IMG/VR virus record: IMGVR_UViG_3300016675_000314
Reading direction: 5' to 3' (one strand)
DNA: 64,000 bases
Source: a virus
Shown here: positions 1 to 64,000 of the stretch, piece by piece
Position numbering within the stretch: position 1 is the stretch's first letter
Layout: every line of letters begins with the position of its first letter
Made by a program: the position numbers and the translations under genes
Notes under the pieces: generated by a model
What the model saw: only the letters and a program-made list of their open reading frames with translations
Told to the model about the DNA's origin: nothing
Databases searched by the model: none

Positions 1-1911
1 TCTGTCTAGAATAAAATGATACCCTTTAGCATCAAAGCTCTTAAACCCCATAGCTAAAGAGGTATAACTTCTAGATGTATCGTACTCATTATCAAAAATG
101 TTAGCAGGCGACAGATTACTAATATCTTTATCAGATGTATCCATCCCCTTTTTCATCACTTGTTCTCTAAGCCATGCGCCGTAATCATTTACTTTTTTAT
201 CGCTACGAGATACAAACGTTTTACCAAAATAAGTAGTCATAGCTACTCTATCTGGATCAGTTTTTCTAAAAGGCACATCACCTCTTTGTTTGCGCTGTCT
301 GTATCTTACGCCGCCAGAGACGTAAACACCCTCTTCATCCAATACAGGAATATTAAACCTTAATGTGCTAGGCAAACCTTCAATTGGCGTAATTCTGACT
401 GTATGGATATCAAACTTACCAGAAATGTTCTCAACTCTTTCAACATCGTATTTGTTAATAACAAACCCACCCTTTTGAGAGTTCACAACCATTGATGCAA
501 TATCTTTATTAAGCACGTGCTTAATATACTGCTCATCAAATTCCACCAAGCTGTTTTTTAGCATGGTCTTATCTGGTACAGTAGCTATGTCTTCAAATTT
601 ATAAGAGTCAATCACTAAATCTTTATTAGAAACACTTGCAAATTCAGACAGTGATTCATTACTAAATGGAGACTTAATTTTCTTATAGTTTTCACTTAAA
701 TTAAGAAAACGTCTATATTCGGCTGCAGTTAACGCTCCGTTATCGGCTAAGTCGTCACAGACTTTCTTTAAAACTTCTTCTGGCGTCTCACCTATCTTAA
801 AATCATCCAAAGATACGATAGAATGAACGCGTTCTTTTTGTTCATCTAAACTATCGTCAATTTCTTCTTCAGAAGATAGTTTTTCAAGTGTTGCTAAATC
901 ATCGTCAAGATTATCGAGTAAAGACTGGGCTATATCGCTAGCTGATTTTTCCCCATCATCAGTCTCGCTAGCGGATACCTCTGTAGGGTTTACGGATATT
1001 TTAACACCACTTTCTTCGTCGGTAGTTATTTCATCATCGACGACTACACTGGTGCGAAGCGCCATCATAGTCATCATTAACTTTAAAAACCTCTTTTGAA
1101 GATCGATTGGTGCAATCTTAGTTTTTTGACCCTCTAATTCTTGACCTTTAATATAACGCCATGAATTAATAGTGCCAAGATTAATAACTACGTATCTACC
1201 AGACTCTTTAAAAATAATGTTTATTTTTTTCAAAGATTCTTGAGAAACATCGCCAATGACACTTTCATACCGATGTTCTTGGCTGAGCCATTTCCAAATC
1301 TCTAGTAAGAACCATGAATTAGGACCTCCGAGATTTCTTACTGTTTTATCTGTAAACTTATTAGCATGAACATTTAGAGTATTCATGCTGGGCAGCTTTT
1401 CAGGTAAATCAAAAAACATAAACTGGTGTCTATCACTATACTGCGCTATCTCGACAGCTTTAGACCACATAGTCTTTTGTAAATTCCACCACTTGTAGTA
1501 GTCGGCATAAATACTTCTTACATACCTATAACCTTTTGCTACTGGACAATAGTTTACAGCAATCAAAGTGTATGGATCGCTAACGGTTTCAGTTGGTTTA
1601 TCCGCATACCTGAAGCGTTTATTCTTCATGTGGTATTGTCGAATCAACTGCATCAGCATGAGCGATGTCTTTTTTGGACTACCTCTATCACTCGATAGCG
1701 TCTGGATGTGTTCTACATAAATTTTCTTTTGAATATCTCTGTAAAAGTATTCGCTAGATTCAGGACCATCTAAAACACTATCCCAGCTCATGTAGTGATG
1801 AATGCTGCCTAGCGGGAATTGAAATTTATCAATCGTAGGCATGTAGGGCAGCATTAAGTGTGCTGGCAGCCTGACAGCATTACGACGATAAAAGATATCG
1901 TAAGTAAACAT
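1..1911 (-). CDS. Virion RNA polymerase beta subunit, N-terminal portion (phiKZ gp178-like); runs off the left edge of the window
   Basis: Absent from the ORF track, translated by hand. ATG at 1911 with AAGGA upstream; reads open to position 1 (MFTYDIFYRRNAVRLPAHLM...VRYRQRKQRGDVPFRKTDPDRVAMTTYFGK...). The sequence style and the position directly downstream of the beta' gene, opposite a gp181-like gene, match the recalled phiKZ gp178-180-181 layout. Confidence 0.8.
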   Translation of the reverse strand, partial: MFTYDIFYRRNAVRLPAHLMLPYMPTIDKFQFPLGSIHHYMSWDSVLDGPESSEYFYRDIQKKIYVEHIQTLSSDRGSPKKTSLMLMQLIRQYHMKNKRFRYADKPTETVSDPYTLIAVNYCPVAKGYRYVRSIYADYYKWWNLQKTMWSKAVEIAQYSDRHQFMFFDLPEKLPSMNTLNVHANKFTDKTVRNLGGPNSWFLLEIWKWLSQEHRYESVIGDVSQESLKKINIIFKESGRYVVINLGTINSWRYIKGQELEGQKTKIAPIDLQKRFLKLMMTMMALRTSVVVDDEITTDEESGVKISVNPTEVSASETDDGEKSASDIAQSLLDNLDDDLATLEKLSSEEEIDDSLDEQKERVHSIVSLDDFKIGETPEEVLKKVCDDLADNGALTAAEYRRFLNLSENYKKIKSPFSNESLSEFASVSNKDLVIDSYKFEDIATVPDKTMLKNSLVEFDEQYIKHVLNKDIASMVVNSQKGGFVINKYDVERVENISGKFDIHTVRITPIEGLPSTLRFNIPVLDEEGVYVSGGVRYRQRKQRGDVPFRKTDPDRVAMTTYFGKTFVSRSDKKVNDYGAWLREQVMKKGMDTSDKDISNLSPANIFDNEYDTSRSYTSLAMGFKSFDAKGYHFILDR

Positions 1912-1931
1912 AATCTTTTAATTTCCTTTTA

Positions 1932-2114
1932 TTAAACCGGCTCAGGATCACCTGTCATATTGTGCAAAACAAAGTTAATAGTATCAATACCTATACTAAA
2001 ATTCATCTTGCCGTTTGTACCAATATAGAATTTTCTACTATTTAAGAGGGTATCTACCTCCGCAATAGCTTCATCAGAGTACGTAATAGAACCACTTGCT
2101 GTATCGCCATCAAA
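1932..2114 (-). CDS. Exon 2 of the virion RNAP beta' subunit (60 aa, begins FDGD)
   Basis: TTT GAT GGC GAT at 2114-2103 follows the intron-terminal G (2115). Open to TAA at 1934-1932: FDGDTASGSITYSDEAIAEVDTLLNSRKFYIGTNGKMNFSIGIDTINFVLHNMTGDPEPV. Joined to exon 1 it restores LGADFDGD. Confidence 0.92.
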   Translation of the reverse strand, partial: FDGDTASGSITYSDEAIAEVDTLLNSRKFYIGTNGKMNFSIGIDTINFVLHNMTGDPEPV

Positions 2115-2596
2115 CTTGTTGTTCAGTAAGGGGCGTTAAGCCTTACCCGCAGCATTACCTGCAAACGCTGCATGTCTCCATGCAGAACAGACCATATCTT
2201 CACCTTCACCATTACATGTTAAGGTGTTTCCCATTTCGGACCACTTGGCCCTACCCCTTGCCTAAGGGTTGGTCGTTGAACCTTTCTCATACGCTGTATA
2301 CACTGCGCTTAGAGACTTGGCTGCTGATTTTCTCTACCCTTGTGTTTTTTGACATTCACGTTTAGCTTTTCAGCTTACGTTGTAGTACACAGGTCTTACG
2401 AGATGTTCCAGCAATTAAAGAAAAATCTTCTTTTACATTTCTGCAAAAGAGGACAATGATAACCTTTCGAAATCTGGATAAAAGATTCTAAAGTTCCTTA
2501 CAACTTTCATTCCTTGTATCCAAACTTCCGGAAAGCATATCTAACTCCTATAAATTGTCATTTATAGGGTACGTAGATATACAGCGGTTATCGATC
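2115..2596 (-). mobile_element. Self-splicing group I intron, 482 nt, no homing endonuclease ORF (IA-like, with extra stems after P7)
   Basis: The 5' exon ends in U (GAT) and the intron ends in G. Core elements on the minus strand: P AATTGCTGGAA (2416-2406), Q AATCAGCAGCCAAG (2329-2316), R TTCAACGACCA (2280-2270), S AAGATATGGTC (2200-2190), giving P7 GACCA/TGGTC. P2 is CTTTTGCA-GAAA-TGTAAAAG and P9 is CTGCATG-GAGA-CATGCAG, both with GNRA loops. The IGS at 2464-2451 places a U.G wobble at the 5' splice site. Confidence 0.93.
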
Positions 2597-4051
2597 ATCG
2601 GCACCGAGGCTAGCTAGTTTTGAAGAATGGGGACTCATTGATTCAACAAACGCGCCAGCTTCCTGAGGATACTGGTATGCCGTTTTATCTGCAATTGGTT
2701 CCCATAAATCATCTAACGGAATTAACTTTAAACCGGTTGTAGTGGTTTTAAGATAAGTCTTGCTAGGATAGATAGAGTGCGGTGAAGCAATAGGGTAACG
2801 AGTAACAAATAAGGGGTATTTGTTAGACCCTTCGTAAACACTCACATACATCAATTCAATAAATGTAATCGGTTTTACATTTTCTAATTTGAATCGTTTT
2901 GGTAAATCATCAATATCTTGAAAAAACTTAAAGTACTTATCGTCTTTATAAACTAATCCAAGATAATGACCATTTACCTCAATAGGTCTGTGCCTGAGAC
3001 TGGCTTCACCAAAATTAGAAATAACTTTCTCTAAGCCCTCATCAGTCATCCAATAATCAAAAACCTCGGGTTTTATATCCACAAGTTTTCTTTTAAAGCT
3101 ATTTTTATCTACAAGTACTGCTGGATTATTAGGGCCAGTAAACACCGTAGAGAGGAACCCATTTTTTAATTTGAATTTACTGATAGGTAGTGTTGCTTTT
3201 AAAAACTGATACAAACCAATAATTGTATCGTTAAACTTCAAGGCGCCCGGTGCACGTATTTCATCAGTAGTCACATGCATCGATGTAATAACGTTACGCG
3301 TTGTGTTGAAGATCTTTCTTGACGCCCATTTACCAAGCATTAGTTTTTTCTTACCCTTTACCATAGATTCAAAGAGTTCATAAATTTCATTGAACGTTCT
3401 TTGCATGGTCATTCTGGTGCTGTTGTAAATTTTAATATCAGCGTCAGAGATATTATTAGGTATTGTGGATGCTAGGCCTATTAGTTTTTTATATAAGCCA
3501 TTGACCTCTTCTTCAGAATATCTTCCGTCACCTTGAATTTCAAAGTCACGCATTCCAGCTGGAAGCACCACTACTTTAGAAGGTAAGGCTGCTGATTTTT
3601 TAGACTTATATTTCTCAATAAGTTTAATATACTCATTGCGAAGATCACTGGGTCTTTTAGGAAACTCTATTTTATCCCAGTATTTAATAAAGAAATCAAA
3701 GCCTGTCTCACCGTCCATGGGGTTGGATGTTTCAAAGTCTTTAAGCTCATTATTCCAAATGGCGTACACTTTACCAGACATAATGTCTGCGTATACTTTT
3801 CTTAATGCCACAAGTGAATTATAAATTACAGGATGAAATACCTGAATCTTTATATCGATATATGAAAAATTTCTTTTTCTTCTTTCATCACCGACTTTAC
3901 CAAAAATTATAGTTGAGTATAATCCCTCGTCATGAAAGTTTTTACTCATACCGTCAAAGATATCAGATACCTTGACTGGTTTTAAACCGTTTAAAGTACT
4001 TTCCTCAATAGGTAGTAGCGCAATGTTAAAAGGTATTGCTAAATTACTCAT
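2597..4051 (-). CDS. Exon 1 of the virion RNAP beta' subunit N-part (phiKZ gp180-like); spliced product 545 aa
   Basis: The 487-aa ORF has beta' motifs (VVVLPAGMRD, GKWASRKIFNTTRNVIT, VTRYP) and ends ...LGAD|DR*, in the middle of the (N)ADFDGD catalytic motif. The rest of the motif is in exon 2. Confidence 0.92.
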
Positions 4052-4121
4052 GTTAGTTGGCCCTAACGGTTGATACAGCTGAAATTATTGTGAATGACTA
4101 ATACACTAATGGGAGCCATTA

Positions 4122-7100
4122 ATGGCAAATAAAAAACTTGAAGGCGATCCGTTTTTCCCTGACGACGCTCTGAACTTACCAGATTTTGATTTTGGTCTAC
4201 CAGAACAAAAGGACGATAGGTCTCCGGTAACTAAAGCTTTAAAAGGAGTAAAAGAAGGTGCTATTAGTACTTTTAAAGACTCCTCTTATATTAAACGCTT
4301 ACTAAGACAGGCGCTGCCGCCTGTTTATGGTGAGGTAGAAAACGTTTATAACGAGAGCACGGAAGGTATCAAGAAGCTATACAATTCAGCCTCTCGTGAA
4401 ATAAAACCTGCATTAAATGATCTTACTCGCTCAGTCGATAGACTTGTACCAGCCGAGCAAAAGAAGATTAAATCTATTATTGATAAAATCAATAAAGCTA
4501 CTAAAGGTAAAAAAGTAGCAGAGTATAGTGACAGCGATAGAGATAGACAGCGTGAAGATAACCTTGTAATTGAGCTAGGTAATATCTTTACAAAAGAAGC
4601 TGAAAAGAGCGACGCCATTGAAGCTAATAAGCGAGCTGAAGACAAAGTAGAATCTAGAATACGCGATAGTGTTTCTCTTACTAGGCACAAAGATACCGTC
4701 GGTATATTAACTAGTATTAGTCAAGCAACACAGGCGTCTACTAGGTATCAAGAGAAGATAACGGCAGCGTACCAAAAGAAGTCTCTTGAATTACAAATGA
4801 GAGGTTACTGGTTAGCGGCAGATGCATATAAAGCACAAAGAGCTGACGCTGCAAAAATGGGCGCTCAGTTAGAAGCTATTACTAAGAATACTGCTCTTCC
4901 TGAATTTGTTAAATTACGTAAAAACGAAGCATGGAAAGAGCAACTTAGAAATAAATTTATATCTGACATGAATGCCGGGCTTTTTGGTAAGCGTGTAAAC
5001 TTTGTTAGAAATTTCTTTGAACGTCTATCCACTGCCGCCACAGATAAAGCCATGAATTTGGCTAATGCATTCTCTGCTGGCGCTATGGGTGCTGAAATGG
5101 TCAGTAGTGGTAAGGATATGGGTGAAAATCCTTATACGGCTACTGGTAAGGTGATCGGCGCTAAAACAGCTGAAAACCTTGGAATGAAGCTTGGCAATAA
5201 GGTTAGAGAGAAACTTGACAAATCTCCAAGAGCCGCTAAGTTGTTTAGGGATGCGAATTACGGTGTTCGTAATTTACCGCAATTAGCTAATGATTTTGCT
5301 AACGGCGGGAATTACGAGGAAAGCATTATAAAAAGAATAGGCAGGGCCATCATAGGTGCTGGTATTGGTAGTTTATCACCAGATGTAAGAGTCCAAACAG
5401 ACAGTGCCTTAAACTTAGATCCTGACAACGCAGGTAGTTTAGCTAGGCCGGTTAGTTTTACAAGTCACACTAACAAATCTATAACTGAGATTATTCCTGG
5501 TTATCTTGCTAGAATTTTTAGAGAAATACAAGTACTTAGAACCGGTAATAACGCAATTGGTCTGACCACCTATGACCTCACTAAGAATAGGTTCCTGGAT
5601 TCCGCTAAAGCAGCTAAAAACGCACTCAAGAGCATTGTAACAGAGGCAAGTGTTTCTGCACACAATGAAAGAGTAACTTCATTAATGAAGACTCTTGGTG
5701 CTGATAAAAAATTAACTAAAGAAGAACAAGAAAAGTTAGGGGAGTTCTTCACTAAGCAAAATCTAAAAGGAGTATTGCTTAGTCCTGAAAAGTTAATGAA
5801 TTCAAACTTTTATAAAAAAGCAGGCATTGATAGAAATGTCGCCAGTGGATTATTTAGAGATTATTTTAAAAGTAGTGACGGTAATCTTCAAGATAACTAC
5901 GCATCATCTAAAAGAAGAGATGAGATTAATAGTTCGTTATCTAACTTAGGCAGGGACTTTAATGACTCTAGAGCACTAGTGCAGCAGATGATAAATCTCG
6001 GCATGTATTCAGAGCTTAGAGAACTTGGTCTACTTAATGAAAATAATAACACCATTAATCTTGATAAAATAACTGAACTTTACGGTTCAGCCAAAAAGTT
6101 TAAGCCTAGTGTTAACGGCGTTGGCGGCAGACATATGTTAACTACCGTGGCTACTAGTGCTGGTAAGCGGCAATCTAGTAACAATACGTTTAACACTACA
6201 AACATTGTCGGTACACCTCCAGCTGATAGAAGTGCTCAGTTAAATGAAGCTATTAAAACTATTGTGGGATCTATCGATAGTGTCGTAGGACATATCAAAG
6301 ATCAAAATGAAAATCAACAGCGACTTTTTAATAAAACCACTAGCGATGATGCTTATAGTTTAATTATTAAAAATAGTAGCAGAACAAATGAAATTCTTGA
6401 AAGCATTCACGGACTATTAAATGATAGATTAAAGATTGTTATAAATAGATTACCTAAATTATCAACAGGCATTGGCGATAAGCTTAGTGCTGCTGGCGAC
6501 AGTTTAAAGAATAAAGCGGAATCGGTTTATGATAAAATTAAGGCTGCCCCAGGTGAAGGTTTAGAAACCATTAAAGGCAGTGCTAAGAATATCTATAATA
6601 AAACTTTAGGTAAATTAGTAAAACCTGTAAAACCTGTTTTTAATTTTGGTAAAAATGTAACTAAGTTTTGGTGGAAGTCTACTGCTAAACCTTTAGGTGA
6701 AGCTGCTGTAAAGACTGCCGGTATTGCAGGAAGAGTGGCGGCCGACACCATTATTCAAATTAGGGATATTTGGATAGATGGTGAAGATCAACCAAGACTT
6801 ACAGCAGTTAAGTTACGAGCCGGTAAATACTTCAACGCTAAAACTGGTGAAGTGCTTAAGAAGATCCATGAAATCAAAGACGGCGTCATGGATGAAGACA
6901 GGAATCTTGTTTTATCTAAAGAAGAAGTAGCTAAAGCCTACACCAGAAACGTAAAGGGCGGAATTATTCCTGTTACGGCTTCTTTATTACGCGGAGCATT
7001 TGATGGGGTAATGGGTTTTAATTCGTTTATGAATAAACACATTACAATGCCTGCACTTAGAGCCGCAATAACTATTGGTAAGGCTACGTTTGGTTTCGGT

Positions 7101-10100
7101 AAAGATCTTTTTGATCAACCCACTGATATTTACGTAAAAGGTGATAACGAACCCACACTGCTTTCAGTCATTATGAAAGCTGGTGGTTACTTTTCTAAAC
7201 TTACCAGTAAACCTATAACAAGACCATCGATGATTGACGGCCCTGTTCTTAATAAGGACGGTGACGTTGTTCTTACAGAAGACATGCTAAAGAAAGGCAT
7301 CGTTGATAAGTTTGGTAGAAGTGTTGGCTCTCCGTTTATGAATCTTGCCAGATTTGCTGGAGCAGGAATTAGAGCAGCATTTATGATTGGTAAGAAAACC
7401 TTTAACGCCGTAAACGATGTGATGGGTGGTTTATTTGGCAAGGGCGGAGAATTAATTGGTGACTTTTTTGGAAAGTTATCTAACGCTTTAGGCGGCGGTA
7501 AGTCTTACGATGTCTTAATACAAATTAGAGACCTTCTTGATAGACGACTTCCTAAATCTTCTAAGATCTTGGGTGACCACGACGGTGACGGGATTAAAGA
7601 AGGCTCCACTTTAGACATTCTTAAAAAGAGAATGAAAGCTAAAGAAGACCGCCAAGAAGATGATCCCGAAGCATTAAAGGGCGGTGTTGTTAATTCCGGT
7701 AGAGAAAACACAATAGATAGAGTAGTTCGTTTAGCCGGAGAAGCAAAAGATAAGATATCTAGTTTCTTTGGAGACGGTGACTCTGGTGTCGATATTGATA
7801 TTGACGGTAAAAAATCAAGAAGAGATAAAGCCAAAGATCGTCTCAAACGAATGAAACGAAATAAGGCTAAAGGTAAATTAGGCAAAGCACTAGAAACAGC
7901 TAAAGCCAAAGGTGTAGCTATTGGTAAGAAGATTGGTGAAACTAAAGGTTATAAGGCTGCGTCAGATGCGGCTAAAGCCGCTGCTAGTAAGGCGTCGAAT
8001 TCAAGCCTAGGTAGTAAAGTTTTGGGTGGATTAGGTAGTGCTGCAGAGGCTGGTAGATCCATTGGCGGTAGCGGTCTTCTTGGCAAAGGTCTTAAAGTAG
8101 CTGGCGCTGCTGGTGCTGCATACGGTCTTTATAGCGCTTATGATAATGCTACTAAAGGAAATTATGGTAGCGCTGCTTTAGACTTAGGATTAGCTGGATT
8201 AGGAACAGCCACAATGTTTGGTGGCACAGGTGCCTTAGCCGGTATTGGTAGTGCTGCGCTAGCTGCTGGCGGCTCTATATTAGCTGGAGCAGGAGCGGTT
8301 TTAACATCTCCTGTTACTCTTGGTGTATTAGCTGTTGGTGCCGCTGGTTATGCTGGTTATAAACTCTATAAGCATTTTGGCTCACCTAAAATGGATCCGT
8401 TAACCAGACTGCGTATGGCACAGTATGGTTTTGGTTCCGAAGATAAAGATTATATCGCAAAAGTGCAAGCATTTGAAAAAGAAATGCTTCAATACGTGAG
8501 TTATAGTGATGGTAAGGCACAGCTGAGTGTTGATGACGAAAAGGCTTCTAAGTTAATTACTTATTTTGACTTTGAAGCTAAAGATAGACCTCAGTTAGAA
8601 AACTGGTTAACATGGGTACAAAAACGTTTTAAACCTATTTTCCTAACTCACCTCACAGCTCTTAAGTCTATTGGACAAGACAGCGGTATACTGCTTGCAA
8701 TGGATAAGTTGGATGCTGCTTTACAGAAGAAATATCTAACACTTGTTAAATTTGTAGACGGACCGTACGATGAGACTACTTCACCGTTTGCTGACCTTAA
8801 GTTATTACCAGCAGGCGTCGCTTTAGTTAAATTTGTAACTAGTGAAGTAGAAAAGAGCATTGATAAGCTAATCGAAGACGATAAAGTAAATAAGAATACT
8901 AAGCTAGATGCTGGCGCAGCTGCCGGCATTACAACGGCCGCTGCTCAAAGTAAGCTTGGACTTAGTTCTCAAGACGAAATTAATGCAAAAGCTATTGATA
9001 AAGCTAATGAATCTAGATTTACTAAATTTGTTAAAGGTGCTACTGAGTCTGCCCTTAAAATAGCGCCAGTGGCAGCAGCGTACACAGCAACTACATTTGC
9101 AGCTAAAACTGTGGGTAGATGGATGGGGTTTGCTGTTGAGGCTGATGAAGCTGTTCGTTTCAAGACCTACGGTTTAATTGAAATGGATAGACTTAAGGTT
9201 ATTGGATTACGTAATTTAGAAGAAGTTGTCGATAAGGACGTTAAGTTTGCAGCAGACGGTAAAGCCACTTGGGATGGCTCTATTGGTAAAATAATTGACA
9301 CTGTTAAAGGTGATTTTGAAATTACCGGTAAGAATACTCCTGAAGGTAAAGCTTTTGTAGAGTGGTTTAGTAATCGCTTTATGAGCGCTTATTTGGCTTA
9401 TCGTACATTTCTTAAACAAGCTACTGGTAAGATTAGTCAATCGGACGGTGAAAAAGGTCTTAAACCAGAAGACAGATTAGACATTGCTACTAAAGTAGCT
9501 TCTACAGATGTTTGGTCTAAAATAGTTTCACCATGGATGGACTATCGTCTATCTACCGATTCTTCTAGCGTAAAAGAAAATCTTCAATTACTAAAAGATC
9601 AATCTAAGAGTAGCACGCTTAACGAAAAGAAATCTAGTAATGAAAAACCAAAAACAGGTTTAGCTGCTGCTATTAATAAAAATGCTGAGGCTAATAAACC
9701 AGATAACAGTACAGGTATAAATAACAGTAATAGTAACCCTATTAAAACACAAAGTGCTGCAGCTGTAGGCGCGACCACAAACTCATCTTCAGCCTCTGTT
9801 GGTGAAGACGGTGATTCTGCTAAAGCTAACGCTAAAGTAACTGGGGGTGGGTCAGCCACGTTGGCCGGCGGTGGAACCGGTGGCATGGGGTTAAGTAAAG
9901 CCGCCCCTGGTCCTCTTAAAGACGGAACTGGCGCAGATGCTGCCTTACTCTTTTATAAGGGCGCTAGACTTGACGGTATGCATCCTGATATGCTCCGACT
10001 ATTTAAAGGAATGGTCCAAGAGTATAATGAATTAACTGGTAAGAAAGTACAGGTTAACGACGGTTACAGAACTTTTGCCGAACAAGAAGCACTTCATAAA

Positions 10101-11885
10101 GCTAACCCTGATAAAGCTGCTCCTCCTGGAAAATCGCAACACGAGTTTGGCTTAGCTGTAGATATTAATAGCGCTACAGCTGACGAGATGGAAAAACTCG
10201 GTTTAATGCGTAAATACGGCTTTACTAGACCTATCGGAGGCGAGCGATGGCATCTTGAGATGGCGGGTACTCAGCTCGATAGAGCAGGTGCGAAGAACGA
10301 TCCTTCAAAAGCATCTGAACTCATTACTGCTTCCCCTGGTAAAGGAGGTGGTGGTTGGGGTACAAAGCCAGGTGCAGGAATGTATTCTAGAAACGACTGG
10401 CTGGCTAAACAGCTCTATCATAAGGGTAGTGACTCTACCTCGGTTACCGATCAAGAAAAAGCAGGAGAAGCTGTTTCTACGGTCGGCGGCACTGATTTAG
10501 CTAACTTGTCTGAAAGTAATAAACTTCTTAATAAATTAAAAGATAATTCACCAACTGGTAAGACTGGATCATCTAAGATTGAATCAGCTTATAGTGGCGG
10601 AGCTGGTGGCAATACAAATGCTACAAGTGCTCTTAAACCAAACGGTGGTGACGTTATTACTAATAATAGTAACGCTAAGCCGGGACAGGCTAAAGCGTAT
10701 GAAAATACGCCGGCATCTTCCGGTAAAGGATATCAAGCCGTTAAAGGCACTATATCTGAAGCCGCTAAGTTGGTAGGTGTTGATGAAAAGACCATGGTTA
10801 CTAAAGCCGCTTTAGAATCTGGGTTTAACCCTAACGCTAAAGCAGGAACTAGTAGTGCAACAGGTCTTTATCAATTTACTAACGGCACATGGAACGAAAT
10901 GCTTCGCAAGCACGGTAAACGTTATGGTATACCGCAGGGCACGCCGCCCACTGATGCCAGAGCAAACGCTATTCTTGCTGCGCAGTACATGAAGGATAAT
11001 GAGGCTGTTTTATCTAACGCTAGAGGTGGTGGTAAAGTCAATATGACTGACCAATATATGGCTCACTTCTTTGGGCCTGGTGGTGCTTCAAAAATGATTA
11101 AAGCTGATGATAATGCTTTGGCTGCAAACATTTTACCAGCCGCCGCAGAAGCTAATAAGAATATCTTTTACGATAAGAGCGGTAGAGCAAGAACCGTTGC
11201 TGAAGTACGAGCTTTACTTGACGGTAAAATAAATACAGCTCTAAAGAGACACGGTGTTGATGAATCTGAATTTGGCACAACTGACTCTACTGCGGTAGCA
11301 GCTATCGATCAAAAGGATCAGGGGCCGGCTGCTAAATTAGAAACAGCTAACAATACTACTGGTAATAAACCAAGTATTGTTAAAGCTAGTTTTAGTACTG
11401 CGGCTAGATCTCCCGAGCAGCCATCTGTTTCTCCTATGCCGTTACCGGCAAATAGATACACTCCAGAGGCGCAAGCCGCTAAAGAGCGTGAGAAGCAGAG
11501 AATGCAGTTGAGTCAAGCCATTAGACCGGTTACACAGTCAACCAGAACGGTTACACAAGCCAATACTGGTTTTGATATGAACAGACCGCAACCTCAAATG
11601 TCTATTGAAGCTAAAATGTCTTCGGCTACGAATGACATTCTCAATAAACAACTCTCCGTACAAACAGGCATTAAAGACGTGCTCGGTGAGATTTTAGGTA
11701 AGATGGATTTTAGTGATATTAAACAAGCTATTTCTAGTATGGCTAGTGCCGCTAGTGCAAATGCTGGCGCGCCATCTAAGCCAAAGGCTGACGAAACAGG
11801 TAACACACCTGTTCAGCCGGGTACCTCTATAAGGCCAAAAGCTGATAGAGTGGCACCCCCTATTGATTTTAGTAGAATGACCTAA
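4122..11885 (+). CDS. Tape-measure-like tail protein (phiKZ gp181-like) with an M15-type peptidase domain and a C-terminal lytic transglycosylase domain
   Basis: 2587 aa with a Gly/Ala hydrophobic stretch (about 8090-8370). GYRT..EQ...SQHEFGLAVD...ERWH matches the M15 SxHxxGxAxD/ExWH motif (about 9960-10260). ESGFNPNAKAGTSSATGLYQFTNGTW matches SLT motifs (about 10730-11260). Divergent from the gp180-like gene, as in phiKZ. Confidence 0.88.
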   Translation: MANKKLEGDPFFPDDALNLPDFDFGLPEQKDDRSPVTKALKGVKEGAISTFKDSSYIKRLLRQALPPVYGEVENVYNESTEGIKKLYNSASREIKPALNDLTRSVDRLVPAEQKKIKSIIDKINKATKGKKVAEYSDSDRDRQREDNLVIELGNIFTKEAEKSDAIEANKRAEDKVESRIRDSVSLTRHKDTVGILTSISQATQASTRYQEKITAAYQKKSLELQMRGYWLAADAYKAQRADAAKMGAQLEAITKNTALPEFVKLRKNEAWKEQLRNKFISDMNAGLFGKRVNFVRNFFERLSTAATDKAMNLANAFSAGAMGAEMVSSGKDMGENPYTATGKVIGAKTAENLGMKLGNKVREKLDKSPRAAKLFRDANYGVRNLPQLANDFANGGNYEESIIKRIGRAIIGAGIGSLSPDVRVQTDSALNLDPDNAGSLARPVSFTSHTNKSITEIIPGYLARIFREIQVLRTGNNAIGLTTYDLTKNRFLDSAKAAKNALKSIVTEASVSAHNERVTSLMKTLGADKKLTKEEQEKLGEFFTKQNLKGVLLSPEKLMNSNFYKKAGIDRNVASGLFRDYFKSSDGNLQDNYASSKRRDEINSSLSNLGRDFNDSRALVQQMINLGMYSELRELGLLNENNNTINLDKITELYGSAKKFKPSVNGVGGRHMLTTVATSAGKRQSSNNTFNTTNIVGTPPADRSAQLNEAIKTIVGSIDSVVGHIKDQNENQQRLFNKTTSDDAYSLIIKNSSRTNEILESIHGLLNDRLKIVINRLPKLSTGIGDKLSAAGDSLKNKAESVYDKIKAAPGEGLETIKGSAKNIYNKTLGKLVKPVKPVFNFGKNVTKFWWKSTAKPLGEAAVKTAGIAGRVAADTIIQIRDIWIDGEDQPRLTAVKLRAGKYFNAKTGEVLKKIHEIKDGVMDEDRNLVLSKEEVAKAYTRNVKGGIIPVTASLLRGAFDGVMGFNSFMNKHITMPALRAAITIGKATFGFGKDLFDQPTDIYVKGDNEPTLLSVIMKAGGYFSKLTSKPITRPSMIDGPVLNKDGDVVLTEDMLKKGIVDKFGRSVGSPFMNLARFAGAGIRAAFMIGKKTFNAVNDVMGGLFGKGGELIGDFFGKLSNALGGGKSYDVLIQIRDLLDRRLPKSSKILGDHDGDGIKEGSTLDILKKRMKAKEDRQEDDPEALKGGVVNSGRENTIDRVVRLAGEAKDKISSFFGDGDSGVDIDIDGKKSRRDKAKDRLKRMKRNKAKGKLGKALETAKAKGVAIGKKIGETKGYKAASDAAKAAASKASNSSLGSKVLGGLGSAAEAGRSIGGSGLLGKGLKVAGAAGAAYGLYSAYDNATKGNYGSAALDLGLAGLGTATMFGGTGALAGIGSAALAAGGSILAGAGAVLTSPVTLGVLAVGAAGYAGYKLYKHFGSPKMDPLTRLRMAQYGFGSEDKDYIAKVQAFEKEMLQYVSYSDGKAQLSVDDEKASKLITYFDFEAKDRPQLENWLTWVQKRFKPIFLTHLTALKSIGQDSGILLAMDKLDAALQKKYLTLVKFVDGPYDETTSPFADLKLLPAGVALVKFVTSEVEKSIDKLIEDDKVNKNTKLDAGAAAGITTAAAQSKLGLSSQDEINAKAIDKANESRFTKFVKGATESALKIAPVAAAYTATTFAAKTVGRWMGFAVEADEAVRFKTYGLIEMDRLKVIGLRNLEEVVDKDVKFAADGKATWDGSIGKIIDTVKGDFEITGKNTPEGKAFVEWFSNRFMSAYLAYRTFLKQATGKISQSDGEKGLKPEDRLDIATKVASTDVWSKIVSPWMDYRLSTDSSSVKENLQLLKDQSKSSTLNEKKSSNEKPKTGLAAAINKNAEANKPDNSTGINNSNSNPIKTQSAAAVGATTNSSSASVGEDGDSAKANAKVTGGGSATLAGGGTGGMGLSKAAPGPLKDGTGADAALLFYKGARLDGMHPDMLRLFKGMVQEYNELTGKKVQVNDGYRTFAEQEALHKANPDKAAPPGKSQHEFGLAVDINSATADEMEKLGLMRKYGFTRPIGGERWHLEMAGTQLDRAGAKNDPSKASELITASPGKGGGGWGTKPGAGMYSRNDWLAKQLYHKGSDSTSVTDQEKAGEAVSTVGGTDLANLSESNKLLNKLKDNSPTGKTGSSKIESAYSGGAGGNTNATSALKPNGGDVITNNSNAKPGQAKAYENTPASSGKGYQAVKGTISEAAKLVGVDEKTMVTKAALESGFNPNAKAGTSSATGLYQFTNGTWNEMLRKHGKRYGIPQGTPPTDARANAILAAQYMKDNEAVLSNARGGGKVNMTDQYMAHFFGPGGASKMIKADDNALAANILPAAAEANKNIFYDKSGRARTVAEVRALLDGKINTALKRHGVDESEFGTTDSTAVAAIDQKDQGPAAKLETANNTTGNKPSIVKASFSTAARSPEQPSVSPMPLPANRYTPEAQAAKEREKQRMQLSQAIRPVTQSTRTVTQANTGFDMNRPQPQMSIEAKMSSATNDILNKQLSVQTGIKDVLGEILGKMDFSDIKQAISSMASAASANAGAPSKPKADETGNTPVQPGTSIRPKADRVAPPIDFSRMT

Positions 11886-11893
11886 TGTCAATC

Positions 11894-11928
11894 AAAGAGA
11901 CTCGGTGGCAAAACCACCGAGTCTCTTT
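11894..11928 (+). terminator. Intergenic hairpin, 15-bp stem
   Basis: aaagagactcggtgg-caaaa-ccaccgagtctcttt, just after the stop of the tail gene. Confidence 0.7.
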
Positions 11929-11956
11929 ATAATGTGTATAAAAAAGGAAAGCTAAA

Positions 11957-14053
11957 ATGGCTGACGATTTTGATTCTATAAACACAAATTGGGACCCTGA
12001 TTTTGCAATTACTGCAGGAGTGGCTGAAAGAGAAAAGGCCATCTTTTCAAGGACCTCGATGCTCAAAGTGGATTATGATGCTAAACAAGAGTATAGTGAT
12101 AGAGATTGGATTAATGGCTCTTTAATGCGCGGCAGTATTTCTGGAGTACAGCCAGACGGCAGCATTGCAGATTATTTTGACACAATAGATATTAAGAATA
12201 GGTTTTACTCATCAGCACACACTAAGTTTACCGATGCTTCTTTTGGTGGCGACTATGCCATCAATCCGGTACCTCAATTTACTAGATATGCGGACACTCG
12301 TGTAAAAGGTCCAATTGCTAGCAGAGTTGACGTAGACGTGATGAATGGCGACGGCATTAGTTCATTTAAACCAACTGCTGTCTCTCCTGGTCTAGGCATC
12401 TATTACAGTGAAGCTATTCATGATAGCGCTCAACAAATACACATGAGGTTTGGTGTACCTGAATTTAATTCGTTAACAAACTTCTTTACTCATTTTTATA
12501 ATGATCAAGCAGCGCAGTTGGCTAGAACTGGCCGTATAGAACCAGGATTTTTTCAAAAGCTTGGACAAGTAGTCGGCATGGTGGTCAATGTTCTTTTCTG
12601 GCCTCTTTTAATTTTGCATGCTGTTGGTGCTGGTTATAAATTTTTATTTGGTAAACCTGTTAGTCGTTTTTACAATATGAAGCCTACAATGCCTACATAT
12701 TGGAATTGCGTAAACGTAATGGTGAATCAAATTGGGACATATCGTGGTTTGTATCCTGCTAAAATGGCCGGTCAGGAACCTCAAAAGATAGGTTCAGATA
12801 CACCTGACACATCTATTATGAGTGCATTAAATGCCGCAATGCCTGATGTCTTTAGTAAGGAAGGCGGCATTGACGTATACTCTGCAGTTCTGCGTGCGCA
12901 GCGCATGAAACGAGAATACGATAAAACCATGCACGACATACTTAACAGTTCAAGTGATTTTACTGGATTTGTTAAAGAATTCGATAAGGCCAAGTTAGGT
13001 AGCGAGGCACCTGCTATTAAGTTGGGTCCAAAAGACCGTCTCACTAAGTGGATTACCACACAGTGGGGTAAAGGTAACGAAACTGAAAACTTAGAAAAAT
13101 CTTTAAGAATTAGTGAAAAAGGTGCGCCGCCACCAGAACTACCGGGTGACGTTATCGAGTATTTGGAACTATTAAAAGACGACGGCGCTATGTTTGCCAC
13201 GTTTAGAGTAGAGAATACCGGTTCAGTTAGTGAGTCTTTTAGTAATACTGTTGTTGAGTCAGATTTAGCATCTAAATTTAACAGTACAGTAGCTCAAAAT
13301 AAGTCAGCATATTTTACTTTTGCAGGTGGTAACATAACCGACGCATTGGGTGGCATGATTGGCGCAGCTAGAGACTTTATGGGTGGTGTATTAGATAGTT
13401 TTGGAGCTAGTGGTTTAATGTCTCTAGCTGGTAATGCGTTTGTAGATATTCCTAAACATTGGGAAAACTCTATGGCGCAAATGCCTAAATCTAATTACAC
13501 ACTAAAGTTAATATCACCTTACGGTAACACTATATCCCAAATGACAAATATAGTTGTTCCGTTGTGTATGATTTTAGCGGCAGCACTGCCTAAGCAGGCC
13601 GGTAAACAGTCGTATACCTGGCCGTTCTTAGTAGAATACTACGATTCAGGTAGAGCACAGACAAGATTAGGCATTATTGACTCAGTGTCTGTTACTAGAG
13701 GTATCACTAATCTTGGTTTTAATAAAGATAATACCTTTATGTCGGCTGAGGTATCTTTCTCAATCCTTGATCTTTCGTCAGTGGTGAGTATGCCGATTAT
13801 TTCGGCGTTCTCTATTGATCCGAGACAAGGGATTACAGATGATGAGAATTTATTTAGTGACTATATGAACATTCTTGCATCTACTAAGTTACAAGATCAA
13901 GTGTACTTTTTTAATAAGATGCGATTAAGAGTAGCCGATAGAATGAAGCGCTATCAGAATTTATTTAGCGCAGTTAATAAAGCATCCTTTCTTGGTGCTT
14001 TGCCAGGTATTAATCAGCTCGATATCTTCTATAAAGGTACAGAACGAGATTAA
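11957..14053 (+). CDS. Virion tail/baseplate protein (phiKZ gp182-like)
   Basis: 698 aa directly after the gp181-like gene; INPVPQFTRYAD, MRFGVPEFNSL and SAEVSFSILDLS motifs recalled from this family. Confidence 0.65.
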   Translation: MADDFDSINTNWDPDFAITAGVAEREKAIFSRTSMLKVDYDAKQEYSDRDWINGSLMRGSISGVQPDGSIADYFDTIDIKNRFYSSAHTKFTDASFGGDYAINPVPQFTRYADTRVKGPIASRVDVDVMNGDGISSFKPTAVSPGLGIYYSEAIHDSAQQIHMRFGVPEFNSLTNFFTHFYNDQAAQLARTGRIEPGFFQKLGQVVGMVVNVLFWPLLILHAVGAGYKFLFGKPVSRFYNMKPTMPTYWNCVNVMVNQIGTYRGLYPAKMAGQEPQKIGSDTPDTSIMSALNAAMPDVFSKEGGIDVYSAVLRAQRMKREYDKTMHDILNSSSDFTGFVKEFDKAKLGSEAPAIKLGPKDRLTKWITTQWGKGNETENLEKSLRISEKGAPPPELPGDVIEYLELLKDDGAMFATFRVENTGSVSESFSNTVVESDLASKFNSTVAQNKSAYFTFAGGNITDALGGMIGAARDFMGGVLDSFGASGLMSLAGNAFVDIPKHWENSMAQMPKSNYTLKLISPYGNTISQMTNIVVPLCMILAAALPKQAGKQSYTWPFLVEYYDSGRAQTRLGIIDSVSVTRGITNLGFNKDNTFMSAEVSFSILDLSSVVSMPIISAFSIDPRQGITDDENLFSDYMNILASTKLQDQVYFFNKMRLRVADRMKRYQNLFSAVNKASFLGALPGINQLDIFYKGTERD

Positions 14054-14060
14054 GACAAAT

Positions 14061-14097
14061 CATACCACACAGGACAGTATAGTCCTGTGTGGTTATG
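14061..14097. terminator. Hairpin between convergent genes, CATA...TATG flanked
   Basis: cata-ccacacaggac-agtata-gtcctgtgtgg-t-tatg. Confidence 0.7.
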
Positions 14098-14101
14098 TTG
14101 T

Positions 14102-15424
14102 TTATAAAGCGTTAATGCTTCTATTTATTTTAGCGTTTACATTAGTAAACTCTTTTCTAAGAAAAGCCTCTACAGTGGTTTGACCAAAAGAGACCGCTGC
14201 CGCTAAGAAAGCATCATTCTTTCTATTAGATGTCCTGCGCATATAAAGGTCTCTATCGTCAATATCAATGACGCTGCCGTCAGTGTTATACTTGTACCCC
14301 CCGCTATTGTAGTCTCTATCGTGATACGGGCTAGGATTGTAGTAAACATCGTGTTGATTTGTGTATCGCTGGTTACCGTATGGCTCGGGAGTAATGTACA
14401 GAGGTCTTGTTCTAACGTTAGACATCATAGCTTCTTGCATAAAAGCATTTTGACTTATAACGTTAGCATTTAATACCTCTCTATTACCGAATTGAGTCCT
14501 ATTCCAATAAGGGTCAACAATATCAAACGTATCTCTAGCGTTACCGTAATACCTTCCATAATCACTTTGATTAAGATAGGTAGGCCTAGCCATATTACGA
14601 ATAGTGCTGCCAATAATACCTGGATCCACTCTTGAGATTATGTTGCCGACCGGCGATCTAGCTATATCGTTAAGTAGCGGTATATTAGCTCTTTTAATAA
14701 TGTCGGGCACCATCATAGACACAGCTCTAGTAAGAATGGATTTATCCATTTTACCACTAGCTAGTGCACCTGACGCGATTGTACCAAAAGCATTAGGTAT
14801 ACCAATTCGACTGGCAGTCATAGCTGTATTAGCCACTAGTCTTGACATACCGCCAACACTACTAATAGCTGGACCAGCTCCGCCAGCTAACCTACCAATT
14901 ACGTTACTAACTGCGGCAGCTGAAGGTAATGCCACGCCTTTGACTAATTGAGTAGCAACGTCGCCGACCGTAGAGAAAACATCGTCTGCAAAATCAGCAG
15001 CAGCGCACATACTGTCTTTTATTCCTTCACCCATATTGGCGAGGTCAGACAATATATCCGAATCCATATTCGCAAGACCATTGAGATCATTACTCTCGTT
15101 TACAGCGTCTAGTAAATCGTCAACTTCGTTGTTTGGGGCAAGTAAATCACTATTGTCACCAGCCATATCCCAAACATCATCATAGACATCACTGCCGCCG
15201 CCCCCAGAACCACCAGAGCCTCCTGAACCCTCGCCACCGCCACCCTCACCACCACCTCCGCCGCTCTCGCCGTTTAGTCCTTCTAAAACATCTATGGCTT
15301 CGCCGTGTGTTTCTTGATAGCTGTTAACGACCCCAGAACCACTTTGTTCATAAACATCAATAACTGCTAATTTATCATCTGGGCCGGAGATGTATGTTGA
15401 TTTTGCTAACTGAGGTGCAGTCAT
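14102..15424 (-). CDS. Putative virion structural protein with a Gly-rich linker
   Basis: 440 aa with GGAG upstream. The N-terminus SGPDDKLAVIDVY resembles phiKZ-family structural proteins; contains the insert GGGGGEGGGGEGSGGSGGSGGGGS. Confidence 0.5.
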   Translation of the reverse strand: MTAPQLAKSTYISGPDDKLAVIDVYEQSGSGVVNSYQETHGEAIDVLEGLNGESGGGGGEGGGGEGSGGSGGSGGGGSDVYDDVWDMAGDNSDLLAPNNEVDDLLDAVNESNDLNGLANMDSDILSDLANMGEGIKDSMCAAADFADDVFSTVGDVATQLVKGVALPSAAAVSNVIGRLAGGAGPAISSVGGMSRLVANTAMTASRIGIPNAFGTIASGALASGKMDKSILTRAVSMMVPDIIKRANIPLLNDIARSPVGNIISRVDPGIIGSTIRNMARPTYLNQSDYGRYYGNARDTFDIVDPYWNRTQFGNREVLNANVISQNAFMQEAMMSNVRTRPLYITPEPYGNQRYTNQHDVYYNPSPYHDRDYNSGGYKYNTDGSVIDIDDRDLYMRRTSNRKNDAFLAAAVSFGQTTVEAFLRKEFTNVNAKINRSINAL

Positions 15425-15455
15425 TGTTAACTCCTCAAAATAAAAAAGAAAAAGA

Positions 15456-15496
15456 CATATTAGCCGCTAGGGATTTCTCCCTAGCGGCTAGTTATG
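15456..15496. terminator. Hairpin, 13-bp stem, CATA...TATG flanked, U-rich tail on the minus strand
   Basis: cata-t-tagccgctaggga-tttc-tccctagcggcta-gt-tatg. Confidence 0.7.
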
Positions 15497-15571
15497 CTCT
15501 GACCCACTTATAGCGCTCTAAGCAATCAAAGCTAAACTTTCTACATAATTGTAGAAATTTGATTTAACGTC

Positions 15572-16783
15572 TTATTGCGCTTGCGCTTCTTGCGAAACAT
15601 TATCTGTTTCACTACTAGTAGCGGCCTCAGTCTGAATAGATTCTTCAGACACAGCAACAACAGCGTTATCGGCGCTGTTACCTTTATCGCTTTGAGTTGG
15701 AGCCACAATAACTTGACCGTCACTCGTGATAGGCAGCACCTTGGTCAGCTCGGGCTTCCACACCATGTTACCGAAGTTCAGAGCTTGGGCCTCAATAGGA
15801 GTAGAGGCGGCCAGCGCTTCATTGCCGGCATCCACACTAACTGGTGCATCGTTTGTAGTGACCCCTCCTTCAAACGGTTGTGCAAAGTTTTGTTTATTAA
15901 ACTTCTTTTTGAAAGACTTTTTCTTTTTATTAATATTTTCAATTTGTGGTTTATCTTCACCTGTAAAATTTACGTTAAGTTGTGATGCCTCATCTTCAAG
16001 CTGTTTAAGATATTCGTTACGGTCGTTGGGATGCAGCAGGAAACTAAGATTTGGTTTACGGTTTTCCTTAACAGCGTTTCGAAGCTCTTCAAACCCGCTA
16101 ATGAAAGCGTACGAGGTAGAGACACGAATACGTACGCGCCCAGCAGGAGATCCGTCAGGATTACGCGCCGTAATTTGATTGTAGTAGAAATCAAAAGGCA
16201 AATCACTTTGGGCTAGTTTTTCTCGCAATTCAGCATTAGCCTGGATCTTTTGCCAAGTAGCGTTCATTGTGGTGAAAACATAATTAGCAATACGATTTTT
16301 AACTGCGGCGCTATTGCCGTAGTTTTTGTCTAGCCGCTCAGCTTCAGTGCCGGTCAGATAACGGAAACGATCCGATTGTCGTGGGTCACGCATCCATGCG
16401 AGCATGCCGCGAACTGTTTTAAACAAACCAAACTCACGATGTTTAAAAGGACAGATACCGTACGTAGAGAGAAGCCACCCAAGTTCAGTCTCAGCGCAGT
16501 GGTGTACATTAATGTGGTCGATGCCGTCCTTTTTCCAGCTATTGACTACAGGCAGGTCTACAGATGGCGCAGAGCGCTCTTGGCGGTTGCGTTCGTGGTA
16601 CGTTTCTTCAAAACTTTTTCCAAACGAATTTTCGTTATACTGTTTTGTATCGTTGTAGGGTTTTGAACGAAGACCGCCCAAGGCGTCTTCAAATGGGCGA
16701 TTACCAAGTTCGTTGCGACGATTGTCGCTGCGGCGAGCTTGTTTGTTAAAGGGCTTCTTTTGAGTGCTGGTTTCGTTTTGCAT
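15572..16783 (-). CDS. NADAR-like domain protein carrying an in-frame 27-aa major-capsid-derived segment
   Basis: ORF track 15572..16813; probable start MQNETS at 16783. DGIDHINVHH..TELGWLLS..PFKH.EFG.F.TVRG resembles the jumbo-phage DGxDHINxYSxxxTELGRxLSNF (NADAR-related) family. The C-terminal AQALNFGNMVWKPELTKVLPITSDGQV matches the MCP. Confidence 0.55.
   Translation of the reverse strand: MQNETSTQKKPFNKQARRSDNRRNELGNRPFEDALGGLRSKPYNDTKQYNENSFGKSFEETYHERNRQERSAPSVDLPVVNSWKKDGIDHINVHHCAETELGWLLSTYGICPFKHREFGLFKTVRGMLAWMRDPRQSDRFRYLTGTEAERLDKNYGNSAAVKNRIANYVFTTMNATWQKIQANAELREKLAQSDLPFDFYYNQITARNPDGSPAGRVRIRVSTSYAFISGFEELRNAVKENRKPNLSFLLHPNDRNEYLKQLEDEASQLNVNFTGEDKPQIENINKKKKSFKKKFNKQNFAQPFEGGVTTNDAPVSVDAGNEALAASTPIEAQALNFGNMVWKPELTKVLPITSDGQVIVAPTQSDKGNSADNAVVAVSEESIQTEAATSSETDNVSQEAQAQ
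15711..15790 (-). repeat. Direct repeat, copy A of an 80-nt MCP gene segment
   Basis: 73/80 nt identical to 56386-56465 by manual alignment; same strand and same reading frame. Confidence 0.95.
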
Positions 16784-16813
16784 GGTTTTACAGTTTATGT
16801 TAAGAAAAAACAA

Positions 16814-17341
16814 TCAGATATTAATTACAGGTTGTGTATGGTAAACCATAATAGGAACTAGCAAGAACTTATTGGTTTTAACAATATCAACGTAGTTGAA
16901 TTCGTCACTAATTCCGTAAAGAGCGTTCCTTAGAATCTGAGGCAATTCTTGTGGGGCAAGAATAAATCCATCACTTTTACTGTTTGTAGTTACCCAGGAA
17001 AAAAGCATGTTGTGAAGCGCCTCTTCACTATGCGTGTCGTCCGTTATCTCAGTCATGAATCTAATGGTTAGACCAAAGACAAAAGATACTAGCTCGGCAT
17101 CGTTAAAGATGTTTTCTACGACGCTGCTAAGAGATTCAGGTGAACCTAATTTGTATGGTTTAAAAGAATACCAGTCCTGAATGGCCTCTACAATAAACTT
17201 TTTATTAGTTTCAGGTACCAAAATAATTTCATTTTCCAAACATTTAATAAAAATGTTTTTATAATGATCAAATCCAGATACAGAAACATTACTGTACTCG
17301 GTTGTTTGAGTGTATGTGTTGTTACTCATTTGGGTTTTCAC
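16814..17341 (-). CDS. Hypothetical protein
   Basis: 175-aa ORF packed head-to-tail with its neighbours; start may be MSNN at 17329. Confidence 0.6.
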   Translation of the reverse strand: MKTQMSNNTYTQTTEYSNVSVSGFDHYKNIFIKCLENEIILVPETNKKFIVEAIQDWYSFKPYKLGSPESLSSVVENIFNDAELVSFVFGLTIRFMTEITDDTHSEEALHNMLFSWVTTNSKSDGFILAPQELPQILRNALYGISDEFNYVDIVKTNKFLLVPIMVYHTQPVINI

Positions 17342-17768
17342 GATGACTTTGTTTTACAATTGCCGTAGGCACAGGGATTCGTTCACCAAGTCCAATTGTA
17401 ATTGAGCCGGTAAATACTTCACCATTCTTTCTGTGTCCAACAATGTTAATATCCACTTTGTTGAGTTCCAGAAACCGTAGACCTTTAAGAAAGACATTAA
17501 ACGTCATTTCCGATTTAAGAAGCTCCTTTTGTAAGTTACCTCTAGTTGTGGCCATGTCTTTCTTATTTTGTGGGACAGCATTACGCATATCTGTGACGTG
17601 CTTATGCAGCAGCATGTTCCACTCAGCTTGTGTGTCTGCTCCGCACTGGCTAAGTAACTGCCTAAACAGCCTCGCTAGCGGCTCTACACCGGGCTGATCT
17701 GATGTATAATCAGTTTCAGAAATATGTCTCAATTTAGAGACCGAGGTATTCTTACTAGGTAAAGACAT
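17322..17768 (-). CDS. Conserved jumbo-phage hypothetical protein
   Basis: 148 aa with GAGG upstream. LARLFRQLL...RGNLQKEL...MTFNVFLKGLRFL resembles a recalled phiKZ-family motif. Confidence 0.6.
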   Translation of the reverse strand: MSLPSKNTSVSKLRHISETDYTSDQPGVEPLARLFRQLLSQCGADTQAEWNMLLHKHVTDMRNAVPQNKKDMATTRGNLQKELLKSEMTFNVFLKGLRFLELNKVDINIVGHRKNGEVFTGSITIGLGERIPVPTAIVKQSHRENPNE

Positions 17769-17792
17769 TAGTAGTCCCTCAAAAACAAATAT

Positions 17793-18302
17793 TTAAATAT
17801 CGTTACAAATCTTTATCATATCAACAAAAATGTCGCTGATATCAGCTATTAGATACGATAACAAGTACCAATTATGAATATCTTGATTTTCCTTACTATT
17901 CTCAATAGCTTTAGCTAATTTAAGAATCATAAGTACTTCTTTTTTAATTTCGTTTATGTGGTTTTCTGGTTTGATGTAAAAACCAGAATCGGTAGTATAA
18001 AACTTAATTACTGGTATAGCTTTCTTACCATGACTAGCATAGACAGTAGAAATAGATTTCTTATCTTGCAGCTCTTGGCGTATCCGTACCAATCTTTTAT
18101 ACAAATCAACCACACTTGTATACTGAGTAACCATTGTTTTAGTTACATCAATATTGTTTAAAGCATTAGATAATTTAGTATCATCTATTAAGTCTGTATA
18201 GAAACTCAACGCTTTAATTCTAAAGTCCGTAGAGTCTCCGGCTCTTTTTTCAAAGTACCGAAGTATAACTTTTACGGCTGTTTTGGTTATAAATTTTAAC
18301 AT
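17793..18302 (-). CDS. Hypothetical protein
   Basis: 169-aa ORF with AAGGAG upstream. Confidence 0.6.
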   Translation of the reverse strand: MLKFITKTAVKVILRYFEKRAGDSTDFRIKALSFYTDLIDDTKLSNALNNIDVTKTMVTQYTSVVDLYKRLVRIRQELQDKKSISTVYASHGKKAIPVIKFYTTDSGFYIKPENHINEIKKEVLMILKLAKAIENSKENQDIHNWYLLSYLIADISDIFVDMIKICNDI

Positions 18303-18420
18303 TACATTTATTTCACTCCTTAAAATACAGTAATTTCCATGGTTTTACAGTATTATGATATGTCATTGTGATTTCTTTAATTTAATCACAAATTTTTCAT
18401 AATTTTAGAGTGAGGTCATC

Positions 18421-18822
18421 ATGTCTGATATTGTTGATCAGGACGATATTGATCTTAATTATGCCCGTGAAAAAAGAAGAGCTATAGTAGAGGTTTTGTG
18501 CACCGATGGTAAAGTACCAACGGATCCTGAGGCACAAGCGACTATGCTCAAAGCTTTATCGGACATGAGTAAGGACGCTATTGCTAAAAAGAGAATTAAA
18601 TCTGACGAAAAGATTGCTAAAGGCAATACAGAAAATACAGCGCTTGTTGCTAGTCTTTTATCTCAGTTTAATCCAGCAATGATTTTAAATAATCAAAATA
18701 AACAAACAACAATTAAACCCGAAGTAGAATTGCAAAAACCTGATCTAGTGCCAGGAGAGACAGATATAAATCCACCTACAGAAAACTTTGAAACGTTTAC
18801 TGCTAGAATGGGTATGGGTTAA
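18421..18822 (+). CDS. Hypothetical protein
   Basis: 133-aa ORF with GAGG upstream, followed by a hairpin. Confidence 0.6.
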   Translation: MSDIVDQDDIDLNYAREKRRAIVEVLCTDGKVPTDPEAQATMLKALSDMSKDAIAKKRIKSDEKIAKGNTENTALVASLLSQFNPAMILNNQNKQTTIKPEVELQKPDLVPGETDINPPTENFETFTARMGMG

Positions 18823-18861
18823 CAAATGATAGCGTAGTAGGGTAAAGTTTTACATTACAAT

Positions 18862-18904
18862 CATAAATCCTAGGTAGGCTATTAGTGCTTACCTAGGATT
18901 TATG
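18862..18904. terminator. Hairpin between convergent genes; the perfect 15-bp stem includes CATA/TATG
   Basis: cataaatcctaggta...tacctaggatttatg. Confidence 0.72.
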
Positions 18905-18910
18905 ATGATG

Positions 18911-19651
18911 TTATTGATTTTGTTCACTCTTAAGCACTAAGTCCACGTCAATACAAAATAACTCTGTATCAATTACATTTATGCCTATATATGGAGAGCA
19001 CGAAATTTCAAACTCTCTAAATGGACTAATGCGTTTTTTCTTATATTCTTCTATTATTGTTGCAGACGGTGGTGTGCCAAAATAAATGCTTGGAATATAT
19101 AGAGTTATCTCTGGTATTTTACAAGTTTTAAACTCACCACTCTTAGCATGCGTGTCTAACCAATTACTGCTGTCGTACATCAGCATTGCTGCAAAAGTAT
19201 TCTTACAGTACCCCGGTGTTAAGTGCTCTAAACTCTTACTGATTATCTCAATGTCTACAAAACCGTCAGTATACTCTATAAAAGAGTTTAACAATTTGGC
19301 TACAAACTCTTTACTAACGGTGTAAGGGTAAACATTGATGTAGAGCTTAGCTCCTGCATCGTGCGGCGTGCCGATCTTCATACCGACCATTTTAAGACAT
19401 AGTTCTCTTATAAACTGCCTTGCTTTAGTCGGTAGTGAAAGCTCCAATGTTTCAAAATCTCTATTATCATAGAAAAATTTAAAACGAGCTTTATCTAGCT
19501 TATAAAACTCGTCTACACTTCTTTGAAAATATTTATCATCCAGAACCTTTATAGCAAGGTCTGGATGTATTTGTTTTAGTGTACCTAGTCTGGTGTCAAA
19601 TAAGACATCCAAGTCTACGTAAACACCTGAATTTGGCTTGTATGCACCCAT
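18911..19651 (-). CDS. Conserved phiKZ-family hypothetical protein
   Basis: 246 aa with a YVDLDVLFDTRLG N-terminal motif; adjacent to the RNAP beta C-part. Confidence 0.55.
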   Translation of the reverse strand: MGAYKPNSGVYVDLDVLFDTRLGTLKQIHPDLAIKVLDDKYFQRSVDEFYKLDKARFKFFYDNRDFETLELSLPTKARQFIRELCLKMVGMKIGTPHDAGAKLYINVYPYTVSKEFVAKLLNSFIEYTDGFVDIEIISKSLEHLTPGYCKNTFAAMLMYDSSNWLDTHAKSGEFKTCKIPEITLYIPSIYFGTPPSATIIEEYKKKRISPFREFEISCSPYIGINVIDTELFCIDVDLVLKSEQNQ

Positions 19652-19653
19652 AG

Positions 19654-20322
19654 TTAAAGAGTGGATTTAATATGCATGGCTGTTAGGATGGTTTTCATAG
19701 TCTTAGTAGACTCTACGCCAGAAGCGTATGGCGCAATAGCTTTAATGGATACTCCGCCTGTTCTTGAAATCATCGTGTTCATGGCGTCAAAACCTTTTAA
19801 ATCACCGCCACGAAACTTTATCATTTCAGTCATGTTCTGATCTAAACCCATTGCGGCTAAGACCTGCGCTTCAGGGTAAGAGATTTTAGCTCCTTTAGAT
19901 TTACCCGTTGGTTGACCAGTTAAATCGTCAACACTCTTATTATCCTCAGGAATAGATATCTTCTTAACTAAAAGCTGCGCCTGTCTGCGAAGAGGTAGCT
20001 TTACAACCATGTATGGAATAGGTGTTAAATAAGCAGGTCTATCACCAGAGGCGCCTATCCAGATACGTTGGAAGAAATCGTAATTAAGTTCTTTTGCTAA
20101 ATCAAGATTTCTTTGTGTAGATAAATCAGGCTTAGCGCCATTTGGAGCAATAAGACATAGATGTTTGGTCTTATCTTTTAAGTCAATCATAAACTGATGA
20201 AACTGCTCATCAGTCATTTTAGAAAACATATCTTGGTAGTATTGTTTATTTTCACTACCTGGCAAGATTTTATCAATATACTCAATAATAAAATCTTGAG
20301 CTTTTTGTCTTTTGGTACTCAT
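19654..20322 (-). CDS. Virion RNA polymerase beta subunit C-terminal part (phiKZ gp149-like)
   Basis: 222 aa; RRQAQLLVKKISIPEDNKSVDDLTGQPTGKSKGAKISYPEAQVLAA resembles the beta switch-3 region. Confidence 0.8.
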   Translation of the reverse strand: MSTKRQKAQDFIIEYIDKILPGSENKQYYQDMFSKMTDEQFHQFMIDLKDKTKHLCLIAPNGAKPDLSTQRNLDLAKELNYDFFQRIWIGASGDRPAYLTPIPYMVVKLPLRRQAQLLVKKISIPEDNKSVDDLTGQPTGKSKGAKISYPEAQVLAAMGLDQNMTEMIKFRGGDLKGFDAMNTMISRTGGVSIKAIAPYASGVESTKTMKTILTAMHIKSTL

Positions 20323-20325
20323 AGC

Positions 20326-20751
20326 TTATAATCCTGTTTGTATGGTCATAGAATTGCCCGCTATATAAAAGAGGGACGGTATCGAGTTATCGTCACAGTA
20401 GTGTTTTATTTTCTGCCCAGTATTAGTATTTCTACTAACAATATAAACACAAATCGACTGTCTTTTTATAAGGTGATATTCTTGACCAACAGGCAGTTTA
20501 CAAGCACGGTATCTTTTGCGTAACATGTAGTCTAAGAATTCGTTAGAATTTTGAGCTATAGCAAAGACTACACCCTCGTCTATGATTGGGTCTATGTAGT
20601 CTCTTAGACTTTTTTCTAGCTTACTGTAGTCATCAATACCGCTACCGACGACTACAGTAACCAATGCGTCCCAGGCTGTTAAAACAGATTCCTTGGCAGG
20701 TTGTTCTTCAACATAAATGGGATCACACTTTCTTCGAATAGTCGGCTCCAA
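20326..20751 (-). CDS. Hypothetical protein
   Basis: 141-aa ORF in a tight operon; overlaps the upstream ORF, so the start is uncertain. Confidence 0.45.
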   Translation of the reverse strand: MEPTIRRKCDPIYVEEQPAKESVLTAWDALVTVVVGSGIDDYSKLEKSLRDYIDPIIDEGVVFAIAQNSNEFLDYMLRKRYRACKLPVGQEYHLIKRQSICVYIVSRNTNTGQKIKHYCDDNSIPSLFYIAGNSMTIQTGL

Positions 20752-21113
20752 TCTGAAAACTCCCCAGTGTCAATTAGGCAGGTGCGTTCATTAATACTGT
20801 TTTGATCACGAATAGCAAGCATTTGCGAACGGAAGAACCTATTGAGCAAATGACGCTGCGCAATAGGGCGCATAAAACTTGCATCAATTACTAGTTTTGT
20901 ATTATTAAAGTAGTCAATAGCTTCTTGACTAAAGCCGTGTCTAGCAAAGCAGTCACGAACAATCGATACGAGACAAATATCGTCTGGGTGCCGTGGCTCA
21001 ACAAACATAGCCAATGGATTATTAGCCATAGCTGCTTCTTGGCGTTGTTGATCAAAGGGTTGCAGGCTACCGCTCATCAAGATGGACGTAGCTTCATTAA
21101 TTAAACCGGTCAT
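20679..21113 (-). CDS. Hypothetical protein
   Basis: 144-aa ORF between uvsX and the RNAP subunit gene. Confidence 0.55.
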   Translation of the reverse strand: MTGLINEATSILMSGSLQPFDQQRQEAAMANNPLAMFVEPRHPDDICLVSIVRDCFARHGFSQEAIDYFNNTKLVIDASFMRPIAQRHLLNRFFRSQMLAIRDQNSINERTCLIDTGEFSDWSRLFEESVIPFMLKNNLPRNLF

Positions 21114-21138
21114 TTTAAATGTCTTTCTTTTTAATTGT

Positions 21139-22584
21139 TTATTGAGAAACGTATTTTGATTTACGTGTTTTGTCTGGATTCATCCAGTATGGAAAATATT
21201 GACCTACTCGCATTTTAAGAAGATCGAGCGTAGTCAACATAGGGACATGGTAGTCTTTATTGTTAAGTGTCCACCACCCTCGTGTGTTCAAGAGATCGTT
21301 AATGTCGTATCCAAGCTTTTTTAAGTCTTCATAAAGCTGCGCTGGAGTACACAATAACTCTTTAGGGAATGCTGGCCAATATTGAGAAATTTGAAGCATT
21401 TCAGAGGTAATGTTCATTGCTCTTGCAAGCAATGGGTCATTATCTAGTTTACCTCTAACTGTGGTTCGCATAAGTTTAACATCAGGATAAAGATCAAGCC
21501 AGTAATTTCTATCATTACCACCAAGGCCCCATCGTCCATTTGTTTTACAATAATGAAACTCACTAAGAGACGCAAGCACACCCTCTTTTTGAGACACTAG
21601 TAAATTAATGGAGTAACCAGTTGGGCCGTTCTTACCACGAAGTTGTGTTAGCGTAACAATGTTTAAATCTGTATCACCCACCAAAGCATCTTCACCGTCT
21701 CTTGGGTATTCCGCTGCTTTTGTGGTTTGATTGATGTATGGTGCGGCATTTTTAGCATGCCAGCAATTATGCAATAAAAAGAAGAACTTAGTAGTAACGC
21801 CTTTAATAGCGTCACCGTTTTTAAGATGTTGTAATTTTTTCTCTGGTGCTACAGGCATTGGTCCGGTAGCCATTTCAATTTTCTTACCTACGTGAGCGGT
21901 AAGTGTAAGATAACCGCCGCCGGCGCCTATTAGCGCAGGCAATTCCATAAGAAAACGAGTTTGTGCTAAACCTTTGCGCATATGCACTGTGTTACCGCCA
22001 GAGTCACCCAATTCATTTTTATTCTGAATATCAGCAACATCTGATGTTTCAAATTCACTAAAAGAATCAATTTCAGTAAATGTAGGCACAGGAAACTTCA
22101 TTAATGTTTTACCGTCCCTATCTGGAAACGGTGTGTTATAATGAATTTTTTCCGATGCTTTTTTATCTTTCATAAACTTTTTAAAAACCTCATACCACTC
22201 ATTAGCGTAGTAGCAGGTTTTATCAGTAATAGACCAAACCCCTTCATGGATTAGATCTTTTCCTTTAAAGTTAGGAAAGCGATTAGAATAAAAACGTTTT
22301 AGTTCAGGTTCACTAATATTAATCTCAGTATCGTAGGTGCTGAGAGAACTAGTAGAAACAGCCATGATCTTATCTAAAGCTGATAGATTCATGTAATGAG
22401 CAATGGTAGATTTAAAATTATTACCAATACCAACTACAGCAGTAATAGATGCCAATCCTCCATTGAGGATGCTTTCGCCGTCGAGTCCAGTAATATAAAT
22501 GCCTGTGGGTATGTCAAAAAGAGCACCAATATTAATAGCCGGTTTAACAGGTAGGGCTCTTTGGAAACCTGGGTTTAAATCCAT
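21139..22584 (-). CDS. uvsX: UvsX/RecA-like recombinase (phiKZ gp152-like)
   Basis: Walker A variant GIGNNFKST and Walker B-like TEIDSFS. Probable start MDLNPG at 22584 with AAGGA upstream (ORF track extends to 22629). Confidence 0.8.
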   Translation of the reverse strand: MDLNPGFQRALPVKPAINIGALFDIPTGIYITGLDGESILNGGLASITAVVGIGNNFKSTIAHYMNLSALDKIMAVSTSSLSTYDTEINISEPELKRFYSNRFPNFKGKDLIHEGVWSITDKTCYYANEWYEVFKKFMKDKKASEKIHYNTPFPDRDGKTLMKFPVPTFTEIDSFSEFETSDVADIQNKNELGDSGGNTVHMRKGLAQTRFLMELPALIGAGGGYLTLTAHVGKKIEMATGPMPVAPEKKLQHLKNGDAIKGVTTKFFFLLHNCWHAKNAAPYINQTTKAAEYPRDGEDALVGDTDLNIVTLTQLRGKNGPTGYSINLLVSQKEGVLASLSEFHYCKTNGRWGLGGNDRNYWLDLYPDVKLMRTTVRGKLDNDPLLARAMNITSEMLQISQYWPAFPKELLCTPAQLYEDLKKLGYDINDLLNTRGWWTLNNKDYHVPMLTTLDLLKMRVGQYFPYWMNPDKTRKSKYVSQ

Positions 22585-22733
22585 ATCAAATCCTTTTATA
22601 TACCTAATTGCTTTGGCGTATTGCCTCAATCAATTGAATGGTCGCGTAAAAATTGCATCATTTTATGAACTCTAATACTTTTTAAGTGTTTTAATAGAAC
22701 ACACCACTTGTTTATTAAAAAGGCTAAACCAAA

Positions 22734-23582
22734 ATGGGCGCTATTCTCTCTCCTGATGTTGATCTTGATTTGTCTATGGAACACTGCTACCAAGCAATTA
22801 GCATGGAGGCTTTTTCTGTAGAGTCTATTCTTGGCGTTATTAAAAAATATCTTCCTGGACTTAGCCGTGGTTTTAAAGGCGCCACCAGTGTACTGCATGA
22901 CAGCAATCTAAGCAATATTGAAGATCTACCTAAAGATTTTCGCACCACCGCCCTAGTTCTTAGATCTGTCGATTATTTAACATTAGAGAAGTTTCGTGTT
23001 TATGTTCACGAAGGCTTCAACTCTAAGCTACTTGATGCTGTTCCTTTTTTGAACAGCATCATTGACCATATGGGTTTTGTTACTAATCTTACTACTGATT
23101 ATCGCATGTTTCTCTCTGGAGTTATTAGCAATAAAGATTCCAGAATTAGTTTAAATAGTCATAGAGAGATTTATAAAAAAAGTGAAACACTTGTTCATGA
23201 ACTTGGTAAAGAAATTGCTAGTCACTATACAGCAAATTCTTATAACACAATTAAAACATTTCATGAGTGTTTTGATAGGAATAGTGATGCTGAAAAGTTT
23301 TATATCGAGATGCAAAAGATTCATTCACGTTTAAACGCAGTGTCTATTGCGGATATTCGTAAGTCAGTGGATTTGTGTGCTGAGTATCTTGATACGTTTA
23401 TTAATTCTATTAAAAGTGGTGAGGTTAATGATGTCTCTAATGAGGTGATTAAAGACCTGGCCACAGGGTCATACCGCATTGCAAAAGAAGCTGAATTTAT
23501 TGCAGCTAATTACTACCGTGTGAATATCTTTATCTCTACAGCTCAGCGTTTAGCTAAAGACATTAATGCTCTTAAGATGTAA
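22734..23582 (+). CDS. Putative virion (head) protein
   Basis: 282 aa; ISMEAFS resembles a prohead-protease site ending in E-A/F. Lies between uvsX and RNase H, as recalled for phiKZ gp153. Confidence 0.45.
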   Translation: MGAILSPDVDLDLSMEHCYQAISMEAFSVESILGVIKKYLPGLSRGFKGATSVLHDSNLSNIEDLPKDFRTTALVLRSVDYLTLEKFRVYVHEGFNSKLLDAVPFLNSIIDHMGFVTNLTTDYRMFLSGVISNKDSRISLNSHREIYKKSETLVHELGKEIASHYTANSYNTIKTFHECFDRNSDAEKFYIEMQKIHSRLNAVSIADIRKSVDLCAEYLDTFINSIKSGEVNDVSNEVIKDLATGSYRIAKEAEFIAANYYRVNIFISTAQRLAKDINALKM

Positions 23583-23587
23583 TACAG

Positions 23588-23636
23588 CATAATAATCCCC
23601 TAGGAGTTTTTGCTCCTAGGGGATTATTATTTTTTG
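23588..23636. terminator. Bidirectional hairpin, 18-bp stem, with a T-tract
   Basis: c-ataataatcccctaggag-tttttg-ctcctaggggattattat-tttttt, between convergent genes. Confidence 0.8.
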
Positions 23637-23680
23637 ACTTATTCGAGGTAGTCGTTTTTATTTTCTCTTTATTATTTTTA

Positions 23681-24124
23681 TCACCCGTTTTGTAGATTAT
23701 TGACATTGACCAGTAACTTAACCAAATCGGCCCGCATTTGATTAGTTGTGCCGTATCTCAGCCATTGGGGTGACTTTCTGATTATGTTATCAGATAAAAT
23801 TCTAGCTTGCGAGGTGACAATTGTGGCCCTAGGCATTTCGGAGAGTTTAGCTAAAACAATCCCTGTATTACCTACTGGCTCAGTTCGTGGTACTACGTCG
23901 GCCCATATACGTTCGTTCAGCAGCGGTGGTACCATAGCTGATTTTGCGTTATTAGACAAATGAAGTAACTGGTTAAGTTTATTTACTAATTCCTCATCAG
24001 GTTTATGATTGCCCTGAATGTATGCTAAGAGTGACGATAGAAATATCATCCTCTTTACACGTCTTGGTAGGAACCCATCAAGAAACTCAACCCACTTTCT
24101 AGAAACGAATGACGTTACAGCCAT
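23681..24124 (-). CDS. Hypothetical protein
   Basis: 147-aa ORF with AAGGA upstream. Confidence 0.55.
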   Translation of the reverse strand: MAVTSFVSRKWVEFLDGFLPRRVKRMIFLSSLLAYIQGNHKPDEELVNKLNQLLHLSNNAKSAMVPPLLNERIWADVVPRTEPVGNTGIVLAKLSEMPRATIVTSQARILSDNIIRKSPQWLRYGTTNQMRADLVKLLVNVNNLQNG

Positions 24125-24205
24125 CAGTATTCCTTTCGTTGGTGGAATGAAGTCTTTGTAAGAGTATAGTTATCTCCCAATAAGATTAAACGAAAATTTA
24201 ATCTA

Positions 24206-25735
24206 TTATAAATTACTATACTGCTTAGCGTCCTCCATCATGGCGTCGTGAATAATAACTAAGTTAGAATAAAAACCACACCAAATACTCACGTCTTCTT
24301 TATAATGGACAATAGTGGCGTATTTAAAAATATCAGGAGCATCTGACCAGGTAATTATAAAGACCTTGGGGTCACCGCTATCTATTCTTTTTAGCGTATT
24401 TCTATCAGGTAAATCTATTCCGAGTGTTAATGTAGTAGGCAAGAGTAACTCACCCCTCTTTGTTTTTACATTAGCTCTTGTTTTAAGAGCAGCGTACCCT
24501 ACGTTGTACTCGGGTTTAAGAGTTGTTTCAACCACAACGTCTATAACGCCTTTTTTCTTCTTTTCAATCGTTCTAATATCGTAAAGAATAGGGGTAATAT
24601 TTGTAATGTAAAAGTCTTTTAGTGTGCCCGCTCTGTAACCCATTAAAATAGTCTTAAGATTGCCAAGACAGTCAAAAGCTCTTTGAGCAATTAAAGGAGG
24701 TTCCAGTACGTCCGCTATGGGGGTCTTACAAAAAGTAGTCCTAATGTCGTGTGAGTTTGGTCTATACTTAGTAAGAAAGAATTGTCTATGATCCGTGAGA
24801 TCGTCATAAACGTCAGGTGTAAAGATATTATCTACATGTGCTTTTACAAGGCGCTCGTAGTCGCCAGTATTATCGCTCATGTATTCTCTAATAAACTCTA
24901 GTACAGGATCCGCCTCAGTTGTTTGAATTACAGCGTATGCACCATCTGAAACTTTTTTACCAAGAAGCTCATTTCTGTTGTCTTGATTACCTAACAGATA
25001 TTCACCAGCCACATGAGTGTCTTTATTTGTAGAAAAATAAAGACTGCGATGAGACAACAAAGGATGTTTGTCTATATCGGTTTTCCAATAACCGTCGGCA
25101 GTTGTCTCTTTGCATAAAAATCTAGTCTGACCAGCAGACGAGTAGGCTTTACCAATAGTGGCGAGTCTGTCAGCTATTAAATTGCCGTGACTGTTGTCTT
25201 GACCGTCCCCGTGCCCTCTTACCCAAACGTATGTTAGCTCCACGCCTCTGTTTTTAAGTACTTCGATGTGACCTAACAACGATAACCAGCGTTCTGCGTG
25301 AGGTACAGGACTACCGTCACGTTTAATCCAGTTGTTAGCTATCCAGCTCTTAGACCAATCAGTAATGCCGTTGAGCACATATTCACTATCGCAAATAAGT
25401 GCGAGTTTGCTAAGATTGTATTGAGTCGCTTTTTCTAAAGCGTTACTAGCCGCGCTTAGTTCAGCAATGTTGTTAGTGCCGTATTCCGAATTACTACCTA
25501 TAGCGTCAATATAACTAACTGGTGTTACTTGTTCATTGTTATCAGTATTCAAATTTGATTTACTAACATAGCCTCCACTAGTCAAAACATGACTAACTAG
25601 ACCAGCGCCTTTTTTAGGTTTATCAAATTTATAAATATAACCATGTATACCGTAACCCATAAAACCTGGGTTTGTTGGCCCGCAGCCGCCGTCCGTATAA
25701 AAAACAGCGCCCTGTTGTTCTTCGTTTTCAAGCAT
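24206..25735 (-). CDS. rnhA: Ribonuclease HI (phiKZ gp155-like) with a C-terminal extension
   Basis: FYTDGGC, TNNIAEL, CDSEYV, WVRGH and GNLIADRLA supply the full D-E-D-D catalytic set. Confidence 0.9.
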   Translation of the reverse strand: MLENEEQQGAVFYTDGGCGPTNPGFMGYGIHGYIYKFDKPKKGAGLVSHVLTSGGYVSKSNLNTDNNEQVTPVSYIDAIGSNSEYGTNNIAELSAASNALEKATQYNLSKLALICDSEYVLNGITDWSKSWIANNWIKRDGSPVPHAERWLSLLGHIEVLKNRGVELTYVWVRGHGDGQDNSHGNLIADRLATIGKAYSSAGQTRFLCKETTADGYWKTDIDKHPLLSHRSLYFSTNKDTHVAGEYLLGNQDNRNELLGKKVSDGAYAVIQTTEADPVLEFIREYMSDNTGDYERLVKAHVDNIFTPDVYDDLTDHRQFFLTKYRPNSHDIRTTFCKTPIADVLEPPLIAQRAFDCLGNLKTILMGYRAGTLKDFYITNITPILYDIRTIEKKKKGVIDVVVETTLKPEYNVGYAALKTRANVKTKRGELLLPTTLTLGIDLPDRNTLKRIDSGDPKVFIITWSDAPDIFKYATIVHYKEDVSIWCGFYSNLVIIHDAMMEDAKQYSNL

Positions 25736-25771
25736 CTTTACTCCAAAAACTTAAATCTCAGTACAAAATAT

Positions 25772-25804
25772 GTCTACACAGGGTATTTTTTACCCTGTGT
25801 AGAC
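25772..25804. terminator. Intergenic hairpin, 14-bp stem
   Basis: gtctacacagggta-ttttt-taccctgtgtagac. Confidence 0.65.
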
Positions 25805-25817
25805 TTTAATATAAGTT

Positions 25818-26144
25818 TTATTTAGTAACAATTTTTTGTTGCTTTGTAGCTTTAATTGTGGGTGCAACATAATTACTTGGTTCTGCACTGTCTTGCTTTG
25901 TACAGGTTGCTACAGCAGCCTCGTACTTTTTCTCTAGTCTTACGGTATCTACCGCTAAACTAAATAATTTAAAAAATAGCCAGCCACAAATAAAAAACCA
26001 AGTAAAATGTATTTTTAAAGTTGATTTTGTTTTTTGTGCATAAGGCGAGCCACGATACGCTATGTTAGTGCGTTTGTTTTTCTCAACAAAAACATCACCA
26101 AAAAAGTGAGCAATAGCAATAAGTACTTTGATAATTTCAAACAT
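25818..26144 (-). CDS. Small putative membrane protein
   Basis: 108 aa with a hydrophobic HFTWFFICGWLFFKLFSLAV segment; AAGGA upstream. Confidence 0.5.
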   Translation of the reverse strand: MFEIIKVLIAIAHFFGDVFVEKNKRTNIAYRGSPYAQKTKSTLKIHFTWFFICGWLFFKLFSLAVDTVRLEKKYEAAVATCTKQDSAEPSNYVAPTIKATKQQKIVTK

Positions 26145-26220
26145 ACCTATGTATCCTTTCCATTTTATGTGTTATAGTTATTTTTGAATTCACCCTAATA
26201 ATCACTCAAGAGGCTGTAGG

Positions 26221-27516
26221 ATGACTTATATCTTGAATGGGTTTGTTAAGATCAAACCCAAGATCAATAACGCCGTAGGAATTATATCGCCTGTTGGCGA
26301 ATTGTCAACCTACGCGCAAACATTTACCAAAGAATTGGCCGAATTTGACGATGTTCGCTGGCCTGATGTCGCATTTGTTGGCTTCAAATCAGAAAACCCT
26401 ACTGGCAAGGTTCTTATTACAAGAATTTATGCTGACCATATTTTAGAGCTGTCTAAACAGGTCTATGATTTTTGTAATAACTTTGTTGGCCAAATAACAA
26501 CGCTTGATGTTGCTAACAATTTAATGGCTACATATTTGGGTGTTGTAACCGACCTTGTCGTCGGTCCGTTGGTTACGGGTGCTGGCATTACAATGCCGGA
26601 ATGGATTAGTTGGTCTAATTCGTCGTTTGGTACAAATTCTATTAAGGTTTGGTATTCTGATCCAGCATTCAGATTACAATATCCCGATTATGAAATTGTA
26701 GTCATTCCTCCGGTTGACACTATTGATATTTTCTTCAGACCGATCGATGATGTAAAAGCAGCGTTAGCGGCTAGAACACCCGGTATGTCTGCCGAGATGG
26801 TTCAAGAAGCCAAAGATGGTAATCCTGAAACAATTTACCGCATTGATGATTTTACATATCACTGTCCAACAAATCCAGAATATAGACCTAATACATCTTG
26901 GTCGGTACTGGTTTATGGCAGCGCTGGCGACAACACAGATCTTGTTAAAATGGCTATTAGAGAATACTGTTTGGCCAACAGTACTAGATCTCTTACAGAG
27001 TGGGCGGCAATATTTCCAGATATCTTTAAAACCACAGAGTTTATAATTTGGCCATTTTGGAATAAAATAGCAATACCAAATAGGGTTTCCCAGGTAGGTA
27101 TGTTCTCACCAGTTATTAGTCCGAAAATGGCTTTAATTGAGATTAAAAATAAATTTGCTACAGAAATGGCCACACATATCGAAGATAACCTTATGCTGAT
27201 GGGGCATAACTACAGATCTGTCGTTATGGGTGTCTTTGGTGGCATGGAAAACAAAAACAATTTATTTAAAATAACCGATTATTTCTCAGACTATATTGAT
27301 GTTGGGACTAACTCTCCAGATTTTAGCCGAATGACTAAGAACACCCAGCGATGGTCATACATGTTGGCTGAGTTATTAGCTATTGCTGAAAATCCAAATA
27401 GTGTACCAACATTACCTGCCAGAATTAAAAAATTGACAAGAGCCGGTAATACTTATATTACACAATCTTTTAATAACATTTTGTATATGGTAGCAATTAA
27501 AACAGACACGCCATGA
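26221..27516 (+). CDS. Virion structural protein (phiKZ gp157-like)
   Basis: 431 aa; ISPVGELST, WYSDPAF..QYPDYEIVVIPP and FPDIFKTTEF motifs, plus position after RNase H. Confidence 0.6.
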   Translation: MTYILNGFVKIKPKINNAVGIISPVGELSTYAQTFTKELAEFDDVRWPDVAFVGFKSENPTGKVLITRIYADHILELSKQVYDFCNNFVGQITTLDVANNLMATYLGVVTDLVVGPLVTGAGITMPEWISWSNSSFGTNSIKVWYSDPAFRLQYPDYEIVVIPPVDTIDIFFRPIDDVKAALAARTPGMSAEMVQEAKDGNPETIYRIDDFTYHCPTNPEYRPNTSWSVLVYGSAGDNTDLVKMAIREYCLANSTRSLTEWAAIFPDIFKTTEFIIWPFWNKIAIPNRVSQVGMFSPVISPKMALIEIKNKFATEMATHIEDNLMLMGHNYRSVVMGVFGGMENKNNLFKITDYFSDYIDVGTNSPDFSRMTKNTQRWSYMLAELLAIAENPNSVPTLPARIKKLTRAGNTYITQSFNNILYMVAIKTDTP

Positions 27517-28136
27517 CAATACACATTGTTCCTGAAATAGGGTCCAGTGGTAAATACGAATACAAAACTCCGTTTGATACTTTAGGTAATAATCAAACAG
27601 AATTTACATGTATGTCAGTGAGAAGACTCACTGACTGTATAGCTGTTGGGGAAGACCCTTTTAAAAAGTACTATAAACCATACAAACTAACAGAAGCAGA
27701 CTACCAGCAAGATGTTGCTGATAATGTTTCAATTATTGGTTTACAATCGGCCGTAGGTCAATGGCTGTATATACCTAACTCGTATCTGTTATCTTACCCG
27801 GATGTATCCGGCGTAAGGTATGTGACTATGGTGTTGGCGGCGAACATAGGCGCAATACCAGAGACACTTGATTTAGAGAGTTTAGCCAACGACGTATCCG
27901 ATGTTATTAGGGCAAAAATAGGAATTGCTGCTGAAGTAAAACCAGTAATAACTTCTCAGCCTGCTCTTGTTAGTCACGACGATCATTCTAGGCTAGAAAA
28001 GGCTAGAAAGAACGCTATAAGTTCTGATCCACCGTTATCGCTAAAAGTTGTAGAACTACTTTCAACTGTTTCACAGTTAATGGAACAAAATAAAATACTT
28101 AGCGATTTTATTAAGTCTAGAAATTTGACACCATAA
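27513..28136 (+). CDS. Conserved hypothetical/structural protein
   Basis: 207 aa; ATGA overlap with the upstream gene. Confidence 0.55.
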   Translation: MTIHIVPEIGSSGKYEYKTPFDTLGNNQTEFTCMSVRRLTDCIAVGEDPFKKYYKPYKLTEADYQQDVADNVSIIGLQSAVGQWLYIPNSYLLSYPDVSGVRYVTMVLAANIGAIPETLDLESLANDVSDVIRAKIGIAAEVKPVITSQPALVSHDDHSRLEKARKNAISSDPPLSLKVVELLSTVSQLMEQNKILSDFIKSRNLTP

Positions 28137-28138
28137 AA

Positions 28139-28177
28139 CATAATAGCCACTACAGGTATCACCTGTAGTGGCTATTA
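28139..28177. terminator. Hairpin between convergent genes, 17-bp stem, CATA on the left
   Basis: ca-taatagccactacaggt-atc-acctgtagtggctatta. Confidence 0.72.
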
Positions 28178-28194
28178 TAATCACTTAAATTAAA

Positions 28195-30957
28195 TTAAGA
28201 CTCATTAGTTTCACTGCTAGAACTAGATGACTTTGTTACATTACCTTGCGCATCAGTAGTAGTTGATTCACTGGTCTCAGTTTTGCTAGACTGAGTTTTC
28301 GTTTCATCATTGTTGCCACTGGTGTCAAAGTCTAAAACGTCATTTAGAAAACCATCATTAGAATCACCGGTATTTGAGTCGCCGCCGGTAGAGTCATAAC
28401 TAGGTTCATTAGAAGATACTTCAGATTCCCTCAGATCAGCGTCGCCGGTTATTTTTTCAATGTCTTTATTGGCTGCGTTAGATACAGCTCTAGTATCCTT
28501 TAACATTAAAATAATTAACCTAGCTGTCTTGTTAATATGGTCAGCATATTTAAATACTTCGTTTTCATTATCATCACCGCCATCAATAAGCTCATTGAGG
28601 TTAGTGACTACGTCATCCATGTAATTGTTTTCAGCCATCCATTTACGAATAAAGAAACTCTTAAGGATGTTCTTAATTTCGTCTGCTTTGGAAGAAGCTT
28701 CGCCGCCAAATTCACTAGTAAAGATTTCGCTACTAACATAATTAGAAACGACTTTATCAACGGCCTCAACATATGCGTCTAATGCCGTCGTTTGATTGTC
28801 GATAGTTAGTGCGTCGGGCTGTGGTAGTTGTGCTTTAAAATTAGATAAAAACTCAGACACCACTAAACGAATAAGCACGTTTTTATTTTCAGCAAGAGGT
28901 CTGAGTTCTTCGTCGTTTTGAATGTCTCTAACTAAATCTTCGTAATTTTCTTCAACAACACTTTTTAATTTAGAAATCAAATTACCGTCATTAGTGGCGA
29001 CTTTTCGCATATGGTCAGTAATTTGAGGGATCATTATTTCTTGAATATCTGTAACGCGCTTAGCAAGCAACACGTTATTCGCCACTACTGTAGTAGCAAA
29101 ATCACCATTAAATGCGTTATCTACCGATTCCGGAGATAAACCCATAGACATAATTGTTCTCTTACGAAGCTCGTCTTCTAAGTCATTATCCGGAAGAGTG
29201 TATGATCTTTGTCCTTCACTTGTATTGAAAGACATGTCAGGTAAACCGGGGTGACCAGTAAACGTGAACTCATATCCTGCCCTACTTACCCAATCATAAA
29301 TATCCCCAGGAGAACTAAAACCAGTAGGGAAGTTCATCTGGCGAAGTCTCATGAAATTATGGACAGCCATCTCTATGGTTGTAGATGGGTCTCCATCAAT
29401 ATCGTCTAACTTCATTTCTACTTTTGTTGTACCAATAGAGTTACGTACTCTAGCCATAACCCCAGAGAAAAGAAGCATAGAGCGAAGTACATTGAGGTGC
29501 CTAGATCCATCTAGCAGAGATATACCGATGCCTCTACTATCATATCTAAAAGCAAAATAAGTAACAAGCTCAATAGGCACATACAACATCTGAGTCATTT
29601 GATTTGAAAAATGACGTGAGAGCATTAACCTATAAACATCCTCGTTTCTTGCAATAGAGACGTTTTTACCGTGAATCCCATTTCTAACTCTTGCTAGCAA
29701 ATCAGATTCAACAATATCGGCATATACTCGCGCAGCCTGTCTGGCGTCTAAGGTAGTGCAGCCCTGGCCACCCATGCCTTCTTTAGCCCGCTTCATCAAG
29801 TATGTGCTCATTTCCCCATTAGAATTCAGATGAGTGTTTATATTTTGATCGTATGTGTTTACACTGTTTTCTGTTAGCGGGTTTCCGTCAGCGTCCAACA
29901 ATAAGAAGTAACCGATATGGTTTTCTTCATTACCGGGCGTATAAACCGGAATCACTGCGCTAGAAGGAAAACGCATCACTAAGGGCGCACCAATTGTCAA
30001 TCTCTGCAATTCTTCGTCTGGTCTAATTTTATCAAACGGTTTTGTTTGATTATATTTTCTCTTATACAGTAACGACATTAATTGCTGGTCATTGAATTTA
30101 TTGTCGTTTTCTGTAGCTAAATCTAACCTATTAATGCCTAATTTATTCTTGACATCCATGATTTTATTTTTATCTAAAATCTTTGGTAATTTTAGAATTT
30201 GTGGATTATCAGTAATAAAAAGATTTGATTTGACATTACCAATTTTAATCTCAGGATCATAATCTGAGATTACTTCTTTATTAAAAAAGTCTTCAAATGA
30301 AACGCCGGTGACTTTGTCATTATCTGTAGTCGAAATATTAGGATTACCTAAAATACCTGTATGTTTAAACGTCTTTTTATTACTTGTAACAAAAGGACGA
30401 ATAGACTCCATTGTAATTCTAGAAGACCCATTAATAAGATCATCAATACTGTTTTCTGGAATGACAATGTGTGGATCAGAACCTTGTTCAATAAGTACGC
30501 TTCTTAGTATTTTTGGAACAAGTGGTTTTATCTTATAGTCCTGGTCAAAATAATCTTTCAAGATACTAAGCATCTCTGCGGTGATTTTTGGACTACATAA
30601 GTCATCACTTGCAACAATGTTTACATCGCCTTTAGTCATGTCTTTTGGTGAAATAACACAACTAACAAGAATTTGCGCAGCTAATTCCGTTTCTGGAAAA
30701 AGCTCCATCATTGACTTAAATTCACGACTCTTATTGGTAAGTTCCCTAGAAATTTGAGACAAACCGTTTAAAGCGCCTGTATCAATTGTTCTATTGCCTT
30801 TATTATCGTGAGTACTTGTGTCGACTGTTGGTTTAATTAACTTACTAATAGCGGCAGCGACACCCGGATTACTTCTTGTAAGATCAATAACTGGAAACTT
30901 TTTACCGCTATTAATCAAACTAATAGCGGTAGCAATTGTTGGTTTATTTTTGGCCAT
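28195..30957 (-). CDS. Portal protein (phiKZ gp129-like)
   Basis: 920 aa; ELAAQILVSCVISPKDM, IPENSIDDLING and MGLSPESVD motifs; divergent from a gp128-like gene; acidic Ser/Thr C-terminal tail. Confidence 0.72.
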   Translation of the reverse strand: MAKNKPTIATAISLINSGKKFPVIDLTRSNPGVAAAISKLIKPTVDTSTHDNKGNRTIDTGALNGLSQISRELTNKSREFKSMMELFPETELAAQILVSCVISPKDMTKGDVNIVASDDLCSPKITAEMLSILKDYFDQDYKIKPLVPKILRSVLIEQGSDPHIVIPENSIDDLINGSSRITMESIRPFVTSNKKTFKHTGILGNPNISTTDNDKVTGVSFEDFFNKEVISDYDPEIKIGNVKSNLFITDNPQILKLPKILDKNKIMDVKNKLGINRLDLATENDNKFNDQQLMSLLYKRKYNQTKPFDKIRPDEELQRLTIGAPLVMRFPSSAVIPVYTPGNEENHIGYFLLLDADGNPLTENSVNTYDQNINTHLNSNGEMSTYLMKRAKEGMGGQGCTTLDARQAARVYADIVESDLLARVRNGIHGKNVSIARNEDVYRLMLSRHFSNQMTQMLYVPIELVTYFAFRYDSRGIGISLLDGSRHLNVLRSMLLFSGVMARVRNSIGTTKVEMKLDDIDGDPSTTIEMAVHNFMRLRQMNFPTGFSSPGDIYDWVSRAGYEFTFTGHPGLPDMSFNTSEGQRSYTLPDNDLEDELRKRTIMSMGLSPESVDNAFNGDFATTVVANNVLLAKRVTDIQEIMIPQITDHMRKVATNDGNLISKLKSVVEENYEDLVRDIQNDEELRPLAENKNVLIRLVVSEFLSNFKAQLPQPDALTIDNQTTALDAYVEAVDKVVSNYVSSEIFTSEFGGEASSKADEIKNILKSFFIRKWMAENNYMDDVVTNLNELIDGGDDNENEVFKYADHINKTARLIILMLKDTRAVSNAANKDIEKITGDADLRESEVSSNEPSYDSTGGDSNTGDSNDGFLNDVLDFDTSGNNDETKTQSSKTETSESTTTDAQGNVTKSSSSSSETNES

Positions 30958-31002
30958 TTCAAGATCCTAAAAATCTCTCTTATTAAAATAGTGGAGTAGC
31001 TT

Positions 31003-34000
31003 GTGAGTAATAAACAGTACAGACTGTACATTGATAGTACGCTGGAGTTAGCTGAGACTGTTGTCATAAAGTCTGATTATGAAGCAAACTCTATAAACGA
31101 TTGGGTGGTTTTAAATTACGGTGAATCAGCTGTAAATTATTCTGACCCTACTACATGGAAATACTACATGAACATCTGCGGAGAGTACCATCCGACAGAT
31201 GAGATTATTTACATAACATCACTAGACACAATTGGCTCTATTGCTTTTACTAAAACTAATTTGGATTTACATCCAGCTACAAAAAGCGCGTATAGGTACA
31301 ATTCTCGTTATTATCGTGAATTGTTATTAGAGCACCCTGATAAAGAACAATTAATATTCGGCATTCTTTATCCAGCTAATTTAACGCAGGCTATTGAATC
31401 TAAAAATGGAAAGATACTTAGTTATCCTAAATATTTAATTGAAGATAACGAAATATCCTTGGAAGAGAAAATTCAAAAATGGATTTATGATTGGTTATTT
31501 AGATGGTACAATGTACAATTTAATAATAATCATGATTACTATTACATGGCTACAAAAGCCGTGCTGCATCTAACGCTAGTTGGTGCAATACTTGGTCTAA
31601 GGTTAAGAGCATGTAGGACTGACGAAGTTCATTCATTTCATGTAAGAGAATATTTATCTAGTCACAACGGTTTGGATAAATATTTAGACTACATGACTAG
31701 AAAACAGGCGTTATTCTTTTACAGAAACATTGCATACATTGAAAGAAATAGCGGAAAACAAGATACGTTCAAATGGCTTGTTGAAAAAGTACTTACTGAC
31801 AGAAGTATACCGCTGTCTCAGTTTACTATGAGACACGATGTGCGTAAATTGCCTAACGAATATTATCCAGAGATCGTATTTAGAAAGTCCGCTGTTAATG
31901 AAGTCTATAGCCAGCAAGACTCACAAGACGACACTTATGATCTTACTACTATTTTAGAAAAAGAAATACCGCTAGCTTCTTATAATAAGAAGTTTATAGA
32001 CGAACATAAAGAATCTATAAAAACAAAGTTTATAGACTCGCCATCTAATGTGGTTCAAACTAAGATGTTAGAGTCAAGCATGCTTGACTATACTGACGCC
32101 ACGCCATACACATTACAAGACATCGGATTTAACCATTGGGTTTATTTTGCACATATAGGACTATACACCGCTTACGTTAGAATACCACACCCAAGAACAG
32201 GCGCTGAATTAGTGCTCAACGCAAAAGATGCGGTTATTTACTACATGTATTTGCTAATGAAAAGTGTGGATTTTGTTCCTACAAATATACCTAAATTCGG
32301 AGCAATGCGCGTTGTTAGGCAGCCGTATGCTACCGTTGCAAATTTAATGTCTGTAGTTGATGCTAGTAGGATACCCGCTACAAAGGCCACAGAACTAATT
32401 AATACACTACCAGCCGTTGGCTTAATGGTGTCTATTAATGCTTTTAATTCAAAGGCTAATGAGTTATATCAGGCTGCACAAAAACAAATACTAATTGTTG
32501 CTAGTGAAGAGCGCCACTACAATAGAGGCTTAGTGCACAATATGGCTAATGCGTTATATCAAGACGCATTAGTGGACTATACTGGTGGTACGGATATAAA
32601 TTATGAGAAGTGGGTCTACGATCATGCGCTACCGGGCGCGGAACTGAGTCAAGAAGAATGTAACGATCTTTATAAAGTCGTCTATGAGTCTGCTACAGGT
32701 ATTTCTTTAAAATCTGTGGCTGAATTGGCGGCGTTGCAAAAAGCGATGATCGGCATAATGACACAATTGTCGAGTTATTCTATTCAGTTTCTAACAAAAA
32801 TTAATTCAGCCAGTGTACGACCCCTAAATTGGGCGATGATCAGACCTGACGATTTAATCACTACTGGTAAAGGTTATCATCAGATAGAGGATAACGATAT
32901 AACAGTATTGGATGTGGAGTCTGAGGAATTTAATAGAGTACCAATAGAACTTGACCCAATTGTTGTTGATCATAATGTTGTTACGATAGTCGGGGATCAT
33001 AAAGACATTGACATTCCTGTTAAGCCATCTATCGATATTAATGCTACTAGGCGTTTTATTGAAATTTCAATGATGAACTATACGGTTAATTGTCCTATAT
33101 TTGAAACACCGCCAATAGGTCAAGTGAAGTATTTACCAAGTTATCAAGCTTTTTATGATTTAACGTTAGAACAACAAAAAACGATTAAAAGCATATACTG
33201 CGATTGTTTCCCTGATGCTGTTCCCAATACTAAGATTGAGCTGGGCGACGCTATCTCCAGAGATACGCTGATGTCGTTTAAGTACCTGCATTTTGGGCAA
33301 CCTGTGCTCAAATCCTTTAACTTCATCTATTTACCATCCGATGTAGAGAACGGCATTAAAACCACAATTAGTGTTGATTTAGATGCTATTAGTTTTAGTG
33401 GTGGGACGCTAATGATGCCTGGCGTAGCTATGATTGGGTACGAACATCACTTAAATATCTTCTTAGATATTAGCGACAACGTTAATGTTAATGGCTTCCT
33501 ACATAAACCTGAATTAATCCTTGGCGATCTTTATGATCTTCATGATAATTTTGGTTTAGGTATTTCATTAAAGAAAATTAAATTAATTACAGATTCTGCT
33601 GAATTTACAATGAATAATGCGATTCAGTACGGCACATTAGACTTTAAGTATTTCATTAATGAAAAACACCAAAGCAATATAAGCCGTGTAACTGAATTAA
33701 GTGAAATTGGTTTTACAAAGGTAACTGATAAATACCAGTCAGCCTTAGACGTAATCACAGACAAAACGTCTTTACCATTAACACATGAGATAGACGCAGC
33801 TGAAATAACTAATAAATACGTTATTGATTTAATGGCAGTAGACTATAAATATCATATTGGTGAAAATGTAGCTATTGAAGCCAAATATATTAGTGAGTAT
33901 ATAAGTTTAGGTTTTGACGTATACAATAGCGACGTTTATACGGCGCTTACAAACGGGCCGTTCTTATCTGATCCAGATCTAATTGGTGCACCATACTACA

Positions 34001-34059
34001 GTTTAGGTGGTTTTGCAATTAGCGGGGTCGATGGTAAGGTTATATTTAATATTACCTAA
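31003..34059 (+). CDS. Virion structural protein (phiKZ gp128-like N-terminal region)
   Basis: 1018 aa; WKYYMNICGEYH, CRTDEVHSFHV and QALFFYRNIAYIERNSGK motifs; GGAG upstream. Confidence 0.6.
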   Translation: MSNKQYRLYIDSTLELAETVVIKSDYEANSINDWVVLNYGESAVNYSDPTTWKYYMNICGEYHPTDEIIYITSLDTIGSIAFTKTNLDLHPATKSAYRYNSRYYRELLLEHPDKEQLIFGILYPANLTQAIESKNGKILSYPKYLIEDNEISLEEKIQKWIYDWLFRWYNVQFNNNHDYYYMATKAVLHLTLVGAILGLRLRACRTDEVHSFHVREYLSSHNGLDKYLDYMTRKQALFFYRNIAYIERNSGKQDTFKWLVEKVLTDRSIPLSQFTMRHDVRKLPNEYYPEIVFRKSAVNEVYSQQDSQDDTYDLTTILEKEIPLASYNKKFIDEHKESIKTKFIDSPSNVVQTKMLESSMLDYTDATPYTLQDIGFNHWVYFAHIGLYTAYVRIPHPRTGAELVLNAKDAVIYYMYLLMKSVDFVPTNIPKFGAMRVVRQPYATVANLMSVVDASRIPATKATELINTLPAVGLMVSINAFNSKANELYQAAQKQILIVASEERHYNRGLVHNMANALYQDALVDYTGGTDINYEKWVYDHALPGAELSQEECNDLYKVVYESATGISLKSVAELAALQKAMIGIMTQLSSYSIQFLTKINSASVRPLNWAMIRPDDLITTGKGYHQIEDNDITVLDVESEEFNRVPIELDPIVVDHNVVTIVGDHKDIDIPVKPSIDINATRRFIEISMMNYTVNCPIFETPPIGQVKYLPSYQAFYDLTLEQQKTIKSIYCDCFPDAVPNTKIELGDAISRDTLMSFKYLHFGQPVLKSFNFIYLPSDVENGIKTTISVDLDAISFSGGTLMMPGVAMIGYEHHLNIFLDISDNVNVNGFLHKPELILGDLYDLHDNFGLGISLKKIKLITDSAEFTMNNAIQYGTLDFKYFINEKHQSNISRVTELSEIGFTKVTDKYQSALDVITDKTSLPLTHEIDAAEITNKYVIDLMAVDYKYHIGENVAIEAKYISEYISLGFDVYNSDVYTALTNGPFLSDPDLIGAPYYSLGGFAISGVDGKVIFNIT

Positions 34060-34069
34060 ATAAAGAATA

Positions 34070-34102
34070 TACTAGTCTGGGTGTAAAAAACCCAGACTAG
34101 TA
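34070..34102. terminator. Intergenic hairpin, 13-bp stem
   Basis: tactagtctgggt-gtaaaaa-acccagactagta. Confidence 0.6.
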
Positions 34103-34137
34103 ATTCTGTGTATTTGAATTTTCTCGGAGAATTATTA

Positions 34138-34980
34138 ATGGAAATCATCACACGTACAGTATATGGCGCTGCTCTTCAAACGGCGCAACTTACTGGTAAG
34201 CCTTTTACTTTGGTAACTAACTCCACTCTTAATGAAAAGTTGTCTGTTTTAACTGGTCCTACGATTGCACCGCAAGAGTATCCTAGACTGCAGTATGTTT
34301 GTATTGGTAATGGTGGACACGGTATTCGTAGCGGCGGTAGCGGTATGTCCGTTCCTGTACCTTTGCAGCATCGCACAAGCGACGCAGCGCCATATAACAT
34401 CATCCCTTTTGCTATTCGACATATTGATAACGATTTAACAAACGTTGAGCGCGCCCGTTACGCGCTGCGCCGTACCGAAACACATAGCGGTGAAAATTAC
34501 TTTGCTTACTATTTGCGTCGTCTACCTGTTACGGCTAGTAGTGTGGTTATGAATCATAAAACAGTGGTTGGAGCAAATACTACTGTTACGCCATTTATTC
34601 CTACTGCCGCTAATCTTAGTCCCACGCCTCCAGATATTGCTTCTTCCGGTAGTACCGTCACGACCGGCGACTATCTCACGGCTACCCTGCAGGTGGCGTT
34701 TGATTTAGACTCTTTTGACATTCAAGAAATTCTAAATGCTTGTAACTTAATTTATGGTGATGATGATTTTGCCATTATTAGTGAAATTGGTTTGTGCTCT
34801 GGTTTAGAGCGCACCATTACTACCACTGGGACAGGTGGCAGCACTATCAATTTTGATGAGGTAGCCGCATGCCAAATTCACACCCACGTTAGTTCTTTTC
34901 ACGCACTGAAGTTTACCATGGGTGGTGTTAATACTACGTTTGACATTGGTGCTACCGAACCGCTGCTTATTACGCCTTAA
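34138..34980 (+). CDS. Virion structural protein (phiKZ gp139-like)
   Basis: Probable start MEIITRTVYG at 34138 (GGAGA upstream); YVCIGNGGH, YFAYYLRRL and IISEIGLCSG motifs. Confidence 0.65.
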   Translation: MEIITRTVYGAALQTAQLTGKPFTLVTNSTLNEKLSVLTGPTIAPQEYPRLQYVCIGNGGHGIRSGGSGMSVPVPLQHRTSDAAPYNIIPFAIRHIDNDLTNVERARYALRRTETHSGENYFAYYLRRLPVTASSVVMNHKTVVGANTTVTPFIPTAANLSPTPPDIASSGSTVTTGDYLTATLQVAFDLDSFDIQEILNACNLIYGDDDFAIISEIGLCSGLERTITTTGTGGSTINFDEVAACQIHTHVSSFHALKFTMGGVNTTFDIGATEPLLITP

Positions 34981-34981
34981 T

Positions 34982-35563
34982 ATGTTTTTACCCTATACAC
35001 AGCAAGATAGGGTGGCCAATATCGTAGGTATAGACCCAGGGTCACAAACTCTGGGTCTATGTGTTTTGTCTTTTGATATAGTCACTCTTGACATTATCAA
35101 TACGCAAGCAAAAACATTCTACGGTGATAGACTTCCTCAGTATGATAAATTTATCGCTGCAACGCACGGCGATAGAGTTGCAAGAATCTTAGCTCATAAA
35201 CAAAACATAAAAGAATTACTTTACTACTATAAACCTATAATTATAGCTAGTGAGTCACCTTTCTTTAATACTAGACGACCGAACGCTTTTGCGGCTCTTT
35301 TAGAAGTATTAACTATGGTAAGGGATTGCGTAATTGAGTACAGTCCTTATCAGCCGTTGATCGGAATAGATCCGCCGACTGTAAAGAAAGCTGTTGGGGC
35401 TCCGGGTAACGCTGATAAAGCCGCAGTGCTTGCGGCTTTATCTAAAATAAGCGATATATTAAAATTAAATCAAAACTATATTTGCCAGTTAGACGAGCAT
35501 TCTGTTGATGCAGTGGCTGTGGCTTATTGCGCATATGTTAATCAAATCTTAAATAGACAATAA
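34982..35563 (+). CDS. ruvC: RuvC-like Holliday junction resolvase
   Basis: GIDPGS, ASESPF and DEHSVDAVAVA give the RuvC D-E-D-D set; probable start at 34982. Confidence 0.85.
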   Translation: MFLPYTQQDRVANIVGIDPGSQTLGLCVLSFDIVTLDIINTQAKTFYGDRLPQYDKFIAATHGDRVARILAHKQNIKELLYYYKPIIIASESPFFNTRRPNAFAALLEVLTMVRDCVIEYSPYQPLIGIDPPTVKKAVGAPGNADKAAVLAALSKISDILKLNQNYICQLDEHSVDAVAVAYCAYVNQILNRQ

Positions 35564-35572
35564 AGGCCCTTT

Positions 35573-35830
35573 ATGACAACAACCAATACAACACCTAAAA
35601 AAAGTTCAAATGCTCCCTCTTGGCTAATTTATCTGTTATTAGCAGGACTGACTCTATCTTTCATTGTTAATATTGCAATGTTTACAATGATCCTTGGCAG
35701 CCTTCAACAAATCTATCGTCAAGTAGGCGGCGTCATTTCTATGCATGAGTATATTACCTCTGATGTTGAAAAACACAGAGCCGAAATAAATAAAAAAGCA
35801 CCAACAAATAACAAACAGCCTAATAAATAA
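35573..35830 (+). CDS. Small single-TM membrane protein (lysis cassette candidate)
   Basis: Hydrophobic WLIYLLLAGLTLSFIVNIAMFTMIL segment; basic C-terminus. Confidence 0.5.
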   Translation: MTTTNTTPKKSSNAPSWLIYLLLAGLTLSFIVNIAMFTMILGSLQQIYRQVGGVISMHEYITSDVEKHRAEINKKAPTNNKQPNK

Positions 35831-35842
35831 TGAGGTTTCAAA

Positions 35843-36373
35843 ATGGGTTTTCTATTTAAATTATTTAAAAATCTAATTGGATTTTTCTTACCCCAATTAG
35901 ACTTGGGTGGTCTATTTATTAAATTTATTTTTAGTTTATTCGTTGTCGGTATTGCCGCAGGTGGCGCAGCAGTAATTAAACACAAATACGACAATTATAA
36001 AACTACACAAGAAGATAATAAGAAACTTAAAGAAAATATCACTCAAGTAGTTGACACTAATAAAGATTTAGAAAAAACTATAGACAATACCAAAAAGAGC
36101 GGGGAAGTAACCGCTGATAGTATTTCTAAAAACTCTGACGCTAAAGCAGATATTGAATCAAAAACTAATCACACTCTTAGTAATTTAGATAAAAAGAGAA
36201 AAGAAGCCGAGATTAAAAAGAAAGAACCTGTTAAACCAAAAACAGATATTGATAAACCGTCGCCCAGCGAGGGTTATCAAGACAAAACTATTTCTGAGCA
36301 CAATATCGACGCTGCTTGGAAATCTTTTTGCGAAATGGGCGGCAACAGTGAGTTGTGTTCTGCAAACACTTAA
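35843..36373 (+). CDS. Putative inner-membrane spanin (i-spanin)
   Basis: N-terminal TM (LFIKFIFSLFVVGIAAGGAAVI), a coiled-coil-like region and C-terminal Cys residues; directly upstream of a lipoprotein. Confidence 0.6.
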   Translation: MGFLFKLFKNLIGFFLPQLDLGGLFIKFIFSLFVVGIAAGGAAVIKHKYDNYKTTQEDNKKLKENITQVVDTNKDLEKTIDNTKKSGEVTADSISKNSDAKADIESKTNHTLSNLDKKRKEAEIKKKEPVKPKTDIDKPSPSEGYQDKTISEHNIDAAWKSFCEMGGNSELCSANT

Positions 36374-36384
36374 AGGAATTTAAA

Positions 36385-36717
36385 ATGAAAAATATTAATT
36401 TATATTCGTTACTGGTCGTGTCGTTTTTAATTACCGGTTGCTCACCGTTTGTTATAAGAGAAGAAGTCATTGTTTATAAAACTAAAACCGTTCTTTTAGA
36501 ACCACCCGAAGCACTATATAGACCAGTGGCACTTGTTCCTCCTCCTGATAAAGAAGACTATCTTGCCTATAATTCTCAGCAAAAAGAAAATGCCTGGGTA
36601 GATATTTATATTAAGCAAAATAAAAATACCGCCATATGCAATAGACAAGCTACTGATCTTAAAAACTGGGTAACAGAACAAAAGTCTATTTATGATAAAA
36701 ACGAGGCACCAGAATGA
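36385..36717 (+). CDS. Putative outer-membrane lipoprotein spanin (o-spanin)
   Basis: Start MKNINL at 36385 (AAGGA upstream); lipobox LITGC; Pro-rich EPPEALYRPVALVPPP; a second Cys in AICNRQ. Confidence 0.7.
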   Translation: MKNINLYSLLVVSFLITGCSPFVIREEVIVYKTKTVLLEPPEALYRPVALVPPPDKEDYLAYNSQQKENAWVDIYIKQNKNTAICNRQATDLKNWVTEQKSIYDKNEAPE

Positions 36718-37328
36718 CTACGCCAGTGATACCACCTGTTCTTAGTGATGGTGCTACTCCGGATAATGACGCAGCTCAAGCACAGGTGCCCGATCCAAAC
36801 ACAGCGACCAATATAAATACACCTGTTAAAACCTCTAACATACCAGATAATAATGTTTCACCTATAACACCAGTGAATTCGTATGCTGACGTTATCAATA
36901 CACCGTCGGCTTACGACATACGTAACCCTAACAGATTCATGCCAACGTTAAAGCCGTATGGTTCTATGCTTGCACTAGACCCTACAGAGGTATTAAGACG
37001 CGGGTATATGAATATGACCATCGATGAACAGGCCACAATTGCTGCGGCTTATTTATCAGCACAAGCACAAATTCTTTCTCCATTTGATACAAATGAAGAA
37101 CTAGAAGAAAAGAAAGCCAGACTAGAGATGGATAAGGGCAGTCACCGAATGGCCACCATCTTTAAATGGATGATTCTTATTATTTGTGGTGCTCTATTTC
37201 TCGCCTTTGTGTATTTAATCATTTATTTTTCTAGCAAAGGAGTTTTAACTGACGCTGGAGTTATAAATGGTGTTATGCAAATGTTCAATGACACAGTTAG
37301 AGCCTTTTTTTCAGGATCTAAATATTAA
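36714..37328 (+). CDS. Two-TM membrane protein (holin candidate)
   Basis: Pro-rich N-terminus and two hydrophobic segments near the C-terminus; ATGA overlap with the o-spanin gene. Confidence 0.45.
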   Translation: MTTPVIPPVLSDGATPDNDAAQAQVPDPNTATNINTPVKTSNIPDNNVSPITPVNSYADVINTPSAYDIRNPNRFMPTLKPYGSMLALDPTEVLRRGYMNMTIDEQATIAAAYLSAQAQILSPFDTNEELEEKKARLEMDKGSHRMATIFKWMILIICGALFLAFVYLIIYFSSKGVLTDAGVINGVMQMFNDTVRAFFSGSKY

Positions 37329-37336
37329 GGATTAGT

Positions 37337-38098
37337 ATGAGTTTTGTTAATGCTTTTAAATTAGCTACTGAAGACGCAGCGACTGCCGCGCAAGCTAAAA
37401 GAGAAGACGAGATTGTGGTTTATTGCAAAATCAACAATTTTGATGGATTAAAAAACGCTAGTTATAAAGAATCTCAAGAACAATGGGAGGTAAAGAGTCG
37501 TAACGGTAAAATCCGTGTACGTAAAACCACCGTCGCTGATCTTGAATCTAAATACAGCATGGCTATTAAGGTTAAAGATAAGAGTGCTGGATTTGAAGGT
37601 AATAAAGAAGTAGAGTTTGACATTAGCGCAGATGCATTTGATGCTCTCAAAGCAATTGCCCATTCCGGTATGAATAAAGACCGTTATGTCTTTAAAACTA
37701 CTAAATCCACTATTAATCTTGGTAGTGGTAAAACAGAACTTCAAGTGCCTGATTTAGTATATGAGGTAGATGTTTTTCATGACGGCAACGGCGGATATCA
37801 TCCCTGGTGTAAGATTGATATTGAAATCAATGATTTACTTACAGCCGTTGGTGAAACATCCCCCGAGGATACGAACGAAGTAAATATTACACTCAAAGTC
37901 TCTGATCTACCGTTTCAGCCAAGCGACCCGGTTGTTAATGTAAATGCTACGGCTGAGCAAAACGCTTTCATCACAAAGCTTTATGATGAATATTTCTTGA
38001 TTACATGTAAAGATGTCCCTCCTGTTCAAGAAACTAAAGAGGAACCAGTTACAGAACCAGCGCAATCCGCTGAGCAAGACACAACTGTGAACGAGTAA
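37337..38098 (+). CDS. CYTH (triphosphate tunnel) domain protein
   Basis: EDEIVVY, IRVRK, KEVEFDI, KDRYVF, YEVDVF and KIDIEI follow the CYTH motif order. Confidence 0.6.
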   Translation: MSFVNAFKLATEDAATAAQAKREDEIVVYCKINNFDGLKNASYKESQEQWEVKSRNGKIRVRKTTVADLESKYSMAIKVKDKSAGFEGNKEVEFDISADAFDALKAIAHSGMNKDRYVFKTTKSTINLGSGKTELQVPDLVYEVDVFHDGNGGYHPWCKIDIEINDLLTAVGETSPEDTNEVNITLKVSDLPFQPSDPVVNVNATAEQNAFITKLYDEYFLITCKDVPPVQETKEEPVTEPAQSAEQDTTVNE

Positions 38099-38120
38099 CC
38101 CTCTAGTAATAGTTTATTAG

Positions 38121-38161
38121 CATACCACCAGTACTGGACAAAATCCAGTACTGGTGGTATG
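38121..38161. terminator. Hairpin between convergent genes; the perfect 18-bp stem includes CATA/TATG
   Basis: cataccaccagtactgga-caaaa-tccagtactggtggtatg. Confidence 0.75.
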
Positions 38162-38169
38162 TTGTTATA

Positions 38170-39426
38170 TTAAGGATTAGCGTAATCCGTACCTATTTCA
38201 AGCAGGTGACCAGAAGAGTGAATCTCTGGCTCAAACGGAGGCGCTGAAGCAGCTACGTTATTCTTATCTGTGTGTGGCAGATGATTAAATAGTCGATAGT
38301 TTAAATAACTATCGACTACATTGATAGAATAAACGTTGTCTTCGTGTTGTTTCCAATAAATGCTTACTCTACCACGTCCCGTCACTAACGGATATTTAGG
38401 ATCAAAGGACGCATTAAACATTCCAGGAAAACCACAGTTTTGAATGTAAAGCTCATTAAAGAACAGTTCAGGAGTATCAACAATAACTATAAAAGACTGA
38501 CTTAGAGTCAAGTATTTAAAAATTACAGAGTCACTATAAAACTCAGTAGCATTAATAATCGATTCATTTTTATTACTAGTGCTTAAACCCAGCGACGATA
38601 AATCTAGATAACCTCTAGATTCATAATACCTCTCAAGTAAGGGAATGTGCTTGAGGTCAATACCAAACGCATTATTACCTACAGGAAAGAAAGTATTCTT
38701 ATTAGGTTTAACGAGATAGCCACCCAATACTAACAGAACCGTTTTATTTTCAATATCAATAGATGGGTCAATTTGTACGTATGTTTTATCGTAAAAACTA
38801 CTGCTAGTGTTTTGTTTATACACCATAGCCGGTGTAATAGGAATGTGTTTTACTTTTCCAACATTTCTAAAAGAAAGTAGAGCCGCCGTATTATGTCTGG
38901 AACGCTGATTTGTGCGGGCAGCGTCAAAGACATACAGATAGTCGCCGTCTGTATCAGTCATATGCCAGTAGCCGTTTACGTTAACCATGCAGTAATCATA
39001 GACATCCTGCATGCTTGTTTCTGGCTCACGACGATATACTCTTAAGTCAATTTTATCAATACGAGCATCATCTGCGTCAGGCGTAGAATTTCTAGCAGTA
39101 ATGTCTATATTGTATCCTGCTCTAAACATATCCTGAAAATAAACAAACGCTGTATTTCTAACAGGTAACGACACCATTGTATCAAATGTTTCATTACCGT
39201 TATCAGTAAGCATATCGTCAATGGTGCCTGTAAACGACGAATACTTAGCTCTAAAGACAGAAAAGTCTACATAGATAGGGTCCGGAGTATAATTGGCTTG
39301 TAGTGTTAAATATACTTCACGATATGTGTTATATATTTCATTTACCGCCATTGCACCAATACTCAAGTCGCCCCATCTAGATTGAGGTTCCTTACTAACA
39401 CCTTTAGCCGATATAACTGTGTACAT
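38170..39426 (-). CDS. Virion structural protein (phiKZ-family)
   Basis: 418 aa; YCMVNVNGYWH, VLLVLGGYL and FIVIVDTPE motifs recalled from phiKZ-like structural proteins. Confidence 0.55.
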   Translation of the reverse strand: MYTVISAKGVSKEPQSRWGDLSIGAMAVNEIYNTYREVYLTLQANYTPDPIYVDFSVFRAKYSSFTGTIDDMLTDNGNETFDTMVSLPVRNTAFVYFQDMFRAGYNIDITARNSTPDADDARIDKIDLRVYRREPETSMQDVYDYCMVNVNGYWHMTDTDGDYLYVFDAARTNQRSRHNTAALLSFRNVGKVKHIPITPAMVYKQNTSSSFYDKTYVQIDPSIDIENKTVLLVLGGYLVKPNKNTFFPVGNNAFGIDLKHIPLLERYYESRGYLDLSSLGLSTSNKNESIINATEFYSDSVIFKYLTLSQSFIVIVDTPELFFNELYIQNCGFPGMFNASFDPKYPLVTGRGRVSIYWKQHEDNVYSINVVDSYLNYRLFNHLPHTDKNNVAASAPPFEPEIHSSGHLLEIGTDYANP

Positions 39427-39605
39427 TTTAAACCTTTAATCACTTATATGCGTTTATAAAAGGCGTCGTAAATACTATAGCCATTGAGGTTTAGGCATAA
39501 ACCTCGTTTATGTTTTTAATACTAAAGACGCTTAACATAACATTATTTGGCTATGTTTAGTGGATTTTGTAACAAGTTTAACAATAACTTTACCAGGAGT
39601 TTTCA

Positions 39606-42113
39606 ATGCCTACTCCAGGCCCAAATGTATACCCTCTGGACACAACAGGTTTGAGTCCTGCTAATTTAATTTCTAATGAAGATCATACACTCACTAGTGC
39701 TAACAGTAGTACTTATCACTTCGTAGTTCCTGAGTTTGCACCTTTTTATAGAGAAGGTTTTATAATCAGTCATAGACCGGTTGGTAGTAGTGGTTTCACA
39801 GTACTCACACCTGGTGTAGATTATAATTTTGCATTCCCTTATGTTGGCGCCACTCTTCAAACAGGTAAACCAATTTATGGTGCGATTAGTTTTATAAACC
39901 TTTTATTAGAAGGTACTGTAAGATTAACCTACCAAACTGTTGGCGGCGAATACACTCTTGATGAAACAAATCTCATTGAGATTACTGCCAACATTGTTTA
40001 TAATCCAAGAATTACTACGTGGGAACAAGTAAGCGGTGCCCCGGCGCACTTTCCACCAGTGGCTCATGCTTGGACACCTCAAGATTTAGTAGGTCAGCAA
40101 GACTTACTTACTAAACTTGATCAAATTCGTGACGCTATCCTTAACCCGGCAAGCGGCGGACTCTTATCGCACATTGGCGATTATGGAAATCCTCACCGCG
40201 TAAATAAACACCAAGTAGGTCTTGGTAGAGTGATGAATTTTCCAATCGCAACTATTGCTGAATGTGTTGCTGGTTTAGCTACCGACAGATATGTCACGCC
40301 AGGTGGTCTAAGAGCAGCAATGTCTCTTATTGATACAAGGCAATACTTAACACTTAATGAAGCCCTCACTTTAACAGAAGTACCAAAAATAGTTACATTT
40401 GATGTTCTTCTTCAAATGCTTAGAACATTTGGTATACTGCAAAGAACAGATACTGTTATTACGGCACCAAATAAACCTACAATTATTTACCCAGTAGATA
40501 CAGGTATTTATATCGGTGACCAACCACTGCGCTGTCTTAATTTTACGGGTGTTGGTGCTGGCGCTATTATTAAAACTCAAAGTCTTGTAAACGTTGGCAG
40601 TCTTGTTATACCTGCTGGTGTTAATACTGTTAAAATTACAGGTAGGGGTGCAGTAGGTACAACTACTGTAACTGGTGGTAGCATGAATGCTGGGTCACCA
40701 ATTATAACCCCTGTTGGTTTTGAAACAGGGGCCGTTATCTCTGAACTAGTACCAAACATCACTGGTGATCAAGGTAGTGTTAGCTGTCGTGTTGTTTCTG
40801 CATCGCACAACATAGACCAAATAGTTAATTTAAATTTGTCTAGTAGTTCTTCTACCCAAAGAGTATATTCTACTAGTATCGCTATTGGTCAAGACGCAGT
40901 TACTTCAAACATCATTTACGGTACTATAACTGTTATTTACACAGGTACAGCGCCAACAATTAATAACATAGCTGGCGCTAACGCTACAGTTACTGTTTTG
41001 GGAACTCCTCACGTATTTGAAGGCAGTCCCAATAACTCTACGTTACCTATTGCTAAAAGCTCTGAGGTGGTTTTAAATGTATCGACGCCAACAACAATTA
41101 CTTATAATTGTCCTGCCGGTACAGATATTACAGCGTCTTGGTATGAGCCGGCTGCCGGCACTAGTAAGATTCAAACAGATACTGTTTGGGAAATTTCTAG
41201 TACGTCTACTTTTGACTCCGGAACCATTGTTGACGGAACCTCGCTTGGTAAAGGCGGTGATTTTACACTATCGTCTTGGAAACCTACAAGAAATGCTTTA
41301 GTTGTAAATACTGTTTATTTTGCTAGAGCTAAATGGAAGTTTAATGACGGTAGTGAAAGTAGCTGGTCTGACGGTGTGGCCTTTGGATATCAAGCTACTA
41401 ACGTTTTCCCGCCAGATGGCACTATTCTTGGCTATTTCTGCCGTGGTGTTAACAAGTACGCTAGTGTTGCTGATGGTATGGGTAACGCTGTTGAGAGAAT
41501 TCATCAAACTAACTCTATTGAGTGTGGTTATGACTCTAGTAGCGGCTCTACACCAATTAATATTACACTTAATGCAAATGCTGCGTACAGCATACTGCGT
41601 AATGAGATGGCTCTTATTCACGGTGGTGGTACACACCCCTATCAAATAACTGTCCCTATTGACGCATATATTAAGAATTTTGTTGAAAACATTGAAGACG
41701 ACAGAGTTAGACTTTATCTTAAAGACTCTTTCTATAGTGAGTATCTGTCATTTAAAGCGGCAAATAGTTCTACATTTACTAATTTTAGATTACCATTTAA
41801 GGTAAGTAAAGTCGGTGTTAATGAAAATATCAAAGTTGAATTAGTTGCTAATATGAGTCCGACCAGACTCGGTAAGCAGGGCTTAGAACCAAACCGTTAC
41901 TTTATTAAAATCTCTCTTAATAATACAGGTTTTAACAGCGTTTTTAATGCCACCACTAATAATACTAAGATACTGTTTAAGTTAGATACTGAACAAATGT
42001 TTAAGGATCTGACTGGTGCTAACTTTATAGCCCAAGGCCTTGTTGCACCTTCTAATAAGTCGCTTACTGCGTCAATTGAGTTTGGTACACTCATCCAGTA
42101 TAGTCTGGGATAA
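39606..42113 (+). CDS. Tail fibre-like virion protein, paralog 1
   Basis: 835 aa with GGAG upstream; YPLDTTG..PANLI.NEDH N-terminus and HIGDYGNPHRVNKHQVGLG fibre motif; one Cys-pair module. Confidence 0.65.
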   Translation: MPTPGPNVYPLDTTGLSPANLISNEDHTLTSANSSTYHFVVPEFAPFYREGFIISHRPVGSSGFTVLTPGVDYNFAFPYVGATLQTGKPIYGAISFINLLLEGTVRLTYQTVGGEYTLDETNLIEITANIVYNPRITTWEQVSGAPAHFPPVAHAWTPQDLVGQQDLLTKLDQIRDAILNPASGGLLSHIGDYGNPHRVNKHQVGLGRVMNFPIATIAECVAGLATDRYVTPGGLRAAMSLIDTRQYLTLNEALTLTEVPKIVTFDVLLQMLRTFGILQRTDTVITAPNKPTIIYPVDTGIYIGDQPLRCLNFTGVGAGAIIKTQSLVNVGSLVIPAGVNTVKITGRGAVGTTTVTGGSMNAGSPIITPVGFETGAVISELVPNITGDQGSVSCRVVSASHNIDQIVNLNLSSSSSTQRVYSTSIAIGQDAVTSNIIYGTITVIYTGTAPTINNIAGANATVTVLGTPHVFEGSPNNSTLPIAKSSEVVLNVSTPTTITYNCPAGTDITASWYEPAAGTSKIQTDTVWEISSTSTFDSGTIVDGTSLGKGGDFTLSSWKPTRNALVVNTVYFARAKWKFNDGSESSWSDGVAFGYQATNVFPPDGTILGYFCRGVNKYASVADGMGNAVERIHQTNSIECGYDSSSGSTPINITLNANAAYSILRNEMALIHGGGTHPYQITVPIDAYIKNFVENIEDDRVRLYLKDSFYSEYLSFKAANSSTFTNFRLPFKVSKVGVNENIKVELVANMSPTRLGKQGLEPNRYFIKISLNNTGFNSVFNATTNNTKILFKLDTEQMFKDLTGANFIAQGLVAPSNKSLTASIEFGTLIQYSLG

Positions 42114-42124
42114 AAAAGTATTAG

Positions 42125-42156
42125 ACTCCCGTAGCAGCTAAAACTGCTACGGGAGT
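42125..42156. terminator. Intergenic hairpin, 13-bp stem
   Basis: actcccgtagcag-ctaaaa-ctgctacgggagt. Confidence 0.65.
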
Positions 42157-42207
42157 ATTAAAAGAATCATAATTGTTTCTTCAATAGAAATAAAGGGATC
42201 ATAAAAC

Positions 42208-45200
42208 ATGCCTCCTCCAGTCATCAGGTATGGTCTAGACCCCACTGCTGTCAATCCTGACAACTTAGTCATGAATGAAAAGCATGTGTTGGCTAATAGA
42301 CGCATACGTGCAATTAGTCCGGTAGAAGGAGCGTTCTATGGTGAAAACGTGATCGTTAGTGAAGATTCTAGCGGACGCATTCTCACCAAAGGTATTCACT
42401 ACGTTCCTCAAGAATATTACAGAACACCGTCAGAGTTATACGGTAAAGCCGTTTACGGAATTTTACTTGTTATAGACCCAGCTGTTACCTCACACATCAC
42501 TATTAATTATCAAGTCGTTGGTGGTATTTATAGTGGAACCACAGATACACTTAAACATCTGTTGGAACAGGTACGCGACGATGGTACTGAGTTTAGTTTT
42601 TATGATGTTGTTGGTAGACCTGACGCGTATGCTCCTACCCCACACTTTCATTCGTTAGATAACGGAATGAAATTTGAGTATATCGTTCACGCTTTAGAAA
42701 GAATTCGTAATGCGATTCTTTGGGCAGACTCCCCGGCGTACAACGATATTTATGAATATATTCAAAATTTGTTAAGAGAAATAGATGCTAGACTTAAGCA
42801 TCAGATGGACTCATTTATTACGCCTTTACTGTATGAGTTCAAGAAAAACTTTACAAAAGCCACTATTGGTTTAGGTCATGTTGAAAATCTTGAAATAGCC
42901 ACTAGAGAAGAAGGTGCTAAGGCTGGGTTACCTAATACTAGGATTAATGAATTTCTAGAACGCAAGTATATTGCCCTAGACGCTATTGTGGCTTTTAAGG
43001 ATAAACTGTACGAACATCTTGTTAGTAAGGAAAAAACTAACTTGGGTAGAACACAAGCTGTGTTTCTACCTCCTAAGAAAAGATCCTTGTTTGAGATGCC
43101 TAACGGTGCAGTCGCGTCGTTTGTAAGTAAACGAGAAGCTATAGTACTGCCTGATGGTTTTGATCCTAATATTTATCCAGAAGGATTAAACGACGACACA
43201 CGCATTACAATTGTTAAAGTCACTAATAATCGTAATAACAGCGGCGGTATTTTCTTAGCGTATTTTAACAATGGTGAACAAGCTTACATTGGTCATTCGG
43301 CTACAGGAACAATTGCTGAAAATATAGTCTGGAAAAAGTTTTTGTTTACTGAAGATATTAAAGAGTTTACTGATCTCTTATCTTCACATATTACAAACAC
43401 TTATAATCCGCACAAAACCAATAAGGCACAGGTCGGTTTAAGTGAAGTTGAAAACTTACCAGTTATTACAAGAGAAGAAATTCTTTGTTTGAAGAGCGTT
43501 CGTAAATATATGACGTTTGATGCGTTTTTATTATTTATGAAAGCATTCATGATCGGTAAGAACGGTAGTGCTGCAGATCCCGGAGACGAGTCTGGTGAAC
43601 CGTTAGATAACTGCCAGATTATCTATTGTCCGTGTTCGCCATGCGGTTGTGGTGAAGGAGGTGGTTCTACACCTACCCCCGAGCCTTGTCCCGCGTACGG
43701 TATACTTAAGTCTACGTTCTGTGAAGGGTTTACTAAGTACGGTATCTATCATAATGGTAGTTGTGGTACCTATAATCAACTTATTGCTACTAATGCGGTA
43801 GACTGCGGTTATCAGACGCCCACTACTAATTTACCGCCAGGTACTGAATTAGGAACGTTCTGCCAAGGATATGATCTTTGGGGCAAATATGCTGACGGTA
43901 ATGGCGGCAGTTATAATAAGATCATTCAGGCAAATTCCACCACCTGTGGTTATACCGTCACAGGTAATACACCCACAACACCCACATCGACATCGACCGG
44001 TACCGGCACCACTCCGCCACCTAATCTTGGGTATACAATAAGTATTTCCCCAGCATCATTAGCTGTAGGTAGTGGCGCTGCTACGCTTACAGGAAACATC
44101 AGTGGTTTGACACCTGGCAGACAGTATACGGTATCGCATAAGTTTAGACCAGCTCATTTGGGTACGTGGATTCCGTATTATAATCAAGCTACATTTGTGG
44201 CAACAGGCTCTTCACACACCTACTCGTTCCCGGTTAATAATTACGGCGATATTCCTCCTGGACGCGCTGAATTCCAAGGAACAATTGAAGGTGCTGACTC
44301 AAGTGCAGGCGGTAGTCGTGTTTCTAATATTGCTCAATTTACCTATACTGGTGAAAAGAAAATTACATTAACACTTAATGGAAATACAACCGGTGGCGAT
44401 ATTCCTGCCGGTAGTGAAGTTGATGCTAGAACTTTATTTGAAAACTTCCCAATTAATACTAACATTACTTGGAAGACATATTTGTATAGTAACCCAGCAA
44501 CTGATGGTCCCCCTCAAATGGCGGATGGCACTGGTAGAGCAATGTACGACTCGCGTGCAGCAATCGTACCGGCGTCACACCGTGGCCAACAGCAATGGAA
44601 GGTTGTTGCGACATACGCTATTGGTGCGTGGGCCGGTGGTGGAACTAAGACTGTAGAGTCTAATGTCGTCACTATTAACTGGGTGGGTGGCGGCGGGACT
44701 AATCCCCCACCAGGCACTGAACTTGGTCGGGTTTGCCAAGGCACTACACTTGTAGTTACGTACGCCAACGGCTCTGGTGGTTCATATCAAACCACATATG
44801 CTAACCATCCTGATTGTGGATCGGCTTCAGGACCAGCAACTGTAAGATTATACCATACTGGCTCTGGCAGTTGGCAACCTGTTCCACCATCAATGACAGT
44901 TGGTGACGACGGCTTTAACGGTGAATTGGCTGTAGTTGTAGAAGGTCTAAATTTACCAGCGGGTACTCCATTAATTGTTTTATTTACAGTTACTGACGGT
45001 AGTCCTATCTGGATAGATTCTCAATTTATTGGCTGGGCCGGTAGTCATGAGTGGTTTGGTGCTGACGGGTATCCGGCTAATGTCGTCTATGTGACAAGAC
45101 ACAGAGGACCACTACTGACCGGTAATCCGGGTTATGACGTAGGTTACATCATAGGCAATAGCAGTATGGCTGGTACGTCAGTGGCTATTAGATTCCGGTA

Positions 45201-45357
45201 CGATGCCGCTAGGTTAAGTTTGTATCCTGATCAAGACCTTACCGGTAATGTCATGATTACTATTCACCATCGTGACGCGCCGTCTGCAGAGGTAGCTAGA
45301 GCTACTACTACATATAGGTTTAGATCTAGAAATTCAAGAATGGATGTAACTCCTTAA
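42208..45357 (+). CDS. Tail fibre-like virion protein, paralog 2
   Basis: 1049 aa; same N-terminal domain (YGLDPTAVNPDNLVMNEKH); NPHKTNKAQVGL; a Cys cluster, three Cys-pair modules and Thr/Gly linkers. Confidence 0.65.
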   Translation: MPPPVIRYGLDPTAVNPDNLVMNEKHVLANRRIRAISPVEGAFYGENVIVSEDSSGRILTKGIHYVPQEYYRTPSELYGKAVYGILLVIDPAVTSHITINYQVVGGIYSGTTDTLKHLLEQVRDDGTEFSFYDVVGRPDAYAPTPHFHSLDNGMKFEYIVHALERIRNAILWADSPAYNDIYEYIQNLLREIDARLKHQMDSFITPLLYEFKKNFTKATIGLGHVENLEIATREEGAKAGLPNTRINEFLERKYIALDAIVAFKDKLYEHLVSKEKTNLGRTQAVFLPPKKRSLFEMPNGAVASFVSKREAIVLPDGFDPNIYPEGLNDDTRITIVKVTNNRNNSGGIFLAYFNNGEQAYIGHSATGTIAENIVWKKFLFTEDIKEFTDLLSSHITNTYNPHKTNKAQVGLSEVENLPVITREEILCLKSVRKYMTFDAFLLFMKAFMIGKNGSAADPGDESGEPLDNCQIIYCPCSPCGCGEGGGSTPTPEPCPAYGILKSTFCEGFTKYGIYHNGSCGTYNQLIATNAVDCGYQTPTTNLPPGTELGTFCQGYDLWGKYADGNGGSYNKIIQANSTTCGYTVTGNTPTTPTSTSTGTGTTPPPNLGYTISISPASLAVGSGAATLTGNISGLTPGRQYTVSHKFRPAHLGTWIPYYNQATFVATGSSHTYSFPVNNYGDIPPGRAEFQGTIEGADSSAGGSRVSNIAQFTYTGEKKITLTLNGNTTGGDIPAGSEVDARTLFENFPINTNITWKTYLYSNPATDGPPQMADGTGRAMYDSRAAIVPASHRGQQQWKVVATYAIGAWAGGGTKTVESNVVTINWVGGGGTNPPPGTELGRVCQGTTLVVTYANGSGGSYQTTYANHPDCGSASGPATVRLYHTGSGSWQPVPPSMTVGDDGFNGELAVVVEGLNLPAGTPLIVLFTVTDGSPIWIDSQFIGWAGSHEWFGADGYPANVVYVTRHRGPLLTGNPGYDVGYIIGNSSMAGTSVAIRFRYDAARLSLYPDQDLTGNVMITIHHRDAPSAEVARATTTYRFRSRNSRMDVTP

Positions 45358-45384
45358 TTGAAATTAAAAATACGCTAACTTTGG

Positions 45385-45429
45385 CATATAAATCTCTCAG
45401 ACAGGGAATGTCCCCTGTCTGAGAGTATG
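45385..45429. terminator. Hairpin, 13-bp stem, CATA...TATG flanked
   Basis: cata-taaat-ctctcagacaggg-aatgtc-ccctgtctgagag-tatg. Confidence 0.68.
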
Positions 45430-45487
45430 CCGTTTATCAACGATTAATTACATGATCAACCTTAAATAAAACGAAAAAGGCTCGAAT

Positions 45488-47380
45488 ATGGCACTTTTTG
45501 TAACCAGATACGAGCTGGACAGAACCGGTATAAATCCAGCTAACCGTATTACAGGTGAGGAACACGCTTTCACACCTGCACAGACAACATTATTAGTACC
45601 TAAATTTGGGTACTTTTATAAAGATAATCTTGTTATTAGAAATTTGTATACAGGACTGCCGTTAACGGACGGTCAGTATATTTGTACTGAATATTTTGAA
45701 AAAGCGTCTCTTACATATGGTAAGGCCATCTACGGCAGTATTCTTATTACTGACGATAGTTTAAATGGTGTTATTTTAGACTATAATGTTCTCGGTGGTG
45801 AAAACACTAGGTCACCTAGTAATATTTTATCGGTATTTGAAGAAAGAATGCAGCCCAATCTGGCAGTACCATGGGACGATCTTACTGATAAGCCAAAAGA
45901 ATTTCCACCGACTAAAGACCACTTTCATAATTTAAGTGAAGTACACGACCTTATACGCATATTTAAATATATTGATGATATTCGTGACGCTATACTAGTC
46001 GGTCATATGCCTGCATATAACGCATTATTAGACTACATCGATAATGCTTTAGCAGGCATGGAAAATACAATGCGGTTTAGATTAACAGAACTAATGCCTG
46101 GTATTGTCGACGCGTTTAAAGCCCAATTTACAAAATTATTCTTTGGTTTAGATAAATTAGTTAATTTAGCTTGTGCCACTAATCAAGAAGCTAGAAATGC
46201 TTCTGGTATTAATTTTAAACAAGCCGATATTGTTATTAATAAATACATGGTGCTTTCAGCACTAGTTTCTTTTAAAGAAGGTATTTATTTAGGGGTAGTT
46301 AATAAATTAACTACTAATATTGGTACCTATGATCAAAAATTTATATCGCCATTAAAAACCAGTCTCTTCAATATGGAGAATGGAGCAAATGCTAGTTTTA
46401 TTGGTTTAGAAAAAGCACAAGGTAACGGCATAGACTTTGATCAAGATATTTACCCTAATTCATCTAGAGGTCTCGATAGTCTAGTTGTAAATAAAATATC
46501 TAACGGTGTTGGTCATAGAGGCGGTGTTTTTCATGTCTTTGATCAAGCCGATGATTTAATACATCTTGGAGGACACATCACTGGTGAAATAGCCCAAGAT
46601 TTTGCTTGGAAAACGTATTTAATTGAAGGCGATGTAACGGCATATCTCGACGCTATAATTAAACACATCCAAGATACAGGTAACCCGCATCAGTTAACTA
46701 AACAACAAATTCATTTGGGTTTAGTAGAAAATCTTCCTGTTGTAACTAAGGATAATATCCTTAACATGACGAGCGCTAGAGAGTATCTGACTATGGATAC
46801 TCTCTTATACTTCATGCGTGCGTTCTTACAGCAAAATGCGTGGCACGTTGAATTACCAGAAGGTCATCGCAATAGATTTCTACTTGACAATTGTCAGGTT
46901 GTTTTCTCGCCTTGTGGTGGGTGCGGCTGTTCTGATAGAAGTGACTTCCAGCCTGTTACTACAGAGCCTCCAGTCACATGCCCTGCTGCTAATACGTTAC
47001 TTAGAACGTTCTGCTCTGACTCTCCTGATAATGAACCAGAAAGTGGTTCAGACGCAGAACCAACCGGTTTCAATAAATATGGTGTTTACACCGACGGTGA
47101 CTGCGGCGAAGAAGTTAGATTAATAGAAGTAAATTCTCCCGATTGCGGATGGGAGCCTCCAAGTGAACTTCGAGCAAGTGTTGAAATTCGCGACATGCAC
47201 AACAGACTCATTGGTATGGGTTACGGCCCAAGTGATACTAAGGACCCTAACGCAACCGTTGAGATGCGTAGTGCTGCAGGTACTTTAATTTGCAACATCT
47301 ATCCAAGATCTGGTGATGGTTACGACTCCGCTGTTCTCGATGGCGATGGTAGCTTCATTGGTTTTGCTGTTAACCCATAA
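45488..47380 (+). CDS. Tail fibre-like virion protein, paralog 3
   Basis: 630 aa; YELDRTGINPANRITGEEH N-terminus; NPHQLTKQQIHLG; a Cys cluster and one Cys-pair module. Confidence 0.65.
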   Translation: MALFVTRYELDRTGINPANRITGEEHAFTPAQTTLLVPKFGYFYKDNLVIRNLYTGLPLTDGQYICTEYFEKASLTYGKAIYGSILITDDSLNGVILDYNVLGGENTRSPSNILSVFEERMQPNLAVPWDDLTDKPKEFPPTKDHFHNLSEVHDLIRIFKYIDDIRDAILVGHMPAYNALLDYIDNALAGMENTMRFRLTELMPGIVDAFKAQFTKLFFGLDKLVNLACATNQEARNASGINFKQADIVINKYMVLSALVSFKEGIYLGVVNKLTTNIGTYDQKFISPLKTSLFNMENGANASFIGLEKAQGNGIDFDQDIYPNSSRGLDSLVVNKISNGVGHRGGVFHVFDQADDLIHLGGHITGEIAQDFAWKTYLIEGDVTAYLDAIIKHIQDTGNPHQLTKQQIHLGLVENLPVVTKDNILNMTSAREYLTMDTLLYFMRAFLQQNAWHVELPEGHRNRFLLDNCQVVFSPCGGCGCSDRSDFQPVTTEPPVTCPAANTLLRTFCSDSPDNEPESGSDAEPTGFNKYGVYTDGDCGEEVRLIEVNSPDCGWEPPSELRASVEIRDMHNRLIGMGYGPSDTKDPNATVEMRSAAGTLICNIYPRSGDGYDSAVLDGDGSFIGFAVNP

Positions 47381-47397
47381 TTGAAAGACTTTGATAA

Positions 47398-47625
47398 ATG
47401 CCTAACTTTGTACTTAAGGGTGAAGTATCTCGTGCACTGGTTGACGAGTTAGCTGCTAATATACCTGCGGCTCAAGACTTCAAAAGCCAAATGGGTGTAC
47501 CTAACCCAACTACACCTACAGTGCCGGATTATACTCCTGCTGCTGTAAAAACTATGGTTATGGATTTACTTAATAATGATGCGGACGTTATTGCCCGTAT
47601 TAAAGTAATTTCTAAGATGCCATAA
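47398..47625 (+). CDS. Small hypothetical protein (possible fibre accessory factor)
   Basis: 75-aa ORF directly after fibre paralog 3. Confidence 0.5.
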   Translation: MPNFVLKGEVSRALVDELAANIPAAQDFKSQMGVPNPTTPTVPDYTPAAVKTMVMDLLNNDADVIARIKVISKMP

Positions 47626-47634
47626 TAAGTAAAG

Positions 47635-47673
47635 CATACTCCCTCTGGCAAATAAATGCCAGAGGGAGTTATG
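47635..47673. terminator. Hairpin between convergent genes, CATA...TATG flanked
   Basis: cat-actccctctggca-aataaa-tgccagagggagt-tatg. Confidence 0.72.
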
Positions 47674-47676
47674 TCG

Positions 47677-50172
47677 TTATTTAATAACTACGTGTTTATT
47701 ATAAACACAATCTCTAGGTAAAATGATGTTTTCATCACAAAGCACTGTAACCTGAGCGTTTGTAAATGCGCCATAAATTCCATCATAATGGTTTACCATA
47801 TAAAGCTGACTAAAGGAATGCTGCTCTATTAGTGACTTTACAACACCTATGGCTGCTAGGCGGTGCGTATTATCAAGATTAGCTGCAAATTCATCAAGCA
47901 TTATTGGTGAAGACCCTAAACCGAGCTGTTTCATAGTAAGTACCACAAACGCTAGATTTATAATTTCTTGTTGTCCGGTACTACACCTAGACACATCAGG
48001 CACAAGTCCAGCATTGCCAGGTATTTCTACAGGAAACTTATAGTCTAAATCAACTTTATCTAGATCTTCAATATTACATGCTTGAATGACCATGTTATAA
48101 GACCACACCTTACTAATGAAATAATTCATTTGTTTAGTAAAAGTCTTAATAAACCCAAGCATGCCTTCGGCGATTAGGCCATCAGTAGGTGATAACTCAT
48201 TTACTAATAGCTTTAAAGATGCTTCGTCAGTTTCAAGTAGTGTTATTTGATTTTTAATATCATTTATAATACTTCTTTGTCCACGTATTTCAGAAATAGC
48301 TAACTCTTTTCTAGAAAGAGCAGTCTGCACTGTTCTGACACAGTCGTTATATAGTTCTCTGCGAATAGCTTCGTTAGTCCTATTATAAATATCTTCGGAG
48401 GTCTCTAATAGTTTTTGTAAATTAGCTTTAAGAGACTCAACAGTCTTCTTATTATCGACTAATCTTTTCAAATTACTACCTTCTATTTTTAAAGCATTAG
48501 AGGACTGCGCTATATTGTACAGTTCTGCCTCTTTTACTTCTCTTATAGATTTGAGTTTGCTAAGGTCTTGCTCTCCAACCGCTTTAGCCAAAGAGATTAA
48601 TTCAATAACGTTTTTTATCTCTAATTTTAATTCATCTAATTCTTTTTTGATAAAGATAGCGTTATTAAAATCATTGAATATATTCAAAATACCGATAGGG
48701 TTTTGAAATAACAACTCGCTCTTATTAATAGCATCCCATAATGGGTTTAGTATTGATAAGGTTTTTGTAAGTTGTAAATAGTTATTAAAGTTTTGGAAAT
48801 AAACCTGTATTTGATTTACTAGCTCTTTTGCATTTGTTATTTTATCTTCAATACGATTAAGCGCTGTTTCGTGTTTAGCGATAGAATCTAAAATAACATT
48901 ATAAGAATCTTCACTATAGTTTAAATGCCATTTATGGGTGCATTTAGGGCATTGCACAGCCGGTGAGTCTCTATGTAGCTCCTGGTGCTGTTTCTTTGCT
49001 TGTAGGGCCGTTAAATCGTTTTGTAGAGCCAGTCTATCTTTATTAAGAGTTTCTATCTCATCAAGCGTCTTTTGATAAGTAATTCTAGAATAATATTTGT
49101 CAGGATTAGCTACAATAGTGCTGGCGCAACTATTTATAGCTTCACTTATAGATGATGCTGCTTCGTAATAGGTTTGATAATGAACAGAATCATTAAATTG
49201 ATATTTTAATTCTTTTAGCAGCGCAGCTTCTCTTAATTGTAAATTCAATAATTTACTAGTCAAATCTTCAATATTACTGCCTTGTGTTTTTTCCAAAGCA
49301 CCAATAGACTGGTCTATATCTTCTATTTCGGTTATTAGTTTATTAGATAAAAGCTCATTTGCTCTCACGCTACCTGCTACCTTAGCAATAGAGTCATTTA
49401 GCTCTTCAAAACTAATAAAACCTATGCCAGGGTTATTTCTACTAAGTGTTATAAGTGATTTTGATACAGTAGTTATTTGACAATACAGCTCGTCTTCTAA
49501 TTTTTTAATATCCTCTTTAGTTTCTTCAAGAGGCTTACGATTTTCTAACATCATAGATATAAACTTATGTAGTTCATCTACTTCTTTTTCTAGTCTGTTT
49601 TGAAAATCAATATCTACTATTTTTTCAGTTTCTTGTACTAAACGTTTTTTAAGTGTTTTTATAGTGCCGCTAATGTCTCTATATTTTTCTTTAAGTTTAT
49701 TATAGACTCTAATAGCGTAATCATAATTAGTGTTAGAAAGCTTTGTAAACCAAAATCTCCTACTAGATGGAGACATTAGTGTAAAGCGCTCCCTAAAGGT
49801 AATTATTTCATGTATGTCTTGTGTGTATCCGAATAGTTGGGACACTATTTCTTTTTGTACAGTAATAGTTCCGCCTGGGTTAAGATTTTCACAATTGTTC
49901 TTAACGATAGAGTGTTCTTGTTTAGGTGAGAACAAAGATTTAAGAACGTAGCTATCTCCGTTGTGTTCAATATGAATTTCTTTAAAACCATCTTTGGTAA
50001 AGTCTGCCCCATTACCAGGTAGTGGACTGAGTTCACTTATTAAAGATGATTTACCACTACCGTTAGTACCAAGAATAAGTTGTACTGTACTTGTAGGGTT
50101 TATTTCAAAGTAATGAATACTTTTTATAGCTAGTTTTTTATACCCGCTAAGAATAAGCTTGGTGTACTTCAT
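47677..50172 (-). CDS. sbcC: SbcC/Rad50-like SMC ATPase (phiKZ gp165-like)
   Basis: Walker A GTNGSGKSS, coiled coils with a CPKC zinc hook, signature CSTGQQE and Walker B MLDE. Confidence 0.9.
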   Translation of the reverse strand: MKYTKLILSGYKKLAIKSIHYFEINPTSTVQLILGTNGSGKSSLISELSPLPGNGADFTKDGFKEIHIEHNGDSYVLKSLFSPKQEHSIVKNNCENLNPGGTITVQKEIVSQLFGYTQDIHEIITFRERFTLMSPSSRRFWFTKLSNTNYDYAIRVYNKLKEKYRDISGTIKTLKKRLVQETEKIVDIDFQNRLEKEVDELHKFISMMLENRKPLEETKEDIKKLEDELYCQITTVSKSLITLSRNNPGIGFISFEELNDSIAKVAGSVRANELLSNKLITEIEDIDQSIGALEKTQGSNIEDLTSKLLNLQLREAALLKELKYQFNDSVHYQTYYEAASSISEAINSCASTIVANPDKYYSRITYQKTLDEIETLNKDRLALQNDLTALQAKKQHQELHRDSPAVQCPKCTHKWHLNYSEDSYNVILDSIAKHETALNRIEDKITNAKELVNQIQVYFQNFNNYLQLTKTLSILNPLWDAINKSELLFQNPIGILNIFNDFNNAIFIKKELDELKLEIKNVIELISLAKAVGEQDLSKLKSIREVKEAELYNIAQSSNALKIEGSNLKRLVDNKKTVESLKANLQKLLETSEDIYNRTNEAIRRELYNDCVRTVQTALSRKELAISEIRGQRSIINDIKNQITLLETDEASLKLLVNELSPTDGLIAEGMLGFIKTFTKQMNYFISKVWSYNMVIQACNIEDLDKVDLDYKFPVEIPGNAGLVPDVSRCSTGQQEIINLAFVVLTMKQLGLGSSPIMLDEFAANLDNTHRLAAIGVVKSLIEQHSFSQLYMVNHYDGIYGAFTNAQVTVLCDENIILPRDCVYNKHVVIK

Positions 50173-50267
50173 ACTGCATTTAAGAATTATTTGTAAACTT
50201 ATTTTGTATCTATTACTAGAGACTTACATTTAATTTGAGTCACTAGTATTTTATTCTAAGGTTAAAA

Positions 50268-51242
50268 ATGTCTAAAGAAATTAAGGACGATTCCGTACAA
50301 CGAGACCAGTTACCTGGTACAGGTACAGGAATATCATCTTTTAGATTTTATTCCCTAGGCATTGTTGCGGCTAATAAGAAACTCTCTAGTGATTATATTG
50401 AAGTAGTTCCGGTAGAGCACTTTTCTTTTGTTGATGGAGAGATTACTGACAATAAAGAAGAATTGGAAGAAGAGTCACAGACCTTTACGGAAGAAAAGTG
50501 GAAAGTTAAATTAGATACAACGCCCTCTATTATGGCTAGGTGGTTATCTTTAGCTAATACAAATAGAATTACTTCACCAGATGTTCGTCGTGGTGAAGTA
50601 GTGATGATTTATCAATTTGGCGATGCTGATGAGTATTGGTGGACAGATCTTCTTACAGACGATAAGAAAACCAGAAAAACAAGACGCTTAGAAACAGTGG
50701 TCTTTGCTATTAGTAATAATCCAAAAGAAAACACACCGGATGATTCTGACTCTACGTACTGGGTGGAGTTTAGCACACATAGGCAGATAGTTCATCTCCA
50801 CACAAGTAAATCAAATAAAGAACCATTTGAATACGATATTCAGATAAACACTAAAGACGGTAGAATTGTAATAAAAGATGACGACGAAAATTACATCTTT
50901 TTAGATTCAGCTGAGAGACGTATTAAATTACACAATAAAGATACGTCTTATGTAGATATCGACAAAAAAGACATTACATTACATAGTCTTAATAAAGTAC
51001 ATGTAAAAACAAAACATTTTATTGTAGACGCAAAAGAAACTATAACTACAGATACTAAGAAATACACAGAAACTACAAGAACATATAAAATGCAAACGCA
51101 AGAGTATAGGATCAACTCCACTAGCGTTTATTATGTTAATACGCCGGATGCACGACACAGTACTGACATCACAGCTGGAGCTAATATTAGCGCAGGTGGT
51201 AACGTTCATGGTAGTACATATTCTGGTGGTCACCATACTTAA
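50268..51242 (+). CDS. Baseplate central spike, VgrG/gp5-like (phiKZ gp164-like)
   Basis: 324 aa; N-terminal OB-fold-like region, beta-strand repeats (IVIKDDDENYIFLDS..IKLHNKD.SYVDIDKKDITL) and C-terminal His residues (HGSTYSGGHHT); next to sbcC as in phiKZ. Confidence 0.65.
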   Translation: MSKEIKDDSVQRDQLPGTGTGISSFRFYSLGIVAANKKLSSDYIEVVPVEHFSFVDGEITDNKEELEEESQTFTEEKWKVKLDTTPSIMARWLSLANTNRITSPDVRRGEVVMIYQFGDADEYWWTDLLTDDKKTRKTRRLETVVFAISNNPKENTPDDSDSTYWVEFSTHRQIVHLHTSKSNKEPFEYDIQINTKDGRIVIKDDDENYIFLDSAERRIKLHNKDTSYVDIDKKDITLHSLNKVHVKTKHFIVDAKETITTDTKKYTETTRTYKMQTQEYRINSTSVYYVNTPDARHSTDITAGANISAGGNVHGSTYSGGHHT

Positions 51243-51262
51243 ATAAAAAAAAAAGAACCAAC

Positions 51263-51303
51263 ACATACACCCTACTGCGTGGCGCTCGCAGTAGGGTGTA
51301 TGT
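51263..51303. terminator. Hairpin between convergent genes; the perfect 17-bp stem includes CATA/TATG
   Basis: acatacaccctactgcg-tggcgct-cgcagtagggtgtatgt; an A10 run at 51245-51254 gives a displaced U-tract on the minus strand. Confidence 0.75.
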
Positions 51304-51311
51304 TTGTTTAG

Positions 51312-53210
51312 TTACTTTTTAGTAATCAAGATAACAGAGTTTCCGATAATGCCTTCATTGACTTCGTAAAGTACTCGATCGGATGTTTCAATATAGTGGT
51401 GTGCAAATCCTGCAGGCCAATTTTTAACCGACTTAAACAGCGCGTCAACAAAATTAGCAAGAGCTGGGAAACGCTTACTTGTAATTAGGTTTCCGTGTCC
51501 CTCAAGAACACCAATATTGAGTTCCTTAGAAGTAACACCGATTGTCGTAACAGAAACAGCCTGAGGTATACTGGTGATAAACTCAATATCTTCGGCGTGC
51601 TCTCCTTCCATAATCAGTTCATTATATTCATCAGACAGATATGTTTTTGCAAACACGCCGGCAATAAATGTTTCCTGATTACTAGCTACTGCTTTAGAAT
51701 AGGTTTCACCATATTTTTTGTCCAGGTAAGGGATAACTGTTGCTGAGTCCTCGATAAAACTATCTATCCTAAGACTGAAACTCAATCTAGTTTGCAAGAA
51801 CGAGGTAAATTCATCAGCCAAGAACTCATCAAGCTCACTAATGAATGAACTAATATCGGGATAAGCTGCCGTGTTTTTAGAATCATTAAGCGTTTGATTA
51901 ATGATTGCGGACAGATTTGCAAAGGTCTTGCAATTAGCCAAACGAAGCAATAGGCCCCTATGGTTCTTAGAACTAATAATGTTTTTCAAAACAATGCCAT
52001 AACTGGTTACGGCTTTACCTTGAATCTTAGATTTATTATTTCTGTACAGCTTTGCGCGATTATCAAACAGGTAGCTATCAAGTGTGTCGTAAATAGCAAT
52101 ATTGTCACCGCTATCTACAGTTGAATCAATGGCACCACTTATGGCTTTAATTGATTTTTCTTCGGCAGCTTGAGCAGTACTTTCTGATAGTTTTTCCAGA
52201 GTTTGCTCACCCACCGTTGTGTTTACTGGGACTGTTGTCATGTGTCGCGCGCGATCCATCTCATCTCCTTGTGCTGTAGGGGTAATAGGAACAATTTTCA
52301 TAACAAAACAAGACTTCGAAGTAACGGGGTCAATCGAAGGCTCAAGAACATATGTCTCACTATTTGCTTTAAATGCAATTGGGTATGCCTGCAAACCGCT
52401 GCTGCGCCATACAGGGTTTTTAACACTAGCGGCGGCGCTTAGTTGCTGATGCGTAGTTTGCTGCGCTTGTTGAGACGGCGCGCTTGTATTAAGATAAGAG
52501 TATTTACCAGAGTCTTGCTGTGCTTGTGGCTGTGCAGTAACTGGCGTGCCAATAGGTACACCGGGCGCAGCAAACATGGGATTACCGGAAGTAATGGCGC
52601 CAGAATGCAGCGGCGTCATATTTGGCATACCTACGGGAGGCTGCATCATCATCTGCGGAAAACCACCGCCGGGATACATACCTGGCTGCTGGTACATAGT
52701 TTGTTGCATTGGTTGTCCTGTTTTCATGGCCTGAATTTGACGATATACATTAATAGACTCGTTATAATGGTTACGTGCCTCATTAAGAATTCGCTGATCA
52801 AGACATTGATTAAATTGCTGATTTGTACTGATATGTCCTGCCATCTCAAACTGAACCGCCGCCAACGCAGCTTGTTCAATAGCTTCTTGCGTATAGCTAT
52901 TGAGCCTGTAGATCAAGATGTCAATAGCATTAGAAACCAGTGTCGAGAAGATTTGATTATTATATCCGCCAGTTGTAACCAGATTATACAAATAGTATCT
53001 GCCAGGGTGAGGAGCCTGCCCTTGAGACACTAGTCCATTTACCTTATTAGCTACAGCTGCCGCCACCGCACCAACAATAGCAGGATTGGTGTTTGGTGGA
53101 AGCATGATCTGAGGGATTACGGGAGGACTATTGGGATGAAACATTGTGGGCGGTGTATTACAGCACGTGGTGTTGATCCCGTTGATTTGCGGCGTTGGTA
53201 TATATGACAC
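51312..53210 (-). CDS. Conserved hypothetical protein with a Q/P/M/G-rich low-complexity region
   Basis: 632 aa directly downstream of the nvRNAP beta gene. Confidence 0.6.
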   Translation of the reverse strand: MSYIPTPQINGINTTCCNTPPTMFHPNSPPVIPQIMLPPNTNPAIVGAVAAAVANKVNGLVSQGQAPHPGRYYLYNLVTTGGYNNQIFSTLVSNAIDILIYRLNSYTQEAIEQAALAAVQFEMAGHISTNQQFNQCLDQRILNEARNHYNESINVYRQIQAMKTGQPMQQTMYQQPGMYPGGGFPQMMMQPPVGMPNMTPLHSGAITSGNPMFAAPGVPIGTPVTAQPQAQQDSGKYSYLNTSAPSQQAQQTTHQQLSAAASVKNPVWRSSGLQAYPIAFKANSETYVLEPSIDPVTSKSCFVMKIVPITPTAQGDEMDRARHMTTVPVNTTVGEQTLEKLSESTAQAAEEKSIKAISGAIDSTVDSGDNIAIYDTLDSYLFDNRAKLYRNNKSKIQGKAVTSYGIVLKNIISSKNHRGLLLRLANCKTFANLSAIINQTLNDSKNTAAYPDISSFISELDEFLADEFTSFLQTRLSFSLRIDSFIEDSATVIPYLDKKYGETYSKAVASNQETFIAGVFAKTYLSDEYNELIMEGEHAEDIEFITSIPQAVSVTTIGVTSKELNIGVLEGHGNLITSKRFPALANFVDALFKSVKNWPAGFAHHYIETSDRVLYEVNEGIIGNSVILITKK

Positions 53211-53239
53211 GGTTATTTCCTTTAGGGTATTATTTTATA

Positions 53240-54859
53240 TCAAACAGTTGGAATATCTGTTAGCATTTCTTGTATTCTGTCAAGCATCTGGGCTTTCTCA
53301 GGATCACGGATAATCCTGCCTCGTTCATCTATCTTGACATGTGGGTTAATACAAGCTCTGCCGTCAGGTTCATTCTTAGGAAGATTAGAAAATCCACCAA
53401 CTTCAGCAACAGAGACATGCAATCTTTTACTACTGTCTCTTAGCGATGGTCGTTCTCTGGCGCCTGTTCTAGAATTTGAAGTTTTCTTAGGAACAAGGTT
53501 GGTTGTAATGCCGAAGAATTCATTATCGCCTGAATAGCTTTCAAGTTTAGCGCAGCCGTTTCCTTTAGTAAGACCATACAGCGCTCTTGCGCGAAACCTT
53601 GTATTCATGATGGTCTCTACGTCTCTTTCTTTTAAGCCTCTTTTAGCTTTAGCTTTCAGTTTAAAGTAGGTGTCAAATATTGAAGATGTAATTGGGTAAA
53701 GTGCATCGTAAAGCACAGATAGCTCTTTACCATACATTGAGTTAATAGTCTTTGGGGACATTCTTACCCAGTCATCAATATTGTTAAGAACAACAATGAA
53801 CAACTCATAAATGTCGTTACAATTATATCCGTCGTTATGGAGTTTTTCCTTAACGATGTTATCCACATAGTCGTCAAGCGAATTGATGTGGTCAGATATT
53901 TCCTCAATTACCCAGCCTGTGTGTAAATCAGAGCCAAACAGAATGTGTCCTAGAATGATTCGCCACATTTTTGGCTCGTTGACCCAGTCAGCTTGCATGT
54001 TGTGTGCAAAATGATCGGTCACGTAATAAAAACCAGCCACCAGAGCTAAAGTGAGTTTATTTATCTTATCGTTAGGTATAGCCATTACGATGATATTGTT
54101 ACCAAAGTACTTTTGCTTACCATAACCAGACGGTTTTACTTTTCTAGAACGAAAGATAGTCCAGCAGTCGTCTGGATACAACTGCTCAGTGATATCGGTC
54201 TCATTACCAATCACAGGCGTTACACCAGCAAACCTTTTAAATGCATCACTGACACCATACTTACAAAACAAGTAATGCGCCACACTACATTCAGCTTTAA
54301 CAGATGGTTTATATTCTTTGTTTTTATTGTGATAGATCAACGAGTGCACCATTTGTACTGTGACTGATCTATTGTTCATAAAGACATGATAAGGTGTTCG
54401 TTCAAAATTTAACTTATCACGAAGCAACCTAATAAAGACCCCTTTATCACTTGGTGAAAAAGTACTGTCTGTCAATGTAGGTGTAATAAAATAACGTGTG
54501 CCATTTAGAACACAACTACCTGAATCACCCACAAACGGCAGGTATGCATATCTAGGTGTTTTAAGAGGAACGCCATTAAAGCTAAAATGAAACTTCATTA
54601 AAAACATGTCGTTTCTAGCTACATCAAATAGACGTTTGCTATTTTTCTTTGCTGTAGCAAAATGAAACTCCTCTTCAGGAGTACATCGCTCACATCCGTC
54701 GTATTTTAGTTCAGGAGGAAAGTTTTTAGCAGCTACTTCAAACACAGAGTTGACATACTTTTCAGTGTGAGCCATGTGTTTTACAGCCAACCCTTTAGCA
54801 ATATCACTATTGATTTTAGGGACTTTCCTTTTTACGATTGAGACTACTTGGTCATCCAT
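53240..54859 (-). CDS. Non-virion RNA polymerase beta subunit N-terminal part (phiKZ gp123-like)
   Basis: 539 aa; the N-terminus KVPKINSDIAKGLAVKHM, YAYLPFV, GTRYFITPTLTD and RLHVSVAEVG resemble gp123. Located two genes from the MCP. Confidence 0.78.
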   Translation of the reverse strand: MDDQVVSIVKRKVPKINSDIAKGLAVKHMAHTEKYVNSVFEVAAKNFPPELKYDGCERCTPEEEFHFATAKKNSKRLFDVARNDMFLMKFHFSFNGVPLKTPRYAYLPFVGDSGSCVLNGTRYFITPTLTDSTFSPSDKGVFIRLLRDKLNFERTPYHVFMNNRSVTVQMVHSLIYHNKNKEYKPSVKAECSVAHYLFCKYGVSDAFKRFAGVTPVIGNETDITEQLYPDDCWTIFRSRKVKPSGYGKQKYFGNNIIVMAIPNDKINKLTLALVAGFYYVTDHFAHNMQADWVNEPKMWRIILGHILFGSDLHTGWVIEEISDHINSLDDYVDNIVKEKLHNDGYNCNDIYELFIVVLNNIDDWVRMSPKTINSMYGKELSVLYDALYPITSSIFDTYFKLKAKAKRGLKERDVETIMNTRFRARALYGLTKGNGCAKLESYSGDNEFFGITTNLVPKKTSNSRTGARERPSLRDSSKRLHVSVAEVGGFSNLPKNEPDGRACINPHVKIDERGRIIRDPEKAQMLDRIQEMLTDIPTV

Positions 54860-54895
54860 CCGACACTACTCCCGATTGTTCAGATAAATCCACGT

Positions 54896-56164
54896 TTATT
54901 TCTGTTCTTTTATTTTCACTATAGCTGTAACAGCACCAGCCACAGCTAGGATTACTGGGACGGTGAACTTTATAATGTCACTTACGTCTTTTCTCCATGC
55001 ATTTTTTACTTCATATTCCTGCTTTTGTAAATCAACCGCATGCTTCTTATCTAACAAGATTTGTGCTTGTAGTATTTTCTTATTTTCTTCGGATGTTTTA
55101 AGTAACTCTGTTGTTCTTTGGTGATCTGCTAAAAGCATTTTATATTGTTGCTCTTGTATTTTACTGTCAGCAATCAATTTTTCTACTTCTAAGCTTTTAT
55201 TAGCTAACTCATTTTTTGCTAAAGTTAGATTATTTTCAGATTCAAGTATTCTTAATTTTACACCGTTTTTAGGATCACCACCGTACTGTGCTTCTTCGTA
55301 TGTTTTATATATTCCTAGCACTTTCTCAGCATCATCAATACTAACCATGGTTTTAACCATGTAATGCTCAGACGGTGAATCCATTTTCTTTTGACGAGTA
55401 TAGATATAAATCCCGTCTGTGCTATTGATATCTACTTTTGGTGTAAGTTTTTGTATTTGACCGCACAAGTTTACATAACGCGCACCGCGCTTACCGCTGT
55501 TATCAACATACACTAACTTTATTGTTGCGTTATCGGTATCGTCAAAATCACCTTTTATTTTATTATTATGTTTTACAGTAGTTTGACTAAAGGGGTGGGC
55601 TGGCGTCTTATCAGGTGAGATCGTGGTGATCACTACGTCTTGATTAGTGACGTAGATTGATTGACGGTGTTCTGTAAACTCTGTCTCTTTAATTTCATAA
55701 TCTAGTACTGCGTTAATATCACCATAAGTGCTTCTCTGGTTTATAACGCTTTGCATTAGGTAATTCAATTCCTCATTATTGAGGTATTGATAACCTTCCA
55801 TATTTTTTAGAAAATCATCAACAAAAGCTTTACGAACAGACCAAGTTACCCTTAGTGTAAAGGTGCCGTTAGTGTTTCCGTTAAACCTAGGAATATGTGT
55901 TATAACACCAGTTCTATCAACTACTGTTAAATCATACTTTGTTGAGTTAAAATACCTTATTTCTTTGCATACATAAGCCTGAGTAATATCATAATTGTTA
56001 ATCATGATTTCACTAGGTTTAAGAGGTCTCACATATGTACCTACAACCCCGTCACTTGTGTTCTTTATCATAATAGTCCTTATATCTGTATTTTTTAAAA
56101 CAACACATTGGTAGTAAGTACTTAAACTCCGATGCTCTTTATTATGATATACGACTGAAAACAA
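54896..56164 (-). CDS. Conserved hypothetical protein with a coiled coil and C-terminal hydrophobic segment
   Basis: 422-aa ORF (the true start may be downstream); GIYKTYEEAQYGGD motif. Confidence 0.55.
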   Translation of the reverse strand: MFSVVYHNKEHRSLSTYYQCVVLKNTDIRTIMIKNTSDGVVGTYVRPLKPSEIMINNYDITQAYVCKEIRYFNSTKYDLTVVDRTGVITHIPRFNGNTNGTFTLRVTWSVRKAFVDDFLKNMEGYQYLNNEELNYLMQSVINQRSTYGDINAVLDYEIKETEFTEHRQSIYVTNQDVVITTISPDKTPAHPFSQTTVKHNNKIKGDFDDTDNATIKLVYVDNSGKRGARYVNLCGQIQKLTPKVDINSTDGIYIYTRQKKMDSPSEHYMVKTMVSIDDAEKVLGIYKTYEEAQYGGDPKNGVKLRILESENNLTLAKNELANKSLEVEKLIADSKIQEQQYKMLLADHQRTTELLKTSEENKKILQAQILLDKKHAVDLQKQEYEVKNAWRKDVSDIIKFTVPVILAVAGAVTAIVKIKEQK

Positions 56165-56184
56165 TTTAATTAGATATAAAACAT

Positions 56185-56223
56185 CATAGACTCCAGTAGG
56201 GTTTTGGCCCTACTGGAGTCTAT
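56185..56223 (-). terminator. Hairpin downstream of the MCP gene, 16-bp stem
   Basis: c-atagactccagtaggg-ttttgg-ccctactggagtctat. Confidence 0.72.
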
Positions 56224-56255
56224 AGTGGGAGACTAACTATTCACCTAATCAAGGA

Positions 56256-58460
56256 TTAGATGATGTCGGTAGCAACAGCAACCTTCGAAGCCACGACGCT
56301 TTGCAGACCAGTCACAGACAGCATGGACATGACAGGGCAGTTAACGATGTGCAGGAACGAAGGCATCACGGTCAGTTCCTTGGAGACTTGACCATTACGC
56401 GTGATAGGCAGCACCGTGGTCAGCTCAGGCTTCCACAGCATGTTACCGAAGTTCAGAGCTTGAGCAGCTTCGCCGCCATTAGCATAGCTGAACGCGACAG
56501 CAATCTTACCCTTCATACGTGCGTCGACCGTGTGCACAACCTTAACCTGGAAGTCAGGACCAACAGTGCGCAGGTCACCATCCACTTGCAGATAGCGTGC
56601 CAGCTCTTGATCGGTACCGATGACCACCACAGGGGGTTCAGCATTCACACCAAACATCGCATCAGAAGCAGCCTTGAAACCAGACTGCACGTACATGCGA
56701 TACACCAGGTCACGCACCTTGTTCACCAGCAGACCTTGCAGGTCCTTAGCACGCTCGGCAGAGGTGCGGCTATCAAGGGTAGTGGAGACATCCAGAGCTT
56801 CTTGGAAGAAGGTGGGACGCACCAACATACGACCAACACCCAGCAGCTGAGGAGGCTCGCCGGACGTATCACGCTGATCCACATATTGCGACAGCATGCT
56901 TGCGGTGTTCAGCAGTGTGGTGACTGCTGCGTTAGATGCACGCACTTGTGTCGTGGTGATCAGAGCACCCAGATCCGACGTATCGGTTTGACCGTCCGAG
57001 GACACGGGGCGAGCCACCGTGATAGGCGACAGCAGAGGCACTGCATAGCGCTGACGCCAGTACATCGTCTCCAGTTGATCACCGCGCTGACGACGGTTGC
57101 TATTCGTACGATATGCCTCAACATCGTAACCGATGATGGTGGCAGTAGCAAACAGGTTAGCAATGTCTTGACCAACGCCAGCAGATGTCAGCGACAGAGG
57201 ATTGCCAGAAGCATCCTTCACGGAAGCAACGGTCACGCGGTTACCAAAGACTTCAGTGGTAGCGGTTTGCAGATCCAGTTGACCAGACATATTGAGCGAC
57301 AGATAGACAATAACGTCATTTGTAGCGATGTCTGCCAGAGCGACCATAGCCGAGCCATCAGCGCGCTTCTTGTCCTTGTTCAGCATAGCGCCGTCGGTCG
57401 AGAAGTTCAGGGTCATCAGACGATGCTGACCTTGAACAGCCGAGACGAAGTTATTCGTAGCAAAACCAGTCACATCCAGACGCAGCACGTCAGTATTGGC
57501 GCCATTGACCACCTTCACATACACGTTCTTGAGCATGGGCGCCGTATCGATGGCGTCAGAGCTATCGAGCAGACCGTTAGCGATAAGAGCAGGGGTGCTA
57601 GAAATACCCAGCAGGCTGAAACGCTCACCAACCTTCAAAGGAGCAGTCAGCACGGTTTCGCGACCAACCAGCACGTTAGCAGGAGCCACGTCAGCAGGAG
57701 CCACAAAGTGGGCAGCGGTTTCGGCGCGATGCACGGGAACAATACGCGTAGAGTCGTTACGCAGAATTGTCCAGTCAATCATGGCGCGAATCACGTTACG
57801 ACGCTGGAAGTCGTTGACGGCACCAGAGATATCACGGCGCAGGTCACCGTCGAACACATTGATCAGGCGAACCGAAATATCGAAACCGACGTTATCGGGC
57901 GAAACAGTCAGCGTGGGGAAGAAAGCTTCACCGAAGTCGTTTTGACGCGAGGCTTGCAGGTTGTAAGCCATCGAGTACACGACCACGTCACGGTTTTCTT
58001 TTTCGTCATATGCTTCAAAGGCGGGGATGCGCTTGTCCAGCACGGGGCCTTGGGCTGCGATTTGATCCAGATCCACATTGGTCGTGAACGCTTCGTTAGC
58101 GAAGTTTACACGAGTGGGTTGGTTACGCCAGCGAGCAACGTCACCAGCGAGCACGCCAGCGATCAGCGACGCTTCGCGCTGTGCGCTCGTATACATACGG
58201 TCAACCTTCTTAGCATCAGAGACCGTGGTGCTAACAGCCGACTCAAGCGAGACTTGCAGGTCTTGCATTGCATCGTCCAGAGCAACCATCTGGCCTTCGT
58301 CAATGCTCTCCAGAGCAAAGATTGCAGGAGCAACGCTGGAGGCGCGGCTACGGAAACCTTGTGTGGCATCACGCAGAGTATCAACCAGATTGTCCAGCTG
58401 GTTCGTAGCGCGGTTATTGTGGCGCAGCTTTGCCAGCGCCAGAGTGCGAACATTTGCCAT
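56256..58460 (-). CDS. Major capsid protein (phiKZ gp120-like)
   Basis: 734 aa with AAGGA upstream; FALES/AFEAY protease-type sites; YNLQASRQNDFGEAFFPT and WKPEL motifs; strong GC-rich codon bias; adjacent to gp119-like and DnaB genes. Confidence 0.9.
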   Translation of the reverse strand: MANVRTLALAKLRHNNRATNQLDNLVDTLRDATQGFRSRASSVAPAIFALESIDEGQMVALDDAMQDLQVSLESAVSTTVSDAKKVDRMYTSAQREASLIAGVLAGDVARWRNQPTRVNFANEAFTTNVDLDQIAAQGPVLDKRIPAFEAYDEKENRDVVVYSMAYNLQASRQNDFGEAFFPTLTVSPDNVGFDISVRLINVFDGDLRRDISGAVNDFQRRNVIRAMIDWTILRNDSTRIVPVHRAETAAHFVAPADVAPANVLVGRETVLTAPLKVGERFSLLGISSTPALIANGLLDSSDAIDTAPMLKNVYVKVVNGANTDVLRLDVTGFATNNFVSAVQGQHRLMTLNFSTDGAMLNKDKKRADGSAMVALADIATNDVIVYLSLNMSGQLDLQTATTEVFGNRVTVASVKDASGNPLSLTSAGVGQDIANLFATATIIGYDVEAYRTNSNRRQRGDQLETMYWRQRYAVPLLSPITVARPVSSDGQTDTSDLGALITTTQVRASNAAVTTLLNTASMLSQYVDQRDTSGEPPQLLGVGRMLVRPTFFQEALDVSTTLDSRTSAERAKDLQGLLVNKVRDLVYRMYVQSGFKAASDAMFGVNAEPPVVVIGTDQELARYLQVDGDLRTVGPDFQVKVVHTVDARMKGKIAVAFSYANGGEAAQALNFGNMLWKPELTTVLPITRNGQVSKELTVMPSFLHIVNCPVMSMLSVTGLQSVVASKVAVATDII
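56386..56465 (-). repeat. Direct repeat, copy B (native MCP segment AQALNFGNMLWKPELTTVLPITRNGQV)
   Basis: 73/80 nt identical to 15711-15790. Confidence 0.95.
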
Positions 58461-58536
58461 TTCTTATTCCTTAATGAAGAAAGATATTTTTAAACTCAAT
58501 GCCGTATAGGGGGCAAAACCCGTGAGACTTTGATAC

Positions 58537-59160
58537 TCAGCTAGTAACACTGCCCCAGACTTTAGCATTCAGCACTTTAATGTACTCTGAAAATACTTTT
58601 GTCATAGAAACCGATGATACTTTAGAATATACATAGAATAGCTTGAGCAAAGCAGTAATAAGACTATATTTACCTTGACTCGTATTAACGTAGTCGATAA
58701 ATCCAGGCTTAAGTACTAATGCTAAAGATTTTCTTTCGAAGTCAACCAACTCATATGCTGGTTTATTTTTATCCGCAACAGCACTATTGTCAATACCGTA
58801 ATAGTCATGATCATAGTCACCGCGCAGTTTAAGGAGATTGTTCTCCTTAAATTCACCGCTATACGACAGAGGAGTTACACTGGAGTCCAGCTCCACTTTT
58901 AACTCTTGTGTACAAGAGCTACTCCAACTGCTGAGCAAATGATTCGCGTAGCAATCCATTAAAAATGGTGCTACATATAAATGTTGAAGATTAAGAAGCT
59001 GTGCAGCGTCTTCAATACTTAAAACAGTACGCACTACGCCATAATCTAAAATAGAATTCAACGGTAAATTTTTACGTCTAAATGCTAATTCTACCCAGTA
59101 AGGGATAAGCACGATTTGTTTGGTTAAAGACACCATATTCTCCTTAGACTGATAAACCAC
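58537..59160 (-). CDS. Hypothetical/structural protein upstream of the MCP (phiKZ gp119 position)
   Basis: 207 aa; probable start MVSLTK (AAGGAG upstream). Confidence 0.6.
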   Translation of the reverse strand: MVYQSKENMVSLTKQIVLIPYWVELAFRRKNLPLNSILDYGVVRTVLSIEDAAQLLNLQHLYVAPFLMDCYANHLLSSWSSSCTQELKVELDSSVTPLSYSGEFKENNLLKLRGDYDHDYYGIDNSAVADKNKPAYELVDFERKSLALVLKPGFIDYVNTSQGKYSLITALLKLFYVYSKVSSVSMTKVFSEYIKVLNAKVWGSVTS

Positions 59161-59185
59161 AGAGTATGTATTACATATTAATGTA

Positions 59186-59220
59186 TAGGTTTTTTTATTA
59201 CTGATACTAGTTGTTATATG
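59186..59220 (-). promoter_or_regulatory. Candidate late promoter region (TATG motifs) for the gp119-MCP operon within a divergent intergenic region
   Basis: TATG occurs on both strands in 59160-59284. TATG is the known late-promoter consensus of the phiKZ nvRNAP, but a 4-mer alone is weak evidence. Confidence 0.3.
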
Positions 59221-59283
59221 TAGCCACCAATAGTAGCGGTGGTTTTTATCCCTATTTTTTAAAACCCAAACAACAACACCGTC

Positions 59284-60816
59284 ATGGATGCAAAACTCCT
59301 TTTAGTCAAGAGTATTACATTGCTGTATCGTGAAAGTCTTATTGCGAACAATGAAAACTCTGCCGATCTGGTTAAGACCGTCTTAGAAACTATTAAGATT
59401 CAAGAAAGTGGTTTAACACTTAGTAAAGCAAGTGATATTTTAACAGCACTTAAAATCACTGCTCTTGAGATGTGTGAAAACCCTCCAGACCATGAGTATG
59501 AAAAGTCTGAGCTTATTCAAAGACTGCGAATGAATTGCGATAACGATGATTCGCTCTATAATTCATTTATGCAAAGTCTTGACCCAGACATGTCTGAGTC
59601 ATCTCTTAAACGCACTATTCTTAATATCCGTAAATCTCTTCATAATCATTTTAGAGACAACACGGTTAGATCTATTGTCAGTAAAGCTAGTTTTACACTT
59701 AATAATCAAAGAGAATCTATTAAAGACATGAAGTCTTGGATTCAGGACTTTATTGCCCAATTAGAACCTTTTCAAACAGGCGTTAATACAAAAGACCCAG
59801 CTATTCTTGACGATGTTGAGATTCATGATGTGGAAAAACTAAAAACAGTCTTTTCACAAATAAATGAAGAAGACAATGGTGACTCTTGTTTTCGAACAGG
59901 GTGGCAAGGTGTCAATAGAATGCTTGACGGTGGTTTTAGAAAAGGCGAAGAGTGGGTTATTGGCGCTTTGCAGCACAATTGGAAATCCGGCTTTAGCCTT
60001 ACGCTATTTGAGCAATTTGCACTTTATAACAAACCTGTAATGGTTGATCCAAATAAAAAACCATTACTACTTAGAATATCGTTTGAAGACTCTATTCAGA
60101 TTAACTTTAAGTTCCTCTATAAGTCTCTTAAAGAAAACGAAACAGGTAAAGTAATCAGCACCATTGGTGTTAGTGATGAAGAGATGGCTAAATACGTAAC
60201 AGACCGCTTATCTGTTAACGGATACCATATTAGATTAATGGCGGTTAATCCATCTCTTTGGACTTACAAAGATCTTTGTAATAAAATTATTGAATTAGAA
60301 GCTGAAGGATATGAGATTCAAGTATGTATGGTAGACTATCTTCTTAAACTACCCACTACTGGCTGCGATCAGGGACCAATGGGTCATGATATTCGTAACA
60401 TGTACGAACGTATTCGTGCATTTATGAATTCAAGAAAGATAACTTTTATCACACCTCACCAGCTCTCTCCTGATGCTAAAACCATGATCAGAGAAAATCG
60501 CCAAGACTTTGTAAAACAATTGATTGGTGGAGGTTACTATTCTGGTTCTAAACAAATTGACCAAGTAGTAGATGGTGAGCTATTTATTCATATTGAAAAA
60601 TTAAATAGAGAGGCTTACCTCACTATTCAAAGAGGCAAGCATCGTAAGGTTAACATCACACCAGAAGAACATCTATACGCAGTATATAAGTTTGTAAAGG
60701 GTGGTGTAATTCCTGACGATATTGGCAAGCCAGACTCAATGCGTCAAAAAGTAGGAGGTGAACCAATGGCCCAGGGTGGCGGATCACCGTTTCATGAATT
60801 TGAGTCTCCAATCTAA
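59284..60816 (+). CDS. dnaB: DnaB-like replicative helicase (phiKZ gp118-like)
   Basis: TGWQGVNRMLDGGFRKGE, Walker A variant GALQHNWKS, MVDYL, TPHQLS and IQRGKHR (arginine finger). Confidence 0.85.
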   Translation: MDAKLLLVKSITLLYRESLIANNENSADLVKTVLETIKIQESGLTLSKASDILTALKITALEMCENPPDHEYEKSELIQRLRMNCDNDDSLYNSFMQSLDPDMSESSLKRTILNIRKSLHNHFRDNTVRSIVSKASFTLNNQRESIKDMKSWIQDFIAQLEPFQTGVNTKDPAILDDVEIHDVEKLKTVFSQINEEDNGDSCFRTGWQGVNRMLDGGFRKGEEWVIGALQHNWKSGFSLTLFEQFALYNKPVMVDPNKKPLLLRISFEDSIQINFKFLYKSLKENETGKVISTIGVSDEEMAKYVTDRLSVNGYHIRLMAVNPSLWTYKDLCNKIIELEAEGYEIQVCMVDYLLKLPTTGCDQGPMGHDIRNMYERIRAFMNSRKITFITPHQLSPDAKTMIRENRQDFVKQLIGGGYYSGSKQIDQVVDGELFIHIEKLNREAYLTIQRGKHRKVNITPEEHLYAVYKFVKGGVIPDDIGKPDSMRQKVGGEPMAQGGGSPFHEFESPI

Positions 60817-60831
60817 ATAAATATTAATCAG

Positions 60832-60874
60832 CATAATACACTCTAGTGCGGTAGCTACCGCACTAGAGTGTATG
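60832..60874. terminator. Palindrome between convergent genes, CATA...TATG flanked
   Basis: cata-atacactctagtgcggt-agct-accgcactagagtgtat-g. Confidence 0.72.
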
Positions 60875-60875
60875 C

Positions 60876-61088
60876 TCATAGATGAACTATATCACCATTA
60901 CACAGTCTGTGGTCAGCACTACTGTCGTCAAAGTATTGTCTCTCAGTATCTATTGGATGCTCTTTAAACATCAAGTAACAATACTCACAATAAATTCTAC
61001 CATCTGCTCTCCTATAATCAGGATCGTCATTTTGATGTAGTCCAGTAAATAATCTTAATGTATTTTCTCTTAAGCTTAAGTTACTCAT
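60876..61088 (-). CDS. Small protein with CxxC and His/Cys residues (possible Zn binding)
   Basis: 70 aa; YCEYC...HRLC. Confidence 0.45.
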   Translation of the reverse strand: MSNLSLRENTLRLFTGLHQNDDPDYRRADGRIYCEYCYLMFKEHPIDTERQYFDDSSADHRLCNGDIVHL

Positions 61089-61102
61089 AAGACCAATTAT
61101 AA

Positions 61103-61534
61103 CTAAAGTCTACTATTGTCAACAATATCACCGCAATGAACCAGCCGATTATAAATATGCTCATTTAATTCTTCTTCTCTAATACCTTTAACATCATCAA
61201 CAGTAAGATCAAAAGCATTACATCTATCAGAAGACCTACATATCCATGGATTAACCTTATATGTCTTACAAACCCTAATAAATGCTTGTAGGTACCTAAA
61301 TACCAAAACATGCTCCTTATTAGCCACATTAAACGTAATACTAAACAAAACTATTAAACCAAGTACATGATAGCCATACCAGTTAATAAGTCCATTTATA
61401 ATTAACCAAATACTAAACAATAGTTTACTAACAATCTTTTTAATTAGAGACATACTTACACCATATTCTTTTCTTTTATTAATTAAAACTTTCTCACTAC
61501 TAGCTACTTGTCTCTTATAGTCTTTCTTATTCAA
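61103..61534 (-). CDS. Hypothetical membrane protein
   Basis: 143 aa (the start may be MSLIKK); hydrophobic N-terminal half. Confidence 0.4.
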   Translation of the reverse strand: MNKKDYKRQVASSEKVLINKRKEYGVSMSLIKKIVSKLLFSIWLIINGLINWYGYHVLGLIVLFSITFNVANKEHVLVFRYLQAFIRVCKTYKVNPWICRSSDRCNAFDLTVDDVKGIREEELNEHIYNRLVHCGDIVDNSRL

Positions 61535-61539
61535 ATTAT

Positions 61540-61935
61540 TCTTTAGTATTTATTAGTTTATTATTCATTAGTTAGTTACTACGTAATGAATCAATGATTA
61601 GACTAGAGTATAGACTACTATACTCTAGTAGTAAATAACAACTATTAGTCAGTACTAGTATACTAGGATAGTATACTAGTAGAAAATTAGTATAAATAGA
61701 CTGGCCTAGCTACTAATTACTTTACTATTACTTATTCTTATCTATTTATCTATCTATTGATCTATTAGGAACGGCTAACTAACTCAACCTCAACCATCAT
61801 CCCTACCACCTATCAATCCACTTCAATGGATCAATAGAAGGTAAGTCAAGAAGAAGTATGTACTGAACCCGTTAACTTTCAGTACGTATTAGTTAACATA
61901 AAAATACAGTATAGTGGTATTTTTTATACAAATAA
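61540..61935. other. AT-rich non-coding region dense in TAGT/ACTA and short palindromes
   Basis: No ORF in the track. Hairpins at 61602-61629 (12 bp), 61653-61681 (13 bp) and 61860-61885 (8 bp). Confidence 0.7.
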
Positions 61936-61950
61936 AAAAGAATAAGCACA

Positions 61951-61991
61951 CCACTAGCTAGAGTGTGTTGCTCTAGCTAGTGGCTTATATG
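61951..61991. terminator. Hairpin, 13-bp stem, with an A-rich left flank (U-tract on the minus strand) and TATG on the right
   Basis: ccactagctagag-tgtgttg-ctctagctagtgg-ctta-tatg. Confidence 0.68.
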
Positions 61992-62642
61992 TCAGACGTG
62001 ACTAATTGCGCGTACACGACGACGCACCTTTGGTTGGAAGATAGTTTCATTATCAACAATTTTTAGTCGATAAACACAACAAATTCCAGCAATATCTCCG
62101 CTGTAGCTTGCGCCAGGTGTAGCTGACTCTAGTACATCACTAAAAGATTTTTCACCAGTACAAACATCGGTGAGAGAGTATTCTCCAAAAACAGTCCGAG
62201 TAAGCCAGTTAGTTCGAATTTTATTAACACGAACAACATTGATGTTAAAGACCCCGTTATTAATAAAGAAATTATTAATAAAGACAATGTCACCTTCATT
62301 AACGTCGTCCAAAGTATGTATTTCTTCTTTATAGTAAATGCCGACAAAACTGTTACCAGATAGAAGTCGGTCTTCTTGTACCTTATCCAAAGATTTCCTG
62401 AAGTCACTAATATAAATTGGTTTAGGGTCTGGATTTTTACTTTTATTCAAAGAACTTAATTGTATTTTGTAGTTGTTCTCGATACGGTATACGGACTCAT
62501 CAATTTCATAAACGCCTAGCTCGTTATCTGCAGTGTGTTCTTTTACTAGTGGTGGCAGCCCAATACTCAAAGTAATTTCTGTACTAAGACCGTGTTTTTC
62601 ATACACAGGCAAAATGCAAACGTAATCGCTAATATGTTTCAT
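61992..62642 (-). CDS. Hypothetical protein
   Basis: 216 aa with AGGAG upstream. Confidence 0.6.
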   Translation of the reverse strand: MKHISDYVCILPVYEKHGLSTEITLSIGLPPLVKEHTADNELGVYEIDESVYRIENNYKIQLSSLNKSKNPDPKPIYISDFRKSLDKVQEDRLLSGNSFVGIYYKEEIHTLDDVNEGDIVFINNFFINNGVFNINVVRVNKIRTNWLTRTVFGEYSLTDVCTGEKSFSDVLESATPGASYSGDIAGICCVYRLKIVDNETIFQPKVRRRVRAISHV

Positions 62643-62690
62643 TTACAATGCTCCTATTATTAAGGGTGTTACAATTTATTAAGTCAGCCA

Positions 62691-62900
62691 CTAATCACTG
62701 TTGTTATCAGTAGTAATTAGTGAATCAATAGCGGTAATGTTAAAACAAGACAAGCAGGTTAGTGTTGAGACATACTCTCCATCAATATCGTGAGATACGA
62801 TCACTTTAGTTACAGAGTCTATGTTTGCATGAGGACAAACATGCACGTAGTCGGTATTGGTCTGTGTTTTATTTGTCTTTCTAATTAAGATCTCAAACAT
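62691..62900 (-). CDS. Small Cys-containing hypothetical protein
   Basis: 69 aa; CPH...CLSC possible Zn ribbon. Confidence 0.45.
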   Translation of the reverse strand: MFEILIRKTNKTQTNTDYVHVCPHANIDSVTKVIVSHDIDGEYVSTLTCLSCFNITAIDSLITTDNNSD

Positions 62901-62942
62901 TTTTAATCTTTCAAAATATGCGGCGATAATCTTTTTTAATGA

Positions 62943-63428
62943 TTAAATGCTGTGTTTTTCAATCACAACACAGCCTTCTGGCGATGTGGTACCCCAAATC
63001 TCATTTGCTGTTTTATATACAGCCTCAGGGTTGTCATCAATCCAGACATGAAACGTATGTCCGACGCTTGCACAATGAGGTCTTTTAGCTTTGCGTCCAG
63101 TGGCAATAAAGCCGCCGCATTCCCGAGAGAAGGAAATAAAGTCAGGATCATTAAGACACTCAGATTCGTACCGCATTGTTACTACACGAATCTGATGACC
63201 TCTGCTACGCAGTAGTTTGACTAGTGCCAAAAAACCCACTGGATCAGACGTTACTGTCCCATCATAATCTAAAGCAATACTGATTACATCATGATCTTTA
63301 TTTTGTTCTTCTTTTTTAGGAACATCAATAGTGCGGCTTATAAAGCTGACCAGATTATGAATCTGTGCTACCTCTGTTTTTATTTCAAGAATATCTTTAG
63401 CCATATGTTTGAGCTTATCGTCTGACAT
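62943..63428 (-). CDS. HAD-superfamily-like protein
   Basis: Motif I IALDYDGTV, motif II VVTMR and motif IV WIDDNP. Confidence 0.7.
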   Translation of the reverse strand: MSDDKLKHMAKDILEIKTEVAQIHNLVSFISRTIDVPKKEEQNKDHDVISIALDYDGTVTSDPVGFLALVKLLRSRGHQIRVVTMRYESECLNDPDFISFSRECGGFIATGRKAKRPHCASVGHTFHVWIDDNPEAVYKTANEIWGTTSPEGCVVIEKHSI

Positions 63429-63460
63429 AATTCGTATCTTTCTAAATTAAAAAGTTTTTA

Positions 63461-63850
63461 CTATTTCGAATTTAGTTTATTTTTAAAGACAGCAATGATA
63501 GAATTCATAATCTCTTCTATTTGCTTATCACGAGTACCTAAAAACACGGTGATATGGGTTTCTCGTAATTCGGCACCACTCGAATTATTAGTATCTTTGT
63601 GAATAATGCGGATACCACCATCGATGTGTTTTACTATTTTTTCAATTTTAAGAATAGGTGAGCCGTGAACATCGGTAATGTTTATATTAATAAACTCATT
63701 CGACTCACCGTTTTCTAAAATAGTTCCTTCTTTAATTTTAACATAGGTCCCTAACCCTACGTCCTTTGAAAAGAAATCAGAAGTTGGAAACGCCTTGATA
63801 ACGTCAGGTATTATTTTTTCTTCCAATTCTTTATTTTGTATTGTGATCAT
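63461..63850 (-). CDS. Hypothetical protein
   Basis: 129 aa with AAGG upstream. Confidence 0.55.
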   Translation of the reverse strand: MITIQNKELEEKIIPDVIKAFPTSDFFSKDVGLGTYVKIKEGTILENGESNEFININITDVHGSPILKIEKIVKHIDGGIRIIHKDTNNSSGAELRETHITVFLGTRDKQIEEIMNSIIAVFKNKLNSK

Positions 63851-64000
63851 TTATTACCTTAGTTCATTCTTTCTTGGGGGGGGGGTCCAGAGCGTTAAGA
63901 GCTTTATGGGTTTTGCACGGCGTTTACAACGCCAGCGATAGCGGACCAAAGGGTGTTGAAGTCGTTATTTTTGTTTCAACTTTGGGAAGTGTTCTTGAGA

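Follow-up and report, generated by a model that had tools for sequence, protein, structure and literature searches.

The stretch of DNA analysed here (the window) comprises 64,000 nt of IMG/VR virus record IMGVR_UViG_3300016675_000314. A minus-strand open reading frame at 4051-2588 encodes 487 aa and has the C-terminus LGAD-DR-stop. The initial annotation had paired this reading frame with an exon of 60 codons beginning FDGD and had identified the two as parts of the gene for the beta-prime subunit of the virion RNA polymerase (RNAP). We recovered both pieces, and they match consecutive stretches of a single profile, PHROG 2986 (539 positions). The split gene is flanked by a large tail gene and the RNAP beta gene; phiKZ gp180 likewise lies between gp181 and gp178. 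On the basis of this homology, of DFDGD near the C-terminus and of its place between the tail gene on the tail-sheath side (gp181) and the beta gene (gp178), the split gene is assigned to the phiKZ gp180-like virion RNAP beta-prime family (the beta-prime N subunit), in agreement with the initial annotation. The nearest cultured phage for this subunit is Burkholderia phage FLC9 (49.6%). The features of the locus are listed in Table 1.

Table 1. Features of the interrupted virion RNAP gene and its intron, in window coordinates; helices are predicted.
Feature	Coordinates	Strand	Basis
Downstream virion RNAP beta-like subunit gene (phiKZ gp178 position), exits window	1..1911	-	PHROG 3148
Exon 2, 60 codons + stop, begins FDGD	1932..2114	-	PHROG 2986 positions 485-538
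Group I intron, IA2-type, 482 nt, nuclease gene deleted	2115..2596	-	RF00028, pairing pattern, allele alignment
P9.0, P9 (GAGA loop), P9.1, P9.2, terminal G	2115..2189	-	Fold, pairing
Catalytic core P3-P8, including P7.1 (2268-2255), GUA linker (2254-2252) and P7.2 (2251-2238)	2190..2423	-	RF00028, pairing
P2 hairpin, GAAA loop	2427..2451	-	Fold
Relic 3' end of HNH gene, 24 codons (2507-2436) + stop, 96% identical to intact protein; overlaps guide sequence and P2	2433..2507	-	
P1 3' strand with internal guide sequence; G2454 pairs with U2597	2452..2464	-	Fold
Long stem from both ends of nuclease gene (2535-2517 with 2480-2464), stacked on P1	2464..2535	-	Fold
Relic start of HNH gene (ATG at 2538), now a 16-codon ORF frameshifted at the deletion	2488..2538	-	Allele alignment
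Deletion junction, 4-nt microhomology AAAG; 1001 nt absent relative to L004, L008 and L009	2504..2507	-	Allele alignment
Hairpin, 3' arm over part of relic ribosome-binding site (RBS; AGGAG, 2549-2545) of lost nuclease gene	2547..2568	-	Fold
P1 5' strand, final 3 exon bases and initial 11 intron bases; U2597 is the splice-site U	2586..2599	-	Fold
Exon 1, virion RNAP beta-prime-like subunit (phiKZ gp180 orthologue), 485 codons, ends LGAD	2597..4051	-	PHROG 2986 positions 4-484

The 482-nt insert has stops in all three frames, its length is not a multiple of three, and it falls between AD and FDGD (AD/FDGD) of the beta-prime gene. Exon base U2597 precedes it and its last base is G2115, which are the U at the 5' splice site and the terminal G that had been proposed. 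When the insert is removed, the two exons encode 545 aa, and 540 of these residues are identical to those of P0002, a natural intronless protein whose locus (L003) has both exons joined directly. The junction 2597/2114 is fixed by this allele and therefore no assumption about splicing is needed to place it; other splice sites were rejected because only this junction yields the natural intronless protein. The proposal that splicing would be required to rebuild DFDGD is supported.

The insert has the features of a group I ribozyme. The covariance model RF00028 matched positions 2471-2168 with 91.7 bits (E 3e-22; family cut-off 50 bits), and this was the sole Rfam match in the 64 kb. The core helices P3, P4, P5, P6, P6a, P7 and P8 are all present and all pair, with P3 and P7 forming the pseudoknot. 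In predicted folds of the window and its relatives, P1 has 13 pairs with U2597 opposite G2454. The folding z-score was -6.1 against 100 shuffles, and a second fold gave a z of -8.9. Across eight orthologous introns, 92.7% of cells were paired and 22 pairs had two-sided changes, figures that lean favourable because the window itself supplied the structure and the introns compared are relatives of one another, and in which the register of P7.1 is one base off. Slid-partner controls with the same eight orthologues paired at only 34-45%. Two-sided changes occur in P3, P6a, P7 and P8, and P7.2 covaries.

Two finer points of the initial annotation also held, namely a compensated P7 and GNRA loops on P2 and P9. 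P7 is GACCA/UGGUC (2274-2270 with 2194-2190), and the compensated pair is common to five of the eight orthologues and is therefore a trait of the lineage; the loops are GAAA and GAGA. Hairpins P7.1 and P7.2 linked by GUA are also found in phiKZ, OMKO1 and L130. Joining of P7.1 and P7.2 by GUA between P7 and P3 is the criterion for subgroup IA2 (PMC3428280), and the predicted pairing places the intron in this subgroup. Together, these results indicate that the insert is real and probably a functional IA2 group I intron.

We compared the intron with other alleles from the same 90%-identity protein cluster, in which nuclease-bearing (armed), nuclease-deleted (disarmed) and intronless (empty) alleles coexist. 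In L004, L008 and L009 an intron at the identical site is 1483 nt long and contains a 368-aa HNH ORF that starts from the same ATG as the relic in the window. The L004-type protein contains an I-HmuI-like domain, and its identity to phiKZ gp179 is 38% (E 7e-80). The window intron corresponds to nucleotides 1-93 and the last 393 nucleotides of the 1483-nt intron, with an overlap of AAAG, and these 393 nucleotides are 100% identical to those of L008 and L009. The deletion removes the HNH domain, and the window intron encodes no intact endonuclease. The description of the intron as ORF-less in the initial annotation thus holds in that there is no nuclease ORF now, but the start and last 24 codons of an HNH gene remain and a nuclease-bearing parent exists. 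The idea of a special ORF-less design was not borne out, since the intron arose by deletion from a nuclease-bearing one of the phiKZ lineage.

The same deletion junction is shared by L005 and L006, and the junction of L007 lies a few nucleotides away; the deletion in L007 could come from the same event as that in the window rather than being independent. In the P0001 contig an ORF starts 50 nt past the stop of exon 1, as in armed alleles. The long stem between the start and the end of the nuclease gene is also predicted in armed alleles, where it likewise stacks on P1. Whole-intron folds of L009 and L010 recovered P1 and that of L004 did not; energy minimisation is weak on 1.5 kb.

The site and type of this intron are already known from phiKZ. 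Introns in gp180 and gp179 are noted in PMC11512511, citing Ceyssens 2014 and Mesyanzhinov 2002. In phiKZ (AF399011) we mapped a 1443-nt intron containing gp179 to the identical junction. The two introns thus lie in the same gene with the same neighbours and at the same AD/FDGD junction, and their ribozymes are homologous (69% over 302 nt). In phiKZ the P1 loop houses the nuclease gene, preceded by an RBS hairpin that is equivalent in arrangement to the RBS-covering hairpin in the window, and the window's relatives carry the orthologous nuclease (38%). In contrast to phiKZ, the window copy is without a nuclease, and the pair in P7 is C-G in the window and U-A in phiKZ. What the window holds is a copy of the phiKZ lineage that has lost its nuclease.

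A second case of nuclease loss was found among cultured phages. The 47 Phikzvirus records, counted with duplicates, include 10 armed, 2 disarmed and 35 empty alleles. The disarmed ones are OMKO1 (ON631220; L133:2398-2878) and fMGyn-Pae01 (OR228460; L134), which have an unannotated 481-nt intron in the gp180 orthologue (RF00028, 88.4 bits); in both records exon 2 with FDGD is unannotated as well. What is kept is roughly 100 nt at the 5' end plus the tail of the nuclease gene, so that relics of its start and end remain. We found no published description of this 481-nt intron, although our coverage of the literature is incomplete. The site is the same as in the window and the nuclease is likewise deleted, but the source is a phiKZ-type intron and the deletion is therefore independent of that in the window. 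That both phages are lytic and grown in culture is an argument for splicing of a short intron at this site.

Beyond these groups, AD/FDGD is a known and frequently occupied insertion site. The survey of intron presence and absence suggested in the initial annotation turned up empty, armed and disarmed alleles. Among the closest 120 homologues, 83 are uninterrupted and the others stop after AD (24), after the DFDGD motif (7), after DF (5) or after GA (1). An RF00028 intron was confirmed in three AD-class loci outside the window's cluster (L010, L130 and L131), and some of the remaining AD-class homologues may be contig ends. L045 has a short AD/FDGD intron with no ORF over 80 aa, and L042 probably has one too, with a weak model score. 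No close relative turned up when viral contigs were searched with exact patterns. The seed of both the metagenome and the viral scans was the intact motif, so that interrupted genes are under-sampled, and no frequencies were taken from these scans.

These data support the idea that, very probably, the insert is a group IA2 intron from the phiKZ gp180/gp179 lineage, competent for splicing, and that the loss of its HNH homing endonuclease is recent. As expected from group I chemistry, the guide sequence would pair with the end of the exon (U2597-G2454), guanosine would attack the 5' site, and ligation at the terminal G would rebuild GAD/FDGD and give the 545-aa subunit. In the parent, the nuclease gene would occupy the P1 loop with the guide sequence within its last codons. 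The first and last codons of this gene are predicted to pair, and the resulting stem would bring the distant guide sequence to the splice site. The deletions fall at the tip of this stem, and either the stem favours deletion or splicing survives only where a deletion leaves the stem whole. Loss of the looped-out kilobase with the stem kept would leave splicing intact, so such deletions would survive. The intron would persist because only exact removal restores the invariant motif. Without its own nuclease, the disarmed intron would now move only via recombination with relatives. Decay through loss of the nuclease is what the homing cycle leads one to expect, and the element is at an ordinary stage in the life of a selfish intron.

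A possible though doubtful addition to this main explanation is that the nuclease-less intron is positively selected since it would block the HNH target of relatives without the cost of the enzyme, in a rock-paper-scissors relationship. The three alleles coexist in the 90%-identity cluster and among Phikzvirus, nuclease loss has occurred at least twice, and a three-allele model has been published in which the disarmed intron is the Y allele (PMC3229294). An intron nuclease harms competitors in these phages: the PhiPA3 gp210 intron, located in the virion RNAP beta gene gp211/209, is like that in the window an HNH-type intron at conserved aspartate codons of a phiKZ-like virion RNAP gene, but it lies in another subunit (the gp178 orthologue, not gp180) and its nuclease is active with a shown role in competition (PMC11620839). 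However, neutral decay predicts the same three states (PMC3984707), and the site is equally interrupted in armed alleles, so the insert itself is not special. In addition, I-HmuI and I-HmuII also cut intron-plus alleles (PMC3428280) and the enzyme considered here is I-HmuI-like. Protection is therefore plausible but uncertain because HNH nickases of the I-HmuI type can cut intron-containing alleles.

The sequences on either side of the insertion site suggest that introns have moved here. The window is identical to intronless L132 at all 183 bases of exon 2, whereas exon 2 of the other close relatives has 20 or more differences, beginning at +6. Over the final 300 nt of exon 1 the window and L132 have four differences, at -22, -13, -10 and -7, and the markers at -13, -10 and -7 are found in 4/4 disarmed, 0/3 armed and 0/2 empty close alleles. 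One deletion junction occurs on two exon-2 backgrounds. Window positions 1-2109 (minus strand), from exon-2 +6, form a divergent block that is 84-89% identical to most relatives and 99.7% identical to L132; it starts at the intron insertion site and spans several kb. We considered whether exon 2 had been recoded locally so as to evade the nuclease and rejected this, because the exon-2 divergence opens this several-kb block common to intronless L132. Foreign sequence next to the short intron of OMKO1 amounts to about 240 nt upstream, in exon 1, and almost none downstream. From such upstream-biased tracts it follows that introns at AD/FDGD travel with upstream sequence. L005 and armed L004 have all eight 3' ribozyme markers in common, and recombination between armed and disarmed alleles therefore occurs.

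These flanking markers fit homing-type conversion, and they are consistent both with homing in trans and with homing in cis that deletion or recombination then followed. If homing took place in trans, the empty allele would be nicked by the enzyme of an armed phage in the same cell or by a free-standing nuclease, and the disarmed allele would serve as the repair template. We consider this rather unlikely for the window, even though its exon 2 equals that of L132 with exon-1 markers specific to disarmed alleles, one deletion junction stands on two backgrounds, and OMKO1 has its foreign tract almost entirely upstream. The same pattern would result from cis homing by an armed copy followed by recombination or repeat deletion, precise intron loss in L132 could also account for it, and the sample is small, at nine alleles. 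No free-standing homologue of the intron's own nuclease was found within the 64-kb window, and no HNH or GIY-YIG gene was found among 20 other ORFs scanned in the window or adjoining the intron. A precedent for this mode of movement is the T4 nrdB intron, which is described as mobilised in trans by the free-standing mobE. Like that in the window, it is a phage group I intron with an HNH gene (I-TevIII) inactivated by a large deletion and intact in relatives (RB3) (PMC2988022, PMC2790892). It differs from the window intron in its host gene and in having mobE, for which no similar neighbour was found within the window.

The two preceding ideas can be combined into a broader proposal, to which we give a low probability, in which the disarmed intron is an active third allele: the stem would make nuclease loss recurrent and harmless to splicing, and the intron would resist or exploit the armed enzyme and spread in trans. 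If this were so, the alleles would cycle as in the rock-paper-scissors model.

It is very unlikely that the intron is kept to tie virion-polymerase output to the state of the cell through splicing efficiency. Splicing appears obligatory for activity, and condition-dependent splicing of other phage introns is reported in work cited in PMC10914365. However, the 83 uninterrupted homologues include alleles 99% identical in protein, and the intron is therefore dispensable. That the intron is dead or splices poorly, with the gene a pseudogene or an assembly artefact, is extremely improbable: long-read transcriptomics of phiKZ did not detect splicing at gp179 under its conditions (PMC10914365), but here the helices of the core all pair, neither exon is damaged and both closely match the intronless allele, L005, L006 and L007 from independent samples contain the same short intron, the cultured lytic phages carry an equivalent short intron, and DFDGD is essential for the enzyme (PMC10612078).

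With the preferred reading of a splicing-competent intron that has lost its nuclease, the element is ordinary, yet it gives a momentary view of the homing cycle, in which two separate phage groups each contain all three alleles. Direct evidence is described as scarce by those who proposed the three-allele model (PMC3229294). The cultured trio of KTN4 (empty), phiKZ (nuclease-bearing) and OMKO1 (nuclease-deleted) permits a direct test of whether the disarmed intron acts as a shield or as a rider on a competitor's nuclease. A spliced gene model is needed here, in phiKZ, in OMKO1 and in many relatives, where the annotation omits exon 2, which encodes the catalytic aspartates.

Several other arrangements were observed among the homologues. 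L130 contains a 1710-nt intron at the same site with a 435-aa HNH protein (L130:4518-5825) that is about 38% identical to the L004 and phiKZ proteins. Two tandem group I introns are found at the motif in each of L041:2819-3632 and L044:2820-4700, and the first intron of L044 contains a 357-aa ORF homologous to HNH proteins. In L035:2822-3159 a short group I intron lies past the second aspartate of a DYDGD-type motif, with an approximate 3' junction. Inteins were considered for homologues of 654-662 aa and rejected, as these proteins have an uninterrupted DFDGD and owe their greater length to an extension at the C-terminus. P0005, P0007, P0008, P0011, P0014 and P0050 have a C-terminal extension of about 110 aa with a DG(F/Y/L)HRL motif, which may be ParB-like. 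Extra ORFs past exon 2 are present at L008:6047-6454, where exon 2 continues into similar extension sequence.

Elsewhere in the window, a 222-aa ORF at 19654-20322 (minus strand) matches PHROG 3233 (RNA polymerase subunit) and, weakly, a hydrolase family; it is probably the small C-terminal virion RNAP beta-prime subunit. At 56256-58493 two long ORFs overlap on opposite strands, one of 734 aa on the minus strand and one of 730 aa on the plus strand.
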